Sequence record: NC_103192.1 | DNA from: a phage | Length of the DNA: 64,000 bases | Direction: 5' to 3' (one strand) | In this document: one piece after another, positions 1 through 64,000 of the stretch | Layout of the letters: the number at the start of each line of letters is the position of its first letter | How positions within the stretch are numbered: position 1 is the stretch's first letter | Notes under the pieces: generated by a model | Told to the model about the DNA's origin: nothing | What the model saw: only the letters and a program-made list of their open reading frames with translations | Database searches by the model: none | Translations under genes and position numbers: made by a program

Positions 1-951
1 TATTTAAAAGTTTTGATGGACGAGATTTTTGGTCGTGCAAATCAGTTAAATACCATATCGATGACCACAAATTCCCCTTCGGGATTTAAGGCAACAGGAG
101 CCACAGTTTTCTCCACAGCAAACTTTTTGCTAGTATATGCAAAAGATCGCACCCAGAAACCGCTTAACAAAATCTATATACCTAAAGGGTATGATACAGG
201 ATATAACAAATACCTATTAAACCCGGATGACCATTATAAAAATTGGACGTGGTGCGGTATTGCCGATGCGTTTGCAAAGGCCAATGGCTATAAAGATGCA
301 AAAGAAGCCAAGAAAAAACTGCCTGATACATTCGATGATGAATTAGCACAATTCGCAATTGATAATGCAGAACGTGTATTTCAATCTGTTGCAATTGGCG
401 GTGGTGCTAAAATAAAGAGAAAAGAAACTATCGAGAAGTCAAAGAAAGACAGGGATAAGGTTTATGTACATCCAAATGAAGATGTTGAAGGATTTTATAT
501 CGCAAATGGTAGGCAAATGGTCTTTTACTCCAACAGGCTTTTGGAAATTGACGGTGAGATGCAACCTGCGGAACTAATAACTGATGTTTGGACAGACATT
601 AGTTGGAATGGGATAGCAAATGAAGGTGGCGTTAGTTTCAAAAATGGGAAAAAACCAGAAGCGCTTTTGAAGCGAATTTTCGAAATGTGTACGCGAGAAG
701 GTGATTTGGTATTGGATTCATTCGGTGGTTCGGGAACTACTGCTGCTGTAGCTCACAAGATGAAAAGACGTTGGATCTCAATCGAGCTAGGTGATCATTG
801 TCATACCCATATTATTCCGCGCTTGGAAAAAGTGATCGATGGTGAAGATCAAGGTGGTATTTCTAAGTCTGTAAACTGGCAAGGTGGTGGTGGCTTCCGT
901 TATTACAAACTTGCCCCGACCTTAATTGCGAAAGATAAGTCTGACCAATAA
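1..951 (+). CDS. DNA methyltransferase (N6-adenine/N4-cytosine, beta-class-like), C-terminal part; 5' end probably outside window
   Basis: Reading frame open to window edge; SAM-binding motif I-like DSFGGSGTT near C-terminus; no DPPY-type motif IV inside window, so catalytic N-terminal part presumably upstream. Confidence 0.6.
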   Translation, partial: YLKVLMDEIFGRANQLNTISMTTNSPSGFKATGATVFSTANFLLVYAKDRTQKPLNKIYIPKGYDTGYNKYLLNPDDHYKNWTWCGIADAFAKANGYKDAKEAKKKLPDTFDDELAQFAIDNAERVFQSVAIGGGAKIKRKETIEKSKKDRDKVYVHPNEDVEGFYIANGRQMVFYSNRLLEIDGEMQPAELITDVWTDISWNGIANEGGVSFKNGKKPEALLKRIFEMCTREGDLVLDSFGGSGTTAAVAHKMKRRWISIELGDHCHTHIIPRLEKVIDGEDQGGISKSVNWQGGGGFRYYKLAPTLIAKDKSDQ

Positions 952-964
952 AGAGTACAATCAA

Positions 965-1270
965 ATGATGAAACGTTATAAACCATACACTTTTGAAATC
1001 GATTTCGAACTTGACGATATGTTCACTGTGGAAGCTCAGGCAGTTGTCCAGTTGCCAGACCCAGAGTGCCGTGATTCTGATGTTGACTATTACGGATTTA
1101 GACAAATTACCGATGTGCATGTTTACCACAACGGTGAAGAGGTTGACTTTCACCAACTGCCAAACGATATGCGCCACTCAATTTACAAACGTGCAGCCCG
1201 TGAACTAGAGTCCTATCTGGATGCAGCGACGACAGCAGCTGCATTTGCTGAAGAAGTGGGAGGTTTCTGA
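965..1270 (+). CDS. hypothetical protein
   Basis: ORF in track (926..1270); start moved to first ATG past upstream gene stop. Confidence 0.45.
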   Translation: MMKRYKPYTFEIDFELDDMFTVEAQAVVQLPDPECRDSDVDYYGFRQITDVHVYHNGEEVDFHQLPNDMRHSIYKRAARELESYLDAATTAAAFAEEVGGF

Positions 1271-1668
1271 TGATTACAGGTGTGAAGATTATCCAATACC
1301 ACTTAACCAAATTGGAAGATGCTGAAAAAGAGCTTGCAGAAGTTCTGAATAGTGGATATACTTTACTATCATGCGCCTGCTCAGACACCTACGTTGTGTG
1401 GACACTTATCCGGAAGGAAGAGCCTGCAGGGATCTTGGTGCCAAACCCTAAGATTATTAGTGAGGTGGATGACTATTCCCAGGACGGCCTGCCAGAAGGC
1501 TGGGAAGTATGGGAAGGTGGTGAAAACCCTGCACCAGGTAAGTGGGTAAAATATAAACTACGTAGTGGTGCACAGTACGCTGACTACTCTGATGACCTAG
1601 ACTGGAGTCATTCTTCACCAGGATCGTCTGCAAGTTCATATGATATCGTTGCTTTTCAGGAAGAATAA
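1270..1668 (+). CDS. hypothetical protein
   Basis: 132-aa ORF, ATG overlaps upstream stop (coupled). Confidence 0.5.
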   Translation: MITGVKIIQYHLTKLEDAEKELAEVLNSGYTLLSCACSDTYVVWTLIRKEEPAGILVPNPKIISEVDDYSQDGLPEGWEVWEGGENPAPGKWVKYKLRSGAQYADYSDDLDWSHSSPGSSASSYDIVAFQEE

Positions 1669-1680
1669 GGAGATAGTGTT

Positions 1681-2163
1681 ATGTCAGATTTTATGTGGAA
1701 AGTAGGTTACGCAGCTCCTGAAATGTGTGAGGCTTGCTTTGTGAAAATAGGCCGCGAGGATATCGACAAAGTGATCCTTAAGTTTCGTGATGTGGCTGTG
1801 ATCGGCAACCGAGTGCTTAAGCACTTAAAGAATCTGAAGCTCACCAAAAAGAAGTTCTTCGGACTTTTCGAAGAGAAAGTCGATGCTTGGACCCATTGCA
1901 TTCAGGAAGCTAAATCTCACTACAGTGCTATCGTTACCCCAGAACGGGTAGCCAAGATGGAAGGATTTATCAACAGCACAGAGTTTGAGTGCTTAAAGGC
2001 GGCTCTTGATAGTTATCCAAAGTGCCTCAAACACCTTGACAAGTATGTGGAAAAGGATGGGGAAATGTATCTCACCCTGGACGCATACTATGAGATGCAA
2101 GAAATTTTAAATTTAGATTTGACATTGGTATCCACCGAGTATACAATAGGTATCCGGGTTTAA
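1681..2163 (+). CDS. hypothetical protein
   Basis: 160-aa ORF preceded by AAGGAGA RBS. Confidence 0.6.
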   Translation: MSDFMWKVGYAAPEMCEACFVKIGREDIDKVILKFRDVAVIGNRVLKHLKNLKLTKKKFFGLFEEKVDAWTHCIQEAKSHYSAIVTPERVAKMEGFINSTEFECLKAALDSYPKCLKHLDKYVEKDGEMYLTLDAYYEMQEILNLDLTLVSTEYTIGIRV

Positions 2164-2171
2164 CACTAGGC

Positions 2172-2196
2172 CCTGCCCGAAAGGGTGGGGCTTTTT
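2172..2196 (+). terminator. rho-independent terminator (GNRA-loop hairpin ccctgccc-gaaa-gggtgggg + T-run)
   Basis: 8-bp stem with GAAA tetraloop followed by CTTTTT; identical copy at 14251. Confidence 0.6.
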
Positions 2197-2214
2197 GCAT
2201 TAGGAGACAGCAAA

Positions 2215-2979
2215 TTGAAATTTATCTACAAAGAACACCACCACAAAGGTGTTGTGTGGAGTCTATTTGACGGGTCTGGTGGTGCAGTCATTGACTGGGC
2301 TAAAGCTGGGTATCTGTGCCTGTGCTTTAACGCAGAAGGTGCTGACCATGGTAGTTATGCAGAGGTGATAACCGATCATCCTAACATTCACTACGTTGAT
2401 TATTGGATTGACCCGTGGTTCCCTCAAGAAACTTTTTGCATGTACCCAGCTCCAGACTTTATTCTTGCATTTCCTCCGTGCACGCATTTAGCAGTATCAG
2501 GTGCTGCACATTTTAAGAAAAAGCTGGCTAAGGACCCTCTGATTCAAATTAATGCTGTAAAAGATGCTCGGGTTGCAGAAGAGTTGGGAGAGATTTACGA
2601 TTGCCCGTGGCATGTAGAGAACCCTGTAGGGGTTATGTCCACACTGTGGCGAAAACCTGATTACCGTTTTCATCCTTCTGATTATGGCGGGTATTTACCA
2701 GAAGATGATGTAAACCCGTGGTTTCCTGAATTTATAGCTCCACGTGATGCCTACCCAAAAATAACTTGCGGTTGGATAGGCAATGGATTTATAATCCCAG
2801 CCACAAAACCTGTCCCGCAAATAGTGGATGCGGTTAGTGGTTATTCTATGCAACACGCTAAGCTAGGTGGAAAGAGTGCAAGGACGAAGATGATTCGAAG
2901 CCTTACACCACGTGGCTGGGCAAGAGCTGTATTCTTAGCAAACGAGACTGTAGTAAGGAGCAGAATTAATGGGCAGTAA
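2215..2979 (+). CDS. putative DNA (cytosine-5)-methyltransferase-like protein
   Basis: Motif I-like LFDGSGG, motif IV-like FPPCT (Pro-Cys), motif VI-like HVENP; TTG start 7 nt after TAGGAGA RBS; short for a canonical C5-MTase. Confidence 0.5.
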   Translation: MKFIYKEHHHKGVVWSLFDGSGGAVIDWAKAGYLCLCFNAEGADHGSYAEVITDHPNIHYVDYWIDPWFPQETFCMYPAPDFILAFPPCTHLAVSGAAHFKKKLAKDPLIQINAVKDARVAEELGEIYDCPWHVENPVGVMSTLWRKPDYRFHPSDYGGYLPEDDVNPWFPEFIAPRDAYPKITCGWIGNGFIIPATKPVPQIVDAVSGYSMQHAKLGGKSARTKMIRSLTPRGWARAVFLANETVVRSRINGQ

Positions 2980-5047
2980 ATTCATGGCATCTGCATATAA
3001 CCGCTATGGAGAGCCTAACCCAGTTGCAACAAGATACAAAAGCGGAGGCAGTATGAAACGAGACTATCGTGATGAAAAAGAGGTCGAAACTGTAGAAGCT
3101 GTTTTAGAAAATACTAAAATTGTCCCTGTTCCACAACAAAATATCGGACTGATGGCTGCACAATATTTTGGGGTGCGATCAGCATTGTCTCAAGAAGACG
3201 GGGTAACGGTCACTGCAACATATTTCCCATATTACGACCGCTACGGTAATCTATCCGGTTTCAAAAAGCGCGATTGGTCTAAGCCGAAAGAGCAGAAAGG
3301 GCACTGGTCTGTAGTAGGGATCGTGAAGGCCAGCTCCCAGATGTTCGGTCAAAAGCTGTGTGCATCCTCCAACAACCGTAAACAGATTAACGTTTGCGAG
3401 GGGGAGGGTGATGTTATTGCAGCATGGCAGGCTGCATATCAGATACAAGTAAAAGGGATTCTCACCAATGCTAAAGCCCCAGCGAAGGTGAAGCAGTGGG
3501 CTAAAGAAGTCCAGGATGGGATCGATGCAGTTATCAACGGCGGCGATCTGGCAGGAAAACCCTGCCTGCCTTTTGTTGGAATTAACTGCGGGTGTGCAAA
3601 CGCCGTAGACACTTTTGCGAACAATGAGAAATTTATCCGTAGCTACGGAACAGTGGTCCTTGCAATGGACAACGATGCAGCTAACGAGGTAGAGAAGCAA
3701 AAACACGTTATCAAAGGTGTTGAAGCCACACATAATATCGCAGCATTTTTGATGGCTGATAACGTTTACCACGTGGAATACCCAGGTGAGGTAAACGACC
3801 CTGATGGTGTAAAAGATATCCGTGACATGCTGAAGGCTAAAAAGCTGGAAGATATTGTCAACATGTTCCGTCACCCAGTCAAATATGTGCCTGATGCTGT
3901 ATCTGATTTAGAAGACTTCTCCATTGAATCTCTTCGTAAGAAGACTTCTAATGGCGTAGATATCAGTGCGGAGTTCCCTAAATTGCAGAAGATGCTGAAA
4001 GGACTCCACAAAGGCACCTTGATGATGCTGACAGGACCATCTGGTGGCGGTAAAACAACTGTAGCCAAGAAGCTGGAACACTGTATTGCAAGATACTTGA
4101 TGGATCCAACATGCCCTAAAGCTGATGATTATGAAGAGGATGATCGCCTGTGCCTGATTCACCTTGAAGAGGATCCAGAGGAAGCAATCAACTCTCTATA
4201 TGCTAACCAGTTAGGGTTTGATGTTAAAGAGTTTGTTGAAGACCCCAGTCAGTTCCTGACCGATCAGGAGCATGCTGAGATTCATCAATCTTGGGCCAAG
4301 GCCGGAAAAATCAAAGTGTTCAAACATTTCGGTTCTATCCCTGTAGATGAACTGATTACCAAGCTTAAACAAATGGTATGTCTGTATCATTGCCGTTACA
4401 TTGTGCTGGATCACCTGTCCATGGTGATTTCAGGGCTTAATGTTAAGGATGAGCGCAAAGAACTTGACATGGCTATGACTCAACTAGCCGCGTTCTGTAA
4501 GCAGTTTAATGTGTTTATCCTGGTGATTGCTCACCTGAAGCGCACAGAGATTGTACCTCCGAAGGATAAGGATGGAAATCCGTTACCTTTCTGGTACCCT
4601 GTACGAAAAGAGAACCTTCGCGGTAGTGCCGGATTGGAGCAACTTAGCTGGGTGGTTGTCGGGGTAGAGGCAGAGGAGATGGTGGATCGTTCCCGTGGAC
4701 GTGTCCGACTGGTAGGTCTTAAAAACCGCCCAGCAAAAACCTTAGGTATTGCAGACACTCTAGTTATGGATCCCCACACAGGCAAGTTCCATGATGCCAG
4801 CAACTGGTACTGGGACAAAGAAATGCAGATGTTTACAGACGGGGAAGGTGGGGAGGTTGTTTGGAGACCTCAGGCTATGTTTGAGGATCAGGAGCATGCA
4901 GTTGTAGAAACACCTGTGGGCAAGGTTGTGGCTGATAAGGTTATAACTCCTGCTGTTAACCCTGTTGACACACAGGAAGATCTTCAGTACGATGATCCAT
5001 CCTCTGACCCGGTCCCTGGTTTTGAGGATGATGAAACGCCTTTTTAA
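2969..5047 (+). CDS. DNA primase-helicase (T7 gp4-like: TOPRIM primase + DnaB-family helicase)
   Basis: TOPRIM motifs VCEGEGD and VLAMDNDAANE; Walker A GPSGGGKTT; Walker B-like IVLDHL; 692 aa. Confidence 0.85.
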   Translation: MGSKFMASAYNRYGEPNPVATRYKSGGSMKRDYRDEKEVETVEAVLENTKIVPVPQQNIGLMAAQYFGVRSALSQEDGVTVTATYFPYYDRYGNLSGFKKRDWSKPKEQKGHWSVVGIVKASSQMFGQKLCASSNNRKQINVCEGEGDVIAAWQAAYQIQVKGILTNAKAPAKVKQWAKEVQDGIDAVINGGDLAGKPCLPFVGINCGCANAVDTFANNEKFIRSYGTVVLAMDNDAANEVEKQKHVIKGVEATHNIAAFLMADNVYHVEYPGEVNDPDGVKDIRDMLKAKKLEDIVNMFRHPVKYVPDAVSDLEDFSIESLRKKTSNGVDISAEFPKLQKMLKGLHKGTLMMLTGPSGGGKTTVAKKLEHCIARYLMDPTCPKADDYEEDDRLCLIHLEEDPEEAINSLYANQLGFDVKEFVEDPSQFLTDQEHAEIHQSWAKAGKIKVFKHFGSIPVDELITKLKQMVCLYHCRYIVLDHLSMVISGLNVKDERKELDMAMTQLAAFCKQFNVFILVIAHLKRTEIVPPKDKDGNPLPFWYPVRKENLRGSAGLEQLSWVVVGVEAEEMVDRSRGRVRLVGLKNRPAKTLGIADTLVMDPHTGKFHDASNWYWDKEMQMFTDGEGGEVVWRPQAMFEDQEHAVVETPVGKVVADKVITPAVNPVDTQEDLQYDDPSSDPVPGFEDDETPF

Positions 5048-5061
5048 TGTTTAACAAAGAG

Positions 5062-5090
5062 TGGGAGGGGTAGTACAACCGCCTCCCCTT
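5062..5090 (+). terminator. possible weak terminator/hairpin (gggagg...cctccc)
   Basis: 6-bp GC stem, short T-run; overlaps RBS of polymerase gene. Confidence 0.3.
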
Positions 5091-5105
5091 TAAGGAGAAC
5101 TGTAT

Positions 5106-8100
5106 ATGAGCATGTATAGCTTCGATTTTGAGGCCTCCGGGCTTTTGGAAGATCCAGATCTTTATTATCACTGCGGCCTGTTTAAAGAGCTGAATAAGAA
5201 CCGTTTTATGCTGTTCCTCCCTCTAAATGACCGCACACACTACTCCGAGGAGGATATAGAGAAGGCTAAGAACTTTATTCTGGCAAAGAAAACTCTTTAT
5301 AAAGATTTTGAAGTTCGCATAGCAGATTTTTCAGAGTTGGAAGGTTGGCTTACAGGCAATTCTGACTGGTCACCAACAGCTTTGAACTGCCATAACTGCT
5401 ACAGTTATGACTTTATGCTGATGGAGAGATTATCCGGTATTCATTTTGATATGTTCCGTGATCCTAAATGCATGGGTACTATCAACGATCACCAGGTTAA
5501 CCTGTTTGATACGTTGGCGATGAGCCGAATCTTGTGGCCTGATCGCCCTTTACCAAAAGGTTGCCCGGACGCTGTATTCAACCCGGTTACTAAGAAAATG
5601 CAGCCTGTTGGTCCTCACGGCCTTATGGCATGGGGCTACGCTCTTGGTAACCAGAAAGTTCAAATTGATGACTGGCGCGATCTTCCGCTGTGGAAGTATG
5701 TGGATCGTGTATTTGAGGACGTTATCATCCAGGAGCTGCTCTGGAAAGAGCTAGTAGCGGAATCAAAAGGTGTATTCTACGGCAAATCTGACATGCAGAA
5801 CTTCATGTATGACCCTGCCAAAGAGAAGCCTAAAGGATTCAAGAAGATTACCTGGAAGAATGCATTACGCCGAGGCATGCTGCAGCACTTCCTGATGGAG
5901 CTGCAGGCCCGTCAGGGTGTGTATTTCGACATAGATGGGGCTATTGCTTTACGTGACCGTTGCGATGCGTGGATGAAAGAGATCGCTGATCGTGTTGAAC
6001 CTCAACTCCCTTTAAAAGAGTTGTCAATATCTCAGCGGCCCAAGTTCCCTGAAAAGCCGTTTAACCAAGATGGGACAATCTCCAATAATGGTTGGAAATG
6101 GTTAAAAGATAAGCTTGGCTACCCTGTGGACATGAGCGCTTTAGATTTCAAAGCCCCACCTAAGCGAGCATTTACCTCCACAGGAGATGTCAGTAAGATG
6201 GGGATAAAATGGTGTGAAGAGATGGGCTGCAAAGACCCCGATAAGATGGCTGCTTTCTTGAGAGGCTATATTAAGGGCACTTCCACACCACAACCTTTAC
6301 CTAAAGAGCTGATGGATCAGGCAATAAGTGATCTACAGCAGAAGCGAATGCCTGACTGCAAGATACCTATGAAAATCAGCAATCAGGACGACATTAAGCG
6401 ATACCTGATCAGTGCTGGTTGGCTTCCGACAATGTGGAGAACTAAGGATGTAACTAAAGACAGCAAGAAGAAAGCTCTACCTGATGCAGATGTTGATGCA
6501 CGAGTATATGCATATATGGACGAGCTTTTAGAGTCAGAGTATTGTGACCTAATTATCAACTTCTGGAACAAAACTGATGCTAAGTTTCAGACAACAGTGC
6601 ACAAGTTCCGAAGCTTTCCTAACTCCGAAAGGATTAAAAAGGAAGTATTCGGGAAAATACGCAGAAAAGCTAGGGCACTTATTACTTCCCCGCAACTGAA
6701 AGATACGTTTGGACACCTATGCCCGAATCTTGAAAGATTGAACGGAGAGATGGCTAAAGATATCGTCTTGTGGTTATCATTGCGAAACCGCAGATCGGTA
6801 CTTGATCCAATCAAGGAGGATAAGGTTGATACTGGTCTTCTTAATCACCCACGTTTGAAGATTGACCATAAGCTTCCTGCTAAAAGCTCTGGATTAACAA
6901 ACACTTCCCGACAGAAACACAGTATTTGTGCAAACATGCCTAAACCATCTCCTAAAGTGGTTATGGGTAAAGAGATGCGTAGTCTGTGGGGTGTTCCTCC
7001 AGGATACTTTGAGATCGGTATTGACGGGTCTAACTTGGAGCAGCTTATCGGGGCTTGGGGTGCCTTTGAGTTCGACAACGGCCTGTATTACGATGTTGTA
7101 AGTAACGGCGATGCACACTGTTATTCAGGAGATACACAAATTCTCACGGAGAAAGGGTGGGTGAGGTTTGAAGATCTTGATCCGGGAACACAAGTGTTCC
7201 AGTACGATCACAACACCTCGTCGATGAACCTTGTTACTCCATTAAATTACGTTAAGCGTAGTTATTGTGGGGATATGTATCATTTCCACAACAGCGGTGT
7301 GGATTTTATGGTTACAGATCAACACAGGATGCTGACCGTGGATCACAGAAGCAATAAATTGTTTGAAGATTTGGCAAAAGACCTGAAAGCAGGTAAAGGG
7401 TCTAATTCAGGAAGAAGGTTTATCCATGCGGCAGAGTTTTATGGGAATACAACCTTATCTCCTGCCCAGGTTAATTTGCTTATTGCTATTCACGATGATG
7501 GGCACTTGCATACAAATAAGGACGGCAGCATCGTGTGCAGGATTCAGGTCGGGAAGGGCAGAAAAGTTGCAACGCTTTTAGATACTTTTTCTGCTCTAAG
7601 CCTTAGTTATGTAGAGCAGAGCGGGAAAACCACAAAAGGGGGCTTACTGGCGAGAAGGTTCCAATTCCACGTTCCGTCCTGGGTATTTGAGTTTTTGGAC
7701 AGCAATAAGGATTTCACCTACAACCTGATGGACCTTGATAAAGAATCTAAAAACCTGTTTATAGCTTCTTTATCTAACTGGGACGGGTGGGTATCTTCCG
7801 AAGGTGGAAAAGTTGCCTACTACTCTCAGGCCGAGTGCAGGAAGAAATCTGTAGAGGTTGTGTCTGCGCTGGCTACTCAGTGTGGTTTACGGAATAATAC
7901 GGTAGCGATTCACAAAAAAGGTCGTTCCGTACAGCACAGAATCACGATTGGTAGCAAACAGAGAGCAGGGTTGCTGACACTATCTAAAGAGTCTGTCGAG
8001 GTGAGCGGTTCTTTGGTTTATTGCGTTACCGTCCCTTCTGGAGCAATCATTGTGAGAAGGAATGGTAAAGTGGCAGTGTGCGGTAACTGTAATAACGCCA

Positions 8101-8498
8101 AAGCTTACTCTTCTGTAGCAGGCAAGGAGATTTCCCGTAACGATGGTAAGCCTGTCACGTACGGTGTTATGTACGGGGCACAAAAAGATAAAGTTGCAGA
8201 TATGCTGGACATCTCTCCAGAGTTGGGACAAAGGGTAATCGATGCGCTTTGGGATGCCAACCCCGGTCTTAAGGGGCGTAAAGAGGATCTGGAGAAATTC
8301 TGGGAAGCAACTGGTAAGAAGTTTATCTACTCTTTTGATGGTCATGCCATCTGGACCCGATCTAAACACTCTTTACTTAATGCATACCAACAAAATGGTG
8401 GTGCATCGTTGTGTGACTTAGTTGGGATACTCATGCACCACCAAATGGTGAAGCGTGGGTGGTACGATGAAGGTGTTCGCCGTATTATCTATTACCAT
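5106..8498 (+). CDS. family A DNA polymerase, exon 1 (contains intein 7119..8087)
   Basis: 3'-5' exo motif FDFEASGL; Pol A motif A IGIDGSNLEQ and motif B RNDGKPVTYGVMYGAQ flanking intein; ORF stop 8502..8504 lies in intron. Confidence 0.85.
7119..8087 (+). mobile_element. intein (about 323 aa) with LAGLIDADG-type homing endonuclease-like insert, in DNA polymerase between motifs A and B
   Basis: N-terminal block CYSGDTQILTEKGW, C-terminal ...VYCVTVP...VCGN followed by +1 Cys; internal LLIAIHDDGH and LFIASLSNWDGW dodecapeptide-like motifs; exteins rejoin to ...SNGDAH|CNNAKAY... matching T7-like spacing. Confidence 0.75.
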
Positions 8499-8826
8499 AA
8501 ATAACATTGTGGCTTCGTGCAGTGATGCACGTCGAAAACCTCTTTAATTGACGGGAAGGCTAAGTTGACTTTTACACCTAAACATGGTAAAAGCTCGATA
8601 TGCTAATCCGCAGCGAAGCATCCGAGAGGATGAACGTTCAGAGACTATCGAAAGCATAGCTCCAGCATAGTTTGGTGTGAAGAAGCGAGTAGAGTAGGCC
8701 AGCAAGTGCGGTCGAAATGAGAGGTGCCTTGGTAACAAGGCAGTGAGATAGTCCGATCCATACGGGAAACTGTATGGCTATGCACGTAATGGTGCGGGGT
8801 AGCTTAACGACCTACCTGAACTATTG
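8499..8826 (+). ncRNA. group I self-splicing intron (no ORF) in DNA polymerase motif C
   Basis: Exon ends on U (..YYH, cat) with IGS-like GUGG at intron nt 10-13; core elements P-like ttgacgggaagg, Q-like aatccgcagcg, R gttcagagactatcgaaagc, S gagatagtcc; terminal G at 8826; splicing restores YYHDEYQLQV (Pol A motif C HDE). Confidence 0.75.
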
Positions 8827-9180
8827 GATGAGTACCAACTTCAAGTACCTGACACACCGAAGTATAAGACTGTGTACACCTTCGACACAATCGAAGAACT
8901 GGAAGCATTTAAGGCAGAGCAGGAGGCCAAACTTCATGTGTTCGACGGTCATAAGTACAAAAAGGCACGCAAGGATGAGGACGGAAACGAAGTGGTTGAC
9001 AGAGACGGAAACACGGTGTACGATCCTATCCTGAACGATGACGGAAAGCTTGAACTTATCTGGAGCCCTGTGGGTGAAATGGTGGTGCATTGCTTCTGGC
9101 AAGCTTCTAAAATGATGGGCGTCCCATTCCAGATCACAGGTGAATACTTGTGTGGGGCTAATTGGGGTAGTTGTCACTAA
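8827..9180 (+). CDS. family A DNA polymerase, exon 2 (C-terminal 117 aa)
   Basis: Begins DEYQLQV completing motif C; ends ...GANWGSCH, which I recall as resembling the T7 DNA polymerase C-terminus. Confidence 0.8.
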   Translation, partial: DEYQLQVPDTPKYKTVYTFDTIEELEAFKAEQEAKLHVFDGHKYKKARKDEDGNEVVDRDGNTVYDPILNDDGKLELIWSPVGEMVVHCFWQASKMMGVPFQITGEYLCGANWGSCH

Positions 9181-9229
9181 TGTAAACTATCAACACATGG
9201 AAGTGTTGTTGAGCAAAGAGGAGACTTTT

Positions 9230-9514
9230 ATGGTAGTAGAACCAACAAAAACATTTACATCCATGACTATCCCTGTTATTATGCAGGTGGAGTGTGTTCA
9301 GGTATCTCAAGTGTGGCCTGGCACTAAAATCCCAACAGGGCCTGATTTCTTTCAGGTTGGGAAAGTGTATAATGTCTGGAAGGCACCAGATTGTTACCCT
9401 TTCATTAAAGATGACCGTGGGATGCTGTGGTATCTTGGAAATGATTTGACACTGCACCTTGGGAATGCTATTATTGCAGTATTCAGACTTAACAAGAAGG
9501 AGACCGATCAATGA
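9230..9514 (+). CDS. hypothetical protein (paralog family KDdxGxxWfl)
   Basis: ATG after AAAGAGGAG RBS; shares IKDDRGMLWYLG motif with next two genes. Confidence 0.55.
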   Translation: MVVEPTKTFTSMTIPVIMQVECVQVSQVWPGTKIPTGPDFFQVGKVYNVWKAPDCYPFIKDDRGMLWYLGNDLTLHLGNAIIAVFRLNKKETDQ

Positions 9515-9738
9515 CAACTTTGGTTAAAGCTACTTTTGTAGAAGAAAAGATGACAGACCTGTCCTTCTTTAAAGAAGGAAAGACCTACGAGGTTTATTAC
9601 GATAAAAATCGTGCAAACAAGATGATTAAAGACGAGGAAGGGATTGCCTGGTTTATCTCCCATCTGGCAAACGGTGAGTATCATATCTACGGAACCACCC
9701 TGCTTGCCAAGTTTGTAGCTGTTGAAGAGGATCTATGA
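9511..9738 (+). CDS. hypothetical protein (paralog family KDdxGxxWfl)
   Basis: 75-aa ORF, RBS AAGAAGGAG; IKDEEGIAWFIS motif. Confidence 0.55.
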   Translation: MTTLVKATFVEEKMTDLSFFKEGKTYEVYYDKNRANKMIKDEEGIAWFISHLANGEYHIYGTTLLAKFVAVEEDL

Positions 9739-9929
9739 AAGTAAAGTATCTGGCTGAAGGTATGAGTAGGTATTTTACCCTCGGAGAGGAGTATTGGCCC
9801 TTTACGGAAAATGGAGATGTATACGTGAAGGATGACCAAGGTGTGCCGTGGTTTCTGCACCATAATGGGTTGGGGTATTCCATCTACTGTGGTGCAGTGA
9901 ACAATACAACCCTTGCAGAGTTTGTCTAG
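9735..9929 (+). CDS. hypothetical protein (paralog family KDdxGxxWfl)
   Basis: 64-aa ORF, coupled start; VKDDQGVPWFLH motif. Confidence 0.55.
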   Translation: MKVKYLAEGMSRYFTLGEEYWPFTENGDVYVKDDQGVPWFLHHNGLGYSIYCGAVNNTTLAEFV

Positions 9930-9939
9930 AGGAGGCAGA

Positions 9940-10311
9940 ATGTTAGTAAAAGGTACCCACACAGTCAAGCAACGTATTGAAGTTGAGATCGATGATTGTG
10001 AGCTGAAGCATATTTTGCGGTCATGCTCCAACGTTTTGCTCCTTAGTGTTCTCCAGGAGCGAGCGGAGAACGAGTTCTTAAATGCACTGGCAGGCCGTCC
10101 TGGTGACTTCTGTGTACGTAAACGTGGAAATAACAAACCGTGGCTATGGGAAATCGATGCCAGCTGGGATTACCACAAAAATGAGGGTATAGATGAGCCT
10201 ATTCGCGAACTGACTGAAAACGAAGTTCAGATGTACGAAGATGTTTGCCAGTGGGCAAAAAGTCAACAAACCTACCTTGATCCTTGGTGGATGATTGAAA
10301 ATAGTCGTTGA
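9940..10311 (+). CDS. hypothetical protein
   Basis: ATG after GAGGAGG RBS. Confidence 0.55.
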   Translation: MLVKGTHTVKQRIEVEIDDCELKHILRSCSNVLLLSVLQERAENEFLNALAGRPGDFCVRKRGNNKPWLWEIDASWDYHKNEGIDEPIRELTENEVQMYEDVCQWAKSQQTYLDPWWMIENSR

Positions 10312-10336
10312 CAACAGGTCGGGGTAGATGTAAGAT
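10308..10336 (+). promoter_or_regulatory. sigma70-like promoter (TTGACA-17-TAAGAT)
   Basis: Consensus -35 and 17-bp spacer; 26-bp upstream context nearly identical to promoter at 18908. Confidence 0.5.
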
Positions 10337-10387
10337 ACCCCACACAAACAGAGCGTTGATTTTTAAATAACTAAGGAGACTGCCAAG

Positions 10388-10642
10388 ATGAAAATTACTT
10401 TGAAGCCAGAATGCGTTGCAAATGACCTAGCTTTTAAGGATTGCACAGTCGGTGCAATTTATGAAGCAGAGTTTTGTGAGAACCCTCTGGTAAAAGCCCT
10501 TCTGGAAGAAGGGGCCCCTTTATCACAAGAAGAGATTGATGAGCTGGAAAACTCAGCCCAGTGCCTTACCTTTAAAGATGATGAAGGAGACTCTGTCTGG
10601 TGCACTGTTAATGAAGTAGTTTTTGTAAAACCTGAGCATTAA
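10388..10642 (+). CDS. hypothetical protein (tandem paralog pair, AFxDCT...GDxVxCT)
   Basis: RBS AAGGAGA; paralogous to 10706..10966. Confidence 0.6.
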   Translation: MKITLKPECVANDLAFKDCTVGAIYEAEFCENPLVKALLEEGAPLSQEEIDELENSAQCLTFKDDEGDSVWCTVNEVVFVKPEH

Positions 10643-10645
10643 TAC

Positions 10646-10674
10646 TTGACAACATCGATAGGGCCTAATACAAT
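10646..10674 (+). promoter_or_regulatory. sigma70-like promoter (TTGACA-17-TACAAT)
   Basis: Consensus hexamers, 17-bp spacer. Confidence 0.5.
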
Positions 10675-10705
10675 GGCTCTATCAAAACGGAAGGGGACCA
10701 CAGCA

Positions 10706-10966
10706 ATGACCAAACAATATCAACGAATTAAAGCCAAGGTTAAGCCAGACTACTTGGAGAAGGACTCTGCTTTTCGGGACTGCACCGCAGACAAAGTTTA
10801 CACAGGTGCTGTTCTGTTAAACGATGAATTTGAAGTGGATGTTCTTGGCAAAGAGGCCGTTATCGAAGATGACAACGGGGACTGTGTTTTCTGCACCACC
10901 CGTGAGCTGGAAGTCTTAGAATACTTCGGTGAAATCTTCAACTCATTAGATGACGAGGAAGTGTGA
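10706..10966 (+). CDS. hypothetical protein (tandem paralog pair)
   Basis: Start at internal ATG with GGAAGGGG RBS (track ORF begins 10646 inside promoter). Confidence 0.55.
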   Translation: MTKQYQRIKAKVKPDYLEKDSAFRDCTADKVYTGAVLLNDEFEVDVLGKEAVIEDDNGDCVFCTTRELEVLEYFGEIFNSLDDEEV

Positions 10967-11367
10967 TGAAAAACATTTGGGATATTAGTATCTTTGAAGC
11001 CTCTGAGCTTGACGGTGCCGATGGGGTTATTATAGTTTCTGATGGAAAGGCAACATTGACCTCTGGACTGACCTATGAGGACACTACCTACGCATTGGGC
11101 GATCTTGCCTTGTTGAAATCAACAGGTGACTCTCTGGAAGAACGTCTGCAAGGATTTGCCTTTAAAGAAGGCACAAGCACCACACTGATGTGCACTACAC
11201 GCACTGTTCAGTTGGGCAACGGGGTCTATATGGTCATTGCTGTGTGCCCCAAATTCAGCAACATTAATAAAGATGATGCTGACGCTGTCAACGACGTGGT
11301 TGTCCTCTTCGTTGGTGACGCTATGGCAGATCTGATGAATGCAGGAGAAGCAGCAAATGAAGACTGA
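10963..11367 (+). CDS. hypothetical protein
   Basis: 134-aa ORF, coupled start. Confidence 0.5.
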   Translation: MMKNIWDISIFEASELDGADGVIIVSDGKATLTSGLTYEDTTYALGDLALLKSTGDSLEERLQGFAFKEGTSTTLMCTTRTVQLGNGVYMVIAVCPKFSNINKDDADAVNDVVVLFVGDAMADLMNAGEAANED

Positions 11368-11659
11368 AAACATCAACCCAACAGGATTCTTGAAAGTATA
11401 CCGTGAACTGCTATATACTACAGAGGACAGTGTTCTAGAGTACCCAGAATACCTTTTGCTGTATAAGTATCTACAGGAAGCTGGTGAAAATCTACCAGTT
11501 AGTGCAGAAGGCGGTCCAAACTGGGTCTACAGCGCATGGAGAAAGGTTGACATTCTCCCAGATCCAGGAAAAGATATGGTAGTTTGGCAGCTTATCAACA
11601 ACATCGGGATTCCAATCTTCGACGAAGCTGTTAAAATCTATTTTGAACTTGACGATTAA
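11357..11659 (+). CDS. hypothetical protein
   Basis: ATG after AGGAGA RBS. Confidence 0.5.
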   Translation: MKTENINPTGFLKVYRELLYTTEDSVLEYPEYLLLYKYLQEAGENLPVSAEGGPNWVYSAWRKVDILPDPGKDMVVWQLINNIGIPIFDEAVKIYFELDD

Positions 11660-11676
11660 TATCAGGAGACCTTAAG

Positions 11677-11922
11677 ATGACTGAAGTAGTTGCTCGCGCA
11701 GGACAGAAAGTACGTTGTGTTGAAGTGGGTTTTGGTGGCAAAGGGTGTCAAAACTTGACTCAAGGTAAGGAATACACTGTTGTTTCTGGCGGTGGTGACA
11801 AAAGTATTGTGTTCGATGACCATATTCTGGATGTTGAAAACTTTGAAATAATTGATGATGATGGTGATCCGATCACCTGCCTGCTGGACGGGAATTGGGG
11901 AACTTTTGAAGTGATTGGCTAA
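11677..11922 (+). CDS. hypothetical protein
   Basis: RBS CAGGAGA. Confidence 0.55.
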   Translation: MTEVVARAGQKVRCVEVGFGGKGCQNLTQGKEYTVVSGGGDKSIVFDDHILDVENFEIIDDDGDPITCLLDGNWGTFEVIG

Positions 11923-12005
11923 CAAATACCTATTGTAATTTGCAGAAGGGGATGCTAAAATAGTGTCTCCTTCTATGTTGTTCAAATAAAATCGGAGATT
12001 CCATA

Positions 12006-12371
12006 ATGGAACAAATGAACGATCAAACGTCGGTTGCGATGAACGAGCAAGAACAACCTCAAGAATTTTTCTTAGGGTTAAGTAAAGATCAAGTGTCTCT
12101 TCTGCTAGTGCTTTCTTCTTTCATGGGAAGACTTCAGGAGCTTACACAACAGCCAGAGGCTGAACAATTATTCCAGGCGCTGCGTGAAGAAGAAAAATAT
12201 CGTCGTTTGGACTATGCCTTAGGTTGGGTAGCTCAACAACGAGATATGCTGATGGCCCTCTCTGGGACCACAAGTTTTGCAATGGGCCTGTTGGCTCAAG
12301 TTCAGGACAAATTAATTCAAGCAGGGTTTGCACACACAGCAAACACCAACGAAGAACAAGGAGACAAATAA
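12006..12371 (+). CDS. hypothetical protein
   Basis: RBS GGAGA. Confidence 0.55.
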   Translation: MEQMNDQTSVAMNEQEQPQEFFLGLSKDQVSLLLVLSSFMGRLQELTQQPEAEQLFQALREEEKYRRLDYALGWVAQQRDMLMALSGTTSFAMGLLAQVQDKLIQAGFAHTANTNEEQGDK

Positions 12372-13639
12372 TGAGTGTTATTCAACAATTTGCCAACCCG
12401 ATGAATCCGCGTGAGACTGTTTTACTGGCTCACGGCATGATTAAACGTGTTAGCATCAAGCCTATCAAAGGTGCTGATCCTACAACAGGTATTAAAACCA
12501 CTGTGTGGCAAGGTAAGAAAATTGAATCCAGCCACACCATTTCTTTACTGATTTCTGAACTGGATTCCTCTGATAACCTGCTTCAAGGTGGTGAAGAAGT
12601 CTGGATCAGCATGGGTGATAAGCTGCTTAAGCCTGGTCATCAAGACTCCGTCTCTGTTAAAATTGATGACAAGTGGGAAACAGTAACGCCAGGATGGATC
12701 GTAAATATCCCTTTAAAGGCAAATGAGCATAACGGTAAGACCTACTACAAAGGCTCACTGGCTAAAATGGTTAAGTTGGGGGCAGGAGAGGCTCCAGCAG
12801 CGACTCAGCAGCAAAAACAGCAACAAGGTGCACAATCACAAGGTCAGAAGCAGAAACCTCAGCAGAATGCCAATCAGGACGTTTTACGCATCTATGGCGA
12901 TGTGACTCAGATTGTTGGCAACGTGGTTACTGTTAATGACCACAAGATTGGCGAAGGTGCCATGGTTGTCACTGATGAGCAGCTTAAAGATCTGGTGGTA
13001 GGTGGTCGTGTTGCAGCCATTGTTGACAAAGACACCGGAAACATTATCAGTGGTTTCAAAGCCTATCCACCTAAGGCAGAGAACGGCACTCAAGGCTCTG
13101 GTGGCAAGCGTAAATCCTCTTACGACCCTATTGGTGTAGAGACGGGGCACAGCATTAATGCGTTGCAGATCATCTTGGATCGCGGGTTTAAGGTAGACAA
13201 TCCTTTAGACGTAGCTAAAACACTACACGTGGTCACCATTGAGCTTAAGAAAGAGTACGCTCAAGCCACCAACCGAACCGAAGATGAAGTGGGTGCCAGT
13301 GTCGGTAATGCGGTGTTGAACGCTTGTCGCCGTATTGACAAGAAAACGAAAGTTGATGATTTTGCAGCGGCAATTACTGCAGAAGCAAAAGATGTCTTGA
13401 CTAATCTGGCTGAGCCGTTGTACGATTGGATCAAGAACGGTGCTGGAGCCACTGACCATCAAGAGCCTCAAGCTGCCAAACAGGAAGCCACCCCACAGCA
13501 AAACACTGTAGACGCTCCTCCTGTAGATGATGCGGAAGACGACCCGATGGATCAGAATCCGGCACAGTATGAGTTCGATGACATACCTTTCGCTCCGGTG
13601 GGTTTGCAATATGGCAAAAGTAGAATCCACGCATTGTAA
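12371..13639 (+). CDS. single-stranded DNA-binding protein-like (Gln-rich linker and acidic DDIPF tip)
   Basis: Q-rich low-complexity linker followed by acidic tail ...[22 protein letters not shown] resembling bacterial SSB C-terminus; ORF continues 15 codons past IPF. Confidence 0.6.
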
Positions 13640-14234
13640 GAGGTGCATCAAGTGTGGAGAGGTGAAAAACCTCTCCGAGTTCTACAAACATCCAAAGATG
13701 TCTGACGGTCATCTTAATAAGTGCAAAGAGTGTTGCAAGAAGGCCAGCAGGGAGGCTGACCAATTTTCCCACGACTCTTCAGAAAAAGGTGTGATCCGCG
13801 TGTTGTACAAGACTCAAAAGTGCAACAGTAAGAAGAGAGGTCACCCACCTCCGACTTACACCAAAAAAGAGTTTAAGGAGTGGCTATACCTAAACGGTTA
13901 CAAAGAGTTGTATGACCAATGGGTAGCCAGCGGATACGACAAAAGGAAAAAGCCTTCTTGTGACAGGATAGATGATTTCAAAGGGTACTCTTTTGATAAT
14001 ATCCGTTTAACGACTTGGGGAGAAAATAAAGACAAGCAGACAGAGGATATTCTGTTACATAGAAGCACCAGCGGTAGACGGTGTAAAAATGTAAGGAGGC
14101 TGGACATGAATGGCAACGTTCTTAAAGAATGGGTATCCCACAATTCTTGTAGAAGAGAAACCGGAATATGTGTTGATTACTACATTCATGAAAAAATTCC
14201 AGCCCCAGATGGATACCTCTACGAATACTTTTAG
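13611..14234 (+). CDS. putative HNH homing endonuclease with N-terminal zinc finger
   Basis: [18 protein letters not shown]...CKECCK N-terminal Cys cluster; [25 protein letters not shown] resembles HNH IDRID..GY..N motif. Confidence 0.55.
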
Positions 14235-14250
14235 CACCTAACTAACATAG

Positions 14251-14278
14251 CCCTGCCCGAAAGGGTGGGGCATTTTTG
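14251..14278 (+). terminator. rho-independent terminator (identical hairpin to 2172)
   Basis: ccctgcccgaaagggtgggg + CATTTTTG. Confidence 0.6.
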
Positions 14279-14296
14279 TATAAGGAGATCTGAAAA

Positions 14297-14713
14297 ATGA
14301 CATTAGAAGATATCATTGTTAAACCTGAGAACTATGACCAATACAACCTGTCAACTCAATCTGTAGACCTCGGATGCGCCACAGTCAGTGCATGGCTGGT
14401 TAACGGAAAAGAGCTTGACGAGTGCCTGGAAGCTCACATGTCTATTAACAAGTTTCTGGATGAAAATACTCACTGGCTTGAGGGTGCAGGAGTATATGCT
14501 TCATGGTTGGAAAGTATGGGATTCGACTACCAATCTGAAGAAGGGTGGTGGAGCTATTTAGCTATCTGCCCAGAGACGCTGCAATGCTTCATGAAATATT
14601 CTGAAGATTTGGAGTACCGGGCGGTGGTTGATAGTGCTATTGCCCGTTATAGCCGTAAACCTTTTTCCCACGACATTAAAACTGTGGAAGAATTTGTTGA
14701 AGTTTTCTGTTGA
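14297..14713 (+). CDS. hypothetical protein
   Basis: RBS AAGGAGA. Confidence 0.6.
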   Translation: MTLEDIIVKPENYDQYNLSTQSVDLGCATVSAWLVNGKELDECLEAHMSINKFLDENTHWLEGAGVYASWLESMGFDYQSEEGWWSYLAICPETLQCFMKYSEDLEYRAVVDSAIARYSRKPFSHDIKTVEEFVEVFC

Positions 14714-14809
14714 CACAGGTTGGAAGGTGTGTAATTATAACCTTGTAGAGCTGGAGGACGTGATGAACGAAGAAAACTGGGATGTATAACTAACAGGAGG
14801 CCACTGCCC

Positions 14810-15007
14810 ATGATTTATCGAATCCGTGTAAGAGAAGATGCACCAGGCTGTTACTTTGACTGGCGTGGGTGGTGGTTTCTCCACCCAATGGATGGACTCA
14901 CAGATAGAATGCTAGATGCTGCCCTTTACACAGATACTGACATAGAGTATAATCTTTACTTGAAGGATGGTATCGATAACGGCCTGTTTGAAGCAATTCC
15001 TGCGTAA
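14810..15007 (+). CDS. hypothetical protein
   Basis: RBS CAGGAGG. Confidence 0.5.
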   Translation: MIYRIRVREDAPGCYFDWRGWWFLHPMDGLTDRMLDAALYTDTDIEYNLYLKDGIDNGLFEAIPA

Positions 15008-15075
15008 GAGAATGTGATCGCCATGTTTTATGATCTCCCTGTAGCACCACCACCTGTTGAACCTGGAGAACCAAG

Positions 15076-15501
15076 ATGATTTATGAAATGCCAAAACTGA
15101 TTCGTGACGATGCACGAAACGCCCACACCTTTATTATGGGCAAGCGCATGGATATTATTTGCCACAAAGATTTCTGGGAAGGGAGCTACTTCACAGAATA
15201 TTTTGGAAAAATGGATGATGGCCTACTGATCCAGTTCTACACCGATGCGGAAAACAACATTAATTGGGAGTTCGAGACCGAAGATATCCATAAACTTTTC
15301 ACCTTCCTCAATATTAAGGTTAAGGCCAAGTTTGAAGAGGGTGAGTGCGACGATTGTGGATTTTATGAGGTAACAGATTTCTATCTTCCTAGTGGTAAAA
15401 ACCTTTACTATGAAAGCCACTTCGGTAACTCCAATATGCCACAGTGCTGGACTGAGTTTTTTGAAGTTGTGGAAGAGGAGCTGGAATATCGTGATTATTG
15501 A
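15076..15501 (+). CDS. hypothetical protein
   Basis: 141-aa ORF. Confidence 0.55.
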   Translation: MIYEMPKLIRDDARNAHTFIMGKRMDIICHKDFWEGSYFTEYFGKMDDGLLIQFYTDAENNINWEFETEDIHKLFTFLNIKVKAKFEEGECDDCGFYEVTDFYLPSGKNLYYESHFGNSNMPQCWTEFFEVVEEELEYRDY

Positions 15502-15949
15502 TACTGTAGAGGGAGATTTAATCTCCCTTTTTAAGAGCGGTGCTGGTCACCTGATCCACGGTTGTAACTGCTTCCACACAATGGGTAAGGGGATAGCAAA
15601 ACAGATTGCCCGTGAGTTCCCTCAAGCATTGGCAGCTGACAAAGAGACCAGATATGGTTGCCTAAGTAAACTGGGTGCGTTCTCCCGCTGGGAGCACTTA
15701 TCTCCGAGAGGTATTGTCTACGGAATCAATCTGTATACTCAGTTCTACCCAGGACCTAATGCTGAATATTTCTCAATCCTGAAAGGCTTTGAGCTAGTCA
15801 ATAAGGTATTCAGTGGATCGACTTTACCATTCTACATCCCTAAGATCGGGTGCGGCATAGGCGGTTTGAAGTGGGAGCACGTAGAGGACGTTATTAACCT
15901 TGCCACTTTTGATATAGATATTATCGTGGTGGAGTACAAAGAGTGTTGA
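15491..15949 (+). CDS. macro-domain protein (ADP-ribose binding/processing-like)
   Basis: Pattern IIDTVEGDL...AGHLIHGCNCFHTMGKGIAKQIAREFP resembles the macro-domain N-terminal core (V.GDI...AIVNAAN...GGGV); GTG start overlapping upstream stop after GAGGAG. Confidence 0.6.
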   Translation: MIIDTVEGDLISLFKSGAGHLIHGCNCFHTMGKGIAKQIAREFPQALAADKETRYGCLSKLGAFSRWEHLSPRGIVYGINLYTQFYPGPNAEYFSILKGFELVNKVFSGSTLPFYIPKIGCGIGGLKWEHVEDVINLATFDIDIIVVEYKEC

Positions 15950-15974
15950 CAGATATATTTTAAGGTGGTATAGT
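15946..15974 (+). promoter_or_regulatory. sigma70-like promoter (TTGACA-17-TATAGT)
   Basis: Consensus -35, 17-bp spacer. Confidence 0.5.
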
Positions 15975-16003
15975 CACCACAACGATTAAGACAGAGGAGC
16001 ACT

Positions 16004-16198
16004 ATGGAGACTAAAATCTTAATTCTAGCTGTGATAGATACAACAGAAGGAGCCATGTTTGAATCTGCAGGAGGGTATTTCTACCTGCCCTACGGAAAAA
16101 GAACTTCCGAGCCGAGTAAAGATTCAATCCTCAAAGTGTTCCCGTGTGCTTTCTGGCTGGAGATTCTGGTAGAAGATTGCAGAGGACTAGGGAGATAA
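16004..16198 (+). CDS. hypothetical protein
   Basis: RBS AGAGGAG. Confidence 0.5.
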   Translation: METKILILAVIDTTEGAMFESAGGYFYLPYGKRTSEPSKDSILKVFPCAFWLEILVEDCRGLGR

Positions 16199-16200
16199 TT

Positions 16201-16395
16201 ATGAGAAACAAGAAAGAGCTTTACTCTGGTGAGTGGATAAACGATCAACAGGTAGGAGAGGTAACCTGCTTCCGGTGCTTTACTCGGTACAATCTTAAAA
16301 CTGCACCAAAAAGTGTTCCAAAGACTGATGGTTATTACATAAAAGAACCTCATTGCCCAAAATGTAAATGCCGATTGTACTGGAGCAATCTGTAA
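16201..16395 (+). CDS. hypothetical zinc-ribbon protein
   Basis: CFRC...CPKCKC Cys pairs; RBS GGGAGA. Confidence 0.5.
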   Translation: MRNKKELYSGEWINDQQVGEVTCFRCFTRYNLKTAPKSVPKTDGYYIKEPHCPKCKCRLYWSNL

Positions 16396-16399
16396 GAGG

Positions 16400-16427
16400 T
16401 TGACATCTGAAAACTGTAGTGTATAAT
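16400..16427 (+). promoter_or_regulatory. sigma70-like promoter (TTGACA-16-TATAAT)
   Basis: Perfect hexamers. Confidence 0.55.
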
Positions 16428-16458
16428 ATACGCATAAACTAACAGAGAGTGATGTATT

Positions 16459-16650
16459 ATGGTAATTTTTAACCGAGATGGTATCATAGTTAGACAGCAC
16501 CCGTTCCTTGAATACTATCAAATTGAGCAATGGTGTTATGGTGATTGCAGCCATTCTTATGGGCAAAGTTGGGGATATCGTACAGTTTTTGAATCAACAG
16601 ACATTGATAAGGTAAGACAGAAAGTTTTAGAACTTATTAACAACAAGTGA
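16459..16650 (+). CDS. hypothetical protein
   Basis: 63-aa ORF. Confidence 0.5.
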   Translation: MVIFNRDGIIVRQHPFLEYYQIEQWCYGDCSHSYGQSWGYRTVFESTDIDKVRQKVLELINNK

Positions 16651-16657
16651 GTATGAT

Positions 16658-16990
16658 ATGGTAACATTAGAAAGACGTAAAGCTATCGCCGCCACACTGG
16701 CAGACATCTTTTGGGATTGCAACTTAAAAGATACCCGAAATTGTGGCGCATCTGTAGATGTATTATTCCCACGGCCCACCATTGTTGCAATGGGAAACCT
16801 GTTAAACGTGGTGTACGGAGCATGGGACAAAGAAGGTGGATTCTATATCTGGCAACCTGACTACGGGGCCTGGAAAGAGGTAAGGGGTGCGGATGACTTT
16901 GGGCCTACAGTTGCTAAGATGGATGGCTGGGAAATTTATGTTGGAAATGACATGAAGCTGAAAGGCGAGATTGTTTACTGGCTACCTTAA
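16658..16990 (+). CDS. hypothetical protein
   Basis: 110-aa ORF. Confidence 0.55.
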   Translation: MVTLERRKAIAATLADIFWDCNLKDTRNCGASVDVLFPRPTIVAMGNLLNVVYGAWDKEGGFYIWQPDYGAWKEVRGADDFGPTVAKMDGWEIYVGNDMKLKGEIVYWLP

Positions 16991-16999
16991 GGGTAAAGT

Positions 17000-17245
17000 A
17001 TGAACACAGAGTGGACATTTGTAGACGGCGTTAAAAACATGCCTCTTGGAAAGTATATCGTAGCCATGGCTGATAAGGATGGCAATGTGGATTTCGGAGC
17101 TTGCGAGGTTGTTCTTGCAGGATCTGGTAACTATGTGGACAAAACCGGGATAATTAACGGTCAGTTCTACTTTGATCACAACCCTGTTGTAGCGTATATG
17201 GCTATGCCAGAGTTTAAGTTCCCAAAGGAGGGTGCTGATGTTTAA
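17000..17245 (+). CDS. hypothetical protein
   Basis: 81-aa ORF. Confidence 0.55.
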   Translation: MNTEWTFVDGVKNMPLGKYIVAMADKDGNVDFGACEVVLAGSGNYVDKTGIINGQFYFDHNPVVAYMAMPEFKFPKEGADV

Positions 17246-17435
17246 GCTTAAATCCGCATGGAACATTGCTGTGGGTGATGAGATCCGTATCCCAGGGGGA
17301 AAGACCATTATGAAGATATCTCGTATCGAGTACGAAGGTGATCGTGTATTTCATATCTTTGCAGAAGATGGTCGAGAAATTTATATACAGGCAGGCTCTC
17401 ACATCTATATTCGTAAGAAAGGGGACGACAAATGA
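17238..17435 (+). CDS. hypothetical protein
   Basis: ATG after AAGGAGG RBS. Confidence 0.5.
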   Translation: MFKLKSAWNIAVGDEIRIPGGKTIMKISRIEYEGDRVFHIFAEDGREIYIQAGSHIYIRKKGDDK

Positions 17436-17761
17436 CAGAGATCATCGTTTCAACTGCAGGGTATGTATTCCTGACAATCATTGCACTGACTATTTTGGTG
17501 ACAGTGTATGGGTTTGTTATCCTTCCTATCCTTGAGACATTTAGTTTGTGTCGGTGTTGGAGAAAAGCTTACGGTCCACAACCATGGAAGGACTGGCCCC
17601 ACCTGGTGCGCTTAGCGTTCTCTTATGCTTACGATCACTCCAGCAGTGCATGCATAACCGGATACCACGCCCACAACTGGAGCTGGGAAGGGTTGAGGAA
17701 ATGGAATGTTACAAAGACCATACCTCTGCGCATGTACAAACCTAAAAACAAAGACAGCTGA
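17432..17761 (+). CDS. hypothetical membrane protein
   Basis: Hydrophobic N-terminal segment VFLTIIALTILVTVYGFVILPIL. Confidence 0.55.
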   Translation: MTEIIVSTAGYVFLTIIALTILVTVYGFVILPILETFSLCRCWRKAYGPQPWKDWPHLVRLAFSYAYDHSSSACITGYHAHNWSWEGLRKWNVTKTIPLRMYKPKNKDS

Positions 17762-18061
17762 TACTTGAAAATTCCTGGCATATCAAGTATAAGGGGGATT
17801 TCTAAAATGGATTTCCTCCTTTTGATATTTCACCAGGCTGGATATTTTAAAATCCTTAGAAAATCAGAAAATGGATCGAAAACTAAAATGGATTTTTTCA
17901 AGACAGGCACGATAAGCTGCGCTGCTCATTCTATCATTCGCACCGTACTTCAAATCACAGTTCCAGATTTTCCACACACACTCTCGCCCATCTAACAGGA
18001 CTTTCCCAACTTACCTTCGACCTTTTATGACAATAAGTTAATTATTATCAGTAAGTTTTGA

Positions 18062-18250
18062 TACATCTCTCTCAGTACTCGATCTGTTTTTCATTTCAAA
18101 GATTGGATTTTCTGAAAATTTTTCTCGATAAATTTCTCAGTACTCGATCTGTTTTTCGTTTTCTGAATTGGATTTTCTGGAAATCGTTCCAGCTCTCGAC
18201 CTGAAATTTTTGGGGACGAAATCGATTTTTCGTTTTCAGAAATGGATTTT
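18062..18250. repeat. tandem iteron-like repeats (about 65-bp unit with TTGGATTTTCTG and CTCAGTACTCGATCTGTTTTTC cores)
   Basis: tctcagtactcgatctgtttttc at 18070 and 18137; (a)ttggattttctg(a/g)aaa at 18101 and 18167; further aaatggatt copies at 17806-17890 and 18241. Confidence 0.5.
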
Positions 18251-18363
18251 TAAAATTTCTATATGGGAATATTTTAGTGGATACTATTTTATAGGAAATT
18301 GTTACGGAGGGTAATTAGCATGCTAACTAAATTTATTAAATGCGAAAAGTTCTCATTTAGAAT

Positions 18364-18557
18364 TTTGAATGATAATCATTCTCGTTTGCAGAATAACGGG
18401 CACCCCCGGTGATTGTCTCCCGGCCCCTGTTGCCCCGGCTTGTTATTATAGTATCACACAGGACAAAGAAAGCAAAGACTTTTTGCATAAATTTTTAAAT
18501 GATAATGATAACCGTTCTCATTTTATGCAGCGCCCATCCCCGGTGGTTGTCTCCCCC
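18364..18557. repeat. two direct copies of about 62-bp element ending CCCCGGTG(A/G)TTGTCTCCC
   Basis: 18364..18425 and 18494..18557 align (tt.aatgataat.at...ctc.tt..gcag...cccc.ccggtg.ttgtctccc); inverted third copy at 27746. Confidence 0.5.
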
Positions 18558-18907
18558 GTCACCGGTGCCTGCCGTCCTTTCGATAGGTATATTGTGCCAC
18601 CTGGCGGGGCCGCTGTCAACACTTTTCAAAAAAAAAAAATTCTAACCTGATGCGCTAACCGTTGCAACCTGGCGGGGCCAGCCTGGCAGGTCCGCGCTAT
18701 AAAGTAAGCAGCTACAGAAGAGGTACAAAAATGAAAAGTAATATAATCCCCTGGAAAATGTAGCGATCAATGCCGCTGAAGTTATCGCCCTGGTTGAAAA
18801 GGCTATGGCGGGAGCGTTGGAACATAAAGAAGAGTACGAAAAAATGGTGGTTAACCTGGCGGGGGGCGGCAGGTGGATTCTATCATAAAAATAATTTAAA
18901 ATAGTCG

Positions 18908-18935
18908 TTGACAACAAGGTTAATCATGGTATTAT
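18908..18935 (+). promoter_or_regulatory. sigma70-like promoter (TTGACA-16-TATTAT)
   Basis: atagtcgttgacaaca context identical to 10301..10316. Confidence 0.55.
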
Positions 18936-18986
18936 TACCCTACAAGGTGAACAACACCACACTAATTAACAGAGAGGATAAAAATC

Positions 18987-19184
18987 ATGAACGCCTACGG
19001 AATTAAAGTACGTCGCAACACTCGCCAGGTGGTCACCGATCAAATGGTTTGCCGGGTGGATGTAACCATCAACAACGGGCAAGGCCTTTATAAATTCTGT
19101 CGCGGTCAGAGCTATACCCTGCAACAGCTTAATCGTTGCGCCCTGACAAAAGGTCAGATCAACCACTGGTTTAATAAAAAATAA
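18987..19184 (+). CDS. hypothetical protein
   Basis: RBS AGAGAGGA. Confidence 0.55.
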   Translation: MNAYGIKVRRNTRQVVTDQMVCRVDVTINNGQGLYKFCRGQSYTLQQLNRCALTKGQINHWFNKK

Positions 19185-19187
19185 ATA

Positions 19188-19216
19188 TTGACATGTAGTC
19201 TGAAACAAAACATACT
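19188..19216 (+). promoter_or_regulatory. sigma70-like promoter (TTGACA-17-CATACT)
   Basis: A-rich upstream tract. Confidence 0.5.
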
Positions 19217-19248
19217 GAAAGCACAAAAGGCACTAAGAGGATAAAATC

Positions 19249-19647
19249 ATGAAAACCACAACCTTTAATTTTGACAATGCTGACTTCTCTTTTTCTGATG
19301 TTAAAAGCTGCCGCCGTGATCGCGGATTCTACAAGGCCTATAATCTGGTTGGCCTGGACGATGATAATAATTTGCACGAAGTAGCGGAGATCCGGTACTA
19401 TGCCGCCGCCAGCGGTAACACTCACTACTGCGTTTTTTGGATACACGACAACAAGAACAATAAGTACGGTTATACTGGCGGCAAGGCGAGCGGTCACGGT
19501 TATGATAAAGCTAACGCAGCACTTGAGAGCGCATTAAATGCTATGGGGATCACTGCCGACGGCTGGATCTACGAAGAAGGGTTTTTGTCGGCACTTGCTG
19601 ACCACCTAGGCTATAAAAAGCACATTGTAACATGTGCCCACGAATAA
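19249..19647 (+). CDS. hypothetical protein
   Basis: RBS AAGAGGA. Confidence 0.6.
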   Translation: MKTTTFNFDNADFSFSDVKSCRRDRGFYKAYNLVGLDDDNNLHEVAEIRYYAAASGNTHYCVFWIHDNKNNKYGYTGGKASGHGYDKANAALESALNAMGITADGWIYEEGFLSALADHLGYKKHIVTCAHE

Positions 19648-19659
19648 AAAAAAAAATTA

Positions 19660-19687
19660 TTGACACGCTGCAAAATTCAAGTAAACT
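19660..19687 (+). promoter_or_regulatory. sigma70-like promoter (TTGACA-16-TAAACT)
   Basis: Preceded by A11 tract. Confidence 0.45.
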
Positions 19688-19735
19688 ATGCACAAAAGGC
19701 GGGAATGTTTCCCGCCAACACAAAGGAAAAAGATC

Positions 19736-20131
19736 ATGAATAAGAACGTACGCCGCATCATGAACGAACTGGCAAACGATGAAAAAATTATTGACATGCA
19801 TTTAGTCAACATTTGCCGCCGTTGTGTAACATATAACAACCGCGCCGCAAAAGCGCGTGAGATGAACGCAAAAGGCACCTTAAAGCCCTTTCAGGTGGTT
19901 GTAAAATCTATAACTAATGCAGCAGGCCAGGCGCATGACCACAACAACGAGAGCGCTAATATTGATCCGTCTTACGTAATGAAACGGATCCGGACTTGCA
20001 AGAATAAAGAGCAGGTGTATAACGTCATAGATTGGCTGGACTCCCTGGGCGATGTGGTTTACAATAGGTTTTCTGCAGCTATCGAGATCCAGCTTGACAG
20101 ATTGGACGGGAAAGTACTAAAAACTTATTGA
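19736..20131 (+). CDS. hypothetical protein
   Basis: Internal ATG with AAGGAAAAAGA RBS. Confidence 0.55.
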   Translation: MNKNVRRIMNELANDEKIIDMHLVNICRRCVTYNNRAAKAREMNAKGTLKPFQVVVKSITNAAGQAHDHNNESANIDPSYVMKRIRTCKNKEQVYNVIDWLDSLGDVVYNRFSAAIEIQLDRLDGKVLKTY

Positions 20132-20132
20132 G

Positions 20133-20178
20133 TTTATTTTTAGATGGCCTTGACACCAGGGCCATCAATAAAGTAAAC
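20133..20178. repeat. conserved 45-bp intergenic module, copy 1 (T-tract + palindrome GATGGCC-N10-GGCCATC enclosing TTGACA)
   Basis: tttatttttagatggccttgacaccagggccatcaataaagtaaac; near-identical at 20763 and 24499. Confidence 0.6.
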
Positions 20179-20210
20179 TAATCTCAGTTAGGCTAAAAGG
20201 AGGCTTGAAG

Positions 20211-20330
20211 ATGAGCACTACACGCCAGCACACAAAGGTAACCATCATCGTTTGCATCATTGGTTACATCCTGGCGCAAATGTTGATGGGTAGCGCCAAT
20301 GATTTCGCAAAATTTTTCTTAAACTTCTAA
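20211..20330 (+). CDS. small hydrophobic peptide (39 aa), not in ORF track
   Basis: AAAGGAGG 7 nt upstream of ATG; MSTTRQHTKVTIIVCIIGYILAQMLMGSANDFAKFFLNF. Confidence 0.45.
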   Translation: MSTTRQHTKVTIIVCIIGYILAQMLMGSANDFAKFFLNF

Positions 20331-20358
20331 TTGACAAGCTAACTTAAATCAGTATAAT
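20331..20358 (+). promoter_or_regulatory. sigma70-like promoter (TTGACA-16-TATAAT)
   Basis: Perfect hexamers. Confidence 0.6.
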
Positions 20359-20410
20359 ACTAAGCACATAAACGGGAAAACTTCCCAGAACACCAAAAGG
20401 AGAAAACATT

Positions 20411-20761
20411 ATGAATACTTCCATCACTATGACCGCCGAAGAAAAAGCCCTGCAGATCGCCGCTCTGAAAAAACAGATTGCAGAACTTGAAGACAAGATC
20501 GACAATTTTGAAATCGACGAAGACAAACACGACGATAAATATGATGAATGGTTAGACGAGATCTACGGCGAAATCATGATCGGAAACATTTCTTTTCTTC
20601 CGTCGCGTATCCTCAAGGAGCTAGATCCTATCGCTTACCGCTGCGGATTTAGCGACTACATCGACAGCCTAGATATTGAGGACGATGAAGAATACCAGGA
20701 ATTGCAGACAGAGCTCGAAGAAGTGAAAGAGGAGCTTTCAGAGCTGGAAGAAAACGAGTAA
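20411..20761 (+). CDS. hypothetical acidic coiled-coil protein
   Basis: RBS AAAGGAGA. Confidence 0.6.
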   Translation: MNTSITMTAEEKALQIAALKKQIAELEDKIDNFEIDEDKHDDKYDEWLDEIYGEIMIGNISFLPSRILKELDPIAYRCGFSDYIDSLDIEDDEEYQELQTELEEVKEELSELEENE

Positions 20762-20762
20762 A

Positions 20763-20808
20763 TTTATTTTTAGATGGCCTTGACACCAGGGCCATCAATA
20801 AAGTAAAC
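20763..20808. repeat. conserved 45-bp intergenic module, copy 2
   Basis: Identical core to 20133. Confidence 0.6.
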
Positions 20809-20850
20809 TTTATACTGTTAACACTTAACCAATACAGAGGAGTTAAAACC

Positions 20851-21096
20851 ATGGCCGCACTAATTACCAAATATTATGCCCCTACCAACACCAAAAGCGC
20901 CCGTATCATGGTAAAAGGCTTCGGACGTAAAAAGGTGTACACCTGGGATTATTCCCTAGACATGGAAGACAACTACACCAACGCGATGACAGATTTTATT
21001 AATGAGCTGAACACGCGGATCTTGACAAATTATAAAATTACCGATATTGCCTATGTAGGGGAAGGCGGGATCTGTTTTGTCGGTATCGTCAAATAA
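20851..21096 (+). CDS. hypothetical protein
   Basis: RBS CAGAGGAG. Confidence 0.6.
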   Translation: MAALITKYYAPTNTKSARIMVKGFGRKKVYTWDYSLDMEDNYTNAMTDFINELNTRILTNYKITDIAYVGEGGICFVGIVK

Positions 21097-21099
21097 ACT

Positions 21100-21145
21100 G
21101 TTTTTTCGGTGGTCCTGGTAGCAGGGCCATCTATAAAGATAGTTT
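21100..21145. repeat. degenerate variant of 45-bp module (hairpin retained, no TTGACA)
   Basis: ttttttcggtggtcctggtagcagggccatctataaag. Confidence 0.35.
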
Positions 21146-21172
21146 ATCAACACAATGAAAGGAGAAAGTAAC

Positions 21173-21520
21173 ATGATCAGCGGGGCAAGTTTTATTATTG
21201 GCGCTATTGCTACGGCTTTAATTGTAAACAAGATCCAGGATAAAAAGGAAAGTACCGCCCTTGCAGAATATCCATTTTGGACATTCAACGATAATGAAGA
21301 TTATATTGTAAAGTATAAAAATAAAGAAGGTGACCAAGTAACACCGCGACCGATCCCGGCTTACAAAATGCAGGAAACACTGTACCGCCTGGAAGCGGGG
21401 GGCGCAAAAATTGTAGACTTTTGGGGATACGATCACACAGATCAGGAAGTTATAAAGCGCCGTATCCGGGCTATTCAGGCCAATATCGAAGTTAGTAAGG
21501 GGGGAATATATGAAGATTAA
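21173..21520 (+). CDS. hypothetical protein with N-terminal hydrophobic segment
   Basis: RBS GAAAGGAGA. Confidence 0.55.
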   Translation: MISGASFIIGAIATALIVNKIQDKKESTALAEYPFWTFNDNEDYIVKYKNKEGDQVTPRPIPAYKMQETLYRLEAGGAKIVDFWGYDHTDQEVIKRRIRAIQANIEVSKGGIYED

Positions 21521-21707
21521 TTTTGAAAAGATTGTAAAGCGATCTCATGATTCCGAAGAGCTGCCGGAACGCCGCCAGCGTAACAATAAACTGAATAAGC
21601 CAAAAAGATTTGGGAAGATCTGGCGGAATCATTATGATCGCAAATTACCGGGCCTGCTTTTGGAACGTGAACGACAGGCGGAACGATACCGCCACAAAGG
21701 CAAATAA
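21510..21707 (+). CDS. hypothetical basic protein
   Basis: 65-aa ORF. Confidence 0.45.
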   Translation: MKINFEKIVKRSHDSEELPERRQRNNKLNKPKRFGKIWRNHYDRKLPGLLLERERQAERYRHKGK

Positions 21708-21715
21708 CAACCAAC

Positions 21716-21741
21716 GCCCCGCCATTGTGCGGGGCTTTTTA
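21716..21741 (+). terminator. rho-independent terminator
   Basis: gccccgc-cattgt-gcggggc + TTTTTATTT. Confidence 0.6.
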
Positions 21742-21888
21742 TTTCTATCCTACGAATAGCGCCCCTGGTTGGCCCCACAAACGCCACAAAAGCCCCTACC
21801 TATGCAATCCCCTTTCTTAATCTGAAAACATCACCCAGGGCCGTTTTATGGCGTTAAAAATATTATTGACAGTTATTTTATTTAAAGC

Positions 21889-21917
21889 TTGACACCTTGG
21901 AATAGTCCGGATATACT
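21889..21917 (+). promoter_or_regulatory. sigma70-like promoter (TTGACA-17-TATACT)
   Basis: AT-rich UP-like region with second TTGACA 23 bp upstream. Confidence 0.6.
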
Positions 21918-21952
21918 AGCCACATCAAAGCAAGAAGGAAGGAGTAAACGCC

Positions 21953-22213
21953 ATGCGTAAATTGAAAAATTTTGATAAGGTCGATGCAGTACTAAATAAT
22001 TTTTACTACTGCAATAATAAAGCCGTTTGGTGGCGTGATAGTTCCACCGATAAAGTTAAAGCGCGCTTTCTCCAGGGGCACTGGCAAGGCCGCCCAGTGA
22101 TTAAAATCTTGGGGCAATTGGTAGCGTTTAAAAATTGCCGCCGTGTTGATGACGTTGAAGAGATTTTAAACATTTTGCGCCACAATAATTTAAAAAATAG
22201 TGTTGACAAGTAA
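21953..22213 (+). CDS. hypothetical protein
   Basis: RBS AAGGAAGGAG. Confidence 0.6.
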   Translation: MRKLKNFDKVDAVLNNFYYCNNKAVWWRDSSTDKVKARFLQGHWQGRPVIKILGQLVAFKNCRRVDDVEEILNILRHNNLKNSVDK

Positions 22214-22230
22214 GTATCAATAAGTATACT
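22203..22230 (+). promoter_or_regulatory. sigma70-like promoter (TTGACA-16-TATACT)
   Basis: Overlaps 3' end of upstream gene. Confidence 0.55.
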
Positions 22231-22285
22231 TAAACACAGGCGGGAAAACTTCCCGCCACTAACAAAGAAAATAGGAGAAAATATC

Positions 22286-22909
22286 ATGACCACCGTTAAC
22301 ATTACCACAGGTTACAATTTAGCTTTCGACGTGCTGACCGACGAACAAAAAGAAAAAGCCGTTGAAATGGTCCGAGAAAGAGAAGAACACAGCGGGGATA
22401 ACTTTTTTGCAGAAAGTGTAATTGAAGACTATAAAGAATATGTCTTTCCAGAGTATGGCCTTGAAGATACCAAGGTACATTGGTCCGGCTTTTGGTGTCA
22501 GGGTGACGGCGCGTCAATCAGTGCGGAAAACGTGGATTTAGAAAAATTCTTGCGTAAAGTCAAGTCTCTGACTAAATTTCGCTCAATTCGTCACTTGTTC
22601 GGCACAATGCACGATGGCGAACTATCCGCAAGTGTTGAGCGTGATCCATATAGCCGCTATAGCCACGAAAACACTGTAAACGGGTACATCGATACTACAT
22701 GGCTAGACCTGACCGCCAAACAAGAAGATAAAGTGGAAGATTTGGAAGAACTGATCACCGAGACGGTACGGGAGCTATCCCGCAAGGTTTACGTAGACTT
22801 GGAAGCGGCCTATTTGGAGCAATTCACATCTGAAAACCTGATCAACCTTATTAAGGACAATGATTGGCGGTTTGATGTAGATGAACATGGCGAGATGACT
22901 TTTTCATAA
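22286..22909 (+). CDS. hypothetical acidic protein (207 aa)
   Basis: RBS ATAGGAGA. Confidence 0.65.
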   Translation: MTTVNITTGYNLAFDVLTDEQKEKAVEMVREREEHSGDNFFAESVIEDYKEYVFPEYGLEDTKVHWSGFWCQGDGASISAENVDLEKFLRKVKSLTKFRSIRHLFGTMHDGELSASVERDPYSRYSHENTVNGYIDTTWLDLTAKQEDKVEDLEELITETVRELSRKVYVDLEAAYLEQFTSENLINLIKDNDWRFDVDEHGEMTFS

Positions 22910-22917
22910 ATAAAGTG

Positions 22918-22946
22918 TTGCAATAACCTAAAAACCTGCTATATTA
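22918..22946 (+). promoter_or_regulatory. sigma70-like promoter (TTGCAA-16/17-TATATT)
   Basis: Near-consensus hexamers. Confidence 0.45.
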
Positions 22947-22998
22947 AAACTCAAGGGGGCAAGACGTTTGCCCCACACAAAACAAAGAGGAAAACATT

Positions 22999-23379
22999 AT
23001 GAAAAACACTACTAAAGCTATTGACACCGTTATGTTTAACCTGGTTACCTTTCGCGAGGATATGAAAGATCTTCCACGTGAAACAGTGTGCGATCACATT
23101 GAAAACTATCGCAAACTAATCAAAGAGTTGCCTTTAAAACGTGACCAGTATGCGGCTAACGCTATGCTCAACGCCATGATCAAAAAGATGATTCAGTGTG
23201 ATTTAACCCTGGCCTATGATTATGCAGGTGGTCGTTTTGCAGTATATAATCAGCCCGTGCCTGGTATGGGCACCACCGAAGAATTGCACGCGCTCAATCT
23301 AAAACAAGACGTGTGGGATAGTATGCCTCGCGTGGTGGTGTGGGCAGAAAGCGGAAAGATTTACGGCGATAATTTTTAA
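22999..23379 (+). CDS. hypothetical protein
   Basis: RBS AAAGAGGAA. Confidence 0.6.
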   Translation: MKNTTKAIDTVMFNLVTFREDMKDLPRETVCDHIENYRKLIKELPLKRDQYAANAMLNAMIKKMIQCDLTLAYDYAGGRFAVYNQPVPGMGTTEELHALNLKQDVWDSMPRVVVWAESGKIYGDNF

Positions 23380-23391
23380 TCAAGAACAGAC

Positions 23392-23417
23392 GGCGGCATA
23401 TTTGCCGCCTTATTGTT
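23392..23417 (+). terminator. possible terminator (ggcggc-atattt-gccgcc + T-rich)
   Basis: 6-bp GC stem. Confidence 0.4.
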
Positions 23418-23445
23418 AAACAGAACTGCAAAAGAGGTACATAGA

Positions 23446-23817
23446 ATGGAATTTATTATTTTGGCTGTATTAGTTGCCTTGTTTAACGCCTGGATCGCTG
23501 GCAAGATGGGTAGATCCGCCTTTTTATGGTTTATTATATCTATTTTCCTGGGGGTGGTTGCAACTATTGTATTAGTTATCCTTGCAATTGTTGACAAGGG
23601 CGATAATAGAAAGGGTAAAGTATTTTCAGACCTGTACGACGCTCAAACGTTTGTCAACGCATATTATAGTGATCTTCCAGTCTCCCTACGCTGCAGCCTG
23701 GCACAACAAGTTTTCGATGAGGCTAAAACCAGAGATCAAGCCCATGAGATATGTTTAACTGAGGCGGATCGCCTATTTGAGAGGAATAGAAAATATGTGG
23801 GCCAACCGTTTAAATAA
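23446..23817 (+). CDS. hypothetical membrane protein
   Basis: Two hydrophobic helices; RBS AAAGAGG. Confidence 0.55.
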   Translation: MEFIILAVLVALFNAWIAGKMGRSAFLWFIISIFLGVVATIVLVILAIVDKGDNRKGKVFSDLYDAQTFVNAYYSDLPVSLRCSLAQQVFDEAKTRDQAHEICLTEADRLFERNRKYVGQPFK

Positions 23818-24040
23818 TGCCACGTTAATTAATCCCTTTAGTGAAGATTTGAAGCCAGCCGCCTGGCGTGATGGATTCAATACCGAACGCTTTATTTTCA
23901 GGCCTGATCTTGAGGAATTTTATAACAATGGATCGAACAACGACAGAGATAATTTTTCTTGTGATGTGCGTAGTGATGGTACTCCTGGGGGCCATTGTAA
24001 ACCACGTCACTACTACCAGGAGGAAAGGGGGAGACGATGA
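23795..24040 (+). CDS. hypothetical protein
   Basis: ORF with GAGGAA RBS, overlaps upstream gene. Confidence 0.35.
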   Translation: MWANRLNNATLINPFSEDLKPAAWRDGFNTERFIFRPDLEEFYNNGSNNDRDNFSCDVRSDGTPGGHCKPRHYYQEERGRR

Positions 24041-24161
24041 CACCCAAGGATAAGCCACGCACCGATAAGGCGCGCCGTGTTATGGTGTGGCTGGAGATCA
24101 TCGCCCTTGAAATATTGTTAGGCGTAGGGATGTACTTTATCGCTATAAGTAACTAAGAACG

Positions 24162-24187
24162 GCCCCCGATCATGGGGCTTATCTTTT
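24162..24187 (+). terminator. possible terminator (gcccc-cgatcat-ggggc + TTATCTTTTT)
   Basis: Short GC stem with T-rich tail. Confidence 0.45.
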
Positions 24188-24295
24188 TAAAAAATTTTTC
24201 TTCTAGGGTGTTGCAATCCGGTCCGAGATGTGGATAATGACAATCAACGGGGAGCCAATCCCCACCAACACAAAAAACCAGAAAGGAGAAACAAA

Positions 24296-24496
24296 ATGAG
24301 CAACAATATCCGCGTTATTAACTTCAAAAAAGAAGAAAAAATTGCCGTGCTGATTGACGGTCAAGAAATCTTCAAGGGCGATTATGAAGATCATCAAACG
24401 GCGATTAGTATCACTCGCGTGATCGGTTACCATAATTTCTACCCCCAAGGCGCTGAGGCAGCAGTTAAACGAATCAAAGAGATTGTAGGCCTGTAA
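24296..24496 (+). CDS. hypothetical protein
   Basis: RBS AAAGGAGA. Confidence 0.55.
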   Translation: MSNNIRVINFKKEEKIAVLIDGQEIFKGDYEDHQTAISITRVIGYHNFYPQGAEAAVKRIKEIVGL

Positions 24497-24498
24497 AA

Positions 24499-24544
24499 TT
24501 TATTTTTAGATGGCCTTGACATCAGGGCCATCAATAAAGTAAAT
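24499..24544. repeat. conserved 45-bp intergenic module, copy 3
   Basis: tttatttttagatggccttgacatcagggccatcaataaagtaaat. Confidence 0.6.
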
Positions 24545-24587
24545 TTAAACCCTGTTAAAATAATCAGTGCAAAAAGGAGTAATGATC

Positions 24588-24887
24588 ATGTTTATACCCG
24601 CCAATAATCTTTATTTCTTTGATGGTCAGATCGTAGACGGTGTGGAAGTCGAGATCACTGGATGTCAAGGCGGTCAGGCAATGATCTTTCGCAATAGTGC
24701 CTTTAACGATCAATTCATTACAATGACCATGGAAGTTAAAAAGCTGGACGATAAGAAAACGCTCATTGACTATTCCGTGAAAGATCATCCAGACTACCAC
24801 ATGATCTATGGTGATTTGTGCATTGTTGACCGTGACAAGGTGGGCGGCATTGTGATCGCTATTGTGAACGATGTTTTCTCAAACTAA
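24588..24887 (+). CDS. hypothetical protein
   Basis: RBS AAAAGGAG. Confidence 0.6.
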   Translation: MFIPANNLYFFDGQIVDGVEVEITGCQGGQAMIFRNSAFNDQFITMTMEVKKLDDKKTLIDYSVKDHPDYHMIYGDLCIVDRDKVGGIVIAIVNDVFSN

Positions 24888-24904
24888 TTTCAGCAGGTGA
24901 TTTT

Positions 24905-25255
24905 ATGAAAGTAAAACTATATTACCTTAATGAGCTTAACCCCCTTGCCCAGGTCCGCGCCCTGGCTAATACCTTGATTTGTGAGAAATCTGCATATTGT
25001 GTTGAGCTTAACGCCATGCGTGAACGTCTTAAAGGGGGTTACTTTGACATCCATGCTGCAATCAACGGCCTGAATATGGGATTTATACGCTTACGTAACA
25101 GCCGCCGGAATCTGGCAAGAATGGAACAAGATCCGGCCCACCTTCGTAAGCTGGTTATTGAAAACCATCTGATGTTTAATGCCGAGGGTGATTATTACCA
25201 TTTTCACCGCAAACGCTGGTACCGTGGCGGCAATACAGGCAAGAGTGCAAAATAA
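24905..25255 (+). CDS. hypothetical protein
   Basis: 116-aa ORF. Confidence 0.55.
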   Translation: MKVKLYYLNELNPLAQVRALANTLICEKSAYCVELNAMRERLKGGYFDIHAAINGLNMGFIRLRNSRRNLARMEQDPAHLRKLVIENHLMFNAEGDYYHFHRKRWYRGGNTGKSAK

Positions 25256-25292
25256 GGCCCCAGGCAGGGCCTGCAGCGATATAATCACATAA

Positions 25293-25325
25293 AGGCTATG
25301 CGGTTGCATGGCCTTTATTATTTTA
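25293..25325 (+). terminator. rho-independent terminator
   Basis: 9-bp stem aggctatgc/gcatggcct, loop GGTT, then TTATTATTTT. Confidence 0.55.
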
Positions 25326-25456
25326 GCGTTACAGCGGCCTCCAAGGCGCTTAAAAATTTTTAAAGAAGTACTTGCATCAAGCCCTACAATATGGATAATA
25401 GGACGTGTCAGGGGGGCGGCCCCCAATCATTAACCAGATAGATAGGAGTTAAAACC

Positions 25457-25741
25457 ATGGCTATTGTTACCGCTGGCGATGTAGTAGAAATGGAAGCAAA
25501 ATACTTAAAAGCTGGTATGCATATCATCCGCAATGATCTTGATCTGGTCCTCACTATGGTTGATTATAACCCTGGTCAAGATTATCCAAGCGTTGACTAC
25601 TTTTTCCAGTATGTTGATGAAGAATTAAAAGAGGATGAGGCTTATCGGGGTGAATTTTGTAATTTCTTTTGCCCTGATGAGGTTGTAAAAGTTATTTATC
25701 AACCTGGCGTACCTTTCCCGTTGCACGCTATCAATAAATAA
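25457..25741 (+). CDS. hypothetical protein
   Basis: RBS GATAGGAG. Confidence 0.6.
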   Translation: MAIVTAGDVVEMEAKYLKAGMHIIRNDLDLVLTMVDYNPGQDYPSVDYFFQYVDEELKEDEAYRGEFCNFFCPDEVVKVIYQPGVPFPLHAINK

Positions 25742-25807
25742 ACCTGGAGGGGCCGATAAGGCCCCCACCCAACCTGAGATTATGAAAATAAAGAGAGACA
25801 AATCATC

Positions 25808-26041
25808 ATGATGGAACAAATTAAACGCGCTGAGGCTATTAATGGCAATGTGATCTATTTTGTCAGCAAAAACGAAAAAGGCGTACCATATGCGGCGGTA
25901 ATAGTACAGCCTGACGGCAATTATTGGTTTACTGTATACGGATCTTATTCTTTCGGGCGTCCGGTGCATGATAGAATTTTGAAAGTAGCGAACCCCACCG
26001 GGAAGAATATCACGGCAGAAAAATTTTTTGAAAATAATTGA
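25808..26041 (+). CDS. hypothetical protein
   Basis: 77-aa ORF. Confidence 0.55.
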   Translation: MMEQIKRAEAINGNVIYFVSKNEKGVPYAAVIVQPDGNYWFTVYGSYSFGRPVHDRILKVANPTGKNITAEKFFENN

Positions 26042-26066
26042 CAACGTTTTAAATTAGTTTAAGATG
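26039..26066 (+). promoter_or_regulatory. sigma70-like promoter (TTGACA-16-TAAGAT)
   Basis: Shares taagatgtatcacgtagggc downstream context with promoter at 27394. Confidence 0.5.
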
Positions 26067-26119
26067 TATCACGTAGGGGCAAGCGCCCTATTAAACGCAA
26101 CAAGAAGAGGATAAACACC

Positions 26120-26359
26120 ATGAAAAGCAGTAAAGGTTATAACGGTTGGAAAAACTTTAATCAGTGGAACGTTGTTCTGTGGATCAATAATGACGAAAGT
26201 ATGTACTTTTTCGCCCTGGGCCTGATTAATGAGTGTGGTAATAAAGGTGCGGCGGCTGATTTGATGTGCTACCGTTTGAAACAGGAAGGGATCACCCATA
26301 CCCCTGACGGTGTGCCTTATACTAAAACCAATATCCGCGCCGCTATGGTTGGAATGTGA
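26120..26359 (+). CDS. hypothetical protein
   Basis: RBS AAGAGGA. Confidence 0.6.
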   Translation: MKSSKGYNGWKNFNQWNVVLWINNDESMYFFALGLINECGNKGAAADLMCYRLKQEGITHTPDGVPYTKTNIRAAMVGM

Positions 26360-26368
26360 TAAAATAGC

Positions 26369-26396
26369 TTGACACTGTTTTTTATTCTGGTATAGT
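26369..26396 (+). promoter_or_regulatory. sigma70-like promoter (TTGACA-16-TATAGT)
   Basis: Consensus -35. Confidence 0.55.
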
Positions 26397-26448
26397 TTAT
26401 CACATAGGGCGGCAATAGTGCCGCTCACAACTAAAAAGGGAAATCATC

Positions 26449-26643
26449 ATGGCGCTTAAAAAACTAACAAGCAATACTCGTTGGGATGAAATCGACGGGG
26501 AAGTTTACATTTTTGCCCGTAAACCAGGGGATCAAAAATGGTCAAAGGCTTTTACTTGCCACCCTGCAACAATAGATCTAATAAAAAGTAAAGGTTTACG
26601 TGAAGCAGTAGCGAGAAGTTTACTGATCCCTTATAAAAAATAG
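26449..26643 (+). CDS. hypothetical protein
   Basis: RBS AAAAGGGAAA. Confidence 0.55.
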   Translation: MALKKLTSNTRWDEIDGEVYIFARKPGDQKWSKAFTCHPATIDLIKSKGLREAVARSLLIPYKK

Positions 26644-26644
26644 T

Positions 26645-26672
26645 TTGACAATATCGCACTAACCTTTAAAAT
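26645..26672 (+). promoter_or_regulatory. sigma70-like promoter (TTGACA-16-TAAAAT)
   Basis: Consensus -35. Confidence 0.45.
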
Positions 26673-26703
26673 GTTCTCTGTTACGTATCTTTAAAGGTGT
26701 AAC

Positions 26704-26883
26704 ATGTTCCAATCAATCATTGATGTTCTATCAGTCGCTAACAACGTGATGAACGTCATTACAATGATTAAACTTGTTGCGTGGTTTGTTTCTGGGGATT
26801 ATCGCTATACTAAGTGGCGCAAGCCAACCATAAAAGACGTAGCAAAGATCTTGTTTGAAGCAATGACAGAATATTATCTATAA
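26704..26883 (+). CDS. small hypothetical protein (59 aa), not in ORF track
   Basis: ATG after AAAGGTG; occupies otherwise empty gap between two promoters. Confidence 0.4.
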   Translation: MFQSIIDVLSVANNVMNVITMIKLVAWFVSGDYRYTKWRKPTIKDVAKILFEAMTEYYL

Positions 26884-26896
26884 CGATTATTTTTTG

Positions 26897-26925
26897 TTGA
26901 CATCTTGGGATTGCTCTTTTACTAT
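26897..26925 (+). promoter_or_regulatory. sigma70-like promoter (TTGACA-17-TACTAT)
   Basis: Consensus -35. Confidence 0.5.
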
Positions 26926-26979
26926 TAACGTGACTCGAAGGCCGTAACTGGTACGGCCTGATTCGAAAGGTGAATTAAT

Positions 26980-27180
26980 ATGAAACGTTTTACTTATGGC
27001 GTTGTTGGTGGGTATGTATCTAACCGTTTTTACAATACCGAGCGTGGTGCTAAAAATGCCGCTACCCGTGAACATGGCAATAGTGTGAATTTACAAATTG
27101 GTTATATTAGCAACATTAGTGGTATGTTTATTCCGGTTGCTCAACGCGGCATGTATTGCATAAACTGGATGCCAATGTAA
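26980..27180 (+). CDS. hypothetical protein
   Basis: RBS GAAAGGTG. Confidence 0.55.
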   Translation: MKRFTYGVVGGYVSNRFYNTERGAKNAATREHGNSVNLQIGYISNISGMFIPVAQRGMYCINWMPM

Positions 27181-27195
27181 AAAGGAGTAATAAAA

Positions 27196-27387
27196 ATGAA
27201 TGCCGAACAAGTTAGAAAGGTATTGGCGGTACTGCGTTATCATAATCATAGAAAGGTCATAGACGATCCTGATTATGTTGATTCAAGCCTGGAAGAAGGC
27301 ACATTGCAAGCTATAAGCCATATGCAAGAATTGCTTAAGCGTATGACAGAGAAAAACAGATCTGATTATATAGGTGACGAGATCTAA
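27196..27387 (+). CDS. hypothetical protein
   Basis: RBS AAAAGGAG. Confidence 0.55.
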   Translation: MNAEQVRKVLAVLRYHNHRKVIDDPDYVDSSLEEGTLQAISHMQELLKRMTEKNRSDYIGDEI

Positions 27388-27393
27388 AATAGC

Positions 27394-27421
27394 TTGCACA
27401 ATGTATCTGATAGTGTAAGAT
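27394..27421 (+). promoter_or_regulatory. sigma70-like promoter (TTGCAC-16-TAAGAT)
   Basis: Downstream context gtatcacgtagggcggcaatggtgccgctcacaact repeated at 26396. Confidence 0.45.
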
Positions 27422-27471
27422 GTATCACGTAGGGCGGCAATGGTGCCGCTCACAACTGGAAGGAAAACACC

Positions 27472-27675
27472 ATGACTACAGCTAACCGCCTGATCGCCGT
27501 CCTGAACAAAGCAAAGGCTAACCGCCTGGATGTTCAAATCAAAGATCAAGCAAATGGCGAGATCCTTGCTACGGTGTCCGATGGCGGTTATGTATCGGAA
27601 TCATTTTTATCAGGGAGCTTAGATCATCTTGTTTGGAAATTAGAAATTATCGTGGAGGATATGCAGATCATCTAA
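27472..27675 (+). CDS. hypothetical protein
   Basis: RBS GGAAGGAAA. Confidence 0.55.
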   Translation: MTTANRLIAVLNKAKANRLDVQIKDQANGEILATVSDGGYVSESFLSGSLDHLVWKLEIIVEDMQII

Positions 27676-27682
27676 TCTTTAC

Positions 27683-27713
27683 AAAACAGGGCTTGCAATG
27701 GTCCTGTTTTTTG
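27683..27713 (+). terminator. rho-independent terminator
   Basis: aaaacagg-gcttgcaatggt-cctgtttt + TTTG. Confidence 0.55.
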
Positions 27714-27745
27714 TTATACTTATTCTACGGCAGGCACCTGGCGAC

Positions 27746-27765
27746 GGGGGGAGACAATCACCGGG
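27746..27765. repeat. inverted copy of CCCGGTGATTGTCTCCC element
   Basis: gggggagacaatcaccggg is reverse complement of motif at 18404 and 18538. Confidence 0.4.
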
Positions 27766-27796
27766 CCTGCCTGTCATATAAGAACTATAAAAACCG

Positions 27797-27825
27797 TTGA
27801 CATCTGCCATGGGGTGGGGTAACAT
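27797..27825 (+). promoter_or_regulatory. sigma70-like promoter (TTGACA-17-TAACAT)
   Basis: Consensus -35. Confidence 0.45.
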
Positions 27826-27879
27826 TTATCTTGAAGGGGCAAAAGTGCCCACACAACAACCAGGAGAGAGGAAAACATT

Positions 27880-28152
27880 ATGTCAAGCTGGATTAATCAA
27901 GAAGTCGAATCACGTTTTAACGCTATTTGGGATCTCATCGAAAAAGAAGACGGAACATCAAGCCCCTACCTCAACAATTTGGAATTCCATTTTGTGGAAG
28001 CGATGAACGCAGAACATGATCACGAAGGTGGTGCGGATGAGTTCGCTAAAGGTTATGGCTTCAACAGCGCCAACGAAATGATCGAGGCGGTTGTACTCCA
28101 GGCTGAGGAAGATTATCAATTAAAAACGCTTGAATTTTGCCGCCGTAAGTAA
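27880..28152 (+). CDS. hypothetical protein
   Basis: RBS GGAGAGAGGAAAA. Confidence 0.6.
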   Translation: MSSWINQEVESRFNAIWDLIEKEDGTSSPYLNNLEFHFVEAMNAEHDHEGGADEFAKGYGFNSANEMIEAVVLQAEEDYQLKTLEFCRRK

Positions 28153-28211
28153 TAAGATAATGACACGGGCCAAAAGGCCCACCAAACCAGAACCGCATAG
28201 AGGTAAACATC

Positions 28212-28475
28212 ATGAAACGTCTTGACCAGCTCAAACTAGTTCAATATATGGCTTATCGTGTTCTTGAAGTACAGAAAGGTAGCAAAAAAGAGGTTTGCGA
28301 AAAAGCGTACAAGATCTTTACTCGTAAAAAAGATGATTGGATGTTACGCCAGACCAAAAAAGCCGATATCCTGGGGTACCTGGAAGAAGAGATCCGACTT
28401 GAAGAGCAAGAAGAGATCCGCCGTAGTGAGGCAGATTATCAGGCAGCTTGGGAAAACTGGATGAGCAACAAATAA
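28212..28475 (+). CDS. hypothetical protein
   Basis: RBS AGAGGTAA. Confidence 0.6.
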   Translation: MKRLDQLKLVQYMAYRVLEVQKGSKKEVCEKAYKIFTRKKDDWMLRQTKKADILGYLEEEIRLEEQEEIRRSEADYQAAWENWMSNK

Positions 28476-28540
28476 TACAACAAGTTACGGTCAGGGGGTA
28501 ATAAAGCCCCTTGATCACATAAAAATTATGCTATCCCTGG

Positions 28541-28569
28541 TTGACAGGGATCGGCAGTTTTGCTATATT
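28541..28569 (+). promoter_or_regulatory. sigma70-like promoter (TTGACA-17-TATATT)
   Basis: Consensus hexamers. Confidence 0.55.
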
Positions 28570-28618
28570 CTTTTTTGAAGGGAAGTTGTAAGAAAATTAA
28601 CTAAGAGGTAAAAACACC

Positions 28619-29038
28619 ATGAACATTAAATCTAATAATCCGGCATATAGCTTTGATAACGCTTTTTGTCACGGTCCGGCGGCGAAAGGATTCGAAATCG
28701 ATGGTAAACTAATTATTGTCAATGTTGACGGGGAAGAGGTTGCAGTATATCCGGTGGCAGACGTTAAAAGCCGTTTGCAATGCCGCATGGATGTTACCGC
28801 CTACCAGCTTGATCCGGTCCGCATAGTTGCCCTGGTCCTGGAGGAAGAGATCAAAGCAATGCACCACAGCAACAAGTTTATTGGTGACGCTCAAGATAAT
28901 ATGAAGGTGTGCCGCCATAAAGTTAATGAAGTGCTTAAAGAATATGGCTTTAAAGATCTGATGATCAAACGTGAGGAAAAATTCCGCTACCGTAACGACC
29001 TGGCAAATCGGATTTTTGAAATATACGAATCATTATAA
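28619..29038 (+). CDS. hypothetical protein
   Basis: RBS TAAGAGGTAAAAA. Confidence 0.6.
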   Translation: MNIKSNNPAYSFDNAFCHGPAAKGFEIDGKLIIVNVDGEEVAVYPVADVKSRLQCRMDVTAYQLDPVRIVALVLEEEIKAMHHSNKFIGDAQDNMKVCRHKVNEVLKEYGFKDLMIKREEKFRYRNDLANRIFEIYESL

Positions 29039-29057
29039 TTTCTTAACTGAATTATCA

Positions 29058-29086
29058 AGGGGCTTAAAGGCCCCTTTCTTTTTGTC
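29058..29086 (+). terminator. rho-independent terminator closing plus-strand block
   Basis: aggggc-ttaaag-gcccct + TTCTTTTTG. Confidence 0.65.
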
Positions 29087-29639
29087 TGCTCTTCTCCTAC
29101 CATAAACGGCCCCACCCGGCAAGTGGAATAATTGACTAGCCAGCAATTGCCTGCACTGTACAAACATACAGGTAAAATAGTTATTGCATAACCTTTCATT
29201 GTGTGGTAGCAGTGCCATTTTTACACGTTTTTCCTTCCAAAATTGCACGTAATGCCGCTATTGCATAAATTTTAACCTGATGCATATCTTCAATATCTTG
29301 TCAACAACTAAAAATCTTTATAAGTCATACACTTACACCACCACAAAAGCGTGTTCTACGTGAAAAATCGGGTGTAACTATAGCCGCCAGATCTCAGAAT
29401 TTACGTACGCTCACCAGTCTATAGCCTGCTAAGTATTTATTCCAACCATAGAATAACGGAATAGTCAATACCTGCATAAAATAATTATTCGTGTAAACTG
29501 CATAACATAAATCAGCCAGGGTGTCAACATTTTTCGTAAACATCTCGAAATTATCACGATGAGTTATCATAAACAGAGAAATCTTTAGTCGTCTAATGTT
29601 TACTGTACATTACTATACTGGCTGGAATCATTAGATGAC

Positions 29640-30140
29640 TAAGAGAAAGATAAGAAATAGTTAACAATGTAATTGTTTTACCTGTAACAATAAGGCAACT
29701 ATGCAAACGAATGGCATGGCGCGACGGAGTCGCGACATAATATAAAAGCAGTAACCATCACCCCCGTGATAGTTTGTCTGCAAACTATTAATCAGATCAT
29801 AGTTGCCTTGTAGTTAGTTAATCATGACACAATAAGCAAGGCAACTATAGATCTGCTAATAGTTGCCCTGCTTTTATATTATGTCATAGAAACACCCGAA
29901 GGGGTGACCGAAGGTCACCTGGCCTAGCCAGTGAAAGATTATTAACTTGTTAATTGTTAACTTGCTAATTGTTTTCATGCAAACGAATGTCATGGCTTAT
30001 CATATCTGCGTGAACAGTGAAACATGGAAATGATAAATATGTGAACAGTTATCCATGTAAACTATTAGACATGCAAACAATCAGGTGTGCAAAAGTGACA
30101 TAGTATGTCACCAGTATGTCATAGTATGTCAGACAAGTTT
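29640..30140. repeat. repeat-dense non-coding region (alternating GGCAACTAT/ATAGTTGCC sites, palindromes, short direct repeats)
   Basis: GGCAACTAT at 29695 and 29840, inverted at 29792 and 29862; palindrome GGTGACCgaaGGTCACC about 29905; gcaaacgaatg(g/t)catggc x2; ttaacttg(t/c)taattgtt x2; agtatgtca x3. Confidence 0.5.
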
Positions 30141-31616
30141 TTCTCCTCTTTGTCAAGTGCTGCATGGAAAATTTACAAACTGGTATGGTAGCATTTTTGC
30201 GGCCCTGTTTACATTCAGGAGTGTATGTATAATCCTTGTTGTGTGGGCGTTTAGACGTCTGGACGGTCAGAAGTCCGCAGGTTAATATCTAATCTATTGG
30301 TTGCTAACTATATCCCACACAAATAGTAAGAAATATAATTGTTATATGCGTAAACAGTAACTCATGTTATCAATCCATGTATGGATCGCCAGTGGTGCGC
30401 ATAATGGGTATTATGTTAAATTGCCCGTAATGATAACCATTCCCACAATGATAGGTATTCTCATTCACCCCCACAAGATAGGTTGCAAATGTTGTGCCAC
30501 TGTGTGAACGGCCTCACCTATTAATTTGCCCCACTGCCTCGATATTTGAGAATTGTTATAAGAATGAGAAGTATTCCCATTCCGTCCGCCTGGCAGCACT
30601 CCAGTCGCTAACGCTCTCGGGCTGAGAGCTATGCTCGATGCTACCGGCTCCTGACAGGGAGGCACTCCTGTAGGACAGGTCAAAATCGGGGCATAACTGG
30701 ACCCCCCTTCAGATATTTCTGGCTGACTCTTCAGGTCTGTGTGGGAAAAGCCAACCTCTCCGGCAGAGGGGAGGGGGTCAATTAAAAAATTTACGTGGTG
30801 TATGAAGCGCTCTTCAGGCAAGGTGTGTATTATGGGAGGAATCACTCTTCAGGTGATGATATTTGTGGGTGTGATATTTGCTGGAAAGCCAGATATGACG
30901 GGACTCCCGGCGGGGCAGGGGTAGTACAGACAGGGAAAATGTGGAGAATGTGGTGGGTAAATTGATCAGGCAGGTAGAGTATGAAATATGTTACAGGTAT
31001 GTTAAATATGGAGGGTGAATATCTGTAAGATTTGTGTGTAAAATCAAAGACTTAAGTGGTGTTGTGGTATTTTCTATAAATAATTCAAGTTTAATAGGTA
31101 ATATTTGTCTCTATCCACTTTGTGTGGTAACCAGATTCAGATGAAATTGGTTTACAAGTGTATACATAATATACAAATTAAAGATACAAGAAACCCCCCT
31201 CCCCCTTCGGCTACCATTCACCTTTTCCTCTGACTGGTACTTAAACACTTATTCAGACTCTTCAGGTTATCACCCATATATCATATGGCAGTGACTGGTG
31301 TCCTCCGGCCCCTCTTTCGTCACCCGTCCGCTTCGCCATGCTAATGCCATAGCCAAAGGTTCGGTTGTTCACCCTGTTCACTCAGGTGTATCTCCATACC
31401 CCTTCAAACCGAAGAGAACAGAAAACCCGAATTACTCGGTAAAAGAAAAGAGAAGAACTTAATTTTATCAGGATAGGCAAGAATGTCAAGGCATGACTGC
31501 TCACTAAACAAGCAAACAGTCATGTGTGGGAGGTAAGTGATTGTGGTGGTAGGAAATTTAGTTGAAAGATGTGTTATAGGTGCTTCCAGCACTTTAGCCG
31601 GGCAGCTAATTGTGTG

Positions 31617-31832
31617 TCAGTCCAGCGGTTCATCTACTACTTCACTGAAATCAATGTTCAGAGTCTCTTCCCAACCATCGATCTCAGCACAAGAGTGGAG
31701 TTCTTTAGGGTTTACTCCCAAAGCCTCAGCAACAGAGTCTATATTTAACACCTCTGGCAGGTATGATTCATCGAATTCAAGGTAAATCAGGCCACGAGTG
31801 TTGTCAGCTCCACCAAATATTTCTATCTTCAT
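31617..31832 (-). CDS. hypothetical small acidic protein (EIVEE-tail paralog family)
   Basis: RBS AGGAG; MKIEIFGG start and acidic C-terminus like array members. Confidence 0.55.
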   Translation of the reverse strand: MKIEIFGGADNTRGLIYLEFDESYLPEVLNIDSVAEALGVNPKELHSCAEIDGWEETLNIDFSEVVDEPLD

Positions 31833-31952
31833 AAAATCTCCTCTGGAAATGAGAGTGTGAACAGGGTTATACGTTCCAATGCACTGGAATTTATATACGT
31901 TTGCCTCTTCAGGCCATGCTTTAGCATGATAAACTTGTGTGGGCTCGGTACT

Positions 31953-32366
31953 TCATAGTCTGCCACCTCTGAACTCTTCGTTCTCAGGCATGATAGAGAA
32001 CCAGATGGCTATGATGTCCTCCCACGTCAGGTCATCAGCCTCAGGATCTACCTGGAGCGAAGATGGAGAATCTTCAGAATTGAAGTTTTTCTCTTTCACT
32101 GTCTCAGCCAAGGGACATATAGTCACTCCTTTGGATGCCTCTTCAGATGCATGTGTGTTTATCATGTTCCACCCGTGAGTATTCCGGCAACAACTGCTAT
32201 GGACGTAATGATCATCAGGATCACCACCAAAACCTCTGACAATGTTTTCATTGTGCGCTCCATATTCTCCAAATGATGTGTGGATACTATCACAGGAGCG
32301 GTAATGTGTCAACAGAAACGCCGCGAGGGTTTGGTTAAAATCCGAGCGTATGGTGATTTGGGTCAA
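31953..32366 (-). CDS. hypothetical His/Cys-rich protein (start uncertain)
   Basis: ORF from track; no convincing RBS. Confidence 0.3.
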   Translation of the reverse strand: MTQITIRSDFNQTLAAFLLTHYRSCDSIHTSFGEYGAHNENIVRGFGGDPDDHYVHSSCCRNTHGWNMINTHASEEASKGVTICPLAETVKEKNFNSEDSPSSLQVDPEADDLTWEDIIAIWFSIMPENEEFRGGRL

Positions 32367-32471
32367 AACGGACGTGCGTTCTCGCTACGCTCGAAAGAGA
32401 GATTTGTTCGTAGGAAGCTCTTAAACGCTCTGTAATGAGATTAACTGCCCAAGGTATGCAATCGTGCACCA

Positions 32472-32500
32472 GATAAAGAAAAGGACGCCACAGAGCGTCC
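32472..32500 (-). terminator. rho-independent terminator (minus strand)
   Basis: ggacgc-tctgt-ggcgtcc followed by TTTTCTTTAT on minus strand. Confidence 0.5.
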
Positions 32501-32525
32501 TAGGTGTCTTAAATTTGATATTTTG

Positions 32526-32825
32526 CTATACCCATGAGGGCTTATCAAGGTTGGAGTAGCTGAAAGGTGTCAAAAGGTGACTGTCAAAATCCCTCAAACT
32601 ATCCAAATCTTTTTCCTCGTCCTGACACCATCTGTGCCTACATTTATTGTTGTAGTGCATGGAATGCATAGCGTTCTGCAACTTAACAGGCACAAGTGAT
32701 TCAGGAGTAGATAGTATTGTAGGGTATGCCAGAACCACCTCAAACAGTGGAAATACATCGAAACTAAAGTCTACCTCTGCAGAGGTTGATGGCATATAGG
32801 AGTATTTAGCCGCCTTTGTAGACAT
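32526..32825 (-). CDS. hypothetical protein
   Basis: ATG with AGGTGG 4 nt upstream. Confidence 0.5.
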   Translation of the reverse strand: MSTKAAKYSYMPSTSAEVDFSFDVFPLFEVVLAYPTILSTPESLVPVKLQNAMHSMHYNNKCRHRWCQDEEKDLDSLRDFDSHLLTPFSYSNLDKPSWV

Positions 32826-32833
32826 AATCCACC

Positions 32834-33160
32834 TCACACAGGTTTGATAATACCTTCACCGAATAACTCTTCATATTTAATCTTATCAGGATCCCACTCC
32901 TGGATAATTTCGAAGACAATGTCCAGCCCAGGAATAATCACTTCTCCAGTATCCAGTCTGGCAAGAACAAAACCGGAAGGTTGAATGGTTTCCCAGTTGC
33001 GACGATTAGAATAGAGAACTTCGAAAATATCACCAACCGCAATCTGTTGATCAAGGTGCTCAAGATTCTCTTTCATATAAACGCAGCGTATTTTCCGTGC
33101 AGGCCACAGGCCCCCTGCATCACGTTCATTTAGCTCTTTTACAGTAATCGGCATTAGCAT
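32834..33160 (-). CDS. hypothetical protein
   Basis: ATG after GGAGGAG RBS. Confidence 0.5.
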   Translation of the reverse strand: MLMPITVKELNERDAGGLWPARKIRCVYMKENLEHLDQQIAVGDIFEVLYSNRRNWETIQPSGFVLARLDTGEVIIPGLDIVFEIIQEWDPDKIKYEELFGEGIIKPV

Positions 33161-33182
33161 TTCTGATCTCCTCCATAGATAG

Positions 33183-33209
33183 TAAAAAAGAGGGGCCAAG
33201 ACCCCTCTT
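33183..33209 (-). terminator. rho-independent terminator (minus strand)
   Basis: agagggg-tcttggc-ccctct + TTTTTTAC on minus strand. Confidence 0.55.
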
Positions 33210-33214
33210 CGTTG

Positions 33215-33520
33215 TTATTCTGCAGAGCGTTTGAACAGAATGTCTGCTTCAGACATGTGCTCAACCTCTTCTTCGATTTTAGCTCGACGTTTTTCAGCTT
33301 CGTAGCGGATATCGAATTCAGTAGCCACCAATGACTTGATAAACTTAGGAGAATACAGGTGATCCTGTTTCTCGACAATAATAATATCCTTGATAGCGTC
33401 TTTCAGATCTTTAATCTGAAGCTGAAGTTCCACCAGCTCTTCAATTGTTTTACGGAGGCGATCACGCTCTGCAGTGTCAGAAGGAAGAGAGGTGAACAGT
33501 TCAACTTTAGATTTAGCCAT
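33215..33520 (-). CDS. hypothetical coiled-coil protein
   Basis: RBS AAGGAGA. Confidence 0.6.
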   Translation of the reverse strand: MAKSKVELFTSLPSDTAERDRLRKTIEELVELQLQIKDLKDAIKDIIIVEKQDHLYSPKFIKSLVATEFDIRYEAEKRRAKIEEEVEHMSEADILFKRSAE

Positions 33521-33548
33521 AGTAAGAGTCTCCTTATGTTGTTTTAAA

Positions 33549-33800
33549 TTAACGTTCTACAAAAATACCGTTCAGTTCAATAACCAGGAATTTCTGGTCT
33601 TCACTATCGTCACGTGCCAGCACCTCACAGACGTAACGGTCATCTCCGTCATCATCACAGTCAAATACAAGGCTGAGGACTTTATCATGATAAACCTTCG
33701 CCACCACTGCCTCGTAAGTATTGCCGATTGTGAATCCAAGATAATCCCCGATGCATTTGACAACAACATGGTCGCCAGCATTTAAGTCAATCTTCGTCAT
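33549..33800 (-). CDS. hypothetical protein
   Basis: Internal ATG with AAGGGG RBS. Confidence 0.5.
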   Translation of the reverse strand: MTKIDLNAGDHVVVKCIGDYLGFTIGNTYEAVVAKVYHDKVLSLVFDCDDDGDDRYVCEVLARDDSEDQKFLVIELNGIFVER

Positions 33801-33955
33801 TACTGTGCCCCTTGGGTGAGAATATGGTATGTAAAACTTTAACCAGAGATGTGAATAACGCCCCAAAACACACCGATAGCGCTAAAACGGATAAGGCCAT
33901 CATTAAAGCTTCAGTAAAATCAGTCATTCCTCACCTCTTGTTAGTCACTATACTA

Positions 33956-34219
33956 TCATTTATCCTTGTCGTCAAGAACTTTTTTAAATCTTTCAGGGAT
34001 ATCTCCCGTTCTTAGATAGTTCATGACCTCGCAAGGTTCCCACTTGAATTTCTTACAGAGCAGGGCGGCTGAGATTGTTTCATTGCGAAAAGAAAGGATA
34101 TTAATATCCCACTCTGAGAACCCCAACTTCCGAAGGGTAGCTACAGAAATCCTCACCGCAACCCAGCAGCAAAAACATGCAACAAACGCCACTGCTATAA
34201 CCCACATCAGGATGTTCAT
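33956..34219 (-). CDS. hypothetical membrane protein
   Basis: N-terminal hydrophobic helix; RBS GAGGTG. Confidence 0.55.
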   Translation of the reverse strand: MNILMWVIAVAFVACFCCWVAVRISVATLRKLGFSEWDINILSFRNETISAALLCKKFKWEPCEVMNYLRTGDIPERFKKVLDDKDK

Positions 34220-34308
34220 ACAAGCACCTCACTGAAATACAAGGCATAGTGTCAAGGTTACTGACCAGCAAATAATTAACAGTGCCGTTGCAACCTTGGC
34301 AAGATTTA

Positions 34309-34596
34309 TCATAGTGCCTCTAAGATTTCATATCCTTCGGGTCGGAATACAAGCCACTCTGTGGCTCCGTTTGGTCGATACGCTTTATACAGAACAACCT
34401 GGTCTCGGCACATGCACATGGCTACATAGTTTTCATCCACACCTGCAGCCTGCATTGCATCTTCTTCTCCGGCAACTGCTTTGCTTACAACTTCCTTGGT
34501 AGGCAGGTGTGCGATCAGCTCGTCACCATCATTAATTCCAAAATGGCTGAGTTCGCCGTTGGTATCTTTAATCTTAATCTTAACCAAATCTTTCAT
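34309..34596 (-). CDS. small acidic protein (EIVEE-tail paralog family)
   Basis: C-terminus PEGYEILEAL; coupled to upstream gene (ATGA overlap). Confidence 0.55.
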   Translation of the reverse strand: MKDLVKIKIKDTNGELSHFGINDGDELIAHLPTKEVVSKAVAGEEDAMQAAGVDENYVAMCMCRDQVVLYKAYRPNGATEWLVFRPEGYEILEAL

Positions 34597-34925
34597 TAGT
34601 CTTCCCCCAGGTTCAAAGGTCCTAAGATTTCATATGCCAGATTAGAAGTTACAAGAGGGTCTTCTGCGTCTTTAGTATTATACCACCCGTGAATAACCAG
34701 AGTCCCACTTTGTTTCATGTCCAACTGGAACTCTTCTGCCGTTTCCTCATCCAGCTCCAAGATTTCCATAAGGTATTTGATGTTAGGGAGGTATGCAGCT
34801 GTTACAGTCCCCTCTACCAGACCTTCAGGCCAACCTACATCCGGATGACAAGTAGGAACCAAGTTGGTCAACTTAATGGTGTACGCTTTTTCTGCACGAG
34901 CCTTCAGTAACGGGTCAATCTTCAT
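34596..34925 (-). CDS. small acidic protein (paralog family)
   Basis: 109 aa; coupled starts. Confidence 0.55.
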   Translation of the reverse strand: MKIDPLLKARAEKAYTIKLTNLVPTCHPDVGWPEGLVEGTVTAAYLPNIKYLMEILELDEETAEEFQLDMKQSGTLVIHGWYNTKDAEDPLVTSNLAYEILGPLNLGED

Positions 34926-35275
34926 TATTCGTCCTCCTCTTCGGTGCCTGCTTCCAGTAATAAGTTAAGAATATCTTCTGCACAAGGCTCATAGAACTCT
35001 TGGCCTTCATTATCGATGATTTTGTAGTCATCTCCACGAATAATCAGGGGATCACTCTCAAAATTATCGAGACCTTTAACAACGACAACACGATCGATTG
35101 CCATCATTGTAAGAACTTTATCGACATCTTCCTCTGCTACACCATACTGCAGCAGAATGTCTTTGGTAGGAGGAACAGCATCCACCACAACGCCGTTACC
35201 AAAACCTTCTGGAAGTTTAGCTAAAATATCTTCCGGAACCACATTCACATCAAAACCGGTAATTTCTACTTTCAT
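34925..35275 (-). CDS. small acidic protein (paralog family)
   Basis: MKVEITGF start, acidic C-terminus EEEDE. Confidence 0.55.
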   Translation of the reverse strand: MKVEITGFDVNVVPEDILAKLPEGFGNGVVVDAVPPTKDILLQYGVAEEDVDKVLTMMAIDRVVVVKGLDNFESDPLIIRGDDYKIIDNEGQEFYEPCAEDILNLLLEAGTEEEDE

Positions 35276-35536
35276 TTACAGCACCTCTTCGTCAACTACT
35301 TCATAAAAATGGCCTGGGATTGCAATAGCGTTCTCACCTTCACCTACAAACACAGTTCCGTCAAGAATCAACATCATAAGAATTTCTGTAATATCCTCTT
35401 CCGGAACGTTGCCAAAACCTTTAATCAACTTATAGGTCGGGATATCCGCCTCTAGGATGTCTCCATCTTTAGAACGGAAATCAACACCTTCCTGAATCTC
35501 TGCCGTTTCAAGGTTTTTCAATTTAATCTTCATCAA
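35276..35536 (-). CDS. small acidic protein (paralog family)
   Basis: MKIKLKNL start; C-terminus FYEVVDEEVL; RBS TAGGAGA. Confidence 0.55.
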   Translation of the reverse strand: MMKIKLKNLETAEIQEGVDFRSKDGDILEADIPTYKLIKGFGNVPEEDITEILMMLILDGTVFVGEGENAIAIPGHFYEVVDEEVL

Positions 35537-35563
35537 TCGGTCTCCTATCTTGTTAAGATGAAG

Positions 35564-35592
35564 GTATTATTGCACACAGGGTTGGTGTTGTC
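35564..35592 (-). promoter_or_regulatory. sigma70-like promoter on minus strand (TTGACA-17-AATAAT) within near-palindrome GGTGTTGTCAACACC
   Basis: Read on minus strand: gttgacaacaccaaccctgtgtgcaataat. Confidence 0.5.
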
Positions 35593-35612
35593 AACACCTG
35601 TGTGGCATAAAA

Positions 35613-36008
35613 TTACTGAAACAGTGCAGATAAATTACCTTCTGGTGGAAACTTATCTGCCAAGAACGGAGTCAGAACAGTGGCCTTCTGGAGATCTGGA
35701 GTCCACTCGTTGTTCAGAACATCCCAGTAGTACGCAATGTTACTGTGTGGGTGCCGCATTACGAACTTTTTCCCTTCGTAGTCATCTGAAACCTCTACAG
35801 AAGAAATAACAACAGAATCTTCAAGGGTTTCTTCATAGAAAGATCCGCCTTCAAATTTCCAACGAGATGCAAGAGCCCCTGCCTTGAACGCTGCAGATAA
35901 CGGACTGTCGGCAAGAACATACATTTCTTGCATTCTGTCGCTGCGATCTTTGCTTCTTACGTTGTATACAGTATCTGAGCTATACTCAACACGGTATAGG
36001 CTTACCAT
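35613..36008 (-). CDS. hypothetical protein (paralog of 37815..38213)
   Basis: Shared ...HP.S...YYW......WTP... signature. Confidence 0.55.
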   Translation of the reverse strand: MVSLYRVEYSSDTVYNVRSKDRSDRMQEMYVLADSPLSAAFKAGALASRWKFEGGSFYEETLEDSVVISSVEVSDDYEGKKFVMRHPHSNIAYYWDVLNNEWTPDLQKATVLTPFLADKFPPEGNLSALFQ

Positions 36009-36340
36009 TACCGCACCTCCTCAATAACTTCCACATCTGAACCCACCACAAATGCAAAAGGACAGGTTTCATGAAAGACATCCGGATCTCCACCAAGCTT
36101 GCTAACTATCTCTCCACCACTGATAAACACAAGCTCACCAATATTCATCAGATTGCTAAAATAGTAGCCATAATGATTGAAGAATGCAGCTGGGTCAGGT
36201 AGACTGGTGGCCTCAAGCTCTACATTGCTTGAGATCACTTTCTTATCATACCCTCTCGCCTTTTGAGATGCAAGATCTGCAGAATCCTCAGGCGACCGAA
36301 GATGCACAGGAATTGTTTCACCAATAAAGCGTACTTTCAT
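36008..36340 (-). CDS. small acidic protein (paralog family)
   Basis: Start at MKVRFIGE ATG after GGTGA; C-terminus VGSDVEVIEEVR. Confidence 0.55.
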   Translation of the reverse strand: MKVRFIGETIPVHLRSPEDSADLASQKARGYDKKVISSNVELEATSLPDPAAFFNHYGYYFSNLMNIGELVFISGGEIVSKLGGDPDVFHETCPFAFVVGSDVEVIEEVR

Positions 36341-36344
36341 ATTA

Positions 36345-36608
36345 TCACCCAACAACCATAGCTTCAAAAGGAGTCATAAACGAATAAACAGCATCATCAT
36401 CTGCTTCAGGAAATGCCCCCAAAGCCTTCATGTCTGAGCCTTTAACAAATACAAGGTTTTGATCAAAAGCTTCTTGTGGATCAATCCGGTACATATTTCG
36501 TAGGGTATCACTTACCTCATCATCGAGAGGCGAGTATGCTGTGCACGTTTTTCCAATCAAGCTTTGAGAATCAGGGTATCCACCTGAAGTTTTAAAATAA
36601 ACAATCAT
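36345..36608 (-). CDS. small acidic protein (paralog family)
   Basis: LVFVKGSDMKALGA resembles VVLVKGKDLLAAGA of paralogs; RBS AAAGGTGAG. Confidence 0.55.
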   Translation of the reverse strand: MIVYFKTSGGYPDSQSLIGKTCTAYSPLDDEVSDTLRNMYRIDPQEAFDQNLVFVKGSDMKALGAFPEADDDAVYSFMTPFEAMVVG

Positions 36609-36700
36609 ATAGTCTCACCTTTGGTAAGAGATGGGGATTCCTTTCCCACAAATAATTACAAACCTTTCTTGTAGAGGAAAGTATGCTAACCCAAGCAGGA

Positions 36701-36970
36701 TTACTCTTCTACAATCTCATACACATCCGGAGTTACAATCAACTCTTCCCCGTTACCTGGTGCAACAAACACTACCAAACCTTCAGGTGTGTGCTTTTTA
36801 GCCATCTCGATGACATCTTCTCGCAGAGCTGGCTCCATCAGATCAAAACCTTCACCCAGGGCATCACGAACCACCTTCATGTAGTCAACTGGTTGTGCTT
36901 CAACGATCATGCCTTCAACCAGTCCACAGTTTTTGTCTGCCAGTTCAGTTTGGAATAATTTAATTTTCAT
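36701..36970 (-). CDS. small acidic protein (paralog family)
   Basis: MKIKLFQT start, C-terminus VYEIVEE; RBS GAGGAG. Confidence 0.6.
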   Translation of the reverse strand: MKIKLFQTELADKNCGLVEGMIVEAQPVDYMKVVRDALGEGFDLMEPALREDVIEMAKKHTPEGLVVFVAPGNGEELIVTPDVYEIVEE

Positions 36971-37002
36971 TTAGAGGTCTCCTCAATTATTTGATATTAA
37001 TA

Positions 37003-37104
37003 GCCGTAACCTAACACATTAACTACAACTGCGATTGCAAACATAATTCCAAAGCATGCAATCTCTACATTTGGGATTAATTTCTTAATCGTGCCCATTG
37101 TAGC
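37003..37104 (-). CDS. possible small membrane peptide (33 aa), not in ORF track
   Basis: GAGGTG upstream of ATG; hydrophobic MGTIKKLIPNVEIACFGIMFAIAVVVNVLGYGY. Confidence 0.3.
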
Positions 37105-37113
37105 ACCTCAATC

Positions 37114-37425
37114 TCAAAAGTCAATCTTTACTTTACCTTTTCCCTTACCTTTCTTTCCACCGCATTTAGCCAACTGGCGTGCTGCAACATCCACCATACG
37201 GTCAGTTGCCTCGTAAGCATCACTACCTTTAGCTTTGGCGATAACTTCTTTTCCAGAAGTGTCAAAAATGAAAGCCATAACTTCCTGGTGATCATTTTCA
37301 ACTTTTACACTCACACGTGCATAGTTGGCAGAGGGGTGCAAACGCTCCAGCTTGGACATTTTGTTGGAAATGAAAGACACCATACCTTCAGTGATCTCTA
37401 CGTTGCCAGTGATTTCAATTTGCAT
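37114..37425 (-). CDS. hpf: ribosome hibernation promoting factor / RaiA (YfiA) family homolog
   Basis: MQIEITGNVEIT...KLERLH...V.V..E......A.I...G.EVIAKAKGSDAYEATDRMVDVAARQLAK + Lys/Gly tail: spacing and residues match HPF/RaiA pattern as I recall it. Confidence 0.7.
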   Translation of the reverse strand: MQIEITGNVEITEGMVSFISNKMSKLERLHPSANYARVSVKVENDHQEVMAFIFDTSGKEVIAKAKGSDAYEATDRMVDVAARQLAKCGGKKGKGKGKVKIDF

Positions 37426-37444
37426 AATGTGTTCCTTTTAAAGA

Positions 37445-37462
37445 AGAGGGACCAACCCCTCT
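37445..37462 (-). promoter_or_regulatory. stem-loop in hpf 5' leader (agagggg-ttggt-ccctct), possible attenuator or upstream-gene terminator
   Basis: Lies between predicted promoter -10 (37472) and hpf RBS; only short U-run follows. Confidence 0.4.
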
Positions 37463-37471
37463 TTGAAAACA

Positions 37472-37500
37472 ATGATACTAAATCTGAAGCGTTGTGTCAA
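37472..37500 (-). promoter_or_regulatory. sigma70-like promoter on minus strand (TTGACA-17-TATCAT) upstream of hpf
   Basis: Read on minus strand: ttgacacaacgcttcagatttagtatcat; second TTGACA 23 bp upstream. Confidence 0.45.
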
Positions 37501-37506
37501 CAGTTT

Positions 37507-37797
37507 TTACAGCTTGTTGTCAATAGTATCTAAAATATCTACAGCAAGATCTGCCATTTTTCGAACATACTCTGCAAACTCAACAGGATCCTTGATCAAA
37601 GAATTCACAGGGTCGTACCCTAGAGCGTTCAAAATGGCTGCAGCATCTACAACCTTCTCATCATTTGCGAAGATCTCTCCGTCAAACTTGTAGGTCCATT
37701 TTGAGTCAACCTTAGCAGAGCAGGGTTTGTCCATGCTTGTTACACCATCATCTTTAAACTCTCTTGAGTTATCAGTATCCAAAACTAAATCCATCAT
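37507..37797 (-). CDS. hypothetical protein
   Basis: 96-aa ORF. Confidence 0.5.
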   Translation of the reverse strand: MMDLVLDTDNSREFKDDGVTSMDKPCSAKVDSKWTYKFDGEIFANDEKVVDAAAILNALGYDPVNSLIKDPVEFAEYVRKMADLAVDILDTIDNKL

Positions 37798-37814
37798 GTA
37801 AGTACCCCACTATT

Positions 37815-38213
37815 TCAGCTTATCTTTTCTTCAACAACCCCATAGCTTGGGGCAGAGTCAAGAGCTTTCTGGTTCAAAAGTGGTGTAGCAGAATCTGCAA
37901 ACGGTGTCCAGGTTTTTGTTCTGGCATTCCAGTAATGCTTCACTCTGGAATCAGGATGCACTATAACAAAAACTTTTTCACTTGTCAACACATTAATTTC
38001 TTCCACACCCTTACTGACAATTTCTCCGTCATAGCCCCCAGTCTGGTATCCTTCGTACCAGGTTCTTGCATAGGCATAGCCAGCCTGCCAGCATGCAGCC
38101 TCCTCCGAGGTGGAGACTACGTAGAAGTCTTTCTCAAATTCTGGGATACGCCCTTGCTTTACGCTCCAAGCTCCGCGAATTTTCATTGTAACTTTGAACA
38201 GTTTATTTTTCAC
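37815..38213 (-). CDS. hypothetical protein (paralog of 35613..36008)
   Basis: Shared VHPDSRVKHYWNARTKTWTP signature. Confidence 0.5.
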   Translation of the reverse strand: MKNKLFKVTMKIRGAWSVKQGRIPEFEKDFYVVSTSEEAACWQAGYAYARTWYEGYQTGGYDGEIVSKGVEEINVLTSEKVFVIVHPDSRVKHYWNARTKTWTPFADSATPLLNQKALDSAPSYGVVEEKIS

Positions 38214-38225
38214 AACGGTTACCCA

Positions 38226-38480
38226 TCACAGCTCTACAATATCTGCATCTGACCCTACCCCAAAGGCATAATAGGACTCTTCCCCGAAATAATATTCAGG
38301 TGCACCAGCGGTGATCAGGTCTGATCCTAAAATAAACACCACGTTGTGGCCTACATAACTGTGATGTTGCCGCACAGGATCATCCCACGGCAACCCTTCA
38401 AAGTATACCGCAGGGACGACCTTTCCTTTCAGGAAGGATTGCCCCAAGTAGACGTTAGAATCAAGAATTTTAACCTTCAT
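38226..38480 (-). CDS. small acidic protein (MKVK...DL.AAGA paralog family)
   Basis: MKVKILDSN...DLITAGA...SDADIVEL; RBS GGAGGA. Confidence 0.55.
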   Translation of the reverse strand: MKVKILDSNVYLGQSFLKGKVVPAVYFEGLPWDDPVRQHHSYVGHNVVFILGSDLITAGAPEYYFGEESYYAFGVGSDADIVEL

Positions 38481-38694
38481 GATCGTCCTCCACTATCTCT
38501 ACATCCTCACCTAGGGCAAAGTTGTAGTCCCACTGGCTGTCAAAGCAGTCCTGAGATGCACCAGCGGCAATAAGATCTGCCCCTTTTATTTTTAAAAGGT
38601 CAGGGTAATCTTCGTTAGGGACAGCAGTAAACACTTTTCCTACTAAAGGCTCCTGACCAATATAGAAGCTTGAATCTAAAACTTTAACTTTCAT
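38470..38694 (-). CDS. small acidic protein (MKVK...DL.AAGA paralog family)
   Basis: MKVKVLDSS...DLIAAGA...EDVEIVEDD; RBS GGAGA. Confidence 0.55.
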   Translation of the reverse strand: MKVKVLDSSFYIGQEPLVGKVFTAVPNEDYPDLLKIKGADLIAAGASQDCFDSQWDYNFALGEDVEIVEDDHEG

Positions 38695-38975
38695 CAACGG
38701 TCTCCATCAGGTGGTTGTGGGACGTAAACACTGTTACGAATATCGTCAGCAGTGTAGTAATAAGTGGTTCCAACCCTGTCTCGGGCTGCAATGTACTCTG
38801 CTATACCAATAAGTGCCATTGATTTGGTGGCATATCTTCCCAACTCGTTAGCTCCCCAGTAGAATTTAGACCAATATGGGATAAGTCCAAACAAATATAC
38901 CTTTTGTCTCACTTCCCAATAGGTCTCCTTACTACACACCTTGAACTCCACATCTGTATCGCAAATCTTTTTCAT
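38694..38975 (-). CDS. hypothetical protein
   Basis: Internal ATG after GAAGAGGA. Confidence 0.45.
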   Translation of the reverse strand: MKKICDTDVEFKVCSKETYWEVRQKVYLFGLIPYWSKFYWGANELGRYATKSMALIGIAEYIAARDRVGTTYYYTADDIRNSVYVPQPPDGDR

Positions 38976-38977
38976 TA

Positions 38978-39271
38978 CTAGTCCTCTTCTGTGGTTGGAT
39001 TGGTAGTAAGATATTGTGCATTGGCCGGAGGTACACCAGACATCTTCCACACAATCATACATTTATACCCAGGAATTCTCCTAAAAGATGCTCCTGAGGT
39101 ATCCGTGCAGGAATATTTCCGTTTACCGAACCCGTTCTCAAGCATGATCCAGTATCCCGTGTCTTTATCACCTGGAATTGGTGATCCATCATCGTCCACC
39201 CACTGAATGGACCACGGCACGATGGCTACAGCTTTATATTTAAACTTTTTAAACCACTCAAAAAGTTTCAT
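38978..39271 (-). CDS. hypothetical protein
   Basis: 97-aa ORF. Confidence 0.5.
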   Translation of the reverse strand: MKLFEWFKKFKYKAVAIVPWSIQWVDDDGSPIPGDKDTGYWIMLENGFGKRKYSCTDTSGASFRRIPGYKCMIVWKMSGVPPANAQYLTTNPTTEED

Positions 39272-39456
39272 AATTCAGCCTCGCTTGGCAACTCTTCTAC
39301 CTTAACATGCCGAAAAGTGTTACCGTAATGGTTGATCCATGACATCAGCTCGCTTTCTTGCTCTTCCTCTGGGATGAACTCTCGAATGCTGACAAGTTTT
39401 AAGAAAACCCAATCACAATCTGCACCCATTCTACCAGACAGACAATAGTGCTTCAT
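39268..39456 (-). CDS. hypothetical protein
   Basis: RBS GGGAGGG. Confidence 0.45.
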   Translation of the reverse strand: MKHYCLSGRMGADCDWVFLKLVSIREFIPEEEQESELMSWINHYGNTFRHVKVEELPSEAEL

Positions 39457-39474
39457 AAAACCCTCCCGCCTGGT

Positions 39475-39669
39475 TTAGAATATTGCTTCTTCCATTGCAC
39501 CTGAGAGCAACAAAGAGGTAATCTGGCTAACATTCATCTCAGACTCCACTTCCTCTCCTTTGAAAGGTTCGCGGCAGAATAGGACTGTTTCAGGACTTTT
39601 ACTTCGAACAATATAATACAAATCATTCAATGTGTTGTAGTAATAAGTGTTAAAACGTAAGTTTTTCAT
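39475..39669 (-). CDS. hypothetical protein
   Basis: RBS GAAGAGGA. Confidence 0.5.
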   Translation of the reverse strand: MKNLRFNTYYYNTLNDLYYIVRSKSPETVLFCREPFKGEEVESEMNVSQITSLLLSGAMEEAIF

Positions 39670-39953
39670 TTTCTAGTCCTCTTCTTAGATTTTTGGGGAG
39701 AAACGCTTTCTGCAATACGAGACAGACGTTCTTCTGAAGCCTTACCTACTCCAGGTTTTTTGAGTGGATTATCTTTATGACCACAATCCAACTGGATATT
39801 GGATACCTCTCCAACTTTGTAAGTCAATTCTAGCAAAAGGTTGTCGTCCTTGTCAAATGTTTTTACGATAAATTTTTTATCGTTCTCCTGAACTTCATAT
39901 CTGGTACCTGCAGTATACAGCATGGTGCCATCAGCATAGGATATCCAGATCAT
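39666..39953 (-). CDS. hypothetical protein
   Basis: RBS AAAGGAGG. Confidence 0.55.
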   Translation of the reverse strand: MIWISYADGTMLYTAGTRYEVQENDKKFIVKTFDKDDNLLLELTYKVGEVSNIQLDCGHKDNPLKKPGVGKASEERLSRIAESVSPQKSKKRTRK

Positions 39954-40297
39954 TGAGCCTCCTTTTGCTGCAACAGCATTAACTCTTTGTTAGAGATCTT
40001 TACTGCTGTTTTTATTGTTCCATCTTCACGAAACCACGACCAGAACTCTACAGTGTCACCACTATCAAGTAAAGCATGCCCATGGTAAAAATCTTTGTCC
40101 TTAGACAGTTTCTCATCTATATCTGCATCAACACATTCGTGATCCATAGCATTTTGCCTGAACGCATCGGTTATGCCAATGCACGCCTTGCTCTCAAGAC
40201 TGGTATATCCGATATCTTTTAATTCAGTTTCCCAAGTCCAGTACCCTATAAAAGCTAAAACAGCTACCCACAGTAATAACGTTTTAATCTTTGGCAT
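39950..40297 (-). CDS. hypothetical exported protein (signal-peptide-like N-terminus)
   Basis: MPKIKTLLLWVAVLAFIGYW hydrophobic leader; RBS AAGAGGTA. Confidence 0.55.
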   Translation of the reverse strand: MPKIKTLLLWVAVLAFIGYWTWETELKDIGYTSLESKACIGITDAFRQNAMDHECVDADIDEKLSKDKDFYHGHALLDSGDTVEFWSWFREDGTIKTAVKISNKELMLLQQKEAQ

Positions 40298-40359
40298 TCT
40301 CTCTACCTCTTTCTTAGTTTATTTCACTATGGCACATCCTTTGTGCCATATCTCAACTA

Positions 40360-40830
40360 CTACTTAAATAGTAGTTCAAAATAGTGCAAAATTAACAGAA
40401 GTTGAACTACACCTAGTGCAACGGCGAGTATGTTAATCTTAGAATCGAAAAACTTCTTAACTTTTACTCTAAAAGGTTCCTTAATGTCCTTTACGATCCT
40501 ATCTATAGATGACCTCATATCTCTGATTACCATCCTGAACATTAAAGACGGATGCTCCCCCATCTCTGTAACGGAATCGAAAACATACTCTCTTCGGTCA
40601 TAAGGGCCGCCAGCTCTGCGTATTAACCTCTCCACAGAGACCTCGAACGTCACACCTGTAACGTAATCATCTATAACAAGTCGTGACGGGTCTTTACCTT
40701 TACTATCAAGAGGTATCAAAGTTATCTTTCCAGATTTTGTTAAAATTTCCCCTTTTTCAAGCAAGGTGTACCAATGCTCTCTGCCAAGACTGTTGAGGCA
40801 CGTTTTTACATATTTAACAAACATCGTCAC
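40360..40830 (-). CDS. hypothetical protein with C-terminal hydrophobic segment
   Basis: RBS GAGGGG. Confidence 0.55.
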   Translation of the reverse strand: MTMFVKYVKTCLNSLGREHWYTLLEKGEILTKSGKITLIPLDSKGKDPSRLVIDDYVTGVTFEVSVERLIRRAGGPYDRREYVFDSVTEMGEHPSLMFRMVIRDMRSSIDRIVKDIKEPFRVKVKKFFDSKINILAVALGVVQLLLILHYFELLFK

Positions 40831-41012
40831 CCCTCATCGCACGTCTGATATAACCACTCTATAAAATCTTGATACCATTCGCCCTCTGAGCGCTCCGTAG
40901 GCCAATAATCTTCACCCTCTCGTGCATTAAAATCTGAGTATTCAACTTTCCACTCCTTTACCAGCTCGTGGAGAAGGTTTTCAGCCTGCTCTAAAGATTT
41001 ATTTTTTACCAT
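40827..41012 (-). CDS. hypothetical protein
   Basis: ATG after AAAAAGGAGA. Confidence 0.5.
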   Translation of the reverse strand: MVKNKSLEQAENLLHELVKEWKVEYSDFNAREGEDYWPTERSEGEWYQDFIEWLYQTCDEG

Positions 41013-41095
41013 TGCTGTCTCCTTTTTCAAGATAGTTATACATCAGAACTGCACCACCTAAGATGGCTACCAGTAACAATATCCCAGATAGCATC

Positions 41096-41248
41096 TCAAT
41101 AAACATGGCTTGAAACACTGGAAGGTCTCCCTAAATTAACGCACCATTTTAAATACATGCTCTTTTCCCATAAAGGTGCCTGGCTAAGATCTGCGTAGAA
41201 CGCAATCTCTTTAAGAACAGTATAGATAGTTTTAGGTGCGGTCTCCAT
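41096..41248 (-). CDS. hypothetical small protein
   Basis: Internal ATG after GGAAGGAGAG. Confidence 0.4.
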   Translation of the reverse strand: METAPKTIYTVLKEIAFYADLSQAPLWEKSMYLKWCVNLGRPSSVSSHVY

Positions 41249-41459
41249 CCCTACTCTCCTTCCTGATATTCTTGTAGTAATCAACTAGGCACATTATTAC
41301 GATGAAGATAACAACAGGCCAAAAAGGTGCAGCAGTGATGATGGTGATAAAATCATCAAACTTCACCCTTCGTCTGGACACGATGCATACACCTGTCAAG
41401 AATACCGCTGTTATAACGGACATTACCAGGTAACCTATTAGCACAACATTTATACTCAT
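41232..41459 (-). CDS. hypothetical membrane protein
   Basis: Two hydrophobic segments; RBS AGGGAGGA. Confidence 0.55.
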   Translation of the reverse strand: MSINVVLIGYLVMSVITAVFLTGVCIVSRRRVKFDDFITIITAAPFWPVVIFIVIMCLVDYYKNIRKESRDGDRT

Positions 41460-41489
41460 TGGTCCTCCCTTTGTAGGTTAAATTGTATA

Positions 41490-42023
41490 CTACAAATGGT
41501 CGCTGAGGGTGTCAAGAAAATTATCCCGTTCTTTCTCAGAGTTTTCATGTGTGTAGCTGAAAAACATATCGAGAATAACCTTATTGATATATTCCAGCTC
41601 CTCTGTGTTCAGATGCTTAGCAGGATCTACAATGACATCCCAAATATCATACAGACCACACTCATGATACCCATAACGCCACTCAATTGTCAAGCTGAGC
41701 GGCAAATCTTTACCTTCACAAACAACCTTCCATCTACATATGTTGGTATCTGGTCGTACCTGTGCACGGTACACCTGCACAAAATCCAATTTGAATTTGA
41801 GGTACTCGTCATACAATTTAAGCACAAAGCTCTCGATTTGTGGAGACACTTTTGCAGCAAACTGTGCGTATTTGTACTTGCACTGGATGATCTTTCTGCG
41901 TTTTGCAGTTAAATTTTTTGCCGCCAGTTGTTCTTCAGTGTATCTCCACCTACGATCAACAAACGCAACAGGGTCTTTGTCCCCATAGAGGTCTTCCCAG
42001 TTAATCAGAAGCATACCTGTCAC
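41490..42023 (-). CDS. hypothetical protein
   Basis: RBS GGAGGAG. Confidence 0.6.
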   Translation of the reverse strand: MTGMLLINWEDLYGDKDPVAFVDRRWRYTEEQLAAKNLTAKRRKIIQCKYKYAQFAAKVSPQIESFVLKLYDEYLKFKLDFVQVYRAQVRPDTNICRWKVVCEGKDLPLSLTIEWRYGYHECGLYDIWDVIVDPAKHLNTEELEYINKVILDMFFSYTHENSEKERDNFLDTLSDHL

Positions 42024-42253
42024 TCCTCCACAACTTCAAGGCCTTTACCGCCTCGCTCTGGCAGATTACTTAAAGATAGGTAATACATATAATCAGGAGA
42101 GATCCTGCCAGACTCTGCACCTGCAGCTAGTAAATCCTTCCCTTTAACCAGGACAACATTCTCGTTTGCAGATAGCCGTTTTGCTTCCACAATTTTACCA
42201 ACACAGTCAACCAAGGAAGGGTACCCTAAATCTGTAAGAAATTTAACTTTCAT
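42020..42253 (-). CDS. small acidic protein (MKVK...DL.AAGA paralog family)
   Basis: MKVKFLTDL...DLLAAGA...GLEVVEE; RBS AGGAGG. Confidence 0.55.
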   Translation of the reverse strand: MKVKFLTDLGYPSLVDCVGKIVEAKRLSANENVVLVKGKDLLAAGAESGRISPDYMYYLSLSNLPERGGKGLEVVEE

Positions 42254-42290
42254 GCTACCTCCTACCTACCGTCCCTGGTAAGATAAATTA

Positions 42291-42689
42291 TTACTGAACA
42301 GAGCGCGGTGCTGGGAAGGATAACTCTTCTAAAGAGAAGATTTCATTTCCTACCACCCAAGTTGCTGGGTCATCTGGATCAACAGGTTGGACAATCATTA
42401 CCTCATCCGCCTCGCACACACGTTTCCCACCCATAGTAGCGTCAGCCACTAACATACGCGGCTCTTCAGAAATGCACAGGTAGCCACCTCGGCCCACTGT
42501 TCCTTCCACGGGATCCTGCCCTTTGACCACAATGAATACCTTCTCTCCTGTGGAGATATTACTTTTCACACTAACAGTTTGACCAACTTTAGATGTACCG
42601 ATCTTGGTGGCTTCAAACATTAAATCCCGAATTACTGTTGCATAGTTGCCGGACACTTTCTTACCTTCTTTAGTAATCTCAATCTTCAT
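42291..42689 (-). CDS. hypothetical protein
   Basis: RBS AAGGAG. Confidence 0.6.
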   Translation of the reverse strand: MKIEITKEGKKVSGNYATVIRDLMFEATKIGTSKVGQTVSVKSNISTGEKVFIVVKGQDPVEGTVGRGGYLCISEEPRMLVADATMGGKRVCEADEVMIVQPVDPDDPATWVVGNEIFSLEELSFPAPRSVQ

Positions 42690-42925
42690 AATCTAGGCTC
42701 CTTAAATGAATCTATGTAATCAATTAAATCCCAAGCATCGCGATGGGCTGTCAGAGGGTATACTTCTCCGAGAGGGATCATAGCAATAAGTCTATCAAAA
42801 ACCCAGTCTGGACGCAACATTTTATGGTGATATTCCCACTCACCTTCTACAGATTTTTTCTGAGTGATCAGGATCTCTGTGTAGTGTTTCGCCTGTCTTG
42901 AGTAGATTGAAAATGACTTGTACAT
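42686..42925 (-). CDS. hypothetical protein
   Basis: ATG after AGAGGGGG. Confidence 0.5.
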   Translation of the reverse strand: MYKSFSIYSRQAKHYTEILITQKKSVEGEWEYHHKMLRPDWVFDRLIAMIPLGEVYPLTAHRDAWDLIDYIDSFKEPRL

Positions 42926-42961
42926 AAATGACCCCCTCTTGTTGAAAACAACAATACACAA

Positions 42962-43246
42962 CTACCAGGTTACTGTCAAGTAGGCAACCGTATTATTTTT
43001 CTCTGGGGAGATGCCAACAACATCTACCTGCAGACCTCCTGCCCTTAAATCTCCAACAATGTGCGGGAAGTAATCTGAGAAATGCGAGGGTAGATTTATC
43101 GAAAATCCGCACCCCAGAAAGCCTGCTAACGCTTTATTTTGTATCTCCCCTACAATCGCATCATAAATGGAGTTAAGCTCGTCAGGGAGCGTTACAGGGC
43201 GTTTTAGCGCCAGCTGGTGTAATTTGTCCTTAGCACTCATTTTCAT
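42962..43246 (-). CDS. hypothetical protein
   Basis: Start adjusted to ATG past upstream stop. Confidence 0.5.
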   Translation of the reverse strand: MKMSAKDKLHQLALKRPVTLPDELNSIYDAIVGEIQNKALAGFLGCGFSINLPSHFSDYFPHIVGDLRAGGLQVDVVGISPEKNNTVAYLTVTW

Positions 43247-43776
43247 TTCAGGTCTACCTCTGGGGGTGCCAACCACATAAACGGCGGCAAGTCTAAACGG
43301 TTTTTCTTATCCCACACAAAATATGCATATGCTTGCCCGTCAGTTCTGCCGTTTGATTGAAATGATGGACGCTTAGATATTGTGATCACAGTAGTAGGTG
43401 CATTATCAAGCCACCATTCAAATCTGGCTTTGCTTTCCAGAAAATTAAGACGTAAAAGCATAATAACTACGTCAGCATCTTTCAACGCCTTGTCTACAAA
43501 CTCACGAGCCAGGCTGTATGGTGGGTTGGTGATAATACAGTCAACATGGTTGTATTCTGTATTCAGATAGTCAACACCTTCTTGTATTTCTCCCCATGCA
43601 GATCCTAACGGCATACGGGAGTAGAACACACCTGAGGCACTATTCCTGCAAGGCTCTAAGTAGGTCCAGTCTTCTGGGAACGGAATAAGGTCATACAGCC
43701 CTTCTGCACACCACTCCGGTGTCACATACTCATCGTAGGCGTTACGTTGTTCATCAGGTTTTCTAGCACAAGTCAT
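43243..43776 (-). CDS. small DNA N6-adenine methyltransferase (phage Dam-like)
   Basis: Motif IV IITNPPY; about 177 aa, as in short phage Dam-type MTases. Confidence 0.7.
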   Translation of the reverse strand: MTCARKPDEQRNAYDEYVTPEWCAEGLYDLIPFPEDWTYLEPCRNSASGVFYSRMPLGSAWGEIQEGVDYLNTEYNHVDCIITNPPYSLAREFVDKALKDADVVIMLLRLNFLESKARFEWWLDNAPTTVITISKRPSFQSNGRTDGQAYAYFVWDKKNRLDLPPFMWLAPPEVDLK

Positions 43777-43788
43777 GCAAATCTCCAG

Positions 43789-43816
43789 ATCGTAAAAGCC
43801 CTCCGAAGAGGGCTTT
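43789..43816 (-). terminator. terminator-like hairpin (agccctc-ttcg-gagggct)
   Basis: 7-bp stem, U4 tail on minus strand; downstream of ClpP-like gene. Confidence 0.5.
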
Positions 43817-43827
43817 AGAATTAATGT

Positions 43828-44877
43828 TTAAGCTTCTTCGACAATTCCTGCACCCAGGATTTTTTCATTGAGCTCTTTTGCTGTTTTAATAATATTGTCC
43901 ACCAGACGCTTGCGCGTCTTATCTTTCACCTTAACCTCTTCACCGCCGTTCAGAGTAGTCTTCAATTGAGACAGAATATCCTGAAGTTCAACGACAGAGA
44001 ATCTCTGCAGATCTTCTGAAGTAATCTCACCCAGGGCAATTCTGACGGTCTCGCCACTCTCCATCTGCAGATTCAGGAACACAGTGTGAACATCACCTTT
44101 CGAACCACCCGCTTTTGCAGATTCAACAGCATGAACTAACTCATCTAAAGATGTGCACTGGTGAATCTCCGGAAGACCTGCTTCACCTAACACGCCTTCT
44201 TCATCACCTTTTGCCAGAAGCTTTTTCGGTTTTTGTCCGTTCTGGATGCGTTGTATGTTGCCTTCATCCAGAATAATAGCTCCAGTGCGTGCTGCCAGCT
44301 CTTCTCCGTCCAACCACACTTCGCCACCAGCTGTGATGGATGCGATCTCATCTTCTGTTAGCACCCCACCGTAGTATTTTTCGATCAGGCGTTCAAAACG
44401 TTTTTTCCAGTAGCTGACCTGAGTATTCATGTTCACACCGTTACCATAAGTGCCACCTTGATAGTAGTGGAACATAAACTCTGTGTCCGGAGCCACAGTA
44501 CGTTCTTTACAACCAAGCCATAAGATTGTTCCAGCAGAGCAGCACATCCCTTCAGCATGTGCAACAACGCTTGCCTGAGACTCGCGGAATGCCTGCAGAT
44601 AGGCCATTGCAATGTGCACGCAACCCCCAGGGCTATTGATGATCACCCGAATGCTTTCTTCCGGCTGAGCCATACGGATCGTCTGCAGACGAGACATATG
44701 ATCTTGTAAGTCTTCCAAATCGTCGATATAAAGAACGTGGTCAACAACAGGTGTTGGGTAGCTGTATGTTTCCATAATACCACCCGGCATACCAAACATT
44801 TTATTACTCATAGGTTCGAAACCGTTCTGTTTTTCTTTCATGCCGTGTACCATGGTGCTGCGAGGTGTTAAATTCAT
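43828..44877 (-). CDS. ClpP-like serine protease (peptidase S14 family)
   Basis: INSPGG motif, Ser-containing GMCCSAG, His in FMFHYYQGG; C-terminal extension. Confidence 0.65.
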   Translation of the reverse strand: MNLTPRSTMVHGMKEKQNGFEPMSNKMFGMPGGIMETYSYPTPVVDHVLYIDDLEDLQDHMSRLQTIRMAQPEESIRVIINSPGGCVHIAMAYLQAFRESQASVVAHAEGMCCSAGTILWLGCKERTVAPDTEFMFHYYQGGTYGNGVNMNTQVSYWKKRFERLIEKYYGGVLTEDEIASITAGGEVWLDGEELAARTGAIILDEGNIQRIQNGQKPKKLLAKGDEEGVLGEAGLPEIHQCTSLDELVHAVESAKAGGSKGDVHTVFLNLQMESGETVRIALGEITSEDLQRFSVVELQDILSQLKTTLNGGEEVKVKDKTRKRLVDNIIKTAKELNEKILGAGIVEEA

Positions 44878-44937
44878 GAGAAATCCTTAATATTGGAAGT
44901 TGAAAGCTATTTATTTAAACCTGATTCACATTTACCT

Positions 44938-45249
44938 TTATTTAGCAATCACTAGGGAGTACTTACGATTGTCAGAAGCATCACAGCTCAATGATTGCCA
45001 GTCTACCACATACCAAGTATCATTGTCAACAATTACTTTATCGCCTGTTCTGTAGCAGGTGCTGCTTTCAATAATCCGAGACTCGATAAAGAATCTGTGT
45101 CGGCGCTCACGTAGCAACGCTAAGTTGATTATATTACCACCACTGTCCTTGATCCACACATTCTTGGATCCTTTATTTGCCAAAATTGTCTCGCCGTTAT
45201 AGACAAACAGGCAGTATATTTTATTCAGTCTCTCTTGTATTGTAGCCAT
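44938..45249 (-). CDS. hypothetical protein
   Basis: RBS AGGAGAAGGAG. Confidence 0.55.
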   Translation of the reverse strand: MATIQERLNKIYCLFVYNGETILANKGSKNVWIKDSGGNIINLALLRERRHRFFIESRIIESSTCYRTGDKVIVDNDTWYVVDWQSLSCDASDNRKYSLVIAK

Positions 45250-45279
45250 ACTATCTCCTTCTCCTTGTCTTGTCCGGTA

Positions 45280-45308
45280 ATAATATCTAAATCTTACCTG
45301 TTTGTCAA
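45280..45308 (-). promoter_or_regulatory. sigma70-like promoter on minus strand (TTGACA-17-TATTAT)
   Basis: Read on minus strand: ttgacaaacaggtaagatttagatattat. Confidence 0.5.
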
Positions 45309-45352
45309 CAACTGTTTTAGATATCTAAGGGTGGAATAACCACCCTTCTGTA

Positions 45353-46141
45353 TTACTCGGAAACAGGGGTCCAAATATGATTTGCACGATCCTCAATAAG
45401 ATTGAGTGCAATCTGACGACCCAACCCGGAACGAACAACATCGTCTGGACTATCAAAGCTGATCATTCCAACCTCAGGATCTGGATGACGAGTAAAGAAA
45501 TCCGTCACCCATGCAAGGCCAGATTTACCAGGGATGTCACGTTGGCTATTATCGCCCATAATTACAAGGGTGGCCTGATCAGAGATCCTTGTGATAATTG
45601 ACAACATTTCTTCAGGGTTAGTTTGCTGTGCCTCGTCAATCAGGACAAAGCATCGCTCATCGAAACTACGACCACGAATGCTTTCAACCTCACAAATCTC
45701 GATACGGCTGTTCTGACCGTCTCCCAGCATTGCGGCAAAAGCACCTTTGCCAACACGACGACAAATCGTGTCCATCATGCTTCGAAGATAGGGCCACAGT
45801 TTCTGCATTGCATTTCCAGGTTTAAATCCTGAAGTCTTTCCTGTCTGAACGTAAGGACGTGCAACAATGATCTTATCAATCTCGTTCTTACGCAGAAGAT
45901 CACCTGCATATGCAGATGCCATAAACGTCTTACCGGATCCAAACACACCGTTTACAATAATAATCTTACGTGACCCTAGATAATCAAGATACTTTTGCTG
46001 CTTTTTATTCATTGGTCGGAGAGCTGGAGCGGTGTGCTCTCGTTCGTCAGCAAATTTCTCAGCAGCCTTACGCAGGCGATCAGATTTGCGAGCCTCTCTA
46101 GCTTCATCCCGCATGCGTTTTGTTTCTTTAGCTCGACCCAT
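45353..46141 (-). CDS. phoH: PhoH-like ATPase
   Basis: Walker A GVFGSGKT; IMGDNSQ (PhoH-type ILTGDPTQ-like); LIDEAQ Walker B. Confidence 0.8.
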   Translation of the reverse strand: MGRAKETKRMRDEAREARKSDRLRKAAEKFADEREHTAPALRPMNKKQQKYLDYLGSRKIIIVNGVFGSGKTFMASAYAGDLLRKNEIDKIIVARPYVQTGKTSGFKPGNAMQKLWPYLRSMMDTICRRVGKGAFAAMLGDGQNSRIEICEVESIRGRSFDERCFVLIDEAQQTNPEEMLSIITRISDQATLVIMGDNSQRDIPGKSGLAWVTDFFTRHPDPEVGMISFDSPDDVVRSGLGRQIALNLIEDRANHIWTPVSE

Positions 46142-46179
46142 GTTGGGACTCCTTTCAGATTGAGATGTGCCAAGTACTT

Positions 46180-46530
46180 TTACTGCAACAGTTTTTCAAT
46201 AGCCGCTTCCATGCTGCTTGCAACAGCCTGAACTCGGATATTCATCTCTTCTTGGTGGATCAGCTCCTTAAGCTCTTTAATGGTAAATTCTTTAGAGAAA
46301 CCCTCCACCATAATCTTGTGCAAGGCTTCTTGCGTGTCTACTTGCAAGAACTTTTCCAGTTTGTTGGCAGAGGCTTCTAAATCAGCCCGAATACGAGGGT
46401 CATCTGTGCGATTAAGCATTAGGCGTAAGCCATCAAGATTAGTAGAAATAGCGTCTGCATGTTGAGTAACTAACCGTGGCAAAATGAGATCTACAAACTT
46501 ATTAGCTAAATCGATACGTTCTTGTGTCAC
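46180..46530 (-). CDS. hypothetical protein
   Basis: GTG start overlapping upstream stop, GAGGGGG upstream. Confidence 0.5.
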   Translation of the reverse strand: MTQERIDLANKFVDLILPRLVTQHADAISTNLDGLRLMLNRTDDPRIRADLEASANKLEKFLQVDTQEALHKIMVEGFSKEFTIKELKELIHQEEMNIRVQAVASSMEAAIEKLLQ

Positions 46531-46640
46531 TGTTGCACCCCCTCTTCATCCTCATGATGTTTCTTTTCACGCTTGTGTTTTTTCTTAAGCTCAAGCGCAA
46601 TCTCTTTTTTGTACGCCTTCTTCAAGGCCTTTTTAGCCAT
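46527..46640 (-). CDS. small basic protein (37 aa), not in ORF track
   Basis: AGGAGG 7 nt upstream of ATG; MAKKALKKAYKKEIALELKKKHKREKKHHEDEEGVQQ. Confidence 0.35.
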   Translation of the reverse strand: MAKKALKKAYKKEIALELKKKHKREKKHHEDEEGVQQ

Positions 46641-46669
46641 TTGGCACCTCCTCTGCTTTCATTACGCTA

Positions 46670-46699
46670 ATTATAACCAACTTAACAAGACTTTGTCAA
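46670..46699 (-). promoter_or_regulatory. sigma70-like promoter on minus strand (TTGACA-18-TATAAT)
   Basis: Read on minus strand: ttgacaaagtcttgttaagttggttataat. Confidence 0.45.
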
Positions 46700-46702
46700 C
46701 AA

Positions 46703-47194
46703 TTAGTCAACCTGAACCCAACCGCCTGCTACCTTTTTAAACATTCTTTGGTTATCACTGCCTCGGAATGGTTTCTTGGTTGGTAAATCTTTTACATACT
46801 TTCCATCAATGACGATATCAGCCAGTTTAAGAACATCACTAGAGATATGCTCAAATGTGAACCCAGTATACACAAGAATAGTTTTCTTGTCACCAAACTT
46901 TTCCTTAATTCTCCTCATAAGGTTGATAATATCTGGCTCATTATAAGTAGCCAAAGGCTCTCCACCAAGTAAAGAAATACCGCATACAGATTCATTGTCT
47001 AAATCCAACAAAATTTTCTGCAAATCTTCTTCGGTGAACTCTCTTCCTTTATCTTTTGACCAAAATGCTTGATTAAAGCAACCAGGACAAGCGTGTGGGC
47101 ACCCAGATACCCACAAAGCTGTCCTAATACCTGGCCCCTCGGTGTAAGATATCTCTGTATACCCGACAATATTCATACATACTCCGCATCGCAT
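46703..47194 (-). CDS. nrdG: anaerobic ribonucleotide reductase activating protein (radical SAM)
   Basis: Cys cluster CPHACPGC near N-terminus; 163 aa. Confidence 0.8.
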   Translation of the reverse strand: MRCGVCMNIVGYTEISYTEGPGIRTALWVSGCPHACPGCFNQAFWSKDKGREFTEEDLQKILLDLDNESVCGISLLGGEPLATYNEPDIINLMRRIKEKFGDKKTILVYTGFTFEHISSDVLKLADIVIDGKYVKDLPTKKPFRGSDNQRMFKKVAGGWVQVD

Positions 47195-47289
47195 TTAGGA
47201 CAATGCCAAATAAAATCGTCCAGTGCCTTACACCAACGAAGATTGCAATGACAACCACACTTGCAGATTTTATAGATACCCGATGACAT
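47174..47289 (-). CDS. possible small Cys-rich zinc-ribbon peptide (38 aa), not in ORF track
   Basis: AAGGAGG upstream of ATG; CKCGCHC...HCPKC; overlaps nrdG start. Confidence 0.3.
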
Positions 47290-47341
47290 ACTGCACCTCC
47301 TTAGTTAATAGCATATTTAAAATATGCATATCTTTCTACGA

Positions 47342-48277
47342 TCATTTACCGCAGATCTCTTTATACGCTGCTTCCACTATGCTGAACACCTCAGGCCTGT
47401 AGTAGAAGAATTCGGTGCTACCATTAAATTTTACAGGAAAGTTTATTTTACACTTGTTGAAAATCTCGTGCACAGATTTTTCTACACTTAGCATGTTTTT
47501 AGTCGATCCGCTCCATGTTTTCAATATATGTAAATCATGTAGACCCGCGCCAGATGTATGTGCGCTTTTTAATATCTCATCCTTTCTATTATCAACACGG
47601 ACGCTCACACCTATCTTCATGAGTGTAGGCAATTCTAGATCATCAACCATGATGTAAAGTTTACCACAATCGTGGGATAAAAATCCACTTTTGGTGCATT
47701 TAGGACATCCTCTCCCTCCTAAATGCTTGGTAGGGGATTGACAGAAATCTCCATGGTCTGTGCAAACAATTGTAACCTTGATGTGTGAATTCACATACCT
47801 AACTTTAGAGTAATCATACTTGTTCCCGTGGACAGCCACAGCGTCCTGGATAAACTCTTCAGTGGTCTTTTTCATAGATCCGCCACATCCTGGACAGCCG
47901 TGACCACGCTTAAGGCTACCAGGAGTAGCTGACCATTCGTGGTTGCAAACTTTGCAACGACATAATACTTTATTACACCCTGTAGTGATCTCTTCTAATA
48001 TTTCAATATAAGTATTTTTCTTCCCTATGTCCTCAACCCACTTTTCATGAGGTTTGGTTTTACTTTGTGCTATTTTTAGCTTCCTGCATTCAGGACACCC
48101 GCATTTTTGATTTAGATGTATATCAGGTGTTTGGGCAAAGTGGGTGCCGCAGTGCTTACATATTATCTCCACTTTATCTTTACAGGTTTTATAGTCCACA
48201 AGAGAGTAGTCGTATTTATCACCATGTTTCTCTCTAGCCCTCCCTATAAATTCCTCCGTTGTCAGTCGTCTGGTCAC
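47342..48277 (-). CDS. putative free-standing homing endonuclease (repeated Zn-finger modules + GIY-YIG/T5orf172-like C-terminal domain)
   Basis: Two copies of module TEEFI..A...HG.KYDYS.V.Y...C..HG.F...P..HL.G.GCP.C; located between nrdG and nrdD; GTG start with AAGAGGA RBS. Confidence 0.5.
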   Translation of the reverse strand: MTRRLTTEEFIGRAREKHGDKYDYSLVDYKTCKDKVEIICKHCGTHFAQTPDIHLNQKCGCPECRKLKIAQSKTKPHEKWVEDIGKKNTYIEILEEITTGCNKVLCRCKVCNHEWSATPGSLKRGHGCPGCGGSMKKTTEEFIQDAVAVHGNKYDYSKVRYVNSHIKVTIVCTDHGDFCQSPTKHLGGRGCPKCTKSGFLSHDCGKLYIMVDDLELPTLMKIGVSVRVDNRKDEILKSAHTSGAGLHDLHILKTWSGSTKNMLSVEKSVHEIFNKCKINFPVKFNGSTEFFYYRPEVFSIVEAAYKEICGK

Positions 48278-48344
48278 CGCTAAATCCTCTTGGTTGCTAA
48301 TCTATGTACTAAGTGTGCCACATCCTTGTGGCTTTTGTCAAGTA

Positions 48345-49307
48345 TCAGCAACTACAACTTCCATAGTGCTTCACTCGCTCGATAACTTCCGCTTGCTTAC
48401 CTGTGTTATACGGCCTACTGTTCGGGCTGGAGAGATAGCCAGACACTCTTCGGATCACTGAGATATATTGTTCATCGTGGCATCCGCACGCAGGGCAGCA
48501 GAACCCTTTAGCTGTTGCACTGAACTCACCAGAGAAACCACACTTGAGACATTTATCCACAGGTTGGTTAATACCAAAATACATAATATGTTTATACCCG
48601 AAGTCAACAAGAGCCTCTAAAGCATCTAAGTTGTTTTTCAGATTTGGTGTCTCTATGTACCCAATGTTGCCACCAGAGGAGATCATAGCAAAACCTTCCT
48701 CATACTTCCACTTATCAAAAGGTGAGCTATTGATCCATACTGGCTGGTGGAAACTGTTGGTGAGGTATTCATGCTCGTGCTTCAACACTTCAGGATATTC
48801 ACGATCCAGGCAGGTTGCAGCCTTATAGCATAAACTCTCAGAAGGGGTGCCGTACAAGCTAAATGCTAGTCCACTTTCCTTCTTATATCGCTCACAAGCA
48901 TCCTTCATGTGCTGAAGGATTCCAAGAGCTAAAGCCTTGTCACCCTCTCTGCCCAAAATCTGACAGGTTTCATACACACCAATATACCCAATACTGATGG
49001 AAGCGTACCCGTCATAGAAGAGTTTATCGATACTCTCTTCAGGATCCAGGCGAGCAAGAGCTCCTTCACACCACATGATAGGATTCTGCCCGGCCTTGGT
49101 GCCTTTCAGACGGTTAACCCTTACAAGGTGAGATTCATATGCCAAATCCAGATACTCGTCAAGAACGGCAAAGAAATCAACACCTTCCGTCTTAGCTTTT
49201 GCCGCAATCATTGGTAGGTTAAGGCTAACAACACCCAAGTTGAATCTGCCAAGGTATTTCTCCTCGCCTGTTACAGGGTCGCTATATTTCGATAAGAAAC
49301 TTCTACA
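48345..49307 (-). CDS. nrdD: anaerobic ribonucleoside-triphosphate reductase, exon 3
   Basis: Glycyl-radical motif RRVSGYL and C-terminal Zn ribbon CLKCG...CPACG; junction inferred ...SMG|CRSF..., intron ends on G at 49308. Confidence 0.75.
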   Translation of the reverse strand, partial: CRSFLSKYSDPVTGEEKYLGRFNLGVVSLNLPMIAAKAKTEGVDFFAVLDEYLDLAYESHLVRVNRLKGTKAGQNPIMWCEGALARLDPEESIDKLFYDGYASISIGYIGVYETCQILGREGDKALALGILQHMKDACERYKKESGLAFSLYGTPSESLCYKAATCLDREYPEVLKHEHEYLTNSFHQPVWINSSPFDKWKYEEGFAMISSGGNIGYIETPNLKNNLDALEALVDFGYKHIMYFGINQPVDKCLKCGFSGEFSATAKGFCCPACGCHDEQYISVIRRVSGYLSSPNSRPYNTGKQAEVIERVKHYGSCSC

Positions 49308-50069
49308 CATTATGTTCAAGGTGGTTCGCAAGGCCACCCCCGCACCTTTACGTGCTGCTGCATGTCCCCATGCAGATCAGACTATATCTTCACACTTAGT
49401 GTGTCTACCATTTCGAGTGTCATCAGCTTACACCCTACACCGCTACATTCATCACGGTTAGTCGTTAGGCATTTCGTAACAGAACTCGTAATCATAGTTA
49501 TTAGGTGCACCACGTTTCAGGATAGCAGATATTCTTTTTCTATCTATTCCTAAAACATCAGCACAACATCTCAGACTCTTAAAGTGAATAACCACACCAG
49601 TTAATTTGTGGGTGGCTTTCACCCCGTGACATCTTGTGTAAAAAGCATAACAGTTGTTGTCGTATCCTTCTTGAGTATTGTCTGGGCAAGCTCCCCACTC
49701 AAGGTTGTATACGCTGTTATCTTTCCTGTTGTCACCTTTGTGCTTAACATATGGTAAATTGTCTGGATTTGGTAAAAACGCTTCAGCAACAAGTCTGTGA
49801 ACCCTTAGGCAAACAGTCTTTTTGTTCTTGCGTATCCTGACAAGACGGTAACCTGTGTTTATCTCTTCCCACGAATGAATAATTCTTTCATTTTCGTATC
49901 GGGTGCAATAAACATTGCCCATCTCGTCAATTTCATAACCTTCAAAATCACGAATTTGTTTTCTCATTTCAGGACTCCTCTTAGTCAGGAGTTCTGTTAC
50001 GTTTAGCACGGGATTGTCCGTTCTGGAGTTTCCCCGTTTAGATAGATTTTACATGAGCAGTTATAGTTT
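49308..50069 (-). ncRNA. group I intron 2 of nrdD, with HNH ORF between Q-like and R-like elements
   Basis: Exon 2 ends on U (..atg ggt); P-like aaacggggaaac and Q-like caatcccgtgc in 5' part; R-like aacgactaacc and S gaagatatagtc in 3' part; last nt G. Confidence 0.6.
49458..49967 (-). CDS. intron-encoded HNH homing endonuclease
   Basis: VHRLVAEAFLPNP...VKHKGDNRKDNSVYNLEW HNH motif; ATG after AAGAGGAG. Confidence 0.75.
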   Translation of the reverse strand: MRKQIRDFEGYEIDEMGNVYCTRYENERIIHSWEEINTGYRLVRIRKNKKTVCLRVHRLVAEAFLPNPDNLPYVKHKGDNRKDNSVYNLEWGACPDNTQEGYDNNCYAFYTRCHGVKATHKLTGVVIHFKSLRCCADVLGIDRKRISAILKRGAPNNYDYEFCYEMPND

Positions 50070-50378
50070 ACCCATGCTTGTTACTTTGCCGTCTGTTGAA
50101 CCTGTCACTTTTCTATTTAGCGGTACAGATACGAAGTCGGGATAAATCCGCTCTGCAGAGCATTCCAGAGCCAACCGTTTCAAATCATAGTTAGGATCCC
50201 CAGGATTCATGTTGACACCCTCTTCTAGGAAGAACAGCACTTTAGGGAACACAGGTGTGATACGTTCTTCACCAAGACCCATTTTGTGGACTTTCAAGTA
50301 ATTTTTGGTAATCATTCTACCAAAGACCGAGGTATCCAGTCCTAAACTTAATGTGATGAATGGAGTCTGCTGTCTCCT
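50070..50378 (-). CDS. nrdD: anaerobic ribonucleoside-triphosphate reductase, exon 2 (5' boundary approximate)
   Basis: In-frame region with no start codon; ...SLGLDTSVFGRMITKNYL..GLGEERITPVFP...EEGVNMNPGDPNYDL matches what I recall of NrdD internal conserved region. Confidence 0.55.
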
Positions 50379-51175
50379 CCCTGTGTTTCCACAGGGCCAG
50401 ACTATCTCTTACTCTACTTCAATAAGATAATAACCCTTTATTGTGAGATGCTTACCTTCGGCATTTCCTTCGATAGCCCTATGAACGTTACCTACGTTCA
50501 AATTTAAGGCTTTTGCACAGGCATAGAGTGAAGGATATTCACCAACCAAGGTTTTCCCTTTGTATGCCTGCACTTTCCTATAGCACTTACCTGGACAAAG
50601 TCCTGTTCGGAAAGCATGTCTCTTATTATCTTCCGGCAAAACCCACTCTAGGTTAGACGGATGATCATTCAATGTATTGCCATCTTTATGATTCACTTCC
50701 CAGTTTTCAGGGTCTTCTGGGACATCTGGCAAACAATACAAGGCAACAACCCTTGAGGTTTGGATTCGAATCTTTTTACCTTTGTGGTTGAAAGAGTACA
50801 TATAACGGCGTTTAACATGCTTGTTACCTTTTCCATAACCTCCCCACAATATTGGGTGTAGCATTCCACGTTTTCCGTATACGTTTCCAACCTCATCAAT
50901 CACATAGTTTGACTCTTCACCATTAAGAATGATCTTTTTCATAGAGCCTCTCCATTTCGAAGTTAGTATTTCAACTAACCCCTACACTACTTGGTTCAGA
51001 AATGTTTGTCAAGCATCTCTGCCTTTCGTTAGTCGTTACAACCGTTCCAACTCCTGTAAGAACTAGTCACGGGATTGGCGTAGCTTTCGCCTTAGCGTTC
51101 CCCGTTAGCCGGATTTACCGACCCCTCTTATGAGGTTAGGAGAGTTTTACAACGGCCAGTTTGTTAACCGTTGAC
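50379..51175 (-). ncRNA. group I intron 1 of nrdD (core in 5' 220 nt, HNH ORF in 3' extension); boundaries +/- about 15 nt
   Basis: P-like ggctaacggggaacgc, Q-like caatcccgtgac, R-like gtaacgactaacgaaagg, S-like ggttagttg upstream of ORF; architecture as I recall for T4 nrdD (sunY) intron. Confidence 0.55.
50409..50942 (-). CDS. intron-encoded HNH homing endonuclease
   Basis: VNHKDGNTLNDHPSNLEWV HNH motif; RBS GGAGAGG. Confidence 0.75.
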   Translation of the reverse strand: MKKIILNGEESNYVIDEVGNVYGKRGMLHPILWGGYGKGNKHVKRRYMYSFNHKGKKIRIQTSRVVALYCLPDVPEDPENWEVNHKDGNTLNDHPSNLEWVLPEDNKRHAFRTGLCPGKCYRKVQAYKGKTLVGEYPSLYACAKALNLNVGNVHRAIEGNAEGKHLTIKGYYLIEVE

Positions 51176-52027
51176 AGAAGTTAACGTATTGATTTGATAG
51201 AGCAAAGTCTGCATGCTGTCAAATACGTCTTTATCTGTCATTTGCATTGCAACAGTCTCAGCATCTGGCAACCAATGTTCCTGGCAAAATTTAAGGTTCT
51301 TCTCATAGGTCGCTTCAGCATACTGTGCCAGATAATGATCAATATGACTCATGGTCTGACCGCCATATTGAGCACTAGCTACTGCACTAGAGATTTGGCT
51401 AAGGATTGTTGTTGCAACCCCTATTGACTTCGGCTTACTGACATGGGCGTTACCAATGTTGAATCCGTTTTCCAACATATCTGGATAATTTACCAAACAA
51501 CAGTTTGTTAACGGACTGATCAAATAGTCAAGATCATGCACATGGATGAAGCCTTTGTTGTGCTCTTCGGAGACACGGTCTGGCAGGATCTGTGTTGATG
51601 CAAGGTGTTTGCTAAGGATGCCTGCAAGCAGGTCACGATGAGTATGCACATGATTAGTAGGCTTATTTGCGTTTTCTTTTGTAAATTCATCACAAGTACG
51701 ATCCAAGAAGCCACTAATATCGGCAAGCAGTTTTCCACCTGCCTCTCTGTTATTATCTCTTGTCTGTCTATACTGGATGTATTCTCTGGCTGCACATTTT
51801 AAACCCATATCCATAAGAGCATCTTCAACAAGGATATGGATATTTTTTACAGAGATCGTGCACTGGTCAGTTGGCAGATTGTTGGCAACAACTTCATTAA
51901 CCGCACAGGCAATCCGGTAAGCTTCTTCTTCAGTATGTCCAGACTCAAGTAAGGCGGACTCTGCCGCCTTGATCACCTTAATTCCGTTATAGACCTCTTC
52001 TCTACCGTCCCGTTTTACAACTTTCAC
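51176..52027 (-). CDS. nrdD: anaerobic ribonucleoside-triphosphate reductase, exon 1 (3' boundary approximate)
   Basis: ATP-cone VVKRDGREE and IHVHDLD region; ORF stop at 51164 lies in intron; GTG start after GGAGAG. Confidence 0.75.
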
Positions 52028-52302
52028 TTTTTCTCTCCAAAACCATTCTTAACAAAAGAGATGAAATCATCGGCACCGCCTATATGGGCACTTTCAAGAT
52101 TACTTTCTAAGAAGATCTGCGGCAACGTTCTGGGTACGATTGGACTGCACTTCTCAATAAGCTCTTCTTTTGTGTAACCCTCGCCAAGTGTCTTATATAC
52201 AAAAGGCAGACCTTTACTGACTGCAAATTCTTTTGCTCTTACACAATGTGGGCAGTTATCTTTACCGTAAATAATAAAGAAAAAAGATTTTTCACAACTC
52301 AT
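52024..52302 (-). CDS. glutaredoxin-like protein
   Basis: CPHC active-site motif near N-terminus, 92 aa; adjacent to RNR genes. Confidence 0.7.
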   Translation of the reverse strand: MSCEKSFFFIIYGKDNCPHCVRAKEFAVSKGLPFVYKTLGEGYTKEELIEKCSPIVPRTLPQIFLESNLESAHIGGADDFISFVKNGFGEKK

Positions 52303-52305
52303 GTA

Positions 52306-53394
52306 TTAAAACTCCCAAATTTCTTCTTCAGCGTCGTTAACAGTTGTGTTGACTCGGTAGTCAGTGTTCGACATTTCTTGGTTCGCCGTCTGTTGCAATG
52401 AAGGTTTCATCCACACCTGCATAAACGGTAGCGGGTCCTTTGTTGGCGGCACAAAGTCTTTGTCGATGTTGTAGTAATCATAAATCGGTGAGCAGTTATA
52501 ATCAACCCATTCTTTAAGTAATGGTGAGTTAAGACCTATAATTGCTCTTCCTTCGCTGAAAATATAGTCACTCCAACCGTACTCCTTGGTCCGCACTTCA
52601 TCAAGAATTTCTTTTAACTCACTTTTAATCTCAAGAAAGCTTTGCTCCCATGCAGGATCATCAAGCAGGATATCGATGATAGCAAAATCACCTTTCGAAT
52701 GCAGCATTTCATCAAGCATAATTTTTTGAACAAGTTGTGCCACTTGAACAAAAATACCTTGCTCAGCTACTGCAAACGTACATGCAAAACTTGCAATAAA
52801 CTCAATGCTTTCTAGAGCTAAAAGTGCAAAAAGTGCTCTAAGGATACATTTCCGTACAACATCTTCTTCAACACTGGAAGGATCCAGTCGGTATTTTGCA
52901 CCAATAACCTCAAGCTCTTGCATATATTTGACAATAACTCCAGACCTGCTCAGCACGTTCTGGTTTTCCTGAATCTCTTCTATAATCTCACGAGCATTAG
53001 GAAGGCATTGTCTAACAATCTCTGAGTAAGTTAGTGCATGAAGAACCTCAATCTCAGACTGCTTCATCAACAAGGTGAAAAGCTCACTATTGGTGATAAA
53101 TGGTGAAAACAGACAAATGATAGATCTTGCTGCAACACTGTCTGCCTCCCATTGCCACATCAGTGTCTGCACCATTACATCGTAAGTTGACTTTGAGCAT
53201 GTTACGAAATCCGAAATAGACTGTGACAAATCTACTTCGTCCTCTGCCCAATCTTGTTCTTTTTGTTTTTTGTATAGTTCAAACAGCTGTGGGTACTTTT
53301 TGTTAATAGAGTCGTACATCCCCATCTGCTGTCCTAAAAACAGCGGATAATCACCAGTTTTATGAGCAGTGTTCTCAGTATTAAATACAGCCAT
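52306..53394 (-). CDS. nrdB: ribonucleoside-diphosphate reductase beta subunit (class Ia)
   Basis: 362 aa with di-iron ligand-like E/H spacing (EIEVLHALTYSE, ESIEFIASF); adjacent to nrdA. Confidence 0.85.
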   Translation of the reverse strand: MAVFNTENTAHKTGDYPLFLGQQMGMYDSINKKYPQLFELYKKQKEQDWAEDEVDLSQSISDFVTCSKSTYDVMVQTLMWQWEADSVAARSIICLFSPFITNSELFTLLMKQSEIEVLHALTYSEIVRQCLPNAREIIEEIQENQNVLSRSGVIVKYMQELEVIGAKYRLDPSSVEEDVVRKCILRALFALLALESIEFIASFACTFAVAEQGIFVQVAQLVQKIMLDEMLHSKGDFAIIDILLDDPAWEQSFLEIKSELKEILDEVRTKEYGWSDYIFSEGRAIIGLNSPLLKEWVDYNCSPIYDYYNIDKDFVPPTKDPLPFMQVWMKPSLQQTANQEMSNTDYRVNTTVNDAEEEIWEF

Positions 53395-53402
53395 TATTCT
53401 AC

Positions 53403-53425
53403 CTCTAAAATGGGGCCGAAGCCCC
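53403..53425 (-). terminator. hairpin between nrdA and nrdB (ggggc-ttcg-gcccc + AUUUUA)
   Basis: GC stem with UUCG loop on minus strand; may be partial terminator or processing site. Confidence 0.45.
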
Positions 53426-53433
53426 TTTTTAAA

Positions 53434-55749
53434 TTACAGTGCACAACTTTCGCAATATGGATCTTCAACTGAACTATCTGCAATCAAAGGATAGTTCTTT
53501 CTGGTTTCATCTTCAGCCTGTTTCTTCGCGTGAAGCTCCTCTGTCAAAGAGTCACCAGCACCAACCCGAGAGTTTAAGTAATACCATGTCTTCATCCCGA
53601 ATTTAGTAGCACGGATAAGATACCCAAGCTGCTCCTTCATTGAAATTTTACCATCTTTCAACTTGGTGTAATCAATATATAGGTCAGCACTGATTGCCTG
53701 TCCTGTGAATTTTTGAATCACAGCATACATATCAATCATGTCGTTAGTATCAACGTCCCAAGCCGAGGTATAATACTCTTTCAGTTCATCATATTCAGGA
53801 ACGATAAACAGCACCTGCCCTTGTGGTGACTTTTTAAAGATAATGTGTTCACGGACAGGATAAACCCCGTTAGTGGTGTTTGTTGCCAACGAAGAGCTTT
53901 CATTAGGCATGTATGCTTCAAGAACGCTATTACGTAGTCCACCGTTTTCAATAATTTCTTTACGTAACCCTTCCCAATCCTGCTTAAGAGAAGGATCTTT
54001 CACCACACTATCGACCTCTTTGTTATAAGTGTCGATTGGTAACCAACCATCTGGGTATTTTGTTTTATGCATCCACTCGCAGACACCACGCTCTTTTGCC
54101 AATCGTAAACTTGCCTTATGCAAGCTGTAGCTGTGGAGCTCTGCAAGATCGTGAACAAGCTGTTTACTTTCAGGAGATCCGTAAGCAACCTTGTGGCTGG
54201 CAATAAAATGTGCAACATTGGTAAGGCCAACCCCGATGGATCTGCGTTTTTTAACAGTGCTCTCCATATTTTCATACGGATATGTCATGATTTCCATAAC
54301 ATTGTCAATCATAAGCACAGTGTAGTATGCAACATCCTCATACTCCTCTGGGGTAACCCTTCCCGCTACAAGAGATGACAGGAAGCACAATGCAACTTCG
54401 CCATCATCAACATCGTACTTGAAGATATTACGCATATCTGAATAGCCTTTTGTCGGGAGGGCTATTTCTGCACACAGGTTACTTGAATAGATTACATCTT
54501 TAAAAGGTGTATGTCTATTCATCTCATCTGTCCAGTACACATACAGTCTGCCTACCTCGGTACGCTGCGTGATCAGTTCAACAGCAAGGTCTCTAGCACG
54601 GATCCATGTTTTAGGAATGCTGTCATCTTTAGCGATACGATCAACCTCTGCATCAAACTCCTCCATAGACATGGTGAAGATACCCTCGTGCAGTTGAGGT
54701 GCGTGCTTATAAGAAACAAGCATCCAATCTAAATTCTTAGCCACACGGTTGATAAATGATCTATTAATACCTATAGAGTAGTCCATGGTGTTGATTCTTT
54801 TTGAAGCAACAGTCATAGGGTTTCTCAAACGGATTAGCTCATCAATCTGCGGGTCTAGTGCAAGGAATGATACCGTTGCCGAACCTCCGCGTGATTGTTG
54901 TCTATTCTCCTTAACCCCGGCATCAATGCCTCGATAATATGGAATCTTACCCATGTGTTTAATAGTGTTACCACGAACACCATCGCCTGCAGATCTTGAG
55001 GATAAGTAGTAGCCGATACCTGCCTGGTTAACCGTCATTGTGTACGCAACTTCACGTGCCACACCAATGGATTTTGCTGTATCGTCAGCTTTTATTACAC
55101 AACAAGATGCATACCCTGTCTTACCTGTGCGCAGCCCGTTTAAGTACGGTGTCGGGGCATTGATCTTTAAGTCGGACAGATAAGTGTATAATTTTACAAC
55201 ATCGTTGATACGACGTTCTTTCGGCATATTCTTCATGACAGCCATTGCTATCCCCATAAACATCATCTGGGGAGATTCAAACAAGGTGTCTTTAAGAGTA
55301 TCCTTGATCCCGTATTTGTCGCGAAACTGTTTAAGGACTGCATAGCCATAACCGAGATCTTTACTGTGGTCAATAACAGCGTCTAAAGTGTTTAGCTCGG
55401 TAAAGCTATAACCCATATCCTCCCAATAACCTTTCTCAACCATGTCATTGTAAAATGATGGTAAGGAAGGGATCTTTGTAAACCCTCCAAAAGCCTCTTT
55501 ATAGATCTGACCAATAAGAACACGACCAGCCATACGGGAATGTGCTTCGTCTTTACGGCTAACACAAGAGTCTATAATAGCTTGGTTAACTTCTTTGGTT
55601 GTACATCCATCATACAACCGCTTGTAGGCATCCAGTGCAATATGTGACCAATTGCCGTTACCATCGTCACCGAAAATAGCTGCCTTATTTAAACGTTCTG
55701 GATCGAATGCCACTTCACATCCGTTGCTTTTAATTACCTTGGTGATCAA
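53434..55749 (-). CDS. nrdA: ribonucleoside-diphosphate reductase alpha subunit (class Ia)
   Basis: 771 aa; N-terminal ATP-cone; active-site region NLCAEIALPT. Confidence 0.9.
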   Translation of the reverse strand: MITKVIKSNGCEVAFDPERLNKAAIFGDDGNGNWSHIALDAYKRLYDGCTTKEVNQAIIDSCVSRKDEAHSRMAGRVLIGQIYKEAFGGFTKIPSLPSFYNDMVEKGYWEDMGYSFTELNTLDAVIDHSKDLGYGYAVLKQFRDKYGIKDTLKDTLFESPQMMFMGIAMAVMKNMPKERRINDVVKLYTYLSDLKINAPTPYLNGLRTGKTGYASCCVIKADDTAKSIGVAREVAYTMTVNQAGIGYYLSSRSAGDGVRGNTIKHMGKIPYYRGIDAGVKENRQQSRGGSATVSFLALDPQIDELIRLRNPMTVASKRINTMDYSIGINRSFINRVAKNLDWMLVSYKHAPQLHEGIFTMSMEEFDAEVDRIAKDDSIPKTWIRARDLAVELITQRTEVGRLYVYWTDEMNRHTPFKDVIYSSNLCAEIALPTKGYSDMRNIFKYDVDDGEVALCFLSSLVAGRVTPEEYEDVAYYTVLMIDNVMEIMTYPYENMESTVKKRRSIGVGLTNVAHFIASHKVAYGSPESKQLVHDLAELHSYSLHKASLRLAKERGVCEWMHKTKYPDGWLPIDTYNKEVDSVVKDPSLKQDWEGLRKEIIENGGLRNSVLEAYMPNESSSLATNTTNGVYPVREHIIFKKSPQGQVLFIVPEYDELKEYYTSAWDVDTNDMIDMYAVIQKFTGQAISADLYIDYTKLKDGKISMKEQLGYLIRATKFGMKTWYYLNSRVGAGDSLTEELHAKKQAEDETRKNYPLIADSSVEDPYCESCAL

Positions 55750-55997
55750 TTTGCTTCCTCCACTTCACTAACGTATTTATCAAGGCAGGTATCAGTATCT
55801 TGCTGGATAAAAGTATCCTCTTCTACAGAGATATTTATAATTTTACCTGTATACTCGTCATAATAAACATCATCATACATTTTAATATCGTTTGTCAGGC
55901 CGTTGAACCAAAGCCAACCAACATATTCTGCCCGACTTGCAAAACCAAGATCCTTCCACTTGGAGTTATGGCTCATCTTCACCACCTTAGCTTTCAA
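55746..55997 (-). CDS. hypothetical protein
   Basis: 83-aa ORF coupled to nrdA. Confidence 0.5.
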   Translation of the reverse strand: MKAKVVKMSHNSKWKDLGFASRAEYVGWLWFNGLTNDIKMYDDVYYDEYTGKIINISVEEDTFIQQDTDTCLDKYVSEVEEAN

Positions 55998-56487
55998 TAC
56001 CGAATAATTTTTCTAGGCGATGCAGATCTTCAAAATTGAAAGGTTCATCAACAATATGAATATCTTCAGCCTTTTCAGATTGTTTTGTATACTTTCTTAC
56101 ATTAACACGATCTTCTACTGGGATATCATACGGAAGATCTTGCACAAGCATTGCCTCACCAGGTGCTTTATCTACATCTAAAATATCTACACCGTTATAC
56201 ATTTGTGGGTATCTAAAGTCTGCACGCATGACACCAGCAAATACATCTGCCTTTCGATAATGGGTTGGCTTATTTTTGCATCGAACGTTTTTTCCACGGA
56301 GAACATCAATATTTTTTAAATCAAACCCTACGGCAAAGAGTGCAGCTCGGAGACCGTTTCGTGTGCGAACGTTAAACCCAGGGACGGTAGCTAGGAAATC
56401 TAAAGTAACTGAAATAAATGTCTTTTTAGGAATCATAACATTACTCATATCTGTCTCCATTTCTGGCTCACCAACAAAGTGAGCCAT
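55987..56487 (-). CDS. hypothetical protein
   Basis: 166-aa ORF. Confidence 0.5.
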   Translation of the reverse strand: MAHFVGEPEMETDMSNVMIPKKTFISVTLDFLATVPGFNVRTRNGLRAALFAVGFDLKNIDVLRGKNVRCKNKPTHYRKADVFAGVMRADFRYPQMYNGVDILDVDKAPGEAMLVQDLPYDIPVEDRVNVRKYTKQSEKAEDIHIVDEPFNFEDLHRLEKLFGIES

Positions 56488-56546
56488 TATTATAGATTAT
56501 CTGATACTATTAGTCAACACAAAAGTTACCTATCGCTGTGATAGGA

Positions 56547-57530
56547 TTAACCTTTCACGAAGTGGTTATTAAGCAGTTGTCTGTGCTGAACCCACCCACA
56601 AAAGTTGGCAGACCAGAATTTACCATCACGGTCTTGATGGGTTACACCTTCCTGCCAAACACAGCTGTCTTGTGTGATTTCACATGAAGACAGGTAGTAG
56701 TTTAAACGTTCCATTGCGTTATCGTGATCCATAGGTGTTGCCTGGTGCTCGTAAGGGCTTGCATGGATACGATCCCCACCAATCAATTTTTTAGCCACAC
56801 TGTCTGCCTTTTCAAACGTGCTGTCAATATTTCGATAAGATACTTGTGCACAGCAACTAGCACTGATAGACAGAGCTTCTTTAGTATCGAGAATGCAGAG
56901 CTTTCCTTCTGTGTCACGTACAGCGTAGTTAAACTCTCCGTCCAAATAAACGTGCTCTACATATGGAGTGTGCCATTGCCCTGGTTTAAGGATTTCAGGA
57001 GTGCTATTCACAAGAGCTTCCCACATACAATTAGCCAACATCTGAATCGTAGGATCCGCATCGTGCCAGCAACGGAGATGGAAAAAATTATTCCACTCTG
57101 TGCTTGTTACAACTGTTTTCATGCGCTGAAACGGCTCCACTAAGCGGTTACATACTTGTTTATGGTAACCAGCAAGGGCGAACTTCTCTGCATGCCAAGC
57201 GGCGTTTTTTGCAGCTTCTTTCCAAAACTCTTCAGGGGTTAGCTCCATGTCAGTGTACTCTACACGGATCTTTTGATCGTGTTCTCCACCATCTTCCATA
57301 CCTCGCTTATTTACACCGAAGCGAACTGGCATTGCCGGATTCTCCACAATCTGCTGCAGCATCTTGCCGACAGGAACTGCACGGGAAGACATGGCGTTTC
57401 GGCTGAACACTCGGTGCGTCATAAGCTCTGAGTGAATAATTCGAGGATACTCTAGCTCAAAAGTGGTGATACGCTTACCTTTCTCGGAAATGCTGTCAGC
57501 AATGATCTTTGCAGTGCACAGTTTTAGCAT
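56547..57530 (-). CDS. thyX: flavin-dependent thymidylate synthase (ThyX family)
   Basis: ThyX signature-like THRVFSRNAMSSR (RHR..S....S.R pattern). Confidence 0.7.
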   Translation of the reverse strand: MLKLCTAKIIADSISEKGKRITTFELEYPRIIHSELMTHRVFSRNAMSSRAVPVGKMLQQIVENPAMPVRFGVNKRGMEDGGEHDQKIRVEYTDMELTPEEFWKEAAKNAAWHAEKFALAGYHKQVCNRLVEPFQRMKTVVTSTEWNNFFHLRCWHDADPTIQMLANCMWEALVNSTPEILKPGQWHTPYVEHVYLDGEFNYAVRDTEGKLCILDTKEALSISASCCAQVSYRNIDSTFEKADSVAKKLIGGDRIHASPYEHQATPMDHDNAMERLNYYLSSCEITQDSCVWQEGVTHQDRDGKFWSANFCGWVQHRQLLNNHFVKG

Positions 57531-57730
57531 TATTTAGCTCTCCTTGTTTTAATTTTGGAAATTTCGTCTGGGTTTATGTTGGCCTTAAATGCAAGGTATC
57601 TGTTAAACATATCAGAGCACATGTCTTGGGTGATCCTGGAGGCATACACCAGCTTACCGCCCAGATCATACACCTCTATCCAGTCACCGTATCTGACTAC
57701 AGGATCGCCACCTTTAGAACATCTGCCCAT
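57530..57730 (-). CDS. hypothetical protein
   Basis: 66-aa ORF. Confidence 0.45.
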   Translation of the reverse strand: MGRCSKGGDPVVRYGDWIEVYDLGGKLVYASRITQDMCSDMFNRYLAFKANINPDEISKIKTRRAK

Positions 57731-57731
57731 T

Positions 57732-58325
57732 TCAAATACCTTCTAAAAACTTCCCTATTTTGTACCAGCTGTTAGCGGTATAGTCAACACTAACCTTCAA
57801 CTCCTCGAATTGCTCGTAAGGAGTGTCTTTTAAGATTTTAATAACTTCAGGACGTGAAGCGAATTGATTCAGGTATTCATGCCTGTCGTCAATTATAACA
57901 TCTACAGCCACATTACCTTTGAAATGTGTGGCGTAGAAGCCGTGACCCTGGGTGTGATCGTCCAGATCCATAAAATCGCTGGTCCAACGCTTTAAGAACC
58001 TTGATTTAGATGCAAGGTGACCTTTCTTACATACAGAGATAAATGCAAGCTTGTGACCACGAGCCACCAAATCTTTCATAACCTCAATAGCCCCCTCTTC
58101 AGGCTTAAGAAAGTCGTAGAGGAACGGGTCACTCCAGAAATCAAAAGGCCCTATGATGTTTTCTTTGGGGCGATCAGGCCAATACTTTGACAGATCGTAA
58201 TACATCAGTCCGTTAGAAGGTTTAGCGACTGTCTTGCTGGCTGGACCATACAAACGCTCTAGCCATTCCCACCATGCTGTTCCTGAGTCTACCAGTGTTA
58301 AATCTACATCAATTCCGATCAGCAT
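57732..58325 (-). CDS. HAD-family 5'-deoxyribonucleotidase-like phosphatase
   Basis: DxDxT motif IGIDVDLTLVD; later VIIDDR. Confidence 0.65.
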   Translation of the reverse strand: MLIGIDVDLTLVDSGTAWWEWLERLYGPASKTVAKPSNGLMYYDLSKYWPDRPKENIIGPFDFWSDPFLYDFLKPEEGAIEVMKDLVARGHKLAFISVCKKGHLASKSRFLKRWTSDFMDLDDHTQGHGFYATHFKGNVAVDVIIDDRHEYLNQFASRPEVIKILKDTPYEQFEELKVSVDYTANSWYKIGKFLEGI

Positions 58326-58330
58326 TGTTC

Positions 58331-59890
58331 TCAGCCCTCTTTAGCATCAATATACTTGCACACAATCTCAGATGCGCACTCCCAAGGAGCTCCCTCGGGG
58401 TTAACAACATCAAACTCGATACCTTTTATCCCGTTCTTCTCTAAGCTAAGGTAAGTTCTGGAATCATTTCCCCAATCATATCCTGCACGGTGGATACGGA
58501 ACAGTAGAAGATCGCCACCTGTGCTGTATGCGTACTCGCCAAGGCATGCCAGCTCCTCTTTGAAGCCACCGTCGGAGTAAACAACAACCCCTTTACCTTC
58601 AGGGAAATCTTTCTTCAAGGATGCGACTGCGGCCTTACCGAAAGCATCTTCACCAAAGATAGGTTTAATCAGATTTTCACTACAATGGATCATCCATTCT
58701 CGCGGAGAAACATGCTTGCCGTCTATCATTAAGAACGGGCACGGTTCTTCTTTGTAGCGGCGATCATAAAGTGCATTCCACAACTGTGGTGAAATACCCG
58801 CTGCCTTAATTGCCACACTGAATAGCATTTCCTTTACCTCGCGGTGATGCGAGTTTGGAATGGCTTCCAACAAAAGATCTGCGATATGGTCTTTTCCACT
58901 GTTACCTGTTAAAAACACCATACCGTTTTGTCTTGCCACCCAAAATCCGGTTGTTGTGGTAAAGCAGTAACACTTACCCCCAGGTAACTCCTCTTTGTAA
59001 GGTTGAAAAGCTTTATCTGGATTATCATATCCGCCACTTTTACGCATCGAATAAGAGTCTGACTTTAGAATTTTTACCGCATAGCAAACGCTACGAGTTC
59101 TGCTCTCTTTATCACACTCCCTTTTGTAGTTATCTATTTCAATTTTGGCCTTTCTTCCACATTTTGCTGCTAAAAGCTGAAACAGATCTGCCTCCTCTTT
59201 AGAAGTGGTTGAGAAAGATTTGTATTTCTCGCACCCATCCCATTTCAGCATCTCGTTTAGTAGTTTTTCACTAGCATTAGAAGAGAGATTCCACCAATGG
59301 CTAGGTATACCATCTTTCTTCATGAAAGGGCTGTTGTAAATGAAAAAACGGGTGTAGCCAGGCATACTATCAAACTCTTTTTCGGAAAAGGTTACTCCAG
59401 TTCTTTTAAATAAGTATCGTAGCCTCTCCTTTTTACGGTCCTTTTTAATATTAAACATCAAAACACCCTCCCGATTTTTAACCTCAGAGGAGTCTGCTAA
59501 GATTGCAACTCTAAGCAGGTCAAAATCGTCAACATCCTCTCCAGATTCTTGATGGAAGGTGGCAGGTATATATCCATCGTAGCCAGTTTTGGATTCCAAA
59601 GTTATCTCTGACCACTCTCTAGCAATTCTTGATCCTCTTCTGTTTTCATACAGAACTTTGTGGTTAGGTGTTAAAACCATGGACCATGTGGCAAAAACGC
59701 CCTTTTCAAAAACTGGAGTATTGCCTTCAATAAATTCAGGTATCTCCCAATGCATTGCCCCAAATTTATCGCACACTGCCACGAAATCATTATCAAAATC
59801 TTCTATACTTTTCCACCCAGATTTGGTGAGGAACTCTGTACCACTCGGGACGCAGCACGGTGGAGCGTTAAGAACAATAATATCCATCAA
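58331..59890 (-). CDS. deoxynucleoside monophosphate kinase precursor (contains intein 58901..59854)
   Basis: Exteins MMDIIVLNAPPC + SGKDHIADLL... give P-loop LNAPPCSGKD, resembling T4-type dNMP kinase N-terminus (LSGVKRSGKD). Confidence 0.7.
   Translation of the reverse strand: MMDIIVLNAPPCCVPSGTEFLTKSGWKSIEDFDNDFVAVCDKFGAMHWEIPEFIEGNTPVFEKGVFATWSMVLTPNHKVLYENRRGSRIAREWSEITLESKTGYDGYIPATFHQESGEDVDDFDLLRVAILADSSEVKNREGVLMFNIKKDRKKERLRYLFKRTGVTFSEKEFDSMPGYTRFFIYNSPFMKKDGIPSHWWNLSSNASEKLLNEMLKWDGCEKYKSFSTTSKEEADLFQLLAAKCGRKAKIEIDNYKRECDKESRTRSVCYAVKILKSDSYSMRKSGGYDNPDKAFQPYKEELPGGKCYCFTTTTGFWVARQNGMVFLTGNSGKDHIADLLLEAIPNSHHREVKEMLFSVAIKAAGISPQLWNALYDRRYKEEPCPFLMIDGKHVSPREWMIHCSENLIKPIFGEDAFGKAAVASLKKDFPEGKGVVVYSDGGFKEELACLGEYAYSTGGDLLLFRIHRAGYDWGNDSRTYLSLEKNGIKGIEFDVVNPEGAPWECASEIVCKYIDAKEG
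58901..59854 (-). mobile_element. intein (about 318 aa) inserted in P-loop of dNMP kinase
   Basis: N-block CVPSGTEFLTKSGW (compare polymerase intein CYSGDTQILTEKGW); C-terminus ...GFWVARQNGMVFLTGN followed by +1 Ser; internal LLRVAILADSS LAGLIDADG-like motif. Confidence 0.7.
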
Positions 59891-60090
59891 AAACCTCCGT
59901 GGTATTCTTCAACTGCATCAATAATACTTTTACACTTATCTACCAGCTCGTTAGCCACTACAGCATCGTCTTCCCAAACAGCCTCCTCAATCTGATCAAG
60001 CAGTGATCGCATCTTACCCATCATTTCTGGGATAAAGTCTTCTGAAAAGCTGTCTGGAATTGTTAACTTTAGTGTCATTGTGGCCTCCAA
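59887..60090 (-). CDS. hypothetical acidic protein
   Basis: 67-aa ORF. Confidence 0.45.
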   Translation of the reverse strand: MEATMTLKLTIPDSFSEDFIPEMMGKMRSLLDQIEEAVWEDDAVVANELVDKCKSIIDAVEEYHGGF

Positions 60091-60105
60091 TCATACTATG
60101 CGTTA

Positions 60106-60564
60106 TTAGAAGTTTGTTTTTACACGTCCCTTTTCATCAACCTCGTTGTTAGCTAAAAGCGTTACAAAGTCTGTGAAACGGACATGAAGAACTTTTTTCT
60201 TATCAAGGTATCCTAAAGCCACCCCTGAGAAATTTAGCATCAAAGGGGCTAAAGAAGCTCTGGCACTGAAATGCCGTTGTTCTACCCTTCCAACACCCTT
60301 AGTGTAGGATGGGTTAAGATTGTAAGTTCTGAATCCTAGTTTTGTTGGAGCTTTAGAATTAAAAACAACTTTATAGCGTTTCTTACTCAACTTATGCTCC
60401 AGGATAAGCATTCCCTTATCACCTTTGATAAGTTGAAAATCTGTAAAGTGCTCTTTTAAGACGAAAGGTAGTGCCAGTCCCATCGCCTGTCCTCTTTGTA
60501 CCGCTGTCTCACCAAAAGCTTTTGCATCAGTAAGTTCTTTGGTCAAGTCTATGCTTTTGATCAT
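60106..60564 (-). CDS. hypothetical protein
   Basis: 152-aa ORF immediately downstream of MTase, overlapping its 3' end. Confidence 0.5.
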   Translation of the reverse strand: MIKSIDLTKELTDAKAFGETAVQRGQAMGLALPFVLKEHFTDFQLIKGDKGMLILEHKLSKKRYKVVFNSKAPTKLGFRTYNLNPSYTKGVGRVEQRHFSARASLAPLMLNFSGVALGYLDKKKVLHVRFTDFVTLLANNEVDEKGRVKTNF

Positions 60565-61375
60565 ACCTGGTCTCCAAAATGTATTGTAGTTCTTTCTTAC
60601 CTATACTCTTCATTCCAGCAGTCTTACCTGCTTCTTCTTGAAAAGAAGAATAGCATTCAGCAAACACTCTGTCAACACCGTCAACTAAAGATTTTATGAA
60701 ATATGTTGATTCTTCAGATTTTGGGTCATCATCCCCCAATACTTTTCCAGCATTATACCCAACACGTCTTACACAGAAGTCGTAGTCATCTGGTGTGCTA
60801 AAAGAAAATAACTTATTCTCTCCAATCTCTACAGGATCCCTATTGCACGCCTTTTTCTCCCAAATTTGGAAAACACATGGCACGTCATAAGGTTTACCAT
60901 TAAGTAAAAACGAGTTCTTAGGGCACCTTTCGCTGTAGACAAGGTGCATAGACATGTCCAGTTTGTTTGCAAAAAATATTTTTTCAAATGTCCGTGGCAA
61001 GATGAAGGCTATAGCCCCGCCAAGCTCTAGCAATGATGCACAATGGTTAAAGAATTTGCAAGCTAAAGATGAATTCTTGCCAAATGGTGGGTTACCTATG
61101 AAGACATCTGCCTTGGGATGCACCTCCAAGAAGTTTGCCTGAATGCACTGTGTTGGTCCTTCAAATTCAGGATCTGGTACTAGATCGTACGACAGTATCT
61201 TTGAAAATAGTTTTGAAAAAGAACCCCTTCCAGCAGAAGGCTCAACGTATGCACAATTCCCATACTTGTCTTTTACTTTACCAACAAGATATTCTGCATA
61301 CTCAGGGTTTGTGTAATATTTGTCGTTGGACTCTTTCTTGCTCAAAGTGCCTCCAAAAGGAAAAGGGAGGCGCAA
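60527..61375 (-). CDS. DNA N6-adenine methyltransferase
   Basis: Motif I-like VEPSAGRGSF and motif IV IGNPPF. Confidence 0.7.
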   Translation of the reverse strand: MRLPFPFGGTLSKKESNDKYYTNPEYAEYLVGKVKDKYGNCAYVEPSAGRGSFSKLFSKILSYDLVPDPEFEGPTQCIQANFLEVHPKADVFIGNPPFGKNSSLACKFFNHCASLLELGGAIAFILPRTFEKIFFANKLDMSMHLVYSERCPKNSFLLNGKPYDVPCVFQIWEKKACNRDPVEIGENKLFSFSTPDDYDFCVRRVGYNAGKVLGDDDPKSEESTYFIKSLVDGVDRVFAECYSSFQEEAGKTAGMKSIGKKELQYILETRYDQKHRLDQRTY

Positions 61376-61390
61376 GCCTCCCTATAATTG

Positions 61391-62374
61391 TTAGATTATC
61401 TGAATCAGGGTGTTTTTCATTTCTTCTCTGGTGCGGATGTTGTTACGGTCACGAACAACAGATCCACAACCTTCGCAGCGGTATGTTTTAAATGCACTCA
61501 GTTGAGTATACGCCAAAGCTTCTTCCTCGTGAAGGTGTTCTCCACCACAGCGTGGGCAACGAACTTTTGGCTCCTCGTCTTGATAGTACAATGACATGTT
61601 TGGGTGCTGCTTAGCAAACGGGCGAGCCAGCAAATACAGGCCTTCCAGAGACAAGATATCACCAACATTGTACTCCCGCATCTGTTTAAACGCCTCAAGG
61701 TCACCGTGAACACACTTGATCCACATTTCAAATGTGTGGTCAATCAGTTTCTGTCTGGCAAGTTGGAAGTATTTGCATGCATACTCCAAAGTGTTTGCAT
61801 TCAAACGGAATGCCTTCTTGATCATTTTAAGGGTGTCAACCTCTTTGTAGGGGCTTGTTGGAGGCAACCCGTGAAATGCAAATCGTTGGTTGGCCCACCC
61901 GCAGTCAAAACCTGAATTGTGGGCTACTGCTACATCGCATTTATCCAGATAATACCACAAATCCTGAATCAATTCGAGATCATTGTGAATATCCTCATCC
62001 CACATTTTGTAATCTGGAAGAGCGCAGTCAACCACACTAGGGTTGTCTAACCACTTACCTGCGAAAGTTAGCATATAGGGCATAACTTCAATACCACAGG
62101 TTTGAATGTTGGTCTTATAGTGCCCAAAGAACCAGCCGTTTGTTGGGGATGTCTCTGTATCATACACCCAAACTTTAGCACCTTTGTGCTCTTCAAGGAA
62201 GCGCTCCGTTGCTTCTCCTACAATCTCTGACATATTCTCTTGTGCACGTTTAAGCTGTAGTCGGATCCAGCTCTCGCGTGACTCACGGCCTAAAAATTCA
62301 CGAGCAATTTGTCTATTAGTGTATCCCTGTTGCTTTAGTGTTAAAATTTGCTCAAGAGTTAACTTTGTCATCAT
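61391..62374 (-). CDS. putative DnaQ-like (DEDD) 3'-5' exonuclease with C-terminal zinc ribbon
   Basis: Exo I-like VWVYDTETSP, Exo II-like AHNSGFD; CPRCGG...CEGCG. Confidence 0.55.
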   Translation of the reverse strand: MMTKLTLEQILTLKQQGYTNRQIAREFLGRESRESWIRLQLKRAQENMSEIVGEATERFLEEHKGAKVWVYDTETSPTNGWFFGHYKTNIQTCGIEVMPYMLTFAGKWLDNPSVVDCALPDYKMWDEDIHNDLELIQDLWYYLDKCDVAVAHNSGFDCGWANQRFAFHGLPPTSPYKEVDTLKMIKKAFRLNANTLEYACKYFQLARQKLIDHTFEMWIKCVHGDLEAFKQMREYNVGDILSLEGLYLLARPFAKQHPNMSLYYQDEEPKVRCPRCGGEHLHEEEALAYTQLSAFKTYRCEGCGSVVRDRNNIRTREEMKNTLIQII

Positions 62375-62386
62375 CGTTAAGATTCC

Positions 62387-62608
62387 TTAGTAAAACTGAA
62401 GAATGTCTTTTAAAGCGAAGTCACGATATTCGCCCTTGTCTACATCGAAGGCACGCATCAACCACTGCTCTTCTTTATGATACTCTGTAGAGCCAAACCA
62501 TAAATTAGGCTCAGTAACGCAGCGATCTGCAACAACACCTTTCCAGTTACGGTATTTCATCCTGATCAGGACTGAGTCGCAAGGATTGAATACCTTTTTC
62601 ATCCCCAT
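62387..62608 (-). CDS. hypothetical protein
   Basis: 73-aa ORF. Confidence 0.4.
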   Translation of the reverse strand: MGMKKVFNPCDSVLIRMKYRNWKGVVADRCVTEPNLWFGSTEYHKEEQWLMRAFDVDKGEYRDFALKDILQFY

Positions 62609-63152
62609 AGAAATCTCTCTCCTCAGTTTTCTTTATAAACTCCTGCATGTAGAACTCAATAGCCTCATGCTTGGTGCACTCCGGATTAATGACAAGATTG
62701 AGATCTGATTCTGCTCGTGCAATAATCGTAGCTTTAGAGCATCTCCTCAAGAACTTTGTCATATCATCTCTGTAGTTTTTGTGGAGCGGGAAGTCGCTGT
62801 AGTCTTTCTCCAAATAGTCAGCCATCCGGCGCAACGCCTCTGATAAACTGCAATCTGTATACTCGTTACAGTATTTCATCCAGTATTTAAGCACATACCC
62901 CTCAAAGGTATTAGTGCATTGAGACAAAACACCCCTGCAGCGACCAGTCAGATGATCATGATCTAAACAAGGCTTACGAAGTGGTTCACACAAGATCGGA
63001 TCAAGACCATCCTGCTCTTCTGACAATTCTTTCCGAAAGTTGGCTATGTCCTTAGAATCTTTTAGCCACCCGCTATGAACGGGGGCTTTGACAGCTTTCT
63101 TTCTTATTTTACGCTTTGCGATAATCCCTCCAGATGCGCCCTGCCTATCCAA
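62547..63152 (-). CDS. endonuclease VII-like Holliday junction resolvase
   Basis: CLDHDHLTGRCRGVLSQCTN matches Endo VII LDHDH...G..RG.LC..CN signature. Confidence 0.65.
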   Translation of the reverse strand: MDRQGASGGIIAKRKIRKKAVKAPVHSGWLKDSKDIANFRKELSEEQDGLDPILCEPLRKPCLDHDHLTGRCRGVLSQCTNTFEGYVLKYWMKYCNEYTDCSLSEALRRMADYLEKDYSDFPLHKNYRDDMTKFLRRCSKATIIARAESDLNLVINPECTKHEAIEFYMQEFIKKTEERDFYGDEKGIQSLRLSPDQDEIP

Positions 63153-63733
63153 TAAGCATCTGCAAGATCGGCCTTACCTTGTGCCAAATTGATCCCATCC
63201 AGGAACCCAGGTTCAGATACTTCGCAGGCCTTAACCATCAACTTTTTATCCATTGTAACAGGTTTCTTCACAGTATGCTCTTTACCTGTCTTTTTGTCAA
63301 GCTTTTTCTTCTCCTCAAAAGCAAGTTCTTCAGGAAGATGACTACGAGCAAACTTTTTGGCAGTTGTTGGTGTCACTGTGTGGACCTTAAACAGGCCGTC
63401 ATTTTCACAATCAGCTAAGGCATCCCAAAGCATAATTTCAAGACCGTAAAACAACCCAGCCAGTTCACGTGTGGCATCCCCGCGTGATCCAAAGGAAAGC
63501 CCTTCCATAACCACGGTGTCAACGTGATGCGTGTGGATATAATATCTGACCTGTTTGCAGATCCAGTCAATACGCTCAGCAGCTGTTGCAAAAGAAACCG
63601 TCCCTGGTTTCTTCTCTTTTGCAGATGAGCTTTGAGTTCGTAACACAACCTTATGAACAGGCTTTCCATCGTCCCATACAACGCAGGCTGTGTGGGTAAG
63701 AGACTGATCTATAGACAGCAGTCTTTCTCTCAT
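63104..63733 (-). CDS. RuvC-like resolvase/nuclease
   Basis: N-terminal LSIDQSLTHTACVVWDDG resembles RuvC/YqgF first catalytic Asp region. Confidence 0.55.
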   Translation of the reverse strand: MRERLLSIDQSLTHTACVVWDDGKPVHKVVLRTQSSSAKEKKPGTVSFATAAERIDWICKQVRYYIHTHHVDTVVMEGLSFGSRGDATRELAGLFYGLEIMLWDALADCENDGLFKVHTVTPTTAKKFARSHLPEELAFEEKKKLDKKTGKEHTVKKPVTMDKKLMVKACEVSEPGFLDGINLAQGKADLADAYWIGRAHLEGLSQSVK

Positions 63734-63948
63734 ACTGTTTCCTCTTCATGTGGGGAATAAGCTTTGTCTTTGAACAGCACAAGAGAGCAAAGCTTAACGT
63801 CTGTTTCCACGCTGGTAAACATGCATAGCCGCTCGCCCTCAATCAGCTCACAATCCTCTTTTAAAACAGCAGACCATACACGATCATCTGCGTAATCATC
63901 AGTATACAAGATGTATGCAATAGTGTCATCTTCATACAACCGCCACAT
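63730..63948 (-). CDS. hypothetical protein
   Basis: 72-aa ORF. Confidence 0.4.
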   Translation of the reverse strand: MWRLYEDDTIAYILYTDDYADDRVWSAVLKEDCELIEGERLCMFTSVETDVKLCSLVLFKDKAYSPHEEETV

Positions 63949-64000
63949 ACCTGTGGCAACAATAAATGTATTTTTTGTTTTAATGGTCCCTGTTGTATGA

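Follow-up and report, generated by a model that had tools for sequence, protein, structure and literature searches.

A subterminal non-coding arm of Vequintavirus genomes with a candidate structured RNA and a conserved array of short boxes

The locus

The stretch of DNA analysed here (the window, 64,000 nucleotides) belongs to the genome of a Vequintavirus, an rV5-like E. coli phage. Two convergent operons in this genome leave a gap between them:

29040–31616, no strand assigned: ORF-free gap (2.5-kb) between convergent operons, according to the ORF list

In the rV5 paper, the gap is labelled just "non-coding" (Kropinski et al., 2013, PMC3606486). It is matched by 121 phage records with 90–99% identity, and there is no ORF call within it on which the annotators of these records agree. 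An initial annotation of the sequence had flagged a tract of this gap as differing in composition from its flanks. This is borne out by a GC content of 0.51–0.52 at 30500–30950 compared to 0.35–0.40 on both sides. The composition of the tract is itself mixed, with 57% GC at 30591–30785, 37.5% at 30786–31190 and 48.5% at 31191–31456. The tract is not one element but comprises several; it is the non-coding, subterminal arm of this Vequintavirus genome. This arm starts within the terminal repeat, passes its inner boundary and reaches the end of the operon transcribed towards it.

Among known elements, Rfam 15 at gathering score yielded a group I intron (8489–8776) as the sole match in the window and none in the tract. 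A permissive Rfam scan of 29000–31700 returned three chance-level matches, 0 of them in 30480–31500, and ARAGORN found no tRNA or tmRNA in the tract. Neither Chi sites nor DnaA boxes are present in the gap of the window, except for one DnaA box with 1 mismatch. The left arm of the gap (29680–30130) is rich in iterons and inverted repeats. In clade B (see below), the region equivalent to the repeat contains three DnaA boxes.

For comparison with relatives, a 20-genome alignment of clade A and contigs of an uncultured sister clade (clade B) were used. A third lineage that might add covariation was sought by distant blastn against 50,697 phage records as well as by two IMG/VR pattern scans and one metagenome scan. 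Together, these recovered only Vequintavirus and the one sister clade. Chance matches accounted for L029 from IMG/VR and for nine hits from the metagenome scan.

The terminal repeat and its variable junction

30132–30590, no strand assigned: direct terminal repeat, 459 bp (physical genome ends and concatemer junction), by orthology
30591–30715, no strand assigned: hypervariable junction rich in indels, adjoining the repeat boundary on its inner side (20-genome alignment)

Two phage records, independent of each other and both with exact terminal repeats, served to map the limits of the repeat. The annotated repeat of Gotham aligns base-for-base with window positions 30132–30590. In record ECP2309, either end consists of an exact 459-bp repeat whose limits correspond to 30132 and 30590. 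In the CM1 record, the repeat stretch is present twice in tandem. According to its genome announcement, vB_EcoM_Gotham has 459-bp terminal repeats, and its virions all package "the same specific start sequence" (PMC7471380). By orthology, 30132–30590 is the direct terminal repeat of Vequintavirus. The flagged tract begins within this repeat and straddles its boundary. An exact-pattern scan with a repeat-internal 30-mer found 0 matches in IMG/VR. At the adjoining junction, identity falls to 0.28–0.71 with a gap fraction of up to 0.62 in the 20-genome alignment, and 30613–30646 is an insertion unique to the window.

In the Justusliebigvirus phage BME3, the terminal repeat likewise lies inside a gene-free stretch of ~3 kb, and the record repeats the terminal segment. 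The BME3 stretch contains neither CTCTTCAGG, the motif described in the following section, nor a G-run or a strong orphan promoter.

The CTCTTCAGG boxes

30727–30735, plus strand: box 1, kept in 19/20 relatives; clade B counterpart at L008 6364
30810–30818, plus strand: box 2, kept in 18/20 relatives
30845–30853, plus strand: box 3, inside Block 1
31258–31266, plus strand: box 4, inside Block 2
31905–31913, plus strand: box 5, kept in 19/19 relatives; spacer between the last two minus-strand genes

Four copies of CTCTTCAGG had been noticed in the tract. All four are there, at 30727, 30810, 30845 and 31258 (0–4 nt from the positions first given), and 31905 has to be added. Box 5 is intergenic in the Gotham annotation, too. 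The motif count also withstood comparison with chance: the window contains 8 copies, all on the plus strand, against 0.47 expected, and 0 of 100 shuffles reached 8. Across the 137-kb genome there are 9 copies, 5 of them within 1.2 kb of one repeat, with no other cluster. CTCTTCAGG is the sole 9-mer that recurs at least 3 times in the gaps of both clades. The five co-oriented boxes are kept in 18–20 of 20 relatives and also occur in the uncultured sister clade. They hold their position and orientation in the two clades, and their flanks diverge. Hence, CTCTTCAGG is clustered far beyond chance, and the clustering is conserved. The idea of binding-site clusters is retained for the boxes in altered form: position and orientation are kept in two clades, and binding of a protein is predicted. 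A sixth near-copy (CTCTTCAGA) precedes a ribosome-binding site by 9 nt, at 32139.

Two functions were tried for the motif and rejected. As a promoter element, CTCTTCAGG has no –10 box at a fixed spacing on either strand, and there are only 9 copies in the genome. One clade B copy overlaps a true promoter (TTGACT-17-TATATT) in front of an inserted HNH gene. For the lambda/rrn boxA, the NusB-S10 site with the consensus (C/T)GCTCTT(T)A in the transcript, the likeness is partial: box 2 (CGCTCTTCA) and a single variant from clade B (TGCTCTTTAGG) are the only ones to fit. What is invariant in the motif is CTCTTCAGG, and its CAGG does not belong to boxA. In the literature searched, CTCTTCAGG is not mentioned in a phage context.

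The G/C 13-mers and the local hairpin

30755–30780, no strand assigned: local GC hairpin CCTCTCC / GGGGAGG, with the G-rich 13-mer as its 3' arm

Two inverted G/C 13-mers had been proposed to bracket the tract, namely GAGGGGAGGGGGT at 30768–30780 and ACCCCCCTCCCC at 31193–31204. In the window, they share an exactly complementary core of 10 nt (GGGGAGGGGG) that is present once per strand in 64 kb. This much is correct, but the core is not conserved among relatives. In the model drawn from the initial annotation, the 13-mers would pair over ~420 nt and potentially enclose an element with a structure of its own or what a mobile insertion has left behind. Apart from the unique core, the comparison speaks against both versions. 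The G arm is located at an indel hot spot (the 3' edge of the 30755–30780 hairpin), is variable and in relatives has acquired insertions of up to ~70 nt. The C arm, by contrast, is near-constant, with small length variants alone (one to three bases) in 5/20 genomes. Their complementarity shrinks to 5–12 nt in relatives, and the G-rich arm pairs locally with CCTCTCC (30756–30762) in every one of them. The bracketed segment is present in all 120 matching Vequintavirus records without any presence/absence polymorphism, and it has no terminal inverted repeats and no target duplications. In clade B, an HNH gene lies between the arms. Bracketing by the 13-mers is, thus, scarcely credible. The HNH gene of clade B, located elsewhere in the arm, is the sole mobile insertion seen.

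The local hairpin folds at –12 to –21 kcal/mol in 19/20 aligned clade A genomes. In L007, which has an insertion at this site, a longer segment folds at –35.8 kcal/mol. At the corresponding position, clade B has CCTCCCtctGGGAGG. On the minus strand, the hairpin was flagged as terminator-like; it is accompanied by UUGGCUUUUC in clade A and lacks a U-run in clade B.

Block 1 and the C-rich stretch

30839–30935, no strand assigned: Block 1, conserved between clades; box 3, two GATATTTG repeats and a G-rich tail
30786–31190, minus strand: C-rich, G-poor stretch (as minus-strand RNA), AT-rich overall, resembling a Rho-utilisation site

Block 1 is 98–99% identical within clade A and 74–78% identical to three clade B contigs. 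It is one of just two stretches that blastn could align between the clades. The 405 nt at 30786–31190 contain 110 G and 42 C on the plus strand, i.e. 110 C and 42 G in a minus-strand RNA. The best 80-nt window (30912–30991) has 32 C and 5 G in the RNA sense. Clade B displays the same C-rich/G-poor skew. A rut site would take ~80 nt or more of weakly structured RNA of such a composition, and Rho termination is predicted for a transcript entering the stretch.

Block 2 and its predicted promoter

31190–31456 (conservation given to 31475), minus strand: Block 2, near-invariant non-coding unit of ~270 bp
31427–31439, minus strand: hairpin H1 with a U-rich run behind it, ~17 nt downstream of the predicted start; weak terminator-like 5' hairpin
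31462–31489, minus strand: predicted sigma70-type promoter TTGACA-16-TGaTAAAAT (11/12 match, extended –10) with no ORF downstream

Block 2 comprises the C-rich arm of the proposed bracket, box 4, the motif GUGAACAGGGUGAACA and the helices H1, H3 and H4. The C-rich arm (31193–31206) reads G5AG6UUU in minus-strand RNA. Column identity in the 20 genomes amounts to 97–100%, compared to 0.79–0.93 in the flanking genes. Taken to 31475, the block shows 99–100% identity across more than 20 genomes, which differ by 3–20% in the genes on its flanks. This makes Block 2 the most conserved stretch of the 2.8 kb aligned, even in a genome that is 81–89% identical elsewhere. The variable zones of the conservation profile flank the terminal repeat. 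The sister clade preserves the architecture, including promoter hexamers and helices, at ~75% identity. Clade B has kept GAGUGAACAGsGUGAACA, GUUUAAGUACCAG and the G5-6/G5 run, and the remainder has diverged. Near-identity within each clade could partly be due to recombination sweeps near the genome end instead of selection on every base.

The promoter hexamers are retained in nearly all relatives with a variable spacer (18 in the L007 group); the CM1 record has TTAACA at –35, and clade B has TTGCAA-17-TATAAT. In the window, 22 sites reach this strength. All of them are co-oriented with the local genes, and this is the only one of the 22 without a downstream ORF. Block 2, therefore, appears to be a unit with a predicted promoter of its own that is conserved in relatives. 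A Vequintavirus transcriptome or start-site map was not found in the literature. The initial proposal of a non-coding RNA fits 31190–31456 with its conserved minus-strand promoter, in the altered form of a predicted transcript.

Structure prediction and covariance search gave a divided answer. By folding energy, Block 2 does not stand out (z is –0.70 for the minus strand and –0.41 for the plus strand), and it has no Rfam match. On the other hand, pairing in H1, H3 and H4 is maintained by double compensatory changes, in two lineages and a partly hand-made alignment. The 5-bp stem of H1 with GUUUUCUGUU is kept with different sequences, CCGAGuaaUUCGG in clade A and CCAGAAuacgcUUCUGG in clade B; an intrinsic terminator would have a GC-rich stem of ~7 bp or longer and a U-run directly behind it. 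H3 is UAUGGCA/UGCCAUA in clade A versus UAUCGCA/UGCGAUG in clade B, and H4 is GUGAC/GUCAC versus GUUGG/CCAAC; H3 and H4 emerge solely from the hand-curated alignment. Such compensatory changes would suit a nucleic-acid fold. In full-length minimum-energy folds, clades A and B differ in the central domain. A helix between leader and G-run consists of low-complexity pyrimidine-purine pairing that is possible in many registers. No canonical terminator follows the G-run of Block 2. Candidates for the RNA 3' end are Rho termination in the C-rich stretch or the 30755–30780 hairpin. Since box 4, the box within Block 2, is deleted in 3/5 clade B variants, boxes and RNA may be unrelated.

Proposed function of the arm

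We estimate the probability at about one half that the tract is a cis-acting subterminal control region combining a new candidate structured RNA with an array of protein-binding boxes. The function outlined below is inferred. Host RNA polymerase would fire the minus-strand promoter early in infection and transcribe towards the terminal repeat. The product would be a G-rich structured RNA of ~265 nt composed of a pyrimidine leader, hairpin H1, helices H3 and H4 and the end G5AG6UUU. Transcription would then enter the C-rich, G-poor region, where Rho might stop it short of the repeat. The boxes are candidate sites for a probably phage-encoded protein that would act on this genome end, be it to start packaging or to process the concatemer junction.

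Several known systems resemble parts of this arrangement. At the right end of T7, the phiOR promoter reads into the concatemer junction, and maturation needs transcription there. Similarly, a promoter with no gene behind it is aimed here at one terminal repeat, from a few hundred bp further inside the genome, and both phages share short direct terminal repeats and a T7-like replisome. In contrast to phiOR, the promoter is of the host sigma70 type and not one for a phage RNA polymerase, and what it would transcribe is a 270-nt block that is ultra-conserved and has conserved helices; a role of it in packaging is conceivable. The R sites of lambda cosB and the hexamer repeats of P1 pac are terminase recognition arrays. 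As in these, several short asymmetric motif copies are clustered on one side of a terminase-made DNA end. The CTCTTCAGG boxes, however, span 1.2 kb with irregular spacings of 35–647 bp and are much further from the cut. Their clustering, shared orientation and conservation would make them a candidate terminase array. In T5, the proposed injection stop signal is a non-coding region with many repeats, located where the terminal repeat ends on its inner side. Common to T5 and the arm is a kilobase-scale ORF-free stretch with repeats and palindromes at a terminal-repeat boundary, with DnaA boxes in clade B, but the repeat measures 459-bp versus 10 kb, and the motifs are unrelated. To our knowledge, two-step DNA transfer has not been described for rV5-like phages.

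RNA-primed origins, represented by ColE1 RNA II, mitochondrial LSP-CSBII and T4 oriF/oriG, share with the locus a promoter, a non-template G-run (G5AG6 here, G6AG8 in human CSBII) and AT-rich DNA behind it. LSP-CSBII likewise employs a T7-like replisome. The likeness is one of sequence features, and the iteron-rich left arm is an equally good origin candidate.

The "non-coding" box of rV5 (PMC3606486) and the Gotham repeats (PMC7471380) concern the same locus in the same genus, with an orthologous gap and repeat limits that correspond exactly to 30132–30590. rV5 has been described as circularly permuted. Neither paper locates the repeat in the anatomy of the gap, and neither mentions the orphan promoter, the two blocks or the boxes.

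Alternative explanations

It is highly improbable that Block 2 encodes a small protein. Candidates would be a 54-aa plus-strand ORF (31298–31462) or a 62-aa minus-strand ORF (31404–31592), which are retained in most clade A genomes, and clade B has a 45-aa plus-strand ORF with a common VHxVHS...NP..YS.KE. However, what keeps both ORFs intact is simply the invariance of the DNA. Conservation is equally strict at all three codon positions, and each of the two ORFs begins with GTG and lacks a ribosome-binding site. Between the clades, the products diverge towards the N-terminus and the C-terminus, and several 1–2 nt indels are required to align their nucleotide sequences. Between-clade indels in Block 2 are not multiples of three, no ORF of Block 2 is shared between the clades, and a 126-aa ORF is unique to the window. 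Equally, one could assume conservation without function, i.e. decayed intergenic or gene sequence of the adjacent operon homogenised by frequent recombination near the ends, with the boxes as relics of intergenic signals. Box 5 and the near-copy CTCTTCAGA are indeed situated in ordinary intergenic spacers of the minus-strand operon, the fold z-scores are unremarkable, and small indels are frequent nearby. Yet, decay predicts more divergence than in genes, and Block 2 is the opposite. Moreover, the sister clade maintains hexamers and helices at ~75% identity. This makes conservation without function very unlikely.

Two further explanations assign a function to the DNA of the arm. Block 2 might be an RNA-primed (R-loop) replication origin, in which the transcript of host polymerase stays hybridised at G5AG6 and its 3' end primes the T7-like replisome in the AT-rich stretch. 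The features expected from sequence, promoter, non-template G-run and AT-rich region, are present and conserved in both clades: a strong promoter, a G5-6/G5-6 run ~250 nt downstream at the point where conservation ends, and ~230 bp at 35–37% GC behind it. Among the proteins of the phage are a family A DNA polymerase and a gp4-like primase-helicase, and the layout recalls the ColE1, mitochondrial and T4 oriF regions. In addition, the GC-skew switch of rV5 (104425–105475) corresponds approximately to window positions 30090–31205 (PMC3606486), but it coincides with the change in transcription direction, which the rV5 authors point out (PMC3606486). Furthermore, the left arm (29680–30130) and the three DnaA boxes of clade B are more origin-like than Block 2. 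We regard an RNA-primed origin as conceivable but unlikely. The whole arm might also be a DNA-level packaging signal with boxes and Block 2 as sites for terminase or accessory proteins and a promoter that, like phiOR, only supplies junction-ward transcription. The arm directly adjoins one repeat boundary, the boxes are co-oriented and limited to one genome end, and the promoter aims at the repeat, as in T7, whose maturation requires transcription into the junction. The large terminase of the rV5 type is similar to its counterpart in Felix O1-like phages, and UAB_Phi87, a member of these, has a short terminal repeat. Such a signal nevertheless seems improbable: protein-binding arrays conserve motifs and not 270 contiguous bases, Block 2 is 600–870 bp from the cut, far for a cosB- or pac-type site, and H1, H3 and H4 exhibit compensatory changes.

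Significance

For the preferred reading, a control region with a structured RNA and a box array, a bolder and distinctly tentative version can be formulated. Block 2 would represent a previously undescribed class of structured phage RNA, ~265 nt in length and transcribed by host polymerase from the terminus-facing promoter, whose G5AG6 end seeds an R-loop or primer, or is needed in cis for replication or maturation of the terminal-repeat junction. It would be the phage counterpart of mitochondrial LSP-CSBII priming, where the replisome is T7-like, with the CTCTTCAGG boxes recruiting a partner protein.

rV5-like phages are among the most often isolated E. coli phages and are used in therapy and biocontrol cocktails, but "non-coding" is the one label that their 2.5-kb gene-free region has received so far. 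Mapped ends, promoter, non-coding unit and boxes provide a guide for engineering as to what should not be deleted and where the ends are located. The mapped ends also allow correction of genome orientation in databases. The elements of the arm offer targets for experiments on how replication or packaging starts in phages whose terminal repeats are short. Should the RNA prove real, it would found a new family of phage RNAs, one without an entry in Rfam.

Position of the tract at a genome end

The phage is a myophage of E. coli in the genus Vequintavirus (rV5-like). Positions 29000-31700 match 121 phage records with 90-99% identity and include a gap of 2.5 kb, at which the plus-strand genes stop (29038) and the minus-strand genes stop (31617). 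This gap contains no ORF common to the relatives; in related genomes, its annotation is either empty or consists of short ORFs discordant in strand and position. In the rV5 genome paper, the gap appears as a grey box marked "non-coding" without a proposed function (PMC3606486). Phage vB_EcoM_Gotham (Gotham) was deposited in linear form, and its record annotates a 459-bp repeat at each end; the announcement gives 459-bp terminal repeats and a single fixed packaging start (PMC7471380). In Gotham as a whole, transcription of each terminal block of genes runs outward, toward the genome end. Alignment of both Gotham ends places the repeat limits in the window at exactly 30132 (GACAAGTTTTTCTCC...) and 30590 (...CCGTCCGCC). 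The unrelated record ECP2309 carries an exact 459-bp repeat with identical limits at its two ends. In Shigella phage CM1 (L003, MK962749), the 459-bp repeat is present twice in tandem inside the deposited sequence, a duplication that probably arose during assembly. Judged by the limits from Gotham and ECP2309, the flagged tract (30480-31400) starts within the direct terminal repeat and extends into the unique sequence that follows at one genome end. On sequence grounds, it is a subterminal non-coding arm adjoining the terminal repeat.

Several observations concern the surroundings. A 139-aa gene (28619-29038) borders the gap; it is missing in five examined relatives (Alma, APCEc02, FV3, nomo, nimi) and has a homologue on a 153-kb IMG/VR contig (L009), where its genomic neighbourhood is different. 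Nineteen GenBank records named 'UNVERIFIED Campylobacter phage' (MG0656xx) contain Vequintavirus genomes, with an identity to the window of about 90-93%. A group I catalytic intron is located at 8489-8776 on the plus strand (Rfam RF00028, full model length, 73.7 bits at a gathering score of 50).

Conservation in Vequintavirus and a sister clade

The gap was aligned from 20 genomes of clade A, the Vequintavirus genomes including the window.

Identity to the window along the gap
Terminal repeat: 90-98%
29900-30130 and 30590-30700, zones touching the repeat on both sides: 28-77%, indel-rich
30860-30940, core of Block 1 (conserved stretch): 98-99%
31190-31475, Block 2 (minus-strand unit): 97-100%
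Flanking genes: 79-93%

One genome matches the window at only 81-89% over the rest of the region, and its Block 2 is still 97-100% identical. A 34-bp insertion (30613-30646) is found only in the window. Pattern scans of IMG/VR and metagenomes yielded an uncultured sister lineage, clade B (loci L008/L028, L025, L027, L030, L031, L040, L041, L046 and L049), which has no phage representative in GenBank. Its gap has the same layout, and only Block 1 (74-78%) and promoter-proximal Block 2 (77%) can be aligned between the clades by blastn. In clade B, the two blocks are separated by an inserted HNH endonuclease gene (L008 6777-7486). In front of this gene, a CTCTTCAGG box and a canonical TTGACT-17-TATATT promoter overlap.

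Local pairing of the G-run

The initial annotation had proposed inverted G/C 13-mers bracketing a structured element. Both arms are present, a G-rich 13-mer (30768-30780) and a C-rich 12-mer (31193-31204); their exactly complementary core comprises 10 nt and occurs once per strand in the window. The G-rich 13-mer falls exactly on an indel hot spot, where insertions in relatives reach about 70 nt. In every aligned genome the G-run pairs with CCTCTCC directly upstream. Folding energies of this local hairpin are -12 to -21 kcal/mol for 19 genomes, and the longer segment of an insertion carrier (L007) reaches -35.8 kcal/mol. The G-run and the distant C-run share a longest match of just 5-12 nt across genomes. 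The C-run, part of Block 2, shows small length variants only, in 5 of 20 genomes. A mobile-insertion remnant had also been considered, and none of the 120 matching records lacks the "bracketed" segment. With the local hairpin, the indels and the segment in all these relatives, both models are close to excluded. The tract is indeed GC-richer (0.52 around 30500-30950 vs. 0.35-0.40 in the flanks), and its composition is mixed. As a whole, the original observation is real and partly meaningful: its sequence facts were right, the bracket idea was wrong and genomic context explains most of it.

Block 2, a candidate structured RNA

Block 2, predicted promoter followed by the elements of its candidate minus-strand RNA common to both clades, ordered from the predicted start
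31489-31462, minus strand: predicted sigma70-type promoter TTGACA-16-TGaTAAAAT
Pyrimidine leader
Predicted hairpin H1, then a U-rich run: stem CCGAG/UUCGG (clade A), CCAGAA/UUCUGG (clade B)
CUCUUCGGuUUGAAGG
GAGUGAACAGsGUGAACA
Short variable linker
Predicted helix H3: UAUGGCA/UGCCAUA (clade A), UAUCGCA/UGCGAUG (clade B)
Predicted helix H4: GUGAC/GUCAC (clade A), GUUGG/CCAAC (clade B)
GUUUAAGUACCAG
Terminal G-run: GGGGGAGGGGGGUUU (clade A), GGGGG(G)UAGGGGGUU (clade B)

Both promoter hexamers are kept in relatives, with the exception of CM1 (TTAACA at -35), while spacer sequence and length vary; clade B has TTGCAA-17-TATAAT at this position. At 11/12 matches or better, the window has 22 sigma70-like sites (2119-56517), every one co-oriented with the local genes; this implies that the early regions would make heavy use of host-type promoters throughout. 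Thirteen are located on the plus strand left of the gap and nine on the minus strand right of it. The Block 2 promoter is the only one without a downstream ORF.

Block 2 itself contains no ORF common to both clades, and indels between them are not multiples of three in length; on these two grounds, a small protein can practically be dismissed. The covariation comparison covers two lineages, with H3 and H4 depending on a hand-made alignment. The leader/G-run pairing is low-complexity, fold z-scores are ordinary, and full-length folds computed separately for each clade disagree in the centre. Block 2 is most simply read as an ORF-free, near-invariant unit with a predicted promoter, a candidate structured RNA that would be made early by the host polymerase. 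Past the G-run, the minus-strand RNA would be C-rich and G-poor (C 110, G 42 over 405 nt; C 32, G 5 in the best 80-nt window), hence the many TGTGTGG-type strings on the plus strand. Clade B shows the same skew. By composition, this stretch is a putative Rho-utilisation site, and transcription heading to the repeat might be stopped here.

An array of CTCTTCAGG boxes

The four motif copies noted initially were confirmed at slightly shifted coordinates (30727, 30810, 30845, 31258), and a fifth box lies at 31905. The window has 8 copies, all on the plus strand, vs. 0.47 expected. CTCTTCAGG is the sole 9-mer recurring at least three times in the gaps of both clades; each gap has five copies, which agree in strand and occupy corresponding places. 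Of 20 clade A genomes, 18-20 retain the boxes (box 5: 19/19). Five of the nine copies in the 137-kb Gotham genome cluster at most 1.2 kb from one terminal repeat; by this distribution, the motif is a local array and not a general promoter element. The conserved, co-oriented boxes are most simply read as putative protein-binding sites for a genome-end function. A sixth near-copy, CTCTTCAGA (32139-32147), is located 9 nt upstream of a minus-strand ribosome-binding site and retained in most relatives; it shares the longer string YCTGAAGAGGCATCCA with one clade B box.

Left arm of the gap

The left repeat boundary adjoins a hypervariable zone (29900-30131), in which the number of TGTRAAC units varies among relatives. 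Units of 31 nt with GTGAACAG occupy 29999-30060, and a third copy lies within the repeat (30339-30369). The repeat begins exactly where two palindromes TGACATAGTATGTCA (30096-30131) stop, and the cut would therefore fall in TGTCA^GACA. Farther left are four ATAGTTGCCYTG copies in alternating orientation (29680-29890) and a perfect 18-nt inverted repeat (29734-29751/29868-29885). The repeats at 29680-29890 look like an iteron or operator cluster and may make a stronger case for an origin than the flagged tract does. In the repeat-equivalent region of clade B, a tandem of three perfect DnaA boxes (TTATCCACA) is present (L008 5845-5884; also L025 and L027); the gap of the window has no perfect one.

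Possible functions of the arm

Block 2 might alternatively be an RNA-primed replication origin. Its promoter and G-run resemble, in possible working, the primer origins of ColE1 RNA II, the mitochondrial LSP-CSBII region and T4 oriF, an analogy and not membership; with the iteron-like left arm as a possibly better candidate, this appears unlikely. Somewhat less probable still is a packaging signal acting purely at the DNA level. The boxes may work like the terminase recognition arrays of lambda cosB and P1 pac, again by analogy and not membership. That the arm is non-functional homogenised sequence is very improbable, Block 2 being better conserved than the flanking genes.

The subterminal non-coding arm has parallels elsewhere. 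At the T7 right end, the phiOR promoter faces the concatemer junction, and the Block 2 promoter may, by analogy, work in a similar manner. In the phi92-like phage BME3, the repeat is likewise set in about 3 kb of gene-free DNA, without the particular elements of the arm. The locus was already known from the rV5 box and the Gotham repeat. Its internal elements have not been described, and the box array and Block 2 are two conserved features new to the literature.

Follow-up and report, generated by a model that had tools for sequence, protein, structure and literature searches.

Homing endonuclease genes of the T5orf172 class nearly always encode at least one zinc finger of the CapR, DUF723 or DUF4379 type, often repeated as "beads on a string" (Barth, Dunham & Seed 2023, PMC10448857). 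Genes of this class often adjoin ribonucleotide reductase genes and show domain swapping, and nuclease genes sit at the boundaries of genetic exchange (PMC10448857). Their frequent position beside ribonucleotide reductase genes (PMC10448857) bears out the tendency on which a preliminary description of the DNA studied here had relied, namely that phage homing endonucleases favour nrd loci. According to the same authors, homing by the zinc-finger members of the class is experimentally unverified (PMC10448857), and vequintaviruses are not mentioned in the main text of their paper. A second line of precedents comes from phage T4, for which PMC2988022, summarising Sandegren et al. 2005, places the HNH gene mobC between nrdG and nrdD, with the GIY-YIG gene segH there instead in some relatives; many of the free-standing T4 endonuclease genes (seg, mob) are promoter-less cassettes (PMC2988022). 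In the literature consulted, the one T5orf172 nuclease with biochemical data is Odn (ICP1 gp88), whose T5orf172 domain cleaves DNA in vitro; the substitution E180A abolishes cleavage (PMC8263062). CapR and Odn further illustrate that such domains get co-opted (PMC8096241, PMC8263062, PMC10448857).

The window analysed here, a stretch of 64,000 nucleotides of phage DNA (NC_103192.1), was assigned by megablast to the genus Vequintavirus, among the E. coli phages of the rV5/FV3 group. On its minus strand it carries the coding sequence of a 311-aa protein at 47342..48277, with a GTG start codon, a stop codon at 47344-47342 and, read from the sequence, a ribosome-binding site AAGAGGA (48285..48291, minus strand) 7 nt 5' of the GTG; the preliminary description had placed the 311-aa frame at these same coordinates. 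Comparison with relatives by blastn and MAFFT delimits a mobile cassette of 1009 bp around it (47307..48315, minus strand), made up of a 38-nt leader, the coding sequence and a 35-nt trailer. The trailer holds an AT-rich palindrome, GCATATTT-T-AAATATGC (47311..47327, minus strand), part of about 20 nt that are common to most occupied genomes and unlike the empty-site sequence. Folding of the 5' leader RNA, in search of a sequestered ribosome-binding site, was not significantly better than that of shuffled sequence (z = -1.7). A tblastn search of the window returned no paralogue of the gene, since a weak match to its 'STEFF' region at 34.3 kb belongs to an unrelated 95-aa ORF.

The protein places three CxxC/H...CxxC modules N-terminal to a T5orf172 domain, the layout of the zinc-finger-array T5orf172 homing endonucleases. 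Module A1 (48086..48262, residues 6-64) is DUF723/CapR-like, has the putative zinc ligands C40, C43, C61 and C64, and is modelled with a pLDDT of about 90. Module B (47885..48052, residues 76-131; putative ligands C108, C111, C128 and C131) is a DUF4379 treble clef, module A2 (47696..47866, residues 138-194) has the putative ligands C172, H175, C191 and C194, and the nuclease domain, of the GIY-YIG superfamily, occupies 47351..47686 (residues 198-309), all on the minus strand. The two copies of a Cys-containing module noticed in the preliminary description are real, A1 and A2 being 51% identical over 59 aa (BLASTP E = 6e-17); the third, divergent module between them had not been separated out, and Pfam recognizes it as a DUF4379 'probable treble-clef zinc finger' at residues 76-131, with 46.1 bits against a threshold of 24.5. 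Sub-threshold Pfam matches were obtained for CapR-homology (19.5 bits, E = 0.0012), DUF723 (15.1 bits) and MUG113.

The C-terminal segment had been likened to GIY-YIG/T5orf172-type nucleases, and Pfam places T5orf172 (PF10544) there above threshold, at residues 215-296 with 27.2 bits against 20. The assignment draws on this score, on a GIY-YIG alpha/beta fold and on conserved motif residues (Tyr, K/Y-I-G, Arg, Glu): the domain contains GKLYI (Y208), MKIGVS (K221, G223), R231, H270 and GSTEFF (E289), which together make up the GIY...YIG...R...E signature in its T5orf172 form. Y208, K221, G223, R231, H270 and E289 are invariant among 34 aligned homologues, as are, or nearly so, most of the putative zinc ligands. 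Motif order suggests that R231 and E289 are equivalent to R27 and E75 of I-TevI and to E180 of Odn. The profile search that had been proposed for T5orf172, GIY-YIG and NUMOD domains thus found the first of these, and neither canonical Pfam GIY-YIG (PF01541) nor NUMOD matched this protein at E <= 0.1. Assignment to a non-nuclease family had been named as the outcome that would speak against a nuclease, and the opposite was obtained, namely T5orf172 together with a match to PHROG 681 'endonuclease' over the whole protein length (6e-62). PF05265 and PF10544 are both precomputed for a 99%-identical NCBI protein (cluster P0001), which is named 'GIY-YIG nuclease family protein'. An NCBIfam search gave no meaningful match, a PDB sequence search found nothing, Foldseek with the full-length model gave no significant match, and a profile search showed no RepA_N domain in the protein. 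A reading as a defence system was set aside, PADLOC having returned only a sub-significant match to PDC-S57 (E = 0.005).

The gene lies within an nrdD/small-ORF/nrdG unit. Upstream is exon 3 of nrdD, encoding the glycyl-radical C-terminus (48345..about 49304-49337, minus strand; Pfam NRDD 1.9e-83 and Gly_radical), and downstream is nrdG, the anaerobic ribonucleotide reductase activase (46703..47176, minus strand; Pfam Fer4_12 1.2e-42). The preliminary description had both flanks right; nrdG, however, does not directly abut the gene, as a conserved Cys-rich ORF of 38 aa (MSSGIYKICKCGCHCNLRWCKALDDFIWHCPKCDAEYV; 47173..47289, minus strand, with a strong ribosome-binding site, AAGGAGG) intervenes and is the first gene after the cassette, so that the place of the homing gene is between nrdD and this small ORF. 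The 38-aa ORF has eight Cys residues and is kept in all 12 genomes compared; an NCBIfam search with it gave no match. Its stop codon overlaps the nrdG start (ATGA overlap), and the two are predicted to be translationally coupled. The small ORF is unannotated in FV3 and labelled 'ribonucleotide reductase' or hypothetical elsewhere. A mechanically called nrdG ORF begins at 47194 (MRCGVCMNIVG...); the start codons of relatives, and the small ORF's stop codon that overlaps it, make the ATG at 47176 (MNIVGYTE..., 157 aa) the probable true start.

Two further insertions interrupt nrdD itself (48345-52027, minus strand), which is split into three exons at 52027-51168, 50370-~50065 and ~49304-48345. 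Each insertion measures about 750-800 nt and contains an HNH_3 / I-HmuI-NUMOD-like ORF (50409-50942 and 49458-50009). As group I introns the two score below the Rfam threshold (27.7 and 32.9 bits, gathering score 50); the NUMOD-like matches of the region belong to these two intron-borne HNH ORFs. The introns vary among phages, with none in inoa, only the first in FV3 and both in C2, and no database phage combines both introns with the T5orf172 cassette. The nrdG region also occurs in very different haplotypes: the rV5-type adds two ORFs, one of 34 aa and one of 78 aa annotated 'putative minor capsid protein', and its nrdG has about 42% nt identity to the FV3 and C2 types in the first 300 nt, with the switch point at the end of the 38-aa ORF.

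Against FV3 and C2, homology ends at 48316 and restarts at 47306, so that 1009 bp replace about 18-22 bp, and by blastn and MAFFT the cassette has no counterpart in FV3, C2, APCEc02 and one IMG/VR relative. It starts 30 nt past the nrdD stop codon, directly after a hairpin (GCCACAAGGATGTGGC, 48317..48332, minus strand) that abuts the left junction and is preceded by TTGACA (48336-48341), and it ends just before the ribosome-binding site of the 38-aa ORF. The empty site reads ...TGA TAC TTGACA AAA GCCACAAGGATGTGGC A/TATTGTTGTCACACAGTAAACT/AGGAGG...ATG up to the start of the 38-aa ORF; its junction in FV3- and C2-type phages is ...TTGACAAAAGCCACAAGGATGTGGCA/TATTGTTGTCACACAGTAAACTAGGAGG..., and the left junction, ending in ...GGATGTGGCA, is identical in six occupied genomes. 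In empty-site genomes the hairpin GCCACAAGGATGTGGC is followed by ATATTGTTGT, and consensus scans of the FV3 site called both a promoter-like element (TTGACA-18-CATATT, 10/12, with an upstream TG) and a terminator-like hairpin with ATATTGTTGT as its T-tail. The insertion point, between GTGGCA and TATT, splits the -10 hexamer and parts the stem from its T-tail, and about 20 nt beside it differ between occupied and empty alleles. An identical 31-nt hairpin/promoter sequence stands at the empty sites of FV3, C2, APCEc02 and the IMG/VR contig. The gene is free-standing in that Rfam group I intron matches occur only inside nrdD and the nrdD and nrdG coding sequences are uninterrupted at the site. 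The comparison of the nrdG-nrdD intergenic region among relatives, as had been suggested at the outset, hence yields a presence/absence polymorphism with base-precise junctions, the genomic pattern that marks free-standing homing endonuclease genes; together with the nuclease domain it substantiates the initial view of the gene as homing-endonuclease-like.

When IMG/VR was scanned for the left-flank hairpin, the only matches were a single additional vequintavirus, whose site is empty, and unrelated contigs that reuse the hairpin. In the latter, the 19-nt hairpin AAGCCACAAGGATGTGGCA recurs exactly and is followed by a T-rich run (L012 7482-7500; L013 4111-4129), with no other flank sequence in common with the locus, and may be a shared terminator module. 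An annotated terminator of phage Murica was considered as the nrdD hairpin and discarded, its coordinates falling in the region of the 38-aa ORF.

A query of both flanks plus the gene matched 119 vequintavirus records, most of them with an empty site; among 60 rows sampled for occupancy, 13 were occupied, and about three quarters of the vequintavirus records have the empty site, with a span of 659 bp or, in the rV5-type background, about 480 bp. When the cassette alone was used as DNA query, related sequence appeared in 27 vequintavirus records, with full-length similarity in Mangalyan only (85% nt, 81.5% aa). A near-identical allele, that of P0001 (99%, with the two substitutions L219F and C276Y), occupies the same site in three other public contigs without nrdD intron 2; at position 276 the window allele has Tyr, as do most homologues. 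Other alleles at the site are CPT_Mangalyan_119 and inoa_68, and existing labels include 'putative homing endonuclease' for WalterGehring bas51_0186 and 'putative GIY-YIG nuclease family protein' for SophiaRose_117. About 26 GenBank records (MG0656xx), named 'Campylobacter phage', UNVERIFIED and unannotated, are vequintaviruses 94-96% identical to the region, and their host label looks doubtful.

Twelve genomes, eight occupied and four empty, were compared in detail. The nuclease domain is common to all alleles and the 3' trailer to all but those of WalterGehring and SophiaRose, at 69-85% nt identity; the finger arrays differ: A-B-A in the window, A-A-B-A in Mangalyan, A-A-B in WalterGehring and inoa/A141, A-B-B-B in ECML-10, A-A-A-A in SophiaRose and A-A-A in phiWec189. 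Seven finger architectures were counted on the one nuclease domain, the mark of modules swapped or lost among alleles. Between the window and Mangalyan alleles the three modules have nucleotide identities of 70%, 93% and 96%, and the window cassette is a mosaic, Mangalyan-like over bases 65-1009 and SophiaRose-like in its leader and first codons. Cassettes of the inoa/A141 type replace the last nrdD codons, giving ...VKHVGNVDCCPLSK before the stop instead of ...VKHYGSCSC (inoa region: L004 2813-3000), and bring a strong intrinsic terminator (GAGAGCAAGGATGCTCTC, then a T-run) as well as a TTGACT-17-TATAGT promoter, both of which the window cassette lacks. Diversification in situ would account for such differing arrays at one site no less well than repeated homing of enzymes with one specificity.

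The contigs that carry the same allele as the window also hold a second T5orf172 zinc-finger gene (L016/L017 6973-7902), which encodes a protein of 309 aa, 35% identical, and lies between phoH and the next ORF. The corresponding site is empty in the window (45250-45352), which therefore represents an endonuclease-free allele for this second element; the 3' half of phoH diverges strongly between the occupied and the empty state.

The nuclease domain is under purifying selection, with dN/dS of 0.10-0.28 in all pairs of eight alleles, and so is the finger region in the comparison of the window with Mangalyan (dN/dS 0.16). Presence of the gene is uncoupled from its surroundings: three downstream haplotype groups (FV3-, C2- and rV5-type, compared over 300 nt past the 38-aa ORF) each have occupied and empty members, and the distance from the cassette to recombination breakpoints is about 100 nt or less. 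In A141 and inoa, essentially one allele (dN 0.007) is followed by two different haplotypes, which switch inside the 3' end of the 38-aa ORF. In the window itself, the nrdD end resembles A141, inoa and C2 (94-96%), the gene resembles that of Mangalyan, and nrdG that of FV3 (97%). This uncoupling would be expected from homing with short co-conversion tracts and does not amount to proof of homing. The window, ECML-10 and phiWec189 share three synonymous changes in the first part of the 38-aa ORF; these were considered as a general immunity signature and rejected, because other carrier genomes lack them.

In our view the gene is likely to be a free-standing homing endonuclease gene of the T5orf172 type, active now or until recently, which resides as a 1-kb cassette without a promoter of its own in the nrdD/small-ORF/nrdG unit. 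A consensus scan called no sigma-70-like promoter between nrdD and the gene in the window, which makes read-through from nrdD the simplest model of expression. The gene could be transcribed in this way because the insertion parts the nrdD hairpin from its T-tail; both the missing promoter and the read-through are predictions from consensus scans. In a mixed infection, the zinc-finger array would bind the nrdD / small-ORF junction where it is still intact in a relative, the T5orf172 domain would cut nearby, and recombinational repair from the carrier genome would copy the cassette and some flanking sequence into the gene-less relative. The carrier genome would be immune to its own nuclease, because the insertion splits the site and the adjacent ~20 nt are replaced. 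Counting against this reading are the missing matches to canonical Pfam GIY-YIG and in NCBIfam, the non-significant outcomes of Foldseek and of leader folding, and the variety of finger arrays at the one site.

I-TevI autorepression and the satellite repressor CapR are regulatory precedents for a protein of this kind. The window protein could accordingly have been domesticated or serve two functions: either its fingers bind the nrdD-nrdG control region and regulate the 38-aa ORF and nrdG, or the nuclease attacks competitors or satellites as Odn does. At the empty site the insertion point lies inside both the promoter-like element with its 10/12 match and upstream TG and the hairpin with T-tail, and the cognate DNA of the protein could therefore be a control region; the weak, sub-threshold CapR-homology match (E = 0.0012) and the co-option of CapR and Odn (PMC8096241, PMC8263062, PMC10448857) point the same way. 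However, about three quarters of the close relatives express nrdG without the gene, and the nuclease domain is intact and selected, unlike the situation in CapR. The protein also lacks any acquired targeting domain such as the RepA_N of Odn, and the PADLOC match is sub-significant (E = 0.005). We therefore consider such a role unlikely.

The homing cycle predicts that an endonuclease gene degenerates after fixation, and the gene might be such a remnant, an ex-homing gene fixed in its lineage that no longer cuts and drifts towards loss. The two differences from the database allele (L219F, C276Y) and the GTG start codon could be taken as early signs of this decay. The ORF is nevertheless full length and keeps all invariant nuclease and zinc-ligand residues, selection acts on the nuclease domain (dN/dS 0.10-0.28) and on the fingers (0.16 against Mangalyan), and the gene is not fixed, because the site is still polymorphic in the population. 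These observations make an inactive remnant quite improbable.

That an ancestral vequintavirus gene was repeatedly deleted, rather than inserted as a mobile element, might explain why related alleles occupy one site in several sub-lineages, but is very improbable given that independent deletions would not regenerate the identical 31-nt sequence at the empty sites of FV3, C2, APCEc02 and the IMG/VR contig, that gene presence is uncoupled from flanking haplotypes and that the cassette is a mosaic between alleles.

On the preferred reading as a homing endonuclease gene, the locus has a modest value as a tractable E. coli-phage test case for homing by zinc-finger T5orf172 enzymes. The gene class, its architecture and its preference for ribonucleotide reductase loci are already published, and near-identical proteins are annotated. 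The assets of the locus are a junction known to the nucleotide and a set of natural alleles in which the same nuclease comes with different finger arrays, with Mangalyan, WalterGehring (BASEL collection) and inoa as culturable donors and FV3 and rV5-type phages as empty-site recipients. A more far-reaching idea, which we put forward tentatively and regard as doubtful, takes the series of seven or more allelic finger arrays on one T5orf172 nuclease for a modular zinc-finger nuclease system of natural origin, whose specificity is set by which modules are present and in what order. If so, alleles would displace one another and track target-site variants in an arms race at one locus, and the control of nrdG would change as well, its promoter/terminator element being rewired by the insertion. 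The two intron-borne HNH genes in nrdD and the cassette add up to three mobile elements in 5 kb of the window, and nrd loci of large phages are therefore unsuited to phylogeny.

Among the known systems, the window gene comes closest to the T5orf172 homing endonucleases of Barth and colleagues, with which it shares ribonucleotide reductase neighbours, presence/absence polymorphism, shuffled fingers and a position at an exchange boundary. Like the ICP1 'tcg' genes gp165 and gp174 and their counterpart in Vibrio phage Helene, it joins N-terminal finger repeats to a C-terminal T5orf172 domain, whereas it differs from the ICP1 genes in lineage, being from an E. coli Vequintavirus, in its insertion site and in sequence, with 29% identity to tcgB over half of the protein. 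With Odn it has in common a catalytic domain of the T5orf172 type in which Arg and Glu are conserved; Odn, in contrast, fuses T5orf172 to RepA_N, and the window protein, which has zinc fingers in that role and no RepA_N match, is not Odn-like. Nor is it a CapR-type repressor, which has a zinc finger without nuclease, because its T5orf172 domain is retained, intact and selected. Compared with I-TevI and the Seg enzymes, the nuclease is C-terminal here and N-terminal in I-TevI, 'KIG' stands in place of 'YIG', and NUMOD/HTH and PF01541 are lacking, so that the protein is related to canonical GIY-YIG homing endonucleases at the superfamily level only. Finally, the T4 genes mobC and segH are likewise free-standing endonuclease genes at the nrdD-nrdG junction that vary among relatives and follow the logic of a promoter-less cassette, but they belong to an unrelated phage family and encode HNH or canonical GIY-YIG enzymes, unlike the T5orf172 domain with zinc fingers found here. 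The site preference that they share with the window gene is convergent, not homologous, and the nrdD-nrdG junction is thus a recurrent landing site on which different endonuclease genes have converged.

Follow-up and report, generated by a model that had tools for sequence, protein, structure and literature searches.

Two group I introns interrupt nrdD

As judged from its sequence, the anaerobic ribonucleotide reductase gene nrdD of the phage record NC_103192.1 is interrupted on the minus strand by two unrelated group I introns. The 64,000-nt stretch that we analysed (the window) comes from a Vequintavirus, an rV5-like E. coli phage. We consider it highly probable (about 0.9) that nrdD carries two independent mobile introns of the phage IA2 type, whose splicing and whose endonuclease activity and specificity we infer. 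The initial annotation had proposed three nrdD exons separated by two group I introns whose HNH genes occupy different positions. This layout was borne out, and the two HNH genes lie in different peripheral loops.

Exon 1 (52027-51167, minus strand) has 287 codons, encodes the ATP-cone and the N-terminal part of NrdD, and ends with TCT GTC AAC GGT (SVNG). Exon 2 (50369-50070, minus strand) comprises 100 codons (QTPFITLSLG...GKVTSMG); as already noted for the start codon, the open reading frame list and the sequence show neither a start codon nor a ribosome-binding site for it. Exon 3 (49307-48345, minus strand) has 320 codons plus the stop and contains the glycyl-radical domain. Its first codon, TGT, encodes the Cys that aligns with Cys290 of T4 NrdD (PDB 1H78). 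The three in-frame pieces proposed earlier cover the Pfam NRDD profile contiguously, at positions 1-154, 155-263 and 263-562 for exons 1, 2 and 3, with no gap or overlap; the Pfam ATP-cone and Gly_radical domains match in exons 1 and 3, respectively. The aerobic NrdA and NrdB are encoded next door to nrdD in the same phage.

Splice junctions and the predicted spliced product

The junctions were set to the base by intron-less nrdD alleles of the sister phages nimi, APCEc02 and PDX. MAFFT alignment with these alleles left gaps of exactly 797 nt for intron 1 and 762 nt for intron 2, and blast breakpoints in 8 relatives coincide with both junction positions. Exon 3 and the second junction, VTSMG/CRSF (the slash marks the junction), had been placed exactly. 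The outer start of exon 1 (52027) and the 3' end of exon 2 (50070) also stood, whereas the end of exon 1 moved from 51176 to 51167 and the start of exon 2 from 50378 to 50369, nine intron bases having been included in the latter. The first junction, predicted as NTLTS/RRQQTPF, is ...TSVNG/QTPF in the alignments: the first three bases of intron 1 are TAA, an in-frame stop, and the 'RRQ' is intron sequence rather than exon.

The predicted spliced NrdD has 707 aa, the same length as the intron-less alleles. The proposed alignment with T4 NrdD was run, and the predicted protein is colinear with residues 6-604 of 1H78, gapless at both junctions and including MGC(290)RSF and the Gly_radical region. 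It thus displays the features of a class III ribonucleotide reductase, with a continuous NRDD domain, the ATP-cone, the radical-site Cys and the C-terminal glycyl-radical domain.

The ribozyme cores

In both introns a U·G pair marks the 5' splice site and a G forms the 3' end; the core is of the IA2 type and includes P7.1 and P7.2. The U·G and the terminal G fall exactly at the points of colinearity with the intron-less alleles. The linkers GUAGGG and CGAAAUG, common to the T4 introns, are present in both.

Intron 1 (51166-50370, minus strand, 797 nt) is IA2-like, begins with UAA and ends with ...GACAG. Its P1 is AACGGU/GCCGUU with the U·G at the splice site, P10 is CUG/CAG and the terminal G lies at 50370. 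The 5' ribozyme part (51166-50941, minus strand) runs from the 3' strand of P1, i.e. the internal guide sequence at 51156-51151, through P2, P2.1, P3 and P4-P6 to the 5' strand of P7 (the R element, GACUA, 51034-51030), which is followed by P7.1 (CAGAGAUG/CAUUUCUG), P7.2 (GUUAGU/ACUAAC), the second strand of P3 (P3', 50953-50948) and the 5' strand of P8 (50946-50941). The 3' ribozyme part (50417-50370, minus strand) consists of the 3' strand of P8 (50417-50412), J8/7 and P7' (the S element, AAGAGAUAGUC, with UAGUC at 50404-50400), the P9 hairpin CCCUGUG-GAAA-CACAGGG at 50396-50379 and the terminal G. The initial annotation had placed the whole core in the first 220 nt. This holds for P, Q and R, and P7.1, P7.2 and P3' lie there as well, but the 3' strand of P8, S and P9 are beyond these 220 nt. 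Nor does the reading frame sit in a 3' extension of the sunY kind; it occupies the P8 loop, and S and P9 are downstream of it. We also considered intron 1 with its reading frame as a chimera with a relic P3' (GGCAGAG) and rejected this, because an 8-bp P7.1 hairpin accounts for the stretch and the overall layout is that of an ordinary IA2 intron.

Intron 2 (50069-49308, minus strand, 762 nt) belongs to the IA2 lineage of T4 sunY and td. It begins with AAACUAUAA, which gives an in-frame stop after two codons, and ends with ...GAACAUAAUG. P1 is CAUGGGU/GCUCAUG with the U·G at the splice site, and the 3' end ...AAUG carries the terminal G at 49308. The 3' ribozyme part (49485-49308, minus strand) extends from P6a'/P6' to this G and holds the 5' strand of P7 (49463-49459), P7.1 (ACCG/CGGU), P7.2 (GUGU/ACAC), P3' (49409-49404), P8 (49403-49391), P7' (49384-49380), P9 (49375-49358), P9.1 and P9.2. 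The earlier placement of the HNH reading frame between Q and R, in the P6a loop, proved right, as did that of S (GAAGATATAGTC) shortly before the 3' splice site, the distance being 72 nt.

A covariance-model search, also proposed at the outset, gave a mixed result. At the gathering threshold (50 bits) Rfam returned no match in nrdD in the window or three relatives, and detection of the nrdD introns needed the e-value mode and ORF-less homologues. The Intron_gpI model then matched both introns in the window, intron 2 with 32.9 bits (E 9e-6) and intron 1 with 27.7 bits (E 3e-4), each with well-aligned S, P9 and terminal G. These scores are low because the reading frames break the model and the IA2 insertions depress the score. 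In phage cardinal, the nrdD position of intron 2 is occupied by an ORF-less homologue that scored 72.3 bits and exceeded the gathering score (50). For intron 1, an ORF-less variant aligned to the full model with 28.4 bits (E 2.5e-5), so this lineage stays below the gathering score even without a reading frame.

Compensatory changes appear to have kept the conserved core P3-P9, with the P3/P7 pseudoknot and P4-P6, in both introns, the sample for intron 1 being small. When intron 2 was aligned with T4 sunY and td, 97.3% of the cells at 49 pairs were paired and 10 pairs had changed on both sides; none of 500 shuffles was paired as highly, and slid controls gave 26-48%. For intron 1, 15 helices are fully paired in the two sequence variants available, one with and one without the reading frame, and P2.1, P3, P6a, P7.1, P7.2, P8 and P9 differ in sequence between the two yet remain paired. 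Minimum free energy folds of intron 1 recover P2, P2.1, P3, P4, P5, P8 and P9.

The HNH endonuclease genes

Each intron contains an I-HmuI-like HNH reading frame that overlaps its ribozyme. HNH1 (50942-50409, minus strand, 177 aa) lies in L8 of intron 1; its Shine-Dalgarno sequence GGAGAG is the P3' strand, its ATG is part of the 5' strand of P8 and its stop codon borders directly on J8/7. HNH2 (49967-49458 from the likely ATG, minus strand, 169 aa) lies in L6a of intron 2. The final ~27 nt of this reading frame double as the P6a', P6' and P7 5' (R) strands, with the stop TAA within ACGACUAA, and the Shine-Dalgarno sequence of HNH2 is sequestered in a hairpin (-12.4 kcal/mol, z -2.7). A scan for sigma-70 promoters found fewer sites than in shuffles and none positioned to drive HNH1 or HNH2.

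HNH1 matches Pfam HNH_3 with 29.4 bits (cut-off 24.8), HNH2 with 20.1 bits and hence below this cut-off; both also show an I-HmuI NUMOD-like match, which is weak in either protein. Both fall into PHROG 59 'HNH endonuclease' (E 3.5e-26 for HNH1 and 4.5e-32 for HNH2) and align with I-HmuI (PDB 1U3E), HNH1 over residues 8-159 (E 4e-4) and HNH2 over residues 4-172 (E 6e-8). In these alignments the two proteins are colinear with I-HmuI over their full length, from the N-terminal DNA-binding sheet through the HNH motif to the C-terminal helix-turn-helix/NUMOD region. The catalytic His and the metal-binding Asn of I-HmuI are kept in both (...HKDGN...NLEW...N); the residue aligned with Asp74 differs in both. 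Both reading frames are intact and 97-99% conserved in many phages.

Distribution and probable mobility of the introns

The sister phages display six states of nrdD: no intron, intron 1 only, ORF-less intron 1 only, intron 2 only, ORF-less intron 1 with intron 2, and both introns. Versions with and without the reading frame occur for each intron. The proposed independent origin of the two introns is supported by these states, which cover all combinations of presence and absence, by the lack of detectable similarity between their cores by blastn and by HNH proteins that are only 29% identical. Every allele with intron 2 has an identical 39-nt 3' exon flank that differs at 13-15 positions from every allele lacking it, against a background of 3-5%. 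Likewise, all alleles with ORF-bearing intron 1 carry T and G at positions -1 and +3, respectively, in place of the G and A of the intron-less alleles. The presence/absence combinations and these co-conversion tracts therefore indicate independent, active homing of both introns, as far as sequence comparison can tell.

Between Vequintavirus and Phapecoctavirus the identity of intron 2 is 85%, against ~70% for the flanking exons. A Justusliebigvirus or Phapecoctavirus nrdD was rejected as the donor of intron 2: the match of the 3' exon to these genera ends after ~16 nt, and the remainder of the 39-nt tract matches neither them nor the intron-less Vequintavirus allele. The same intron backbone recurs across three phage genera and T4, with varying sites and endonuclease genes.

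Proposed mechanism and alternative explanations

We propose that nrdD would be transcribed as one pre-mRNA, on which ribosomes would halt at the in-frame stops that open each intron. Each ribozyme would then fold and excise itself, by guanosine attack at the P1 U·G followed by exon ligation after the terminal G, and the outcome would be an mRNA for the 707-aa NrdD colinear with the uninterrupted alleles. In a mixed infection, the I-HmuI-like HNH enzyme would nick or cut intron-less nrdD close to the insertion site, and repair from the intron-containing genome would transfer the intron plus a short piece of adjoining exon. The related RNA evidence is RT-PCR on other introns, those of phage CB7; some HNH-interrupted phage genes, e.g. 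Aeh1 nrdA and CB7_245, do not splice (PMC7344957).

In a different organization, the three nrdD pieces would be translated separately and assemble as a split enzyme, with the HNH genes as free-standing insertions like mobE, which splits nrdA of Aeromonas phage Aeh1. Split, non-spliced ribonucleotide reductase genes are known in phages (PMC3653736, PMC7344957), the reading frames over exons 1 and 3 are listed with GTG starts, and many GenBank records show three separate nrdD CDSs. Separate translation is, however, hard to reconcile with an exon 2 devoid of translation initiation signals, and the GTG of the exon 3 reading frame is part of the P9.2 hairpin in intron 2, so that a start there would add 10 residues absent from intron-less NrdD. 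Free-standing insertions would also not be flanked by complete, covarying ribozyme cores with the U·G and the terminal G placed exactly at the colinearity points. Since both insertions exist in ORF-less versions, an insertion of endonuclease genes makes no sense, and we regard a split enzyme as very improbable.

Only slightly less improbable is that one or both introns are decaying relics that splice poorly or not at all, with an inactive endonuclease, and that nrdD is a pseudogene tolerated thanks to NrdAB. The low Rfam score of intron 1 even without its reading frame, the score of HNH2 below the Pfam cut-off, the neighbouring genes for NrdA and NrdB, and the absence of nrdDG altogether from some Certrevirus relatives (PMC7344957) would fit such decay. 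Yet all three exons are open, and the predicted spliced protein is full length with the Cys290-aligned residue and the glycyl-radical domain intact. Moreover, compensatory changes hold every helix paired in both intron families, both HNH reading frames are intact and conserved, and the sharp co-conversion tracts point to recent homing. Two mobile, splicing introns thus remain the preferred reading.

Comparison with known introns

The T4 nrdD (sunY) intron shares with the window introns the host gene and the IA2 architecture with P7.1 and P7.2. The initial annotation had likened intron 1 to it, but it is intron 2 that is the homologue of the sunY core: the cores are 69-78% identical (blastn, 71.7% over 207 nt), and the guide GCUCAUG, the P7.1 loop UGAUGAAUGUA and the P9 hairpin are identical. 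The sites differ. T4 sunY is inserted at codon Tyr180 of T4, intron 1 lies 32 nt downstream of this site (G190/Q191) and intron 2 329 nt downstream (G289/C290), directly before the codon matching T4 Cys290. The sunY reading frame, I-TevII, is a GIY-YIG enzyme in a 3' extension after P9, unlike the HNH frames in L8 and L6a of the window.

The partner of the guide GCUCAUG is AUGAGU at the T4 site and AUGGGU at G289/C290, and T4 nrdD also has AUGGGU at the second site. We rejected the idea that the shared guide singles out the intron 2 site: the spliced gene contains 4 pairable 7-mers, and shuffles lead to an expectation of 2.0 and a P(at least 1) of 0.87. As the guide is not site-specific, its sharing speaks for common descent and not for targeted insertion. 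It is a tentative suggestion that intron 2 and T4 sunY are one lineage that moved between sites 329 nt apart with its guide unchanged. This lineage would have a different endonuclease module at each of the two sites, of the GIY-YIG type behind P9 in T4 and of the HNH type in L6a in the window. Had P1 complementarity guided the move, through reverse splicing or through selection for splicing competence after illegitimate insertion, we would have a natural and traceable example of a phage group I intron transposing to an ectopic site.

The T4 td (I-TevI) and T4/RB3 nrdB (I-TevIII) introns have the phage IA2 core in common with the window introns, and in them, too, an in-frame stop comes soon after the 5' splice site. 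As in intron 2, the td reading frame is looped out of P6a, and the 3' end ...UGAACAUAAUG is identical. However, td and nrdB are other host genes, and the identity of the td core to intron 2 is lower (57-67%). Of the two endonucleases, I-TevI is of the GIY-YIG type, and I-TevIII combines HNH with a zinc finger and is not I-HmuI-like. I-HmuI itself aligns end to end with both window endonucleases, though at low identity (see E-values above), and its host gene and host phylum differ. It is a nicking enzyme, and its homing co-converts mainly the downstream exon, which agrees with the 3'-only tract of intron 2.

Elements of the same kind are present in the same subfamily, the Vequintavirinae, as HNH-bearing introns of rV5 terL and of CB7 terL, DNA polymerase and nrdA/B. 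The rV5 terL introns were reported earlier (PMC3606486), and splicing of HNH-bearing introns was shown by RT-PCR in CB7 (PMC7344957). The CB7 nrdD is uninterrupted, unlike that of the window. Our literature search found no description of the nrdD introns analysed here; for phage EmilHeitz, the BASEL annotation connects the nrdD parts on either side of intron 1 (PMC8594841). The locus adds one more case, real but ordinary, to a familiar class of selfish DNA in phage genes for nucleotide metabolism, and it reveals no new mechanism. Its practical value is correct annotation, as one gene with two introns and two homing endonuclease genes, where many GenBank records instead show three 'nrdD' fragments and 'hypothetical proteins'. 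It is also a compact natural experiment in intron mobility, useful for following the assortment of endonuclease genes and ribozymes. The window's own DNA polymerase gene, which had no match in a Pfam scan of its reading frame and was identified through PHROGs, contains an HNH-bearing intron of the same kind.

Two introns split nrdD

The minus strand between 46.7 and 55.7 kb encodes NrdA, NrdB, glutaredoxin, NrdD and NrdG, and megablast placed the region among the rV5-like phages (Vequintavirus). The 3.7-kb query matched 298 phage records, six of which covered at least 80% of it in one place. In Pfam searches, three in-frame nrdD pieces matched positions 1–154, 155–263 and 263–562 of the NRDD profile; the first piece also carries an ATP-cone and the last the glycyl-radical domain, and the two ORFs between the pieces matched HNH_3 and I-HmuI-NUMOD-like. 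Thus, the split gene with its intervening HNH ORFs, as described in the initial annotation, is real. About 20 of the query matches are GenBank records labelled ‘Campylobacter phage’ (MG0656xx). The one that we inspected (A142, L011) is marked UNVERIFIED and classified as Vequintavirus, and those that appear in the hit table are genomes of ~135–143 kb with ~95–97% identity to the E. coli phage of the window. The Campylobacter host given in these records is probably an error.

An uninterrupted nrdD of 707 codons is present in many Vequintavirus genomes. Alignment of the window to the intron-less nrdD of nimi and APCEc02 left two clean gaps, one of 797 nt and one of 762 nt. On the minus strand, exon 1 ends at 51167 (...TCT GTC AAC GGT), intron 1 spans 51166–50370, exon 2 spans 50369–50070 (CAG ACT CCA ... 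AGC ATG GGT), intron 2 spans 50069–49308 and exon 3 starts at 49307 (TGT AGA). The same two junction positions are blast breakpoints in eight relatives of differing intron content. The predicted spliced ORF encodes 707 aa and was aligned with residues 6–604 of 1H78, the T4 NrdD crystal-structure sequence, gap-free at both junctions. The alignment to intron-less alleles gave the second junction exactly as predicted earlier (VTSMG/CRSF, the slash marking the junction), whereas the first, predicted as NTLTS/RRQQTPF, was found to be SVNG/QTPF; the first triplet of intron 1 is a TAA stop, and ‘RRQ’ is the 3′ end of this intron. In T4 numbering, the intron 1 site is G190/Q191 and the intron 2 site G289/C290; Cys290 of T4 NrdD is the thiyl-radical cysteine. 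The group I intron of T4 nrdD, sunY, is inserted into codon Tyr180, which lies 32 nt before the intron 1 site; thus, neither nrdD intron of the window occupies the T4 site.

Group I identity and structure

Rfam at the gathering threshold found a single intron in the whole window, located in another gene, and none in nrdD. In e-value mode, the Intron_gpI model matched the nrdD introns at 32.9 bits (E 9e-6) and 27.7 bits (E 3e-4). Well aligned in both matches were the J8/7-P7′ element (AAGAUAUAGUC / AAGAGAUAGUC), the P9 hairpin and the final G; the 5′ halves were forced into ORF sequence. At the sequence level, the assignment of intron 2 to group I is settled by ORF-less relatives, and a 280-nt ORF-less copy at the same nrdD site of cardinal (Justusliebigvirus) reaches 72.3 bits with this model. 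A 257-nt variant of intron 1 that lacks the ORF (241Ecol014PP, SophiaRose) was aligned over the full length of the model with 28.4 bits (E 2.5e-5); the intron 1 lineage stays below the Rfam threshold, and its covariation comes from two variants only.

In intron 2, P1 (CAUGGGU/GCUCAUG) places a G opposite the splice-site U, and P3 (UCUAUC/GGUAGA) and P4 (ACGGGG/UCCCGU) are followed by P5, P6 and P6a. The HNH2 ORF (ATG 49967 to TAA 49458, minus strand) fills the P6a loop. The final ~27 nt of this ORF double as three ribozyme strands (3′ P6a, 3′ P6 and 5′ P7), and therefore the stop codon lies within ACGACUAA. Downstream of the ORF come P7.1, P7.2, P3′, P8, P7′, P9, P9.1, P9.2 and the 3′ end ...GAACAUAAUG. 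When intron 2 and three sister copies were aligned with T4 sunY and the T4 td intron (MAFFT), pairing was present in 97.3% of cells and both sides were changed in 10 pairs; none of 500 shuffles reached this percentage or this double-change count, and pairing fell to 26–48% in the control in which partners were slid. The HNH2 Shine-Dalgarno sequence lies within a hairpin of -12.4 kcal/mol (z -2.7).

In intron 1, P1 is AACGGU/GCCGUU with a U·G pair, and the CUG directly before P1 on the guide strand can pair with CAG, the first three bases of exon 2 (P10). P2, P2.1, P3 (CUCUCC/GGAGAG), P4 (ACGGGG/UCCCGU), P5/P5a with a GAAA loop, P6/P6a and the P7 5′ strand, located in UAACGACUAAC, follow in this order; the rest of the 5′ part consists of P7.1 (8 bp), GUGUAGGG, P7.2 (6 bp), UUCGAAAUG and P3′. 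The entire HNH1 ORF is inside the loop of P8 (CUCUAU/GUAGAG), with its ATG within the P8 5′ strand and its stop codon abutting J8/7. Beyond the ORF, AAGAGAUAGUC (P7′) precedes a 7-bp P9 capped by GAAA and the terminal ...GACAG. The initial annotation had placed the whole core first, followed by a sunY-like 3′ extension with the ORF; this layout is wrong because three core strands follow the ORF. In the ORF-less variant, the same helices are built from other sequences, and all are fully paired (P2.1 GUCAGC/GCUGGC, P3 CUCUGC/GCAGAG, P6a GCUUCAC/GUGAGGC, P8 GUCUGA/UCAGGC, P9 CCUUGUG/CAUAAGG). MFE folding recovered P2, P2.1, P3, P4, P5, P8 and P9 unaided in both forms.

The ORF-less copies (2362–2618 of locus L002, 1751–2007 of L006) match the ORF-bearing form at 50370–51166 of the window over the first 139 nt only (86%), and P7.1, P7.2, P8 and the exon flanks differ. 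This rules out a simple deletion of the HNH gene.

Relatives of the introns and their endonucleases

A blastn search with ORF-deleted intron 2 found 795 phage records, and all three T4 introns were among them. The T4 sunY core is closest, with 69–77% identity in the P1-P6 segment and 73–78% in P6′-P9, compared to 57–67% for the td core; the guide sequence GCUCAUG and the P7.1 loop are common to intron 2 and sunY. The intron 1 query matched 42 records (27 ORF-bearing copies, 14 ORF-less copies and one unrelated short match), among which the intron was found solely in Vequintavirus nrdD and no T4-type intron was present. HNH1 and HNH2 share 29% protein identity, and both align end-to-end with I-HmuI (PDB 1U3E).

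The common guide is compatible with AUGAGU at the T4 site as well as with AUGGGU, the intron 2 site, which T4 nrdD also contains. This suggests that intron 2 and sunY may be one lineage relocated within nrdD. We regard it only as a lead, since fitting 7-mers are not rare: four in this nrdD can pair with the guide, where about two are expected. In T4 nrdD (L009), codons 287–290, which correspond to the intron 2 site, read CCG AUG GGU/UGC, and 6/7 positions can pair there with the guide of the resident sunY intron.

Footprints of mobility

All presence/absence combinations of the two introns were seen among the nine alleles examined. Exon 3 begins with a 39-nt stretch that is identical in all intron-2-bearing alleles compared and has 13–15 differences, amino-acid changes included, from every allele lacking the intron; the 5′ flank showed no such association in these alleles. 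Positions -1 and +3 are T and G in every allele with an ORF-bearing intron 1 but G and A in intron-less alleles; alleles with an ORF-less intron 1 have distinctive flanks of their own on both sides. Between the window and a Phapecoctavirus, identity is 85% for intron 2 including its HNH gene, whereas it is ~70% for the adjoining exons. Endonuclease-driven homing with co-conversion, together with inter-genus transfer, would be expected to leave such footprints.

Split RNR genes, above all nrdD, are a recognised phage feature (PMC3653736), and the intron of T4 nrdD is a textbook example (PMC2988022). In rV5, introns were reported in terL only (PMC3606486); in the related phage CB7, splicing of HNH introns was seen by RT-PCR and nrdD is uninterrupted (PMC7344957). 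According to its authors, the BASEL annotation includes intron boundaries (PMC8594841), and the record of the BASEL phage EmilHeitz joins nrdD across intron 1. Our literature search found no published description of the two nrdD introns. Both belong to an established kind.

Other selfish elements in the window

A 311-aa ORF between nrdD and nrdG (47342–48277, minus strand) resembles a free-standing homing endonuclease gene: DUF4379 (zinc finger) and T5orf172 (GIY-YIG-like) domains were found in it, and it matched PHROG 681 ‘endonuclease’ at 6e-62. The ORF is missing from nimi, APECc02 and EmilHeitz; at its position, the annotation of SophiaRose gives a ‘GIY-YIG nuclease family protein’. The last ~220 nt of nrdD (48345–48570, minus strand) are a mosaic: against a background of 3–5%, divergence is 0–15% to EmilHeitz and SophiaRose and 15–30% to phita32, 241Ecol014PP, PDX, nimi and APECc02. 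The mosaic may reflect recombination or co-conversion tied to the neighbouring free-standing endonuclease gene.

Two further selfish elements are located in the DNA polymerase gene (5106–9180, plus strand). One is an intein-like insert that occupies about residues 663–1002 of the 1132-aa ORF and matches unrelated PHROGs (PhoH, RNR, thymidylate synthase) in the parts that bear inteins. The other, at 8489–8776, is a group I intron lacking an ORF (Rfam, 73.7 bits), after which comes the last polymerase exon (8824–9180 ORF). In FV3, APECc02, SophiaRose and others, the region matching this intron is ~510 nt longer and has an HNH gene annotated under the match, which presumably lies inside the intron.
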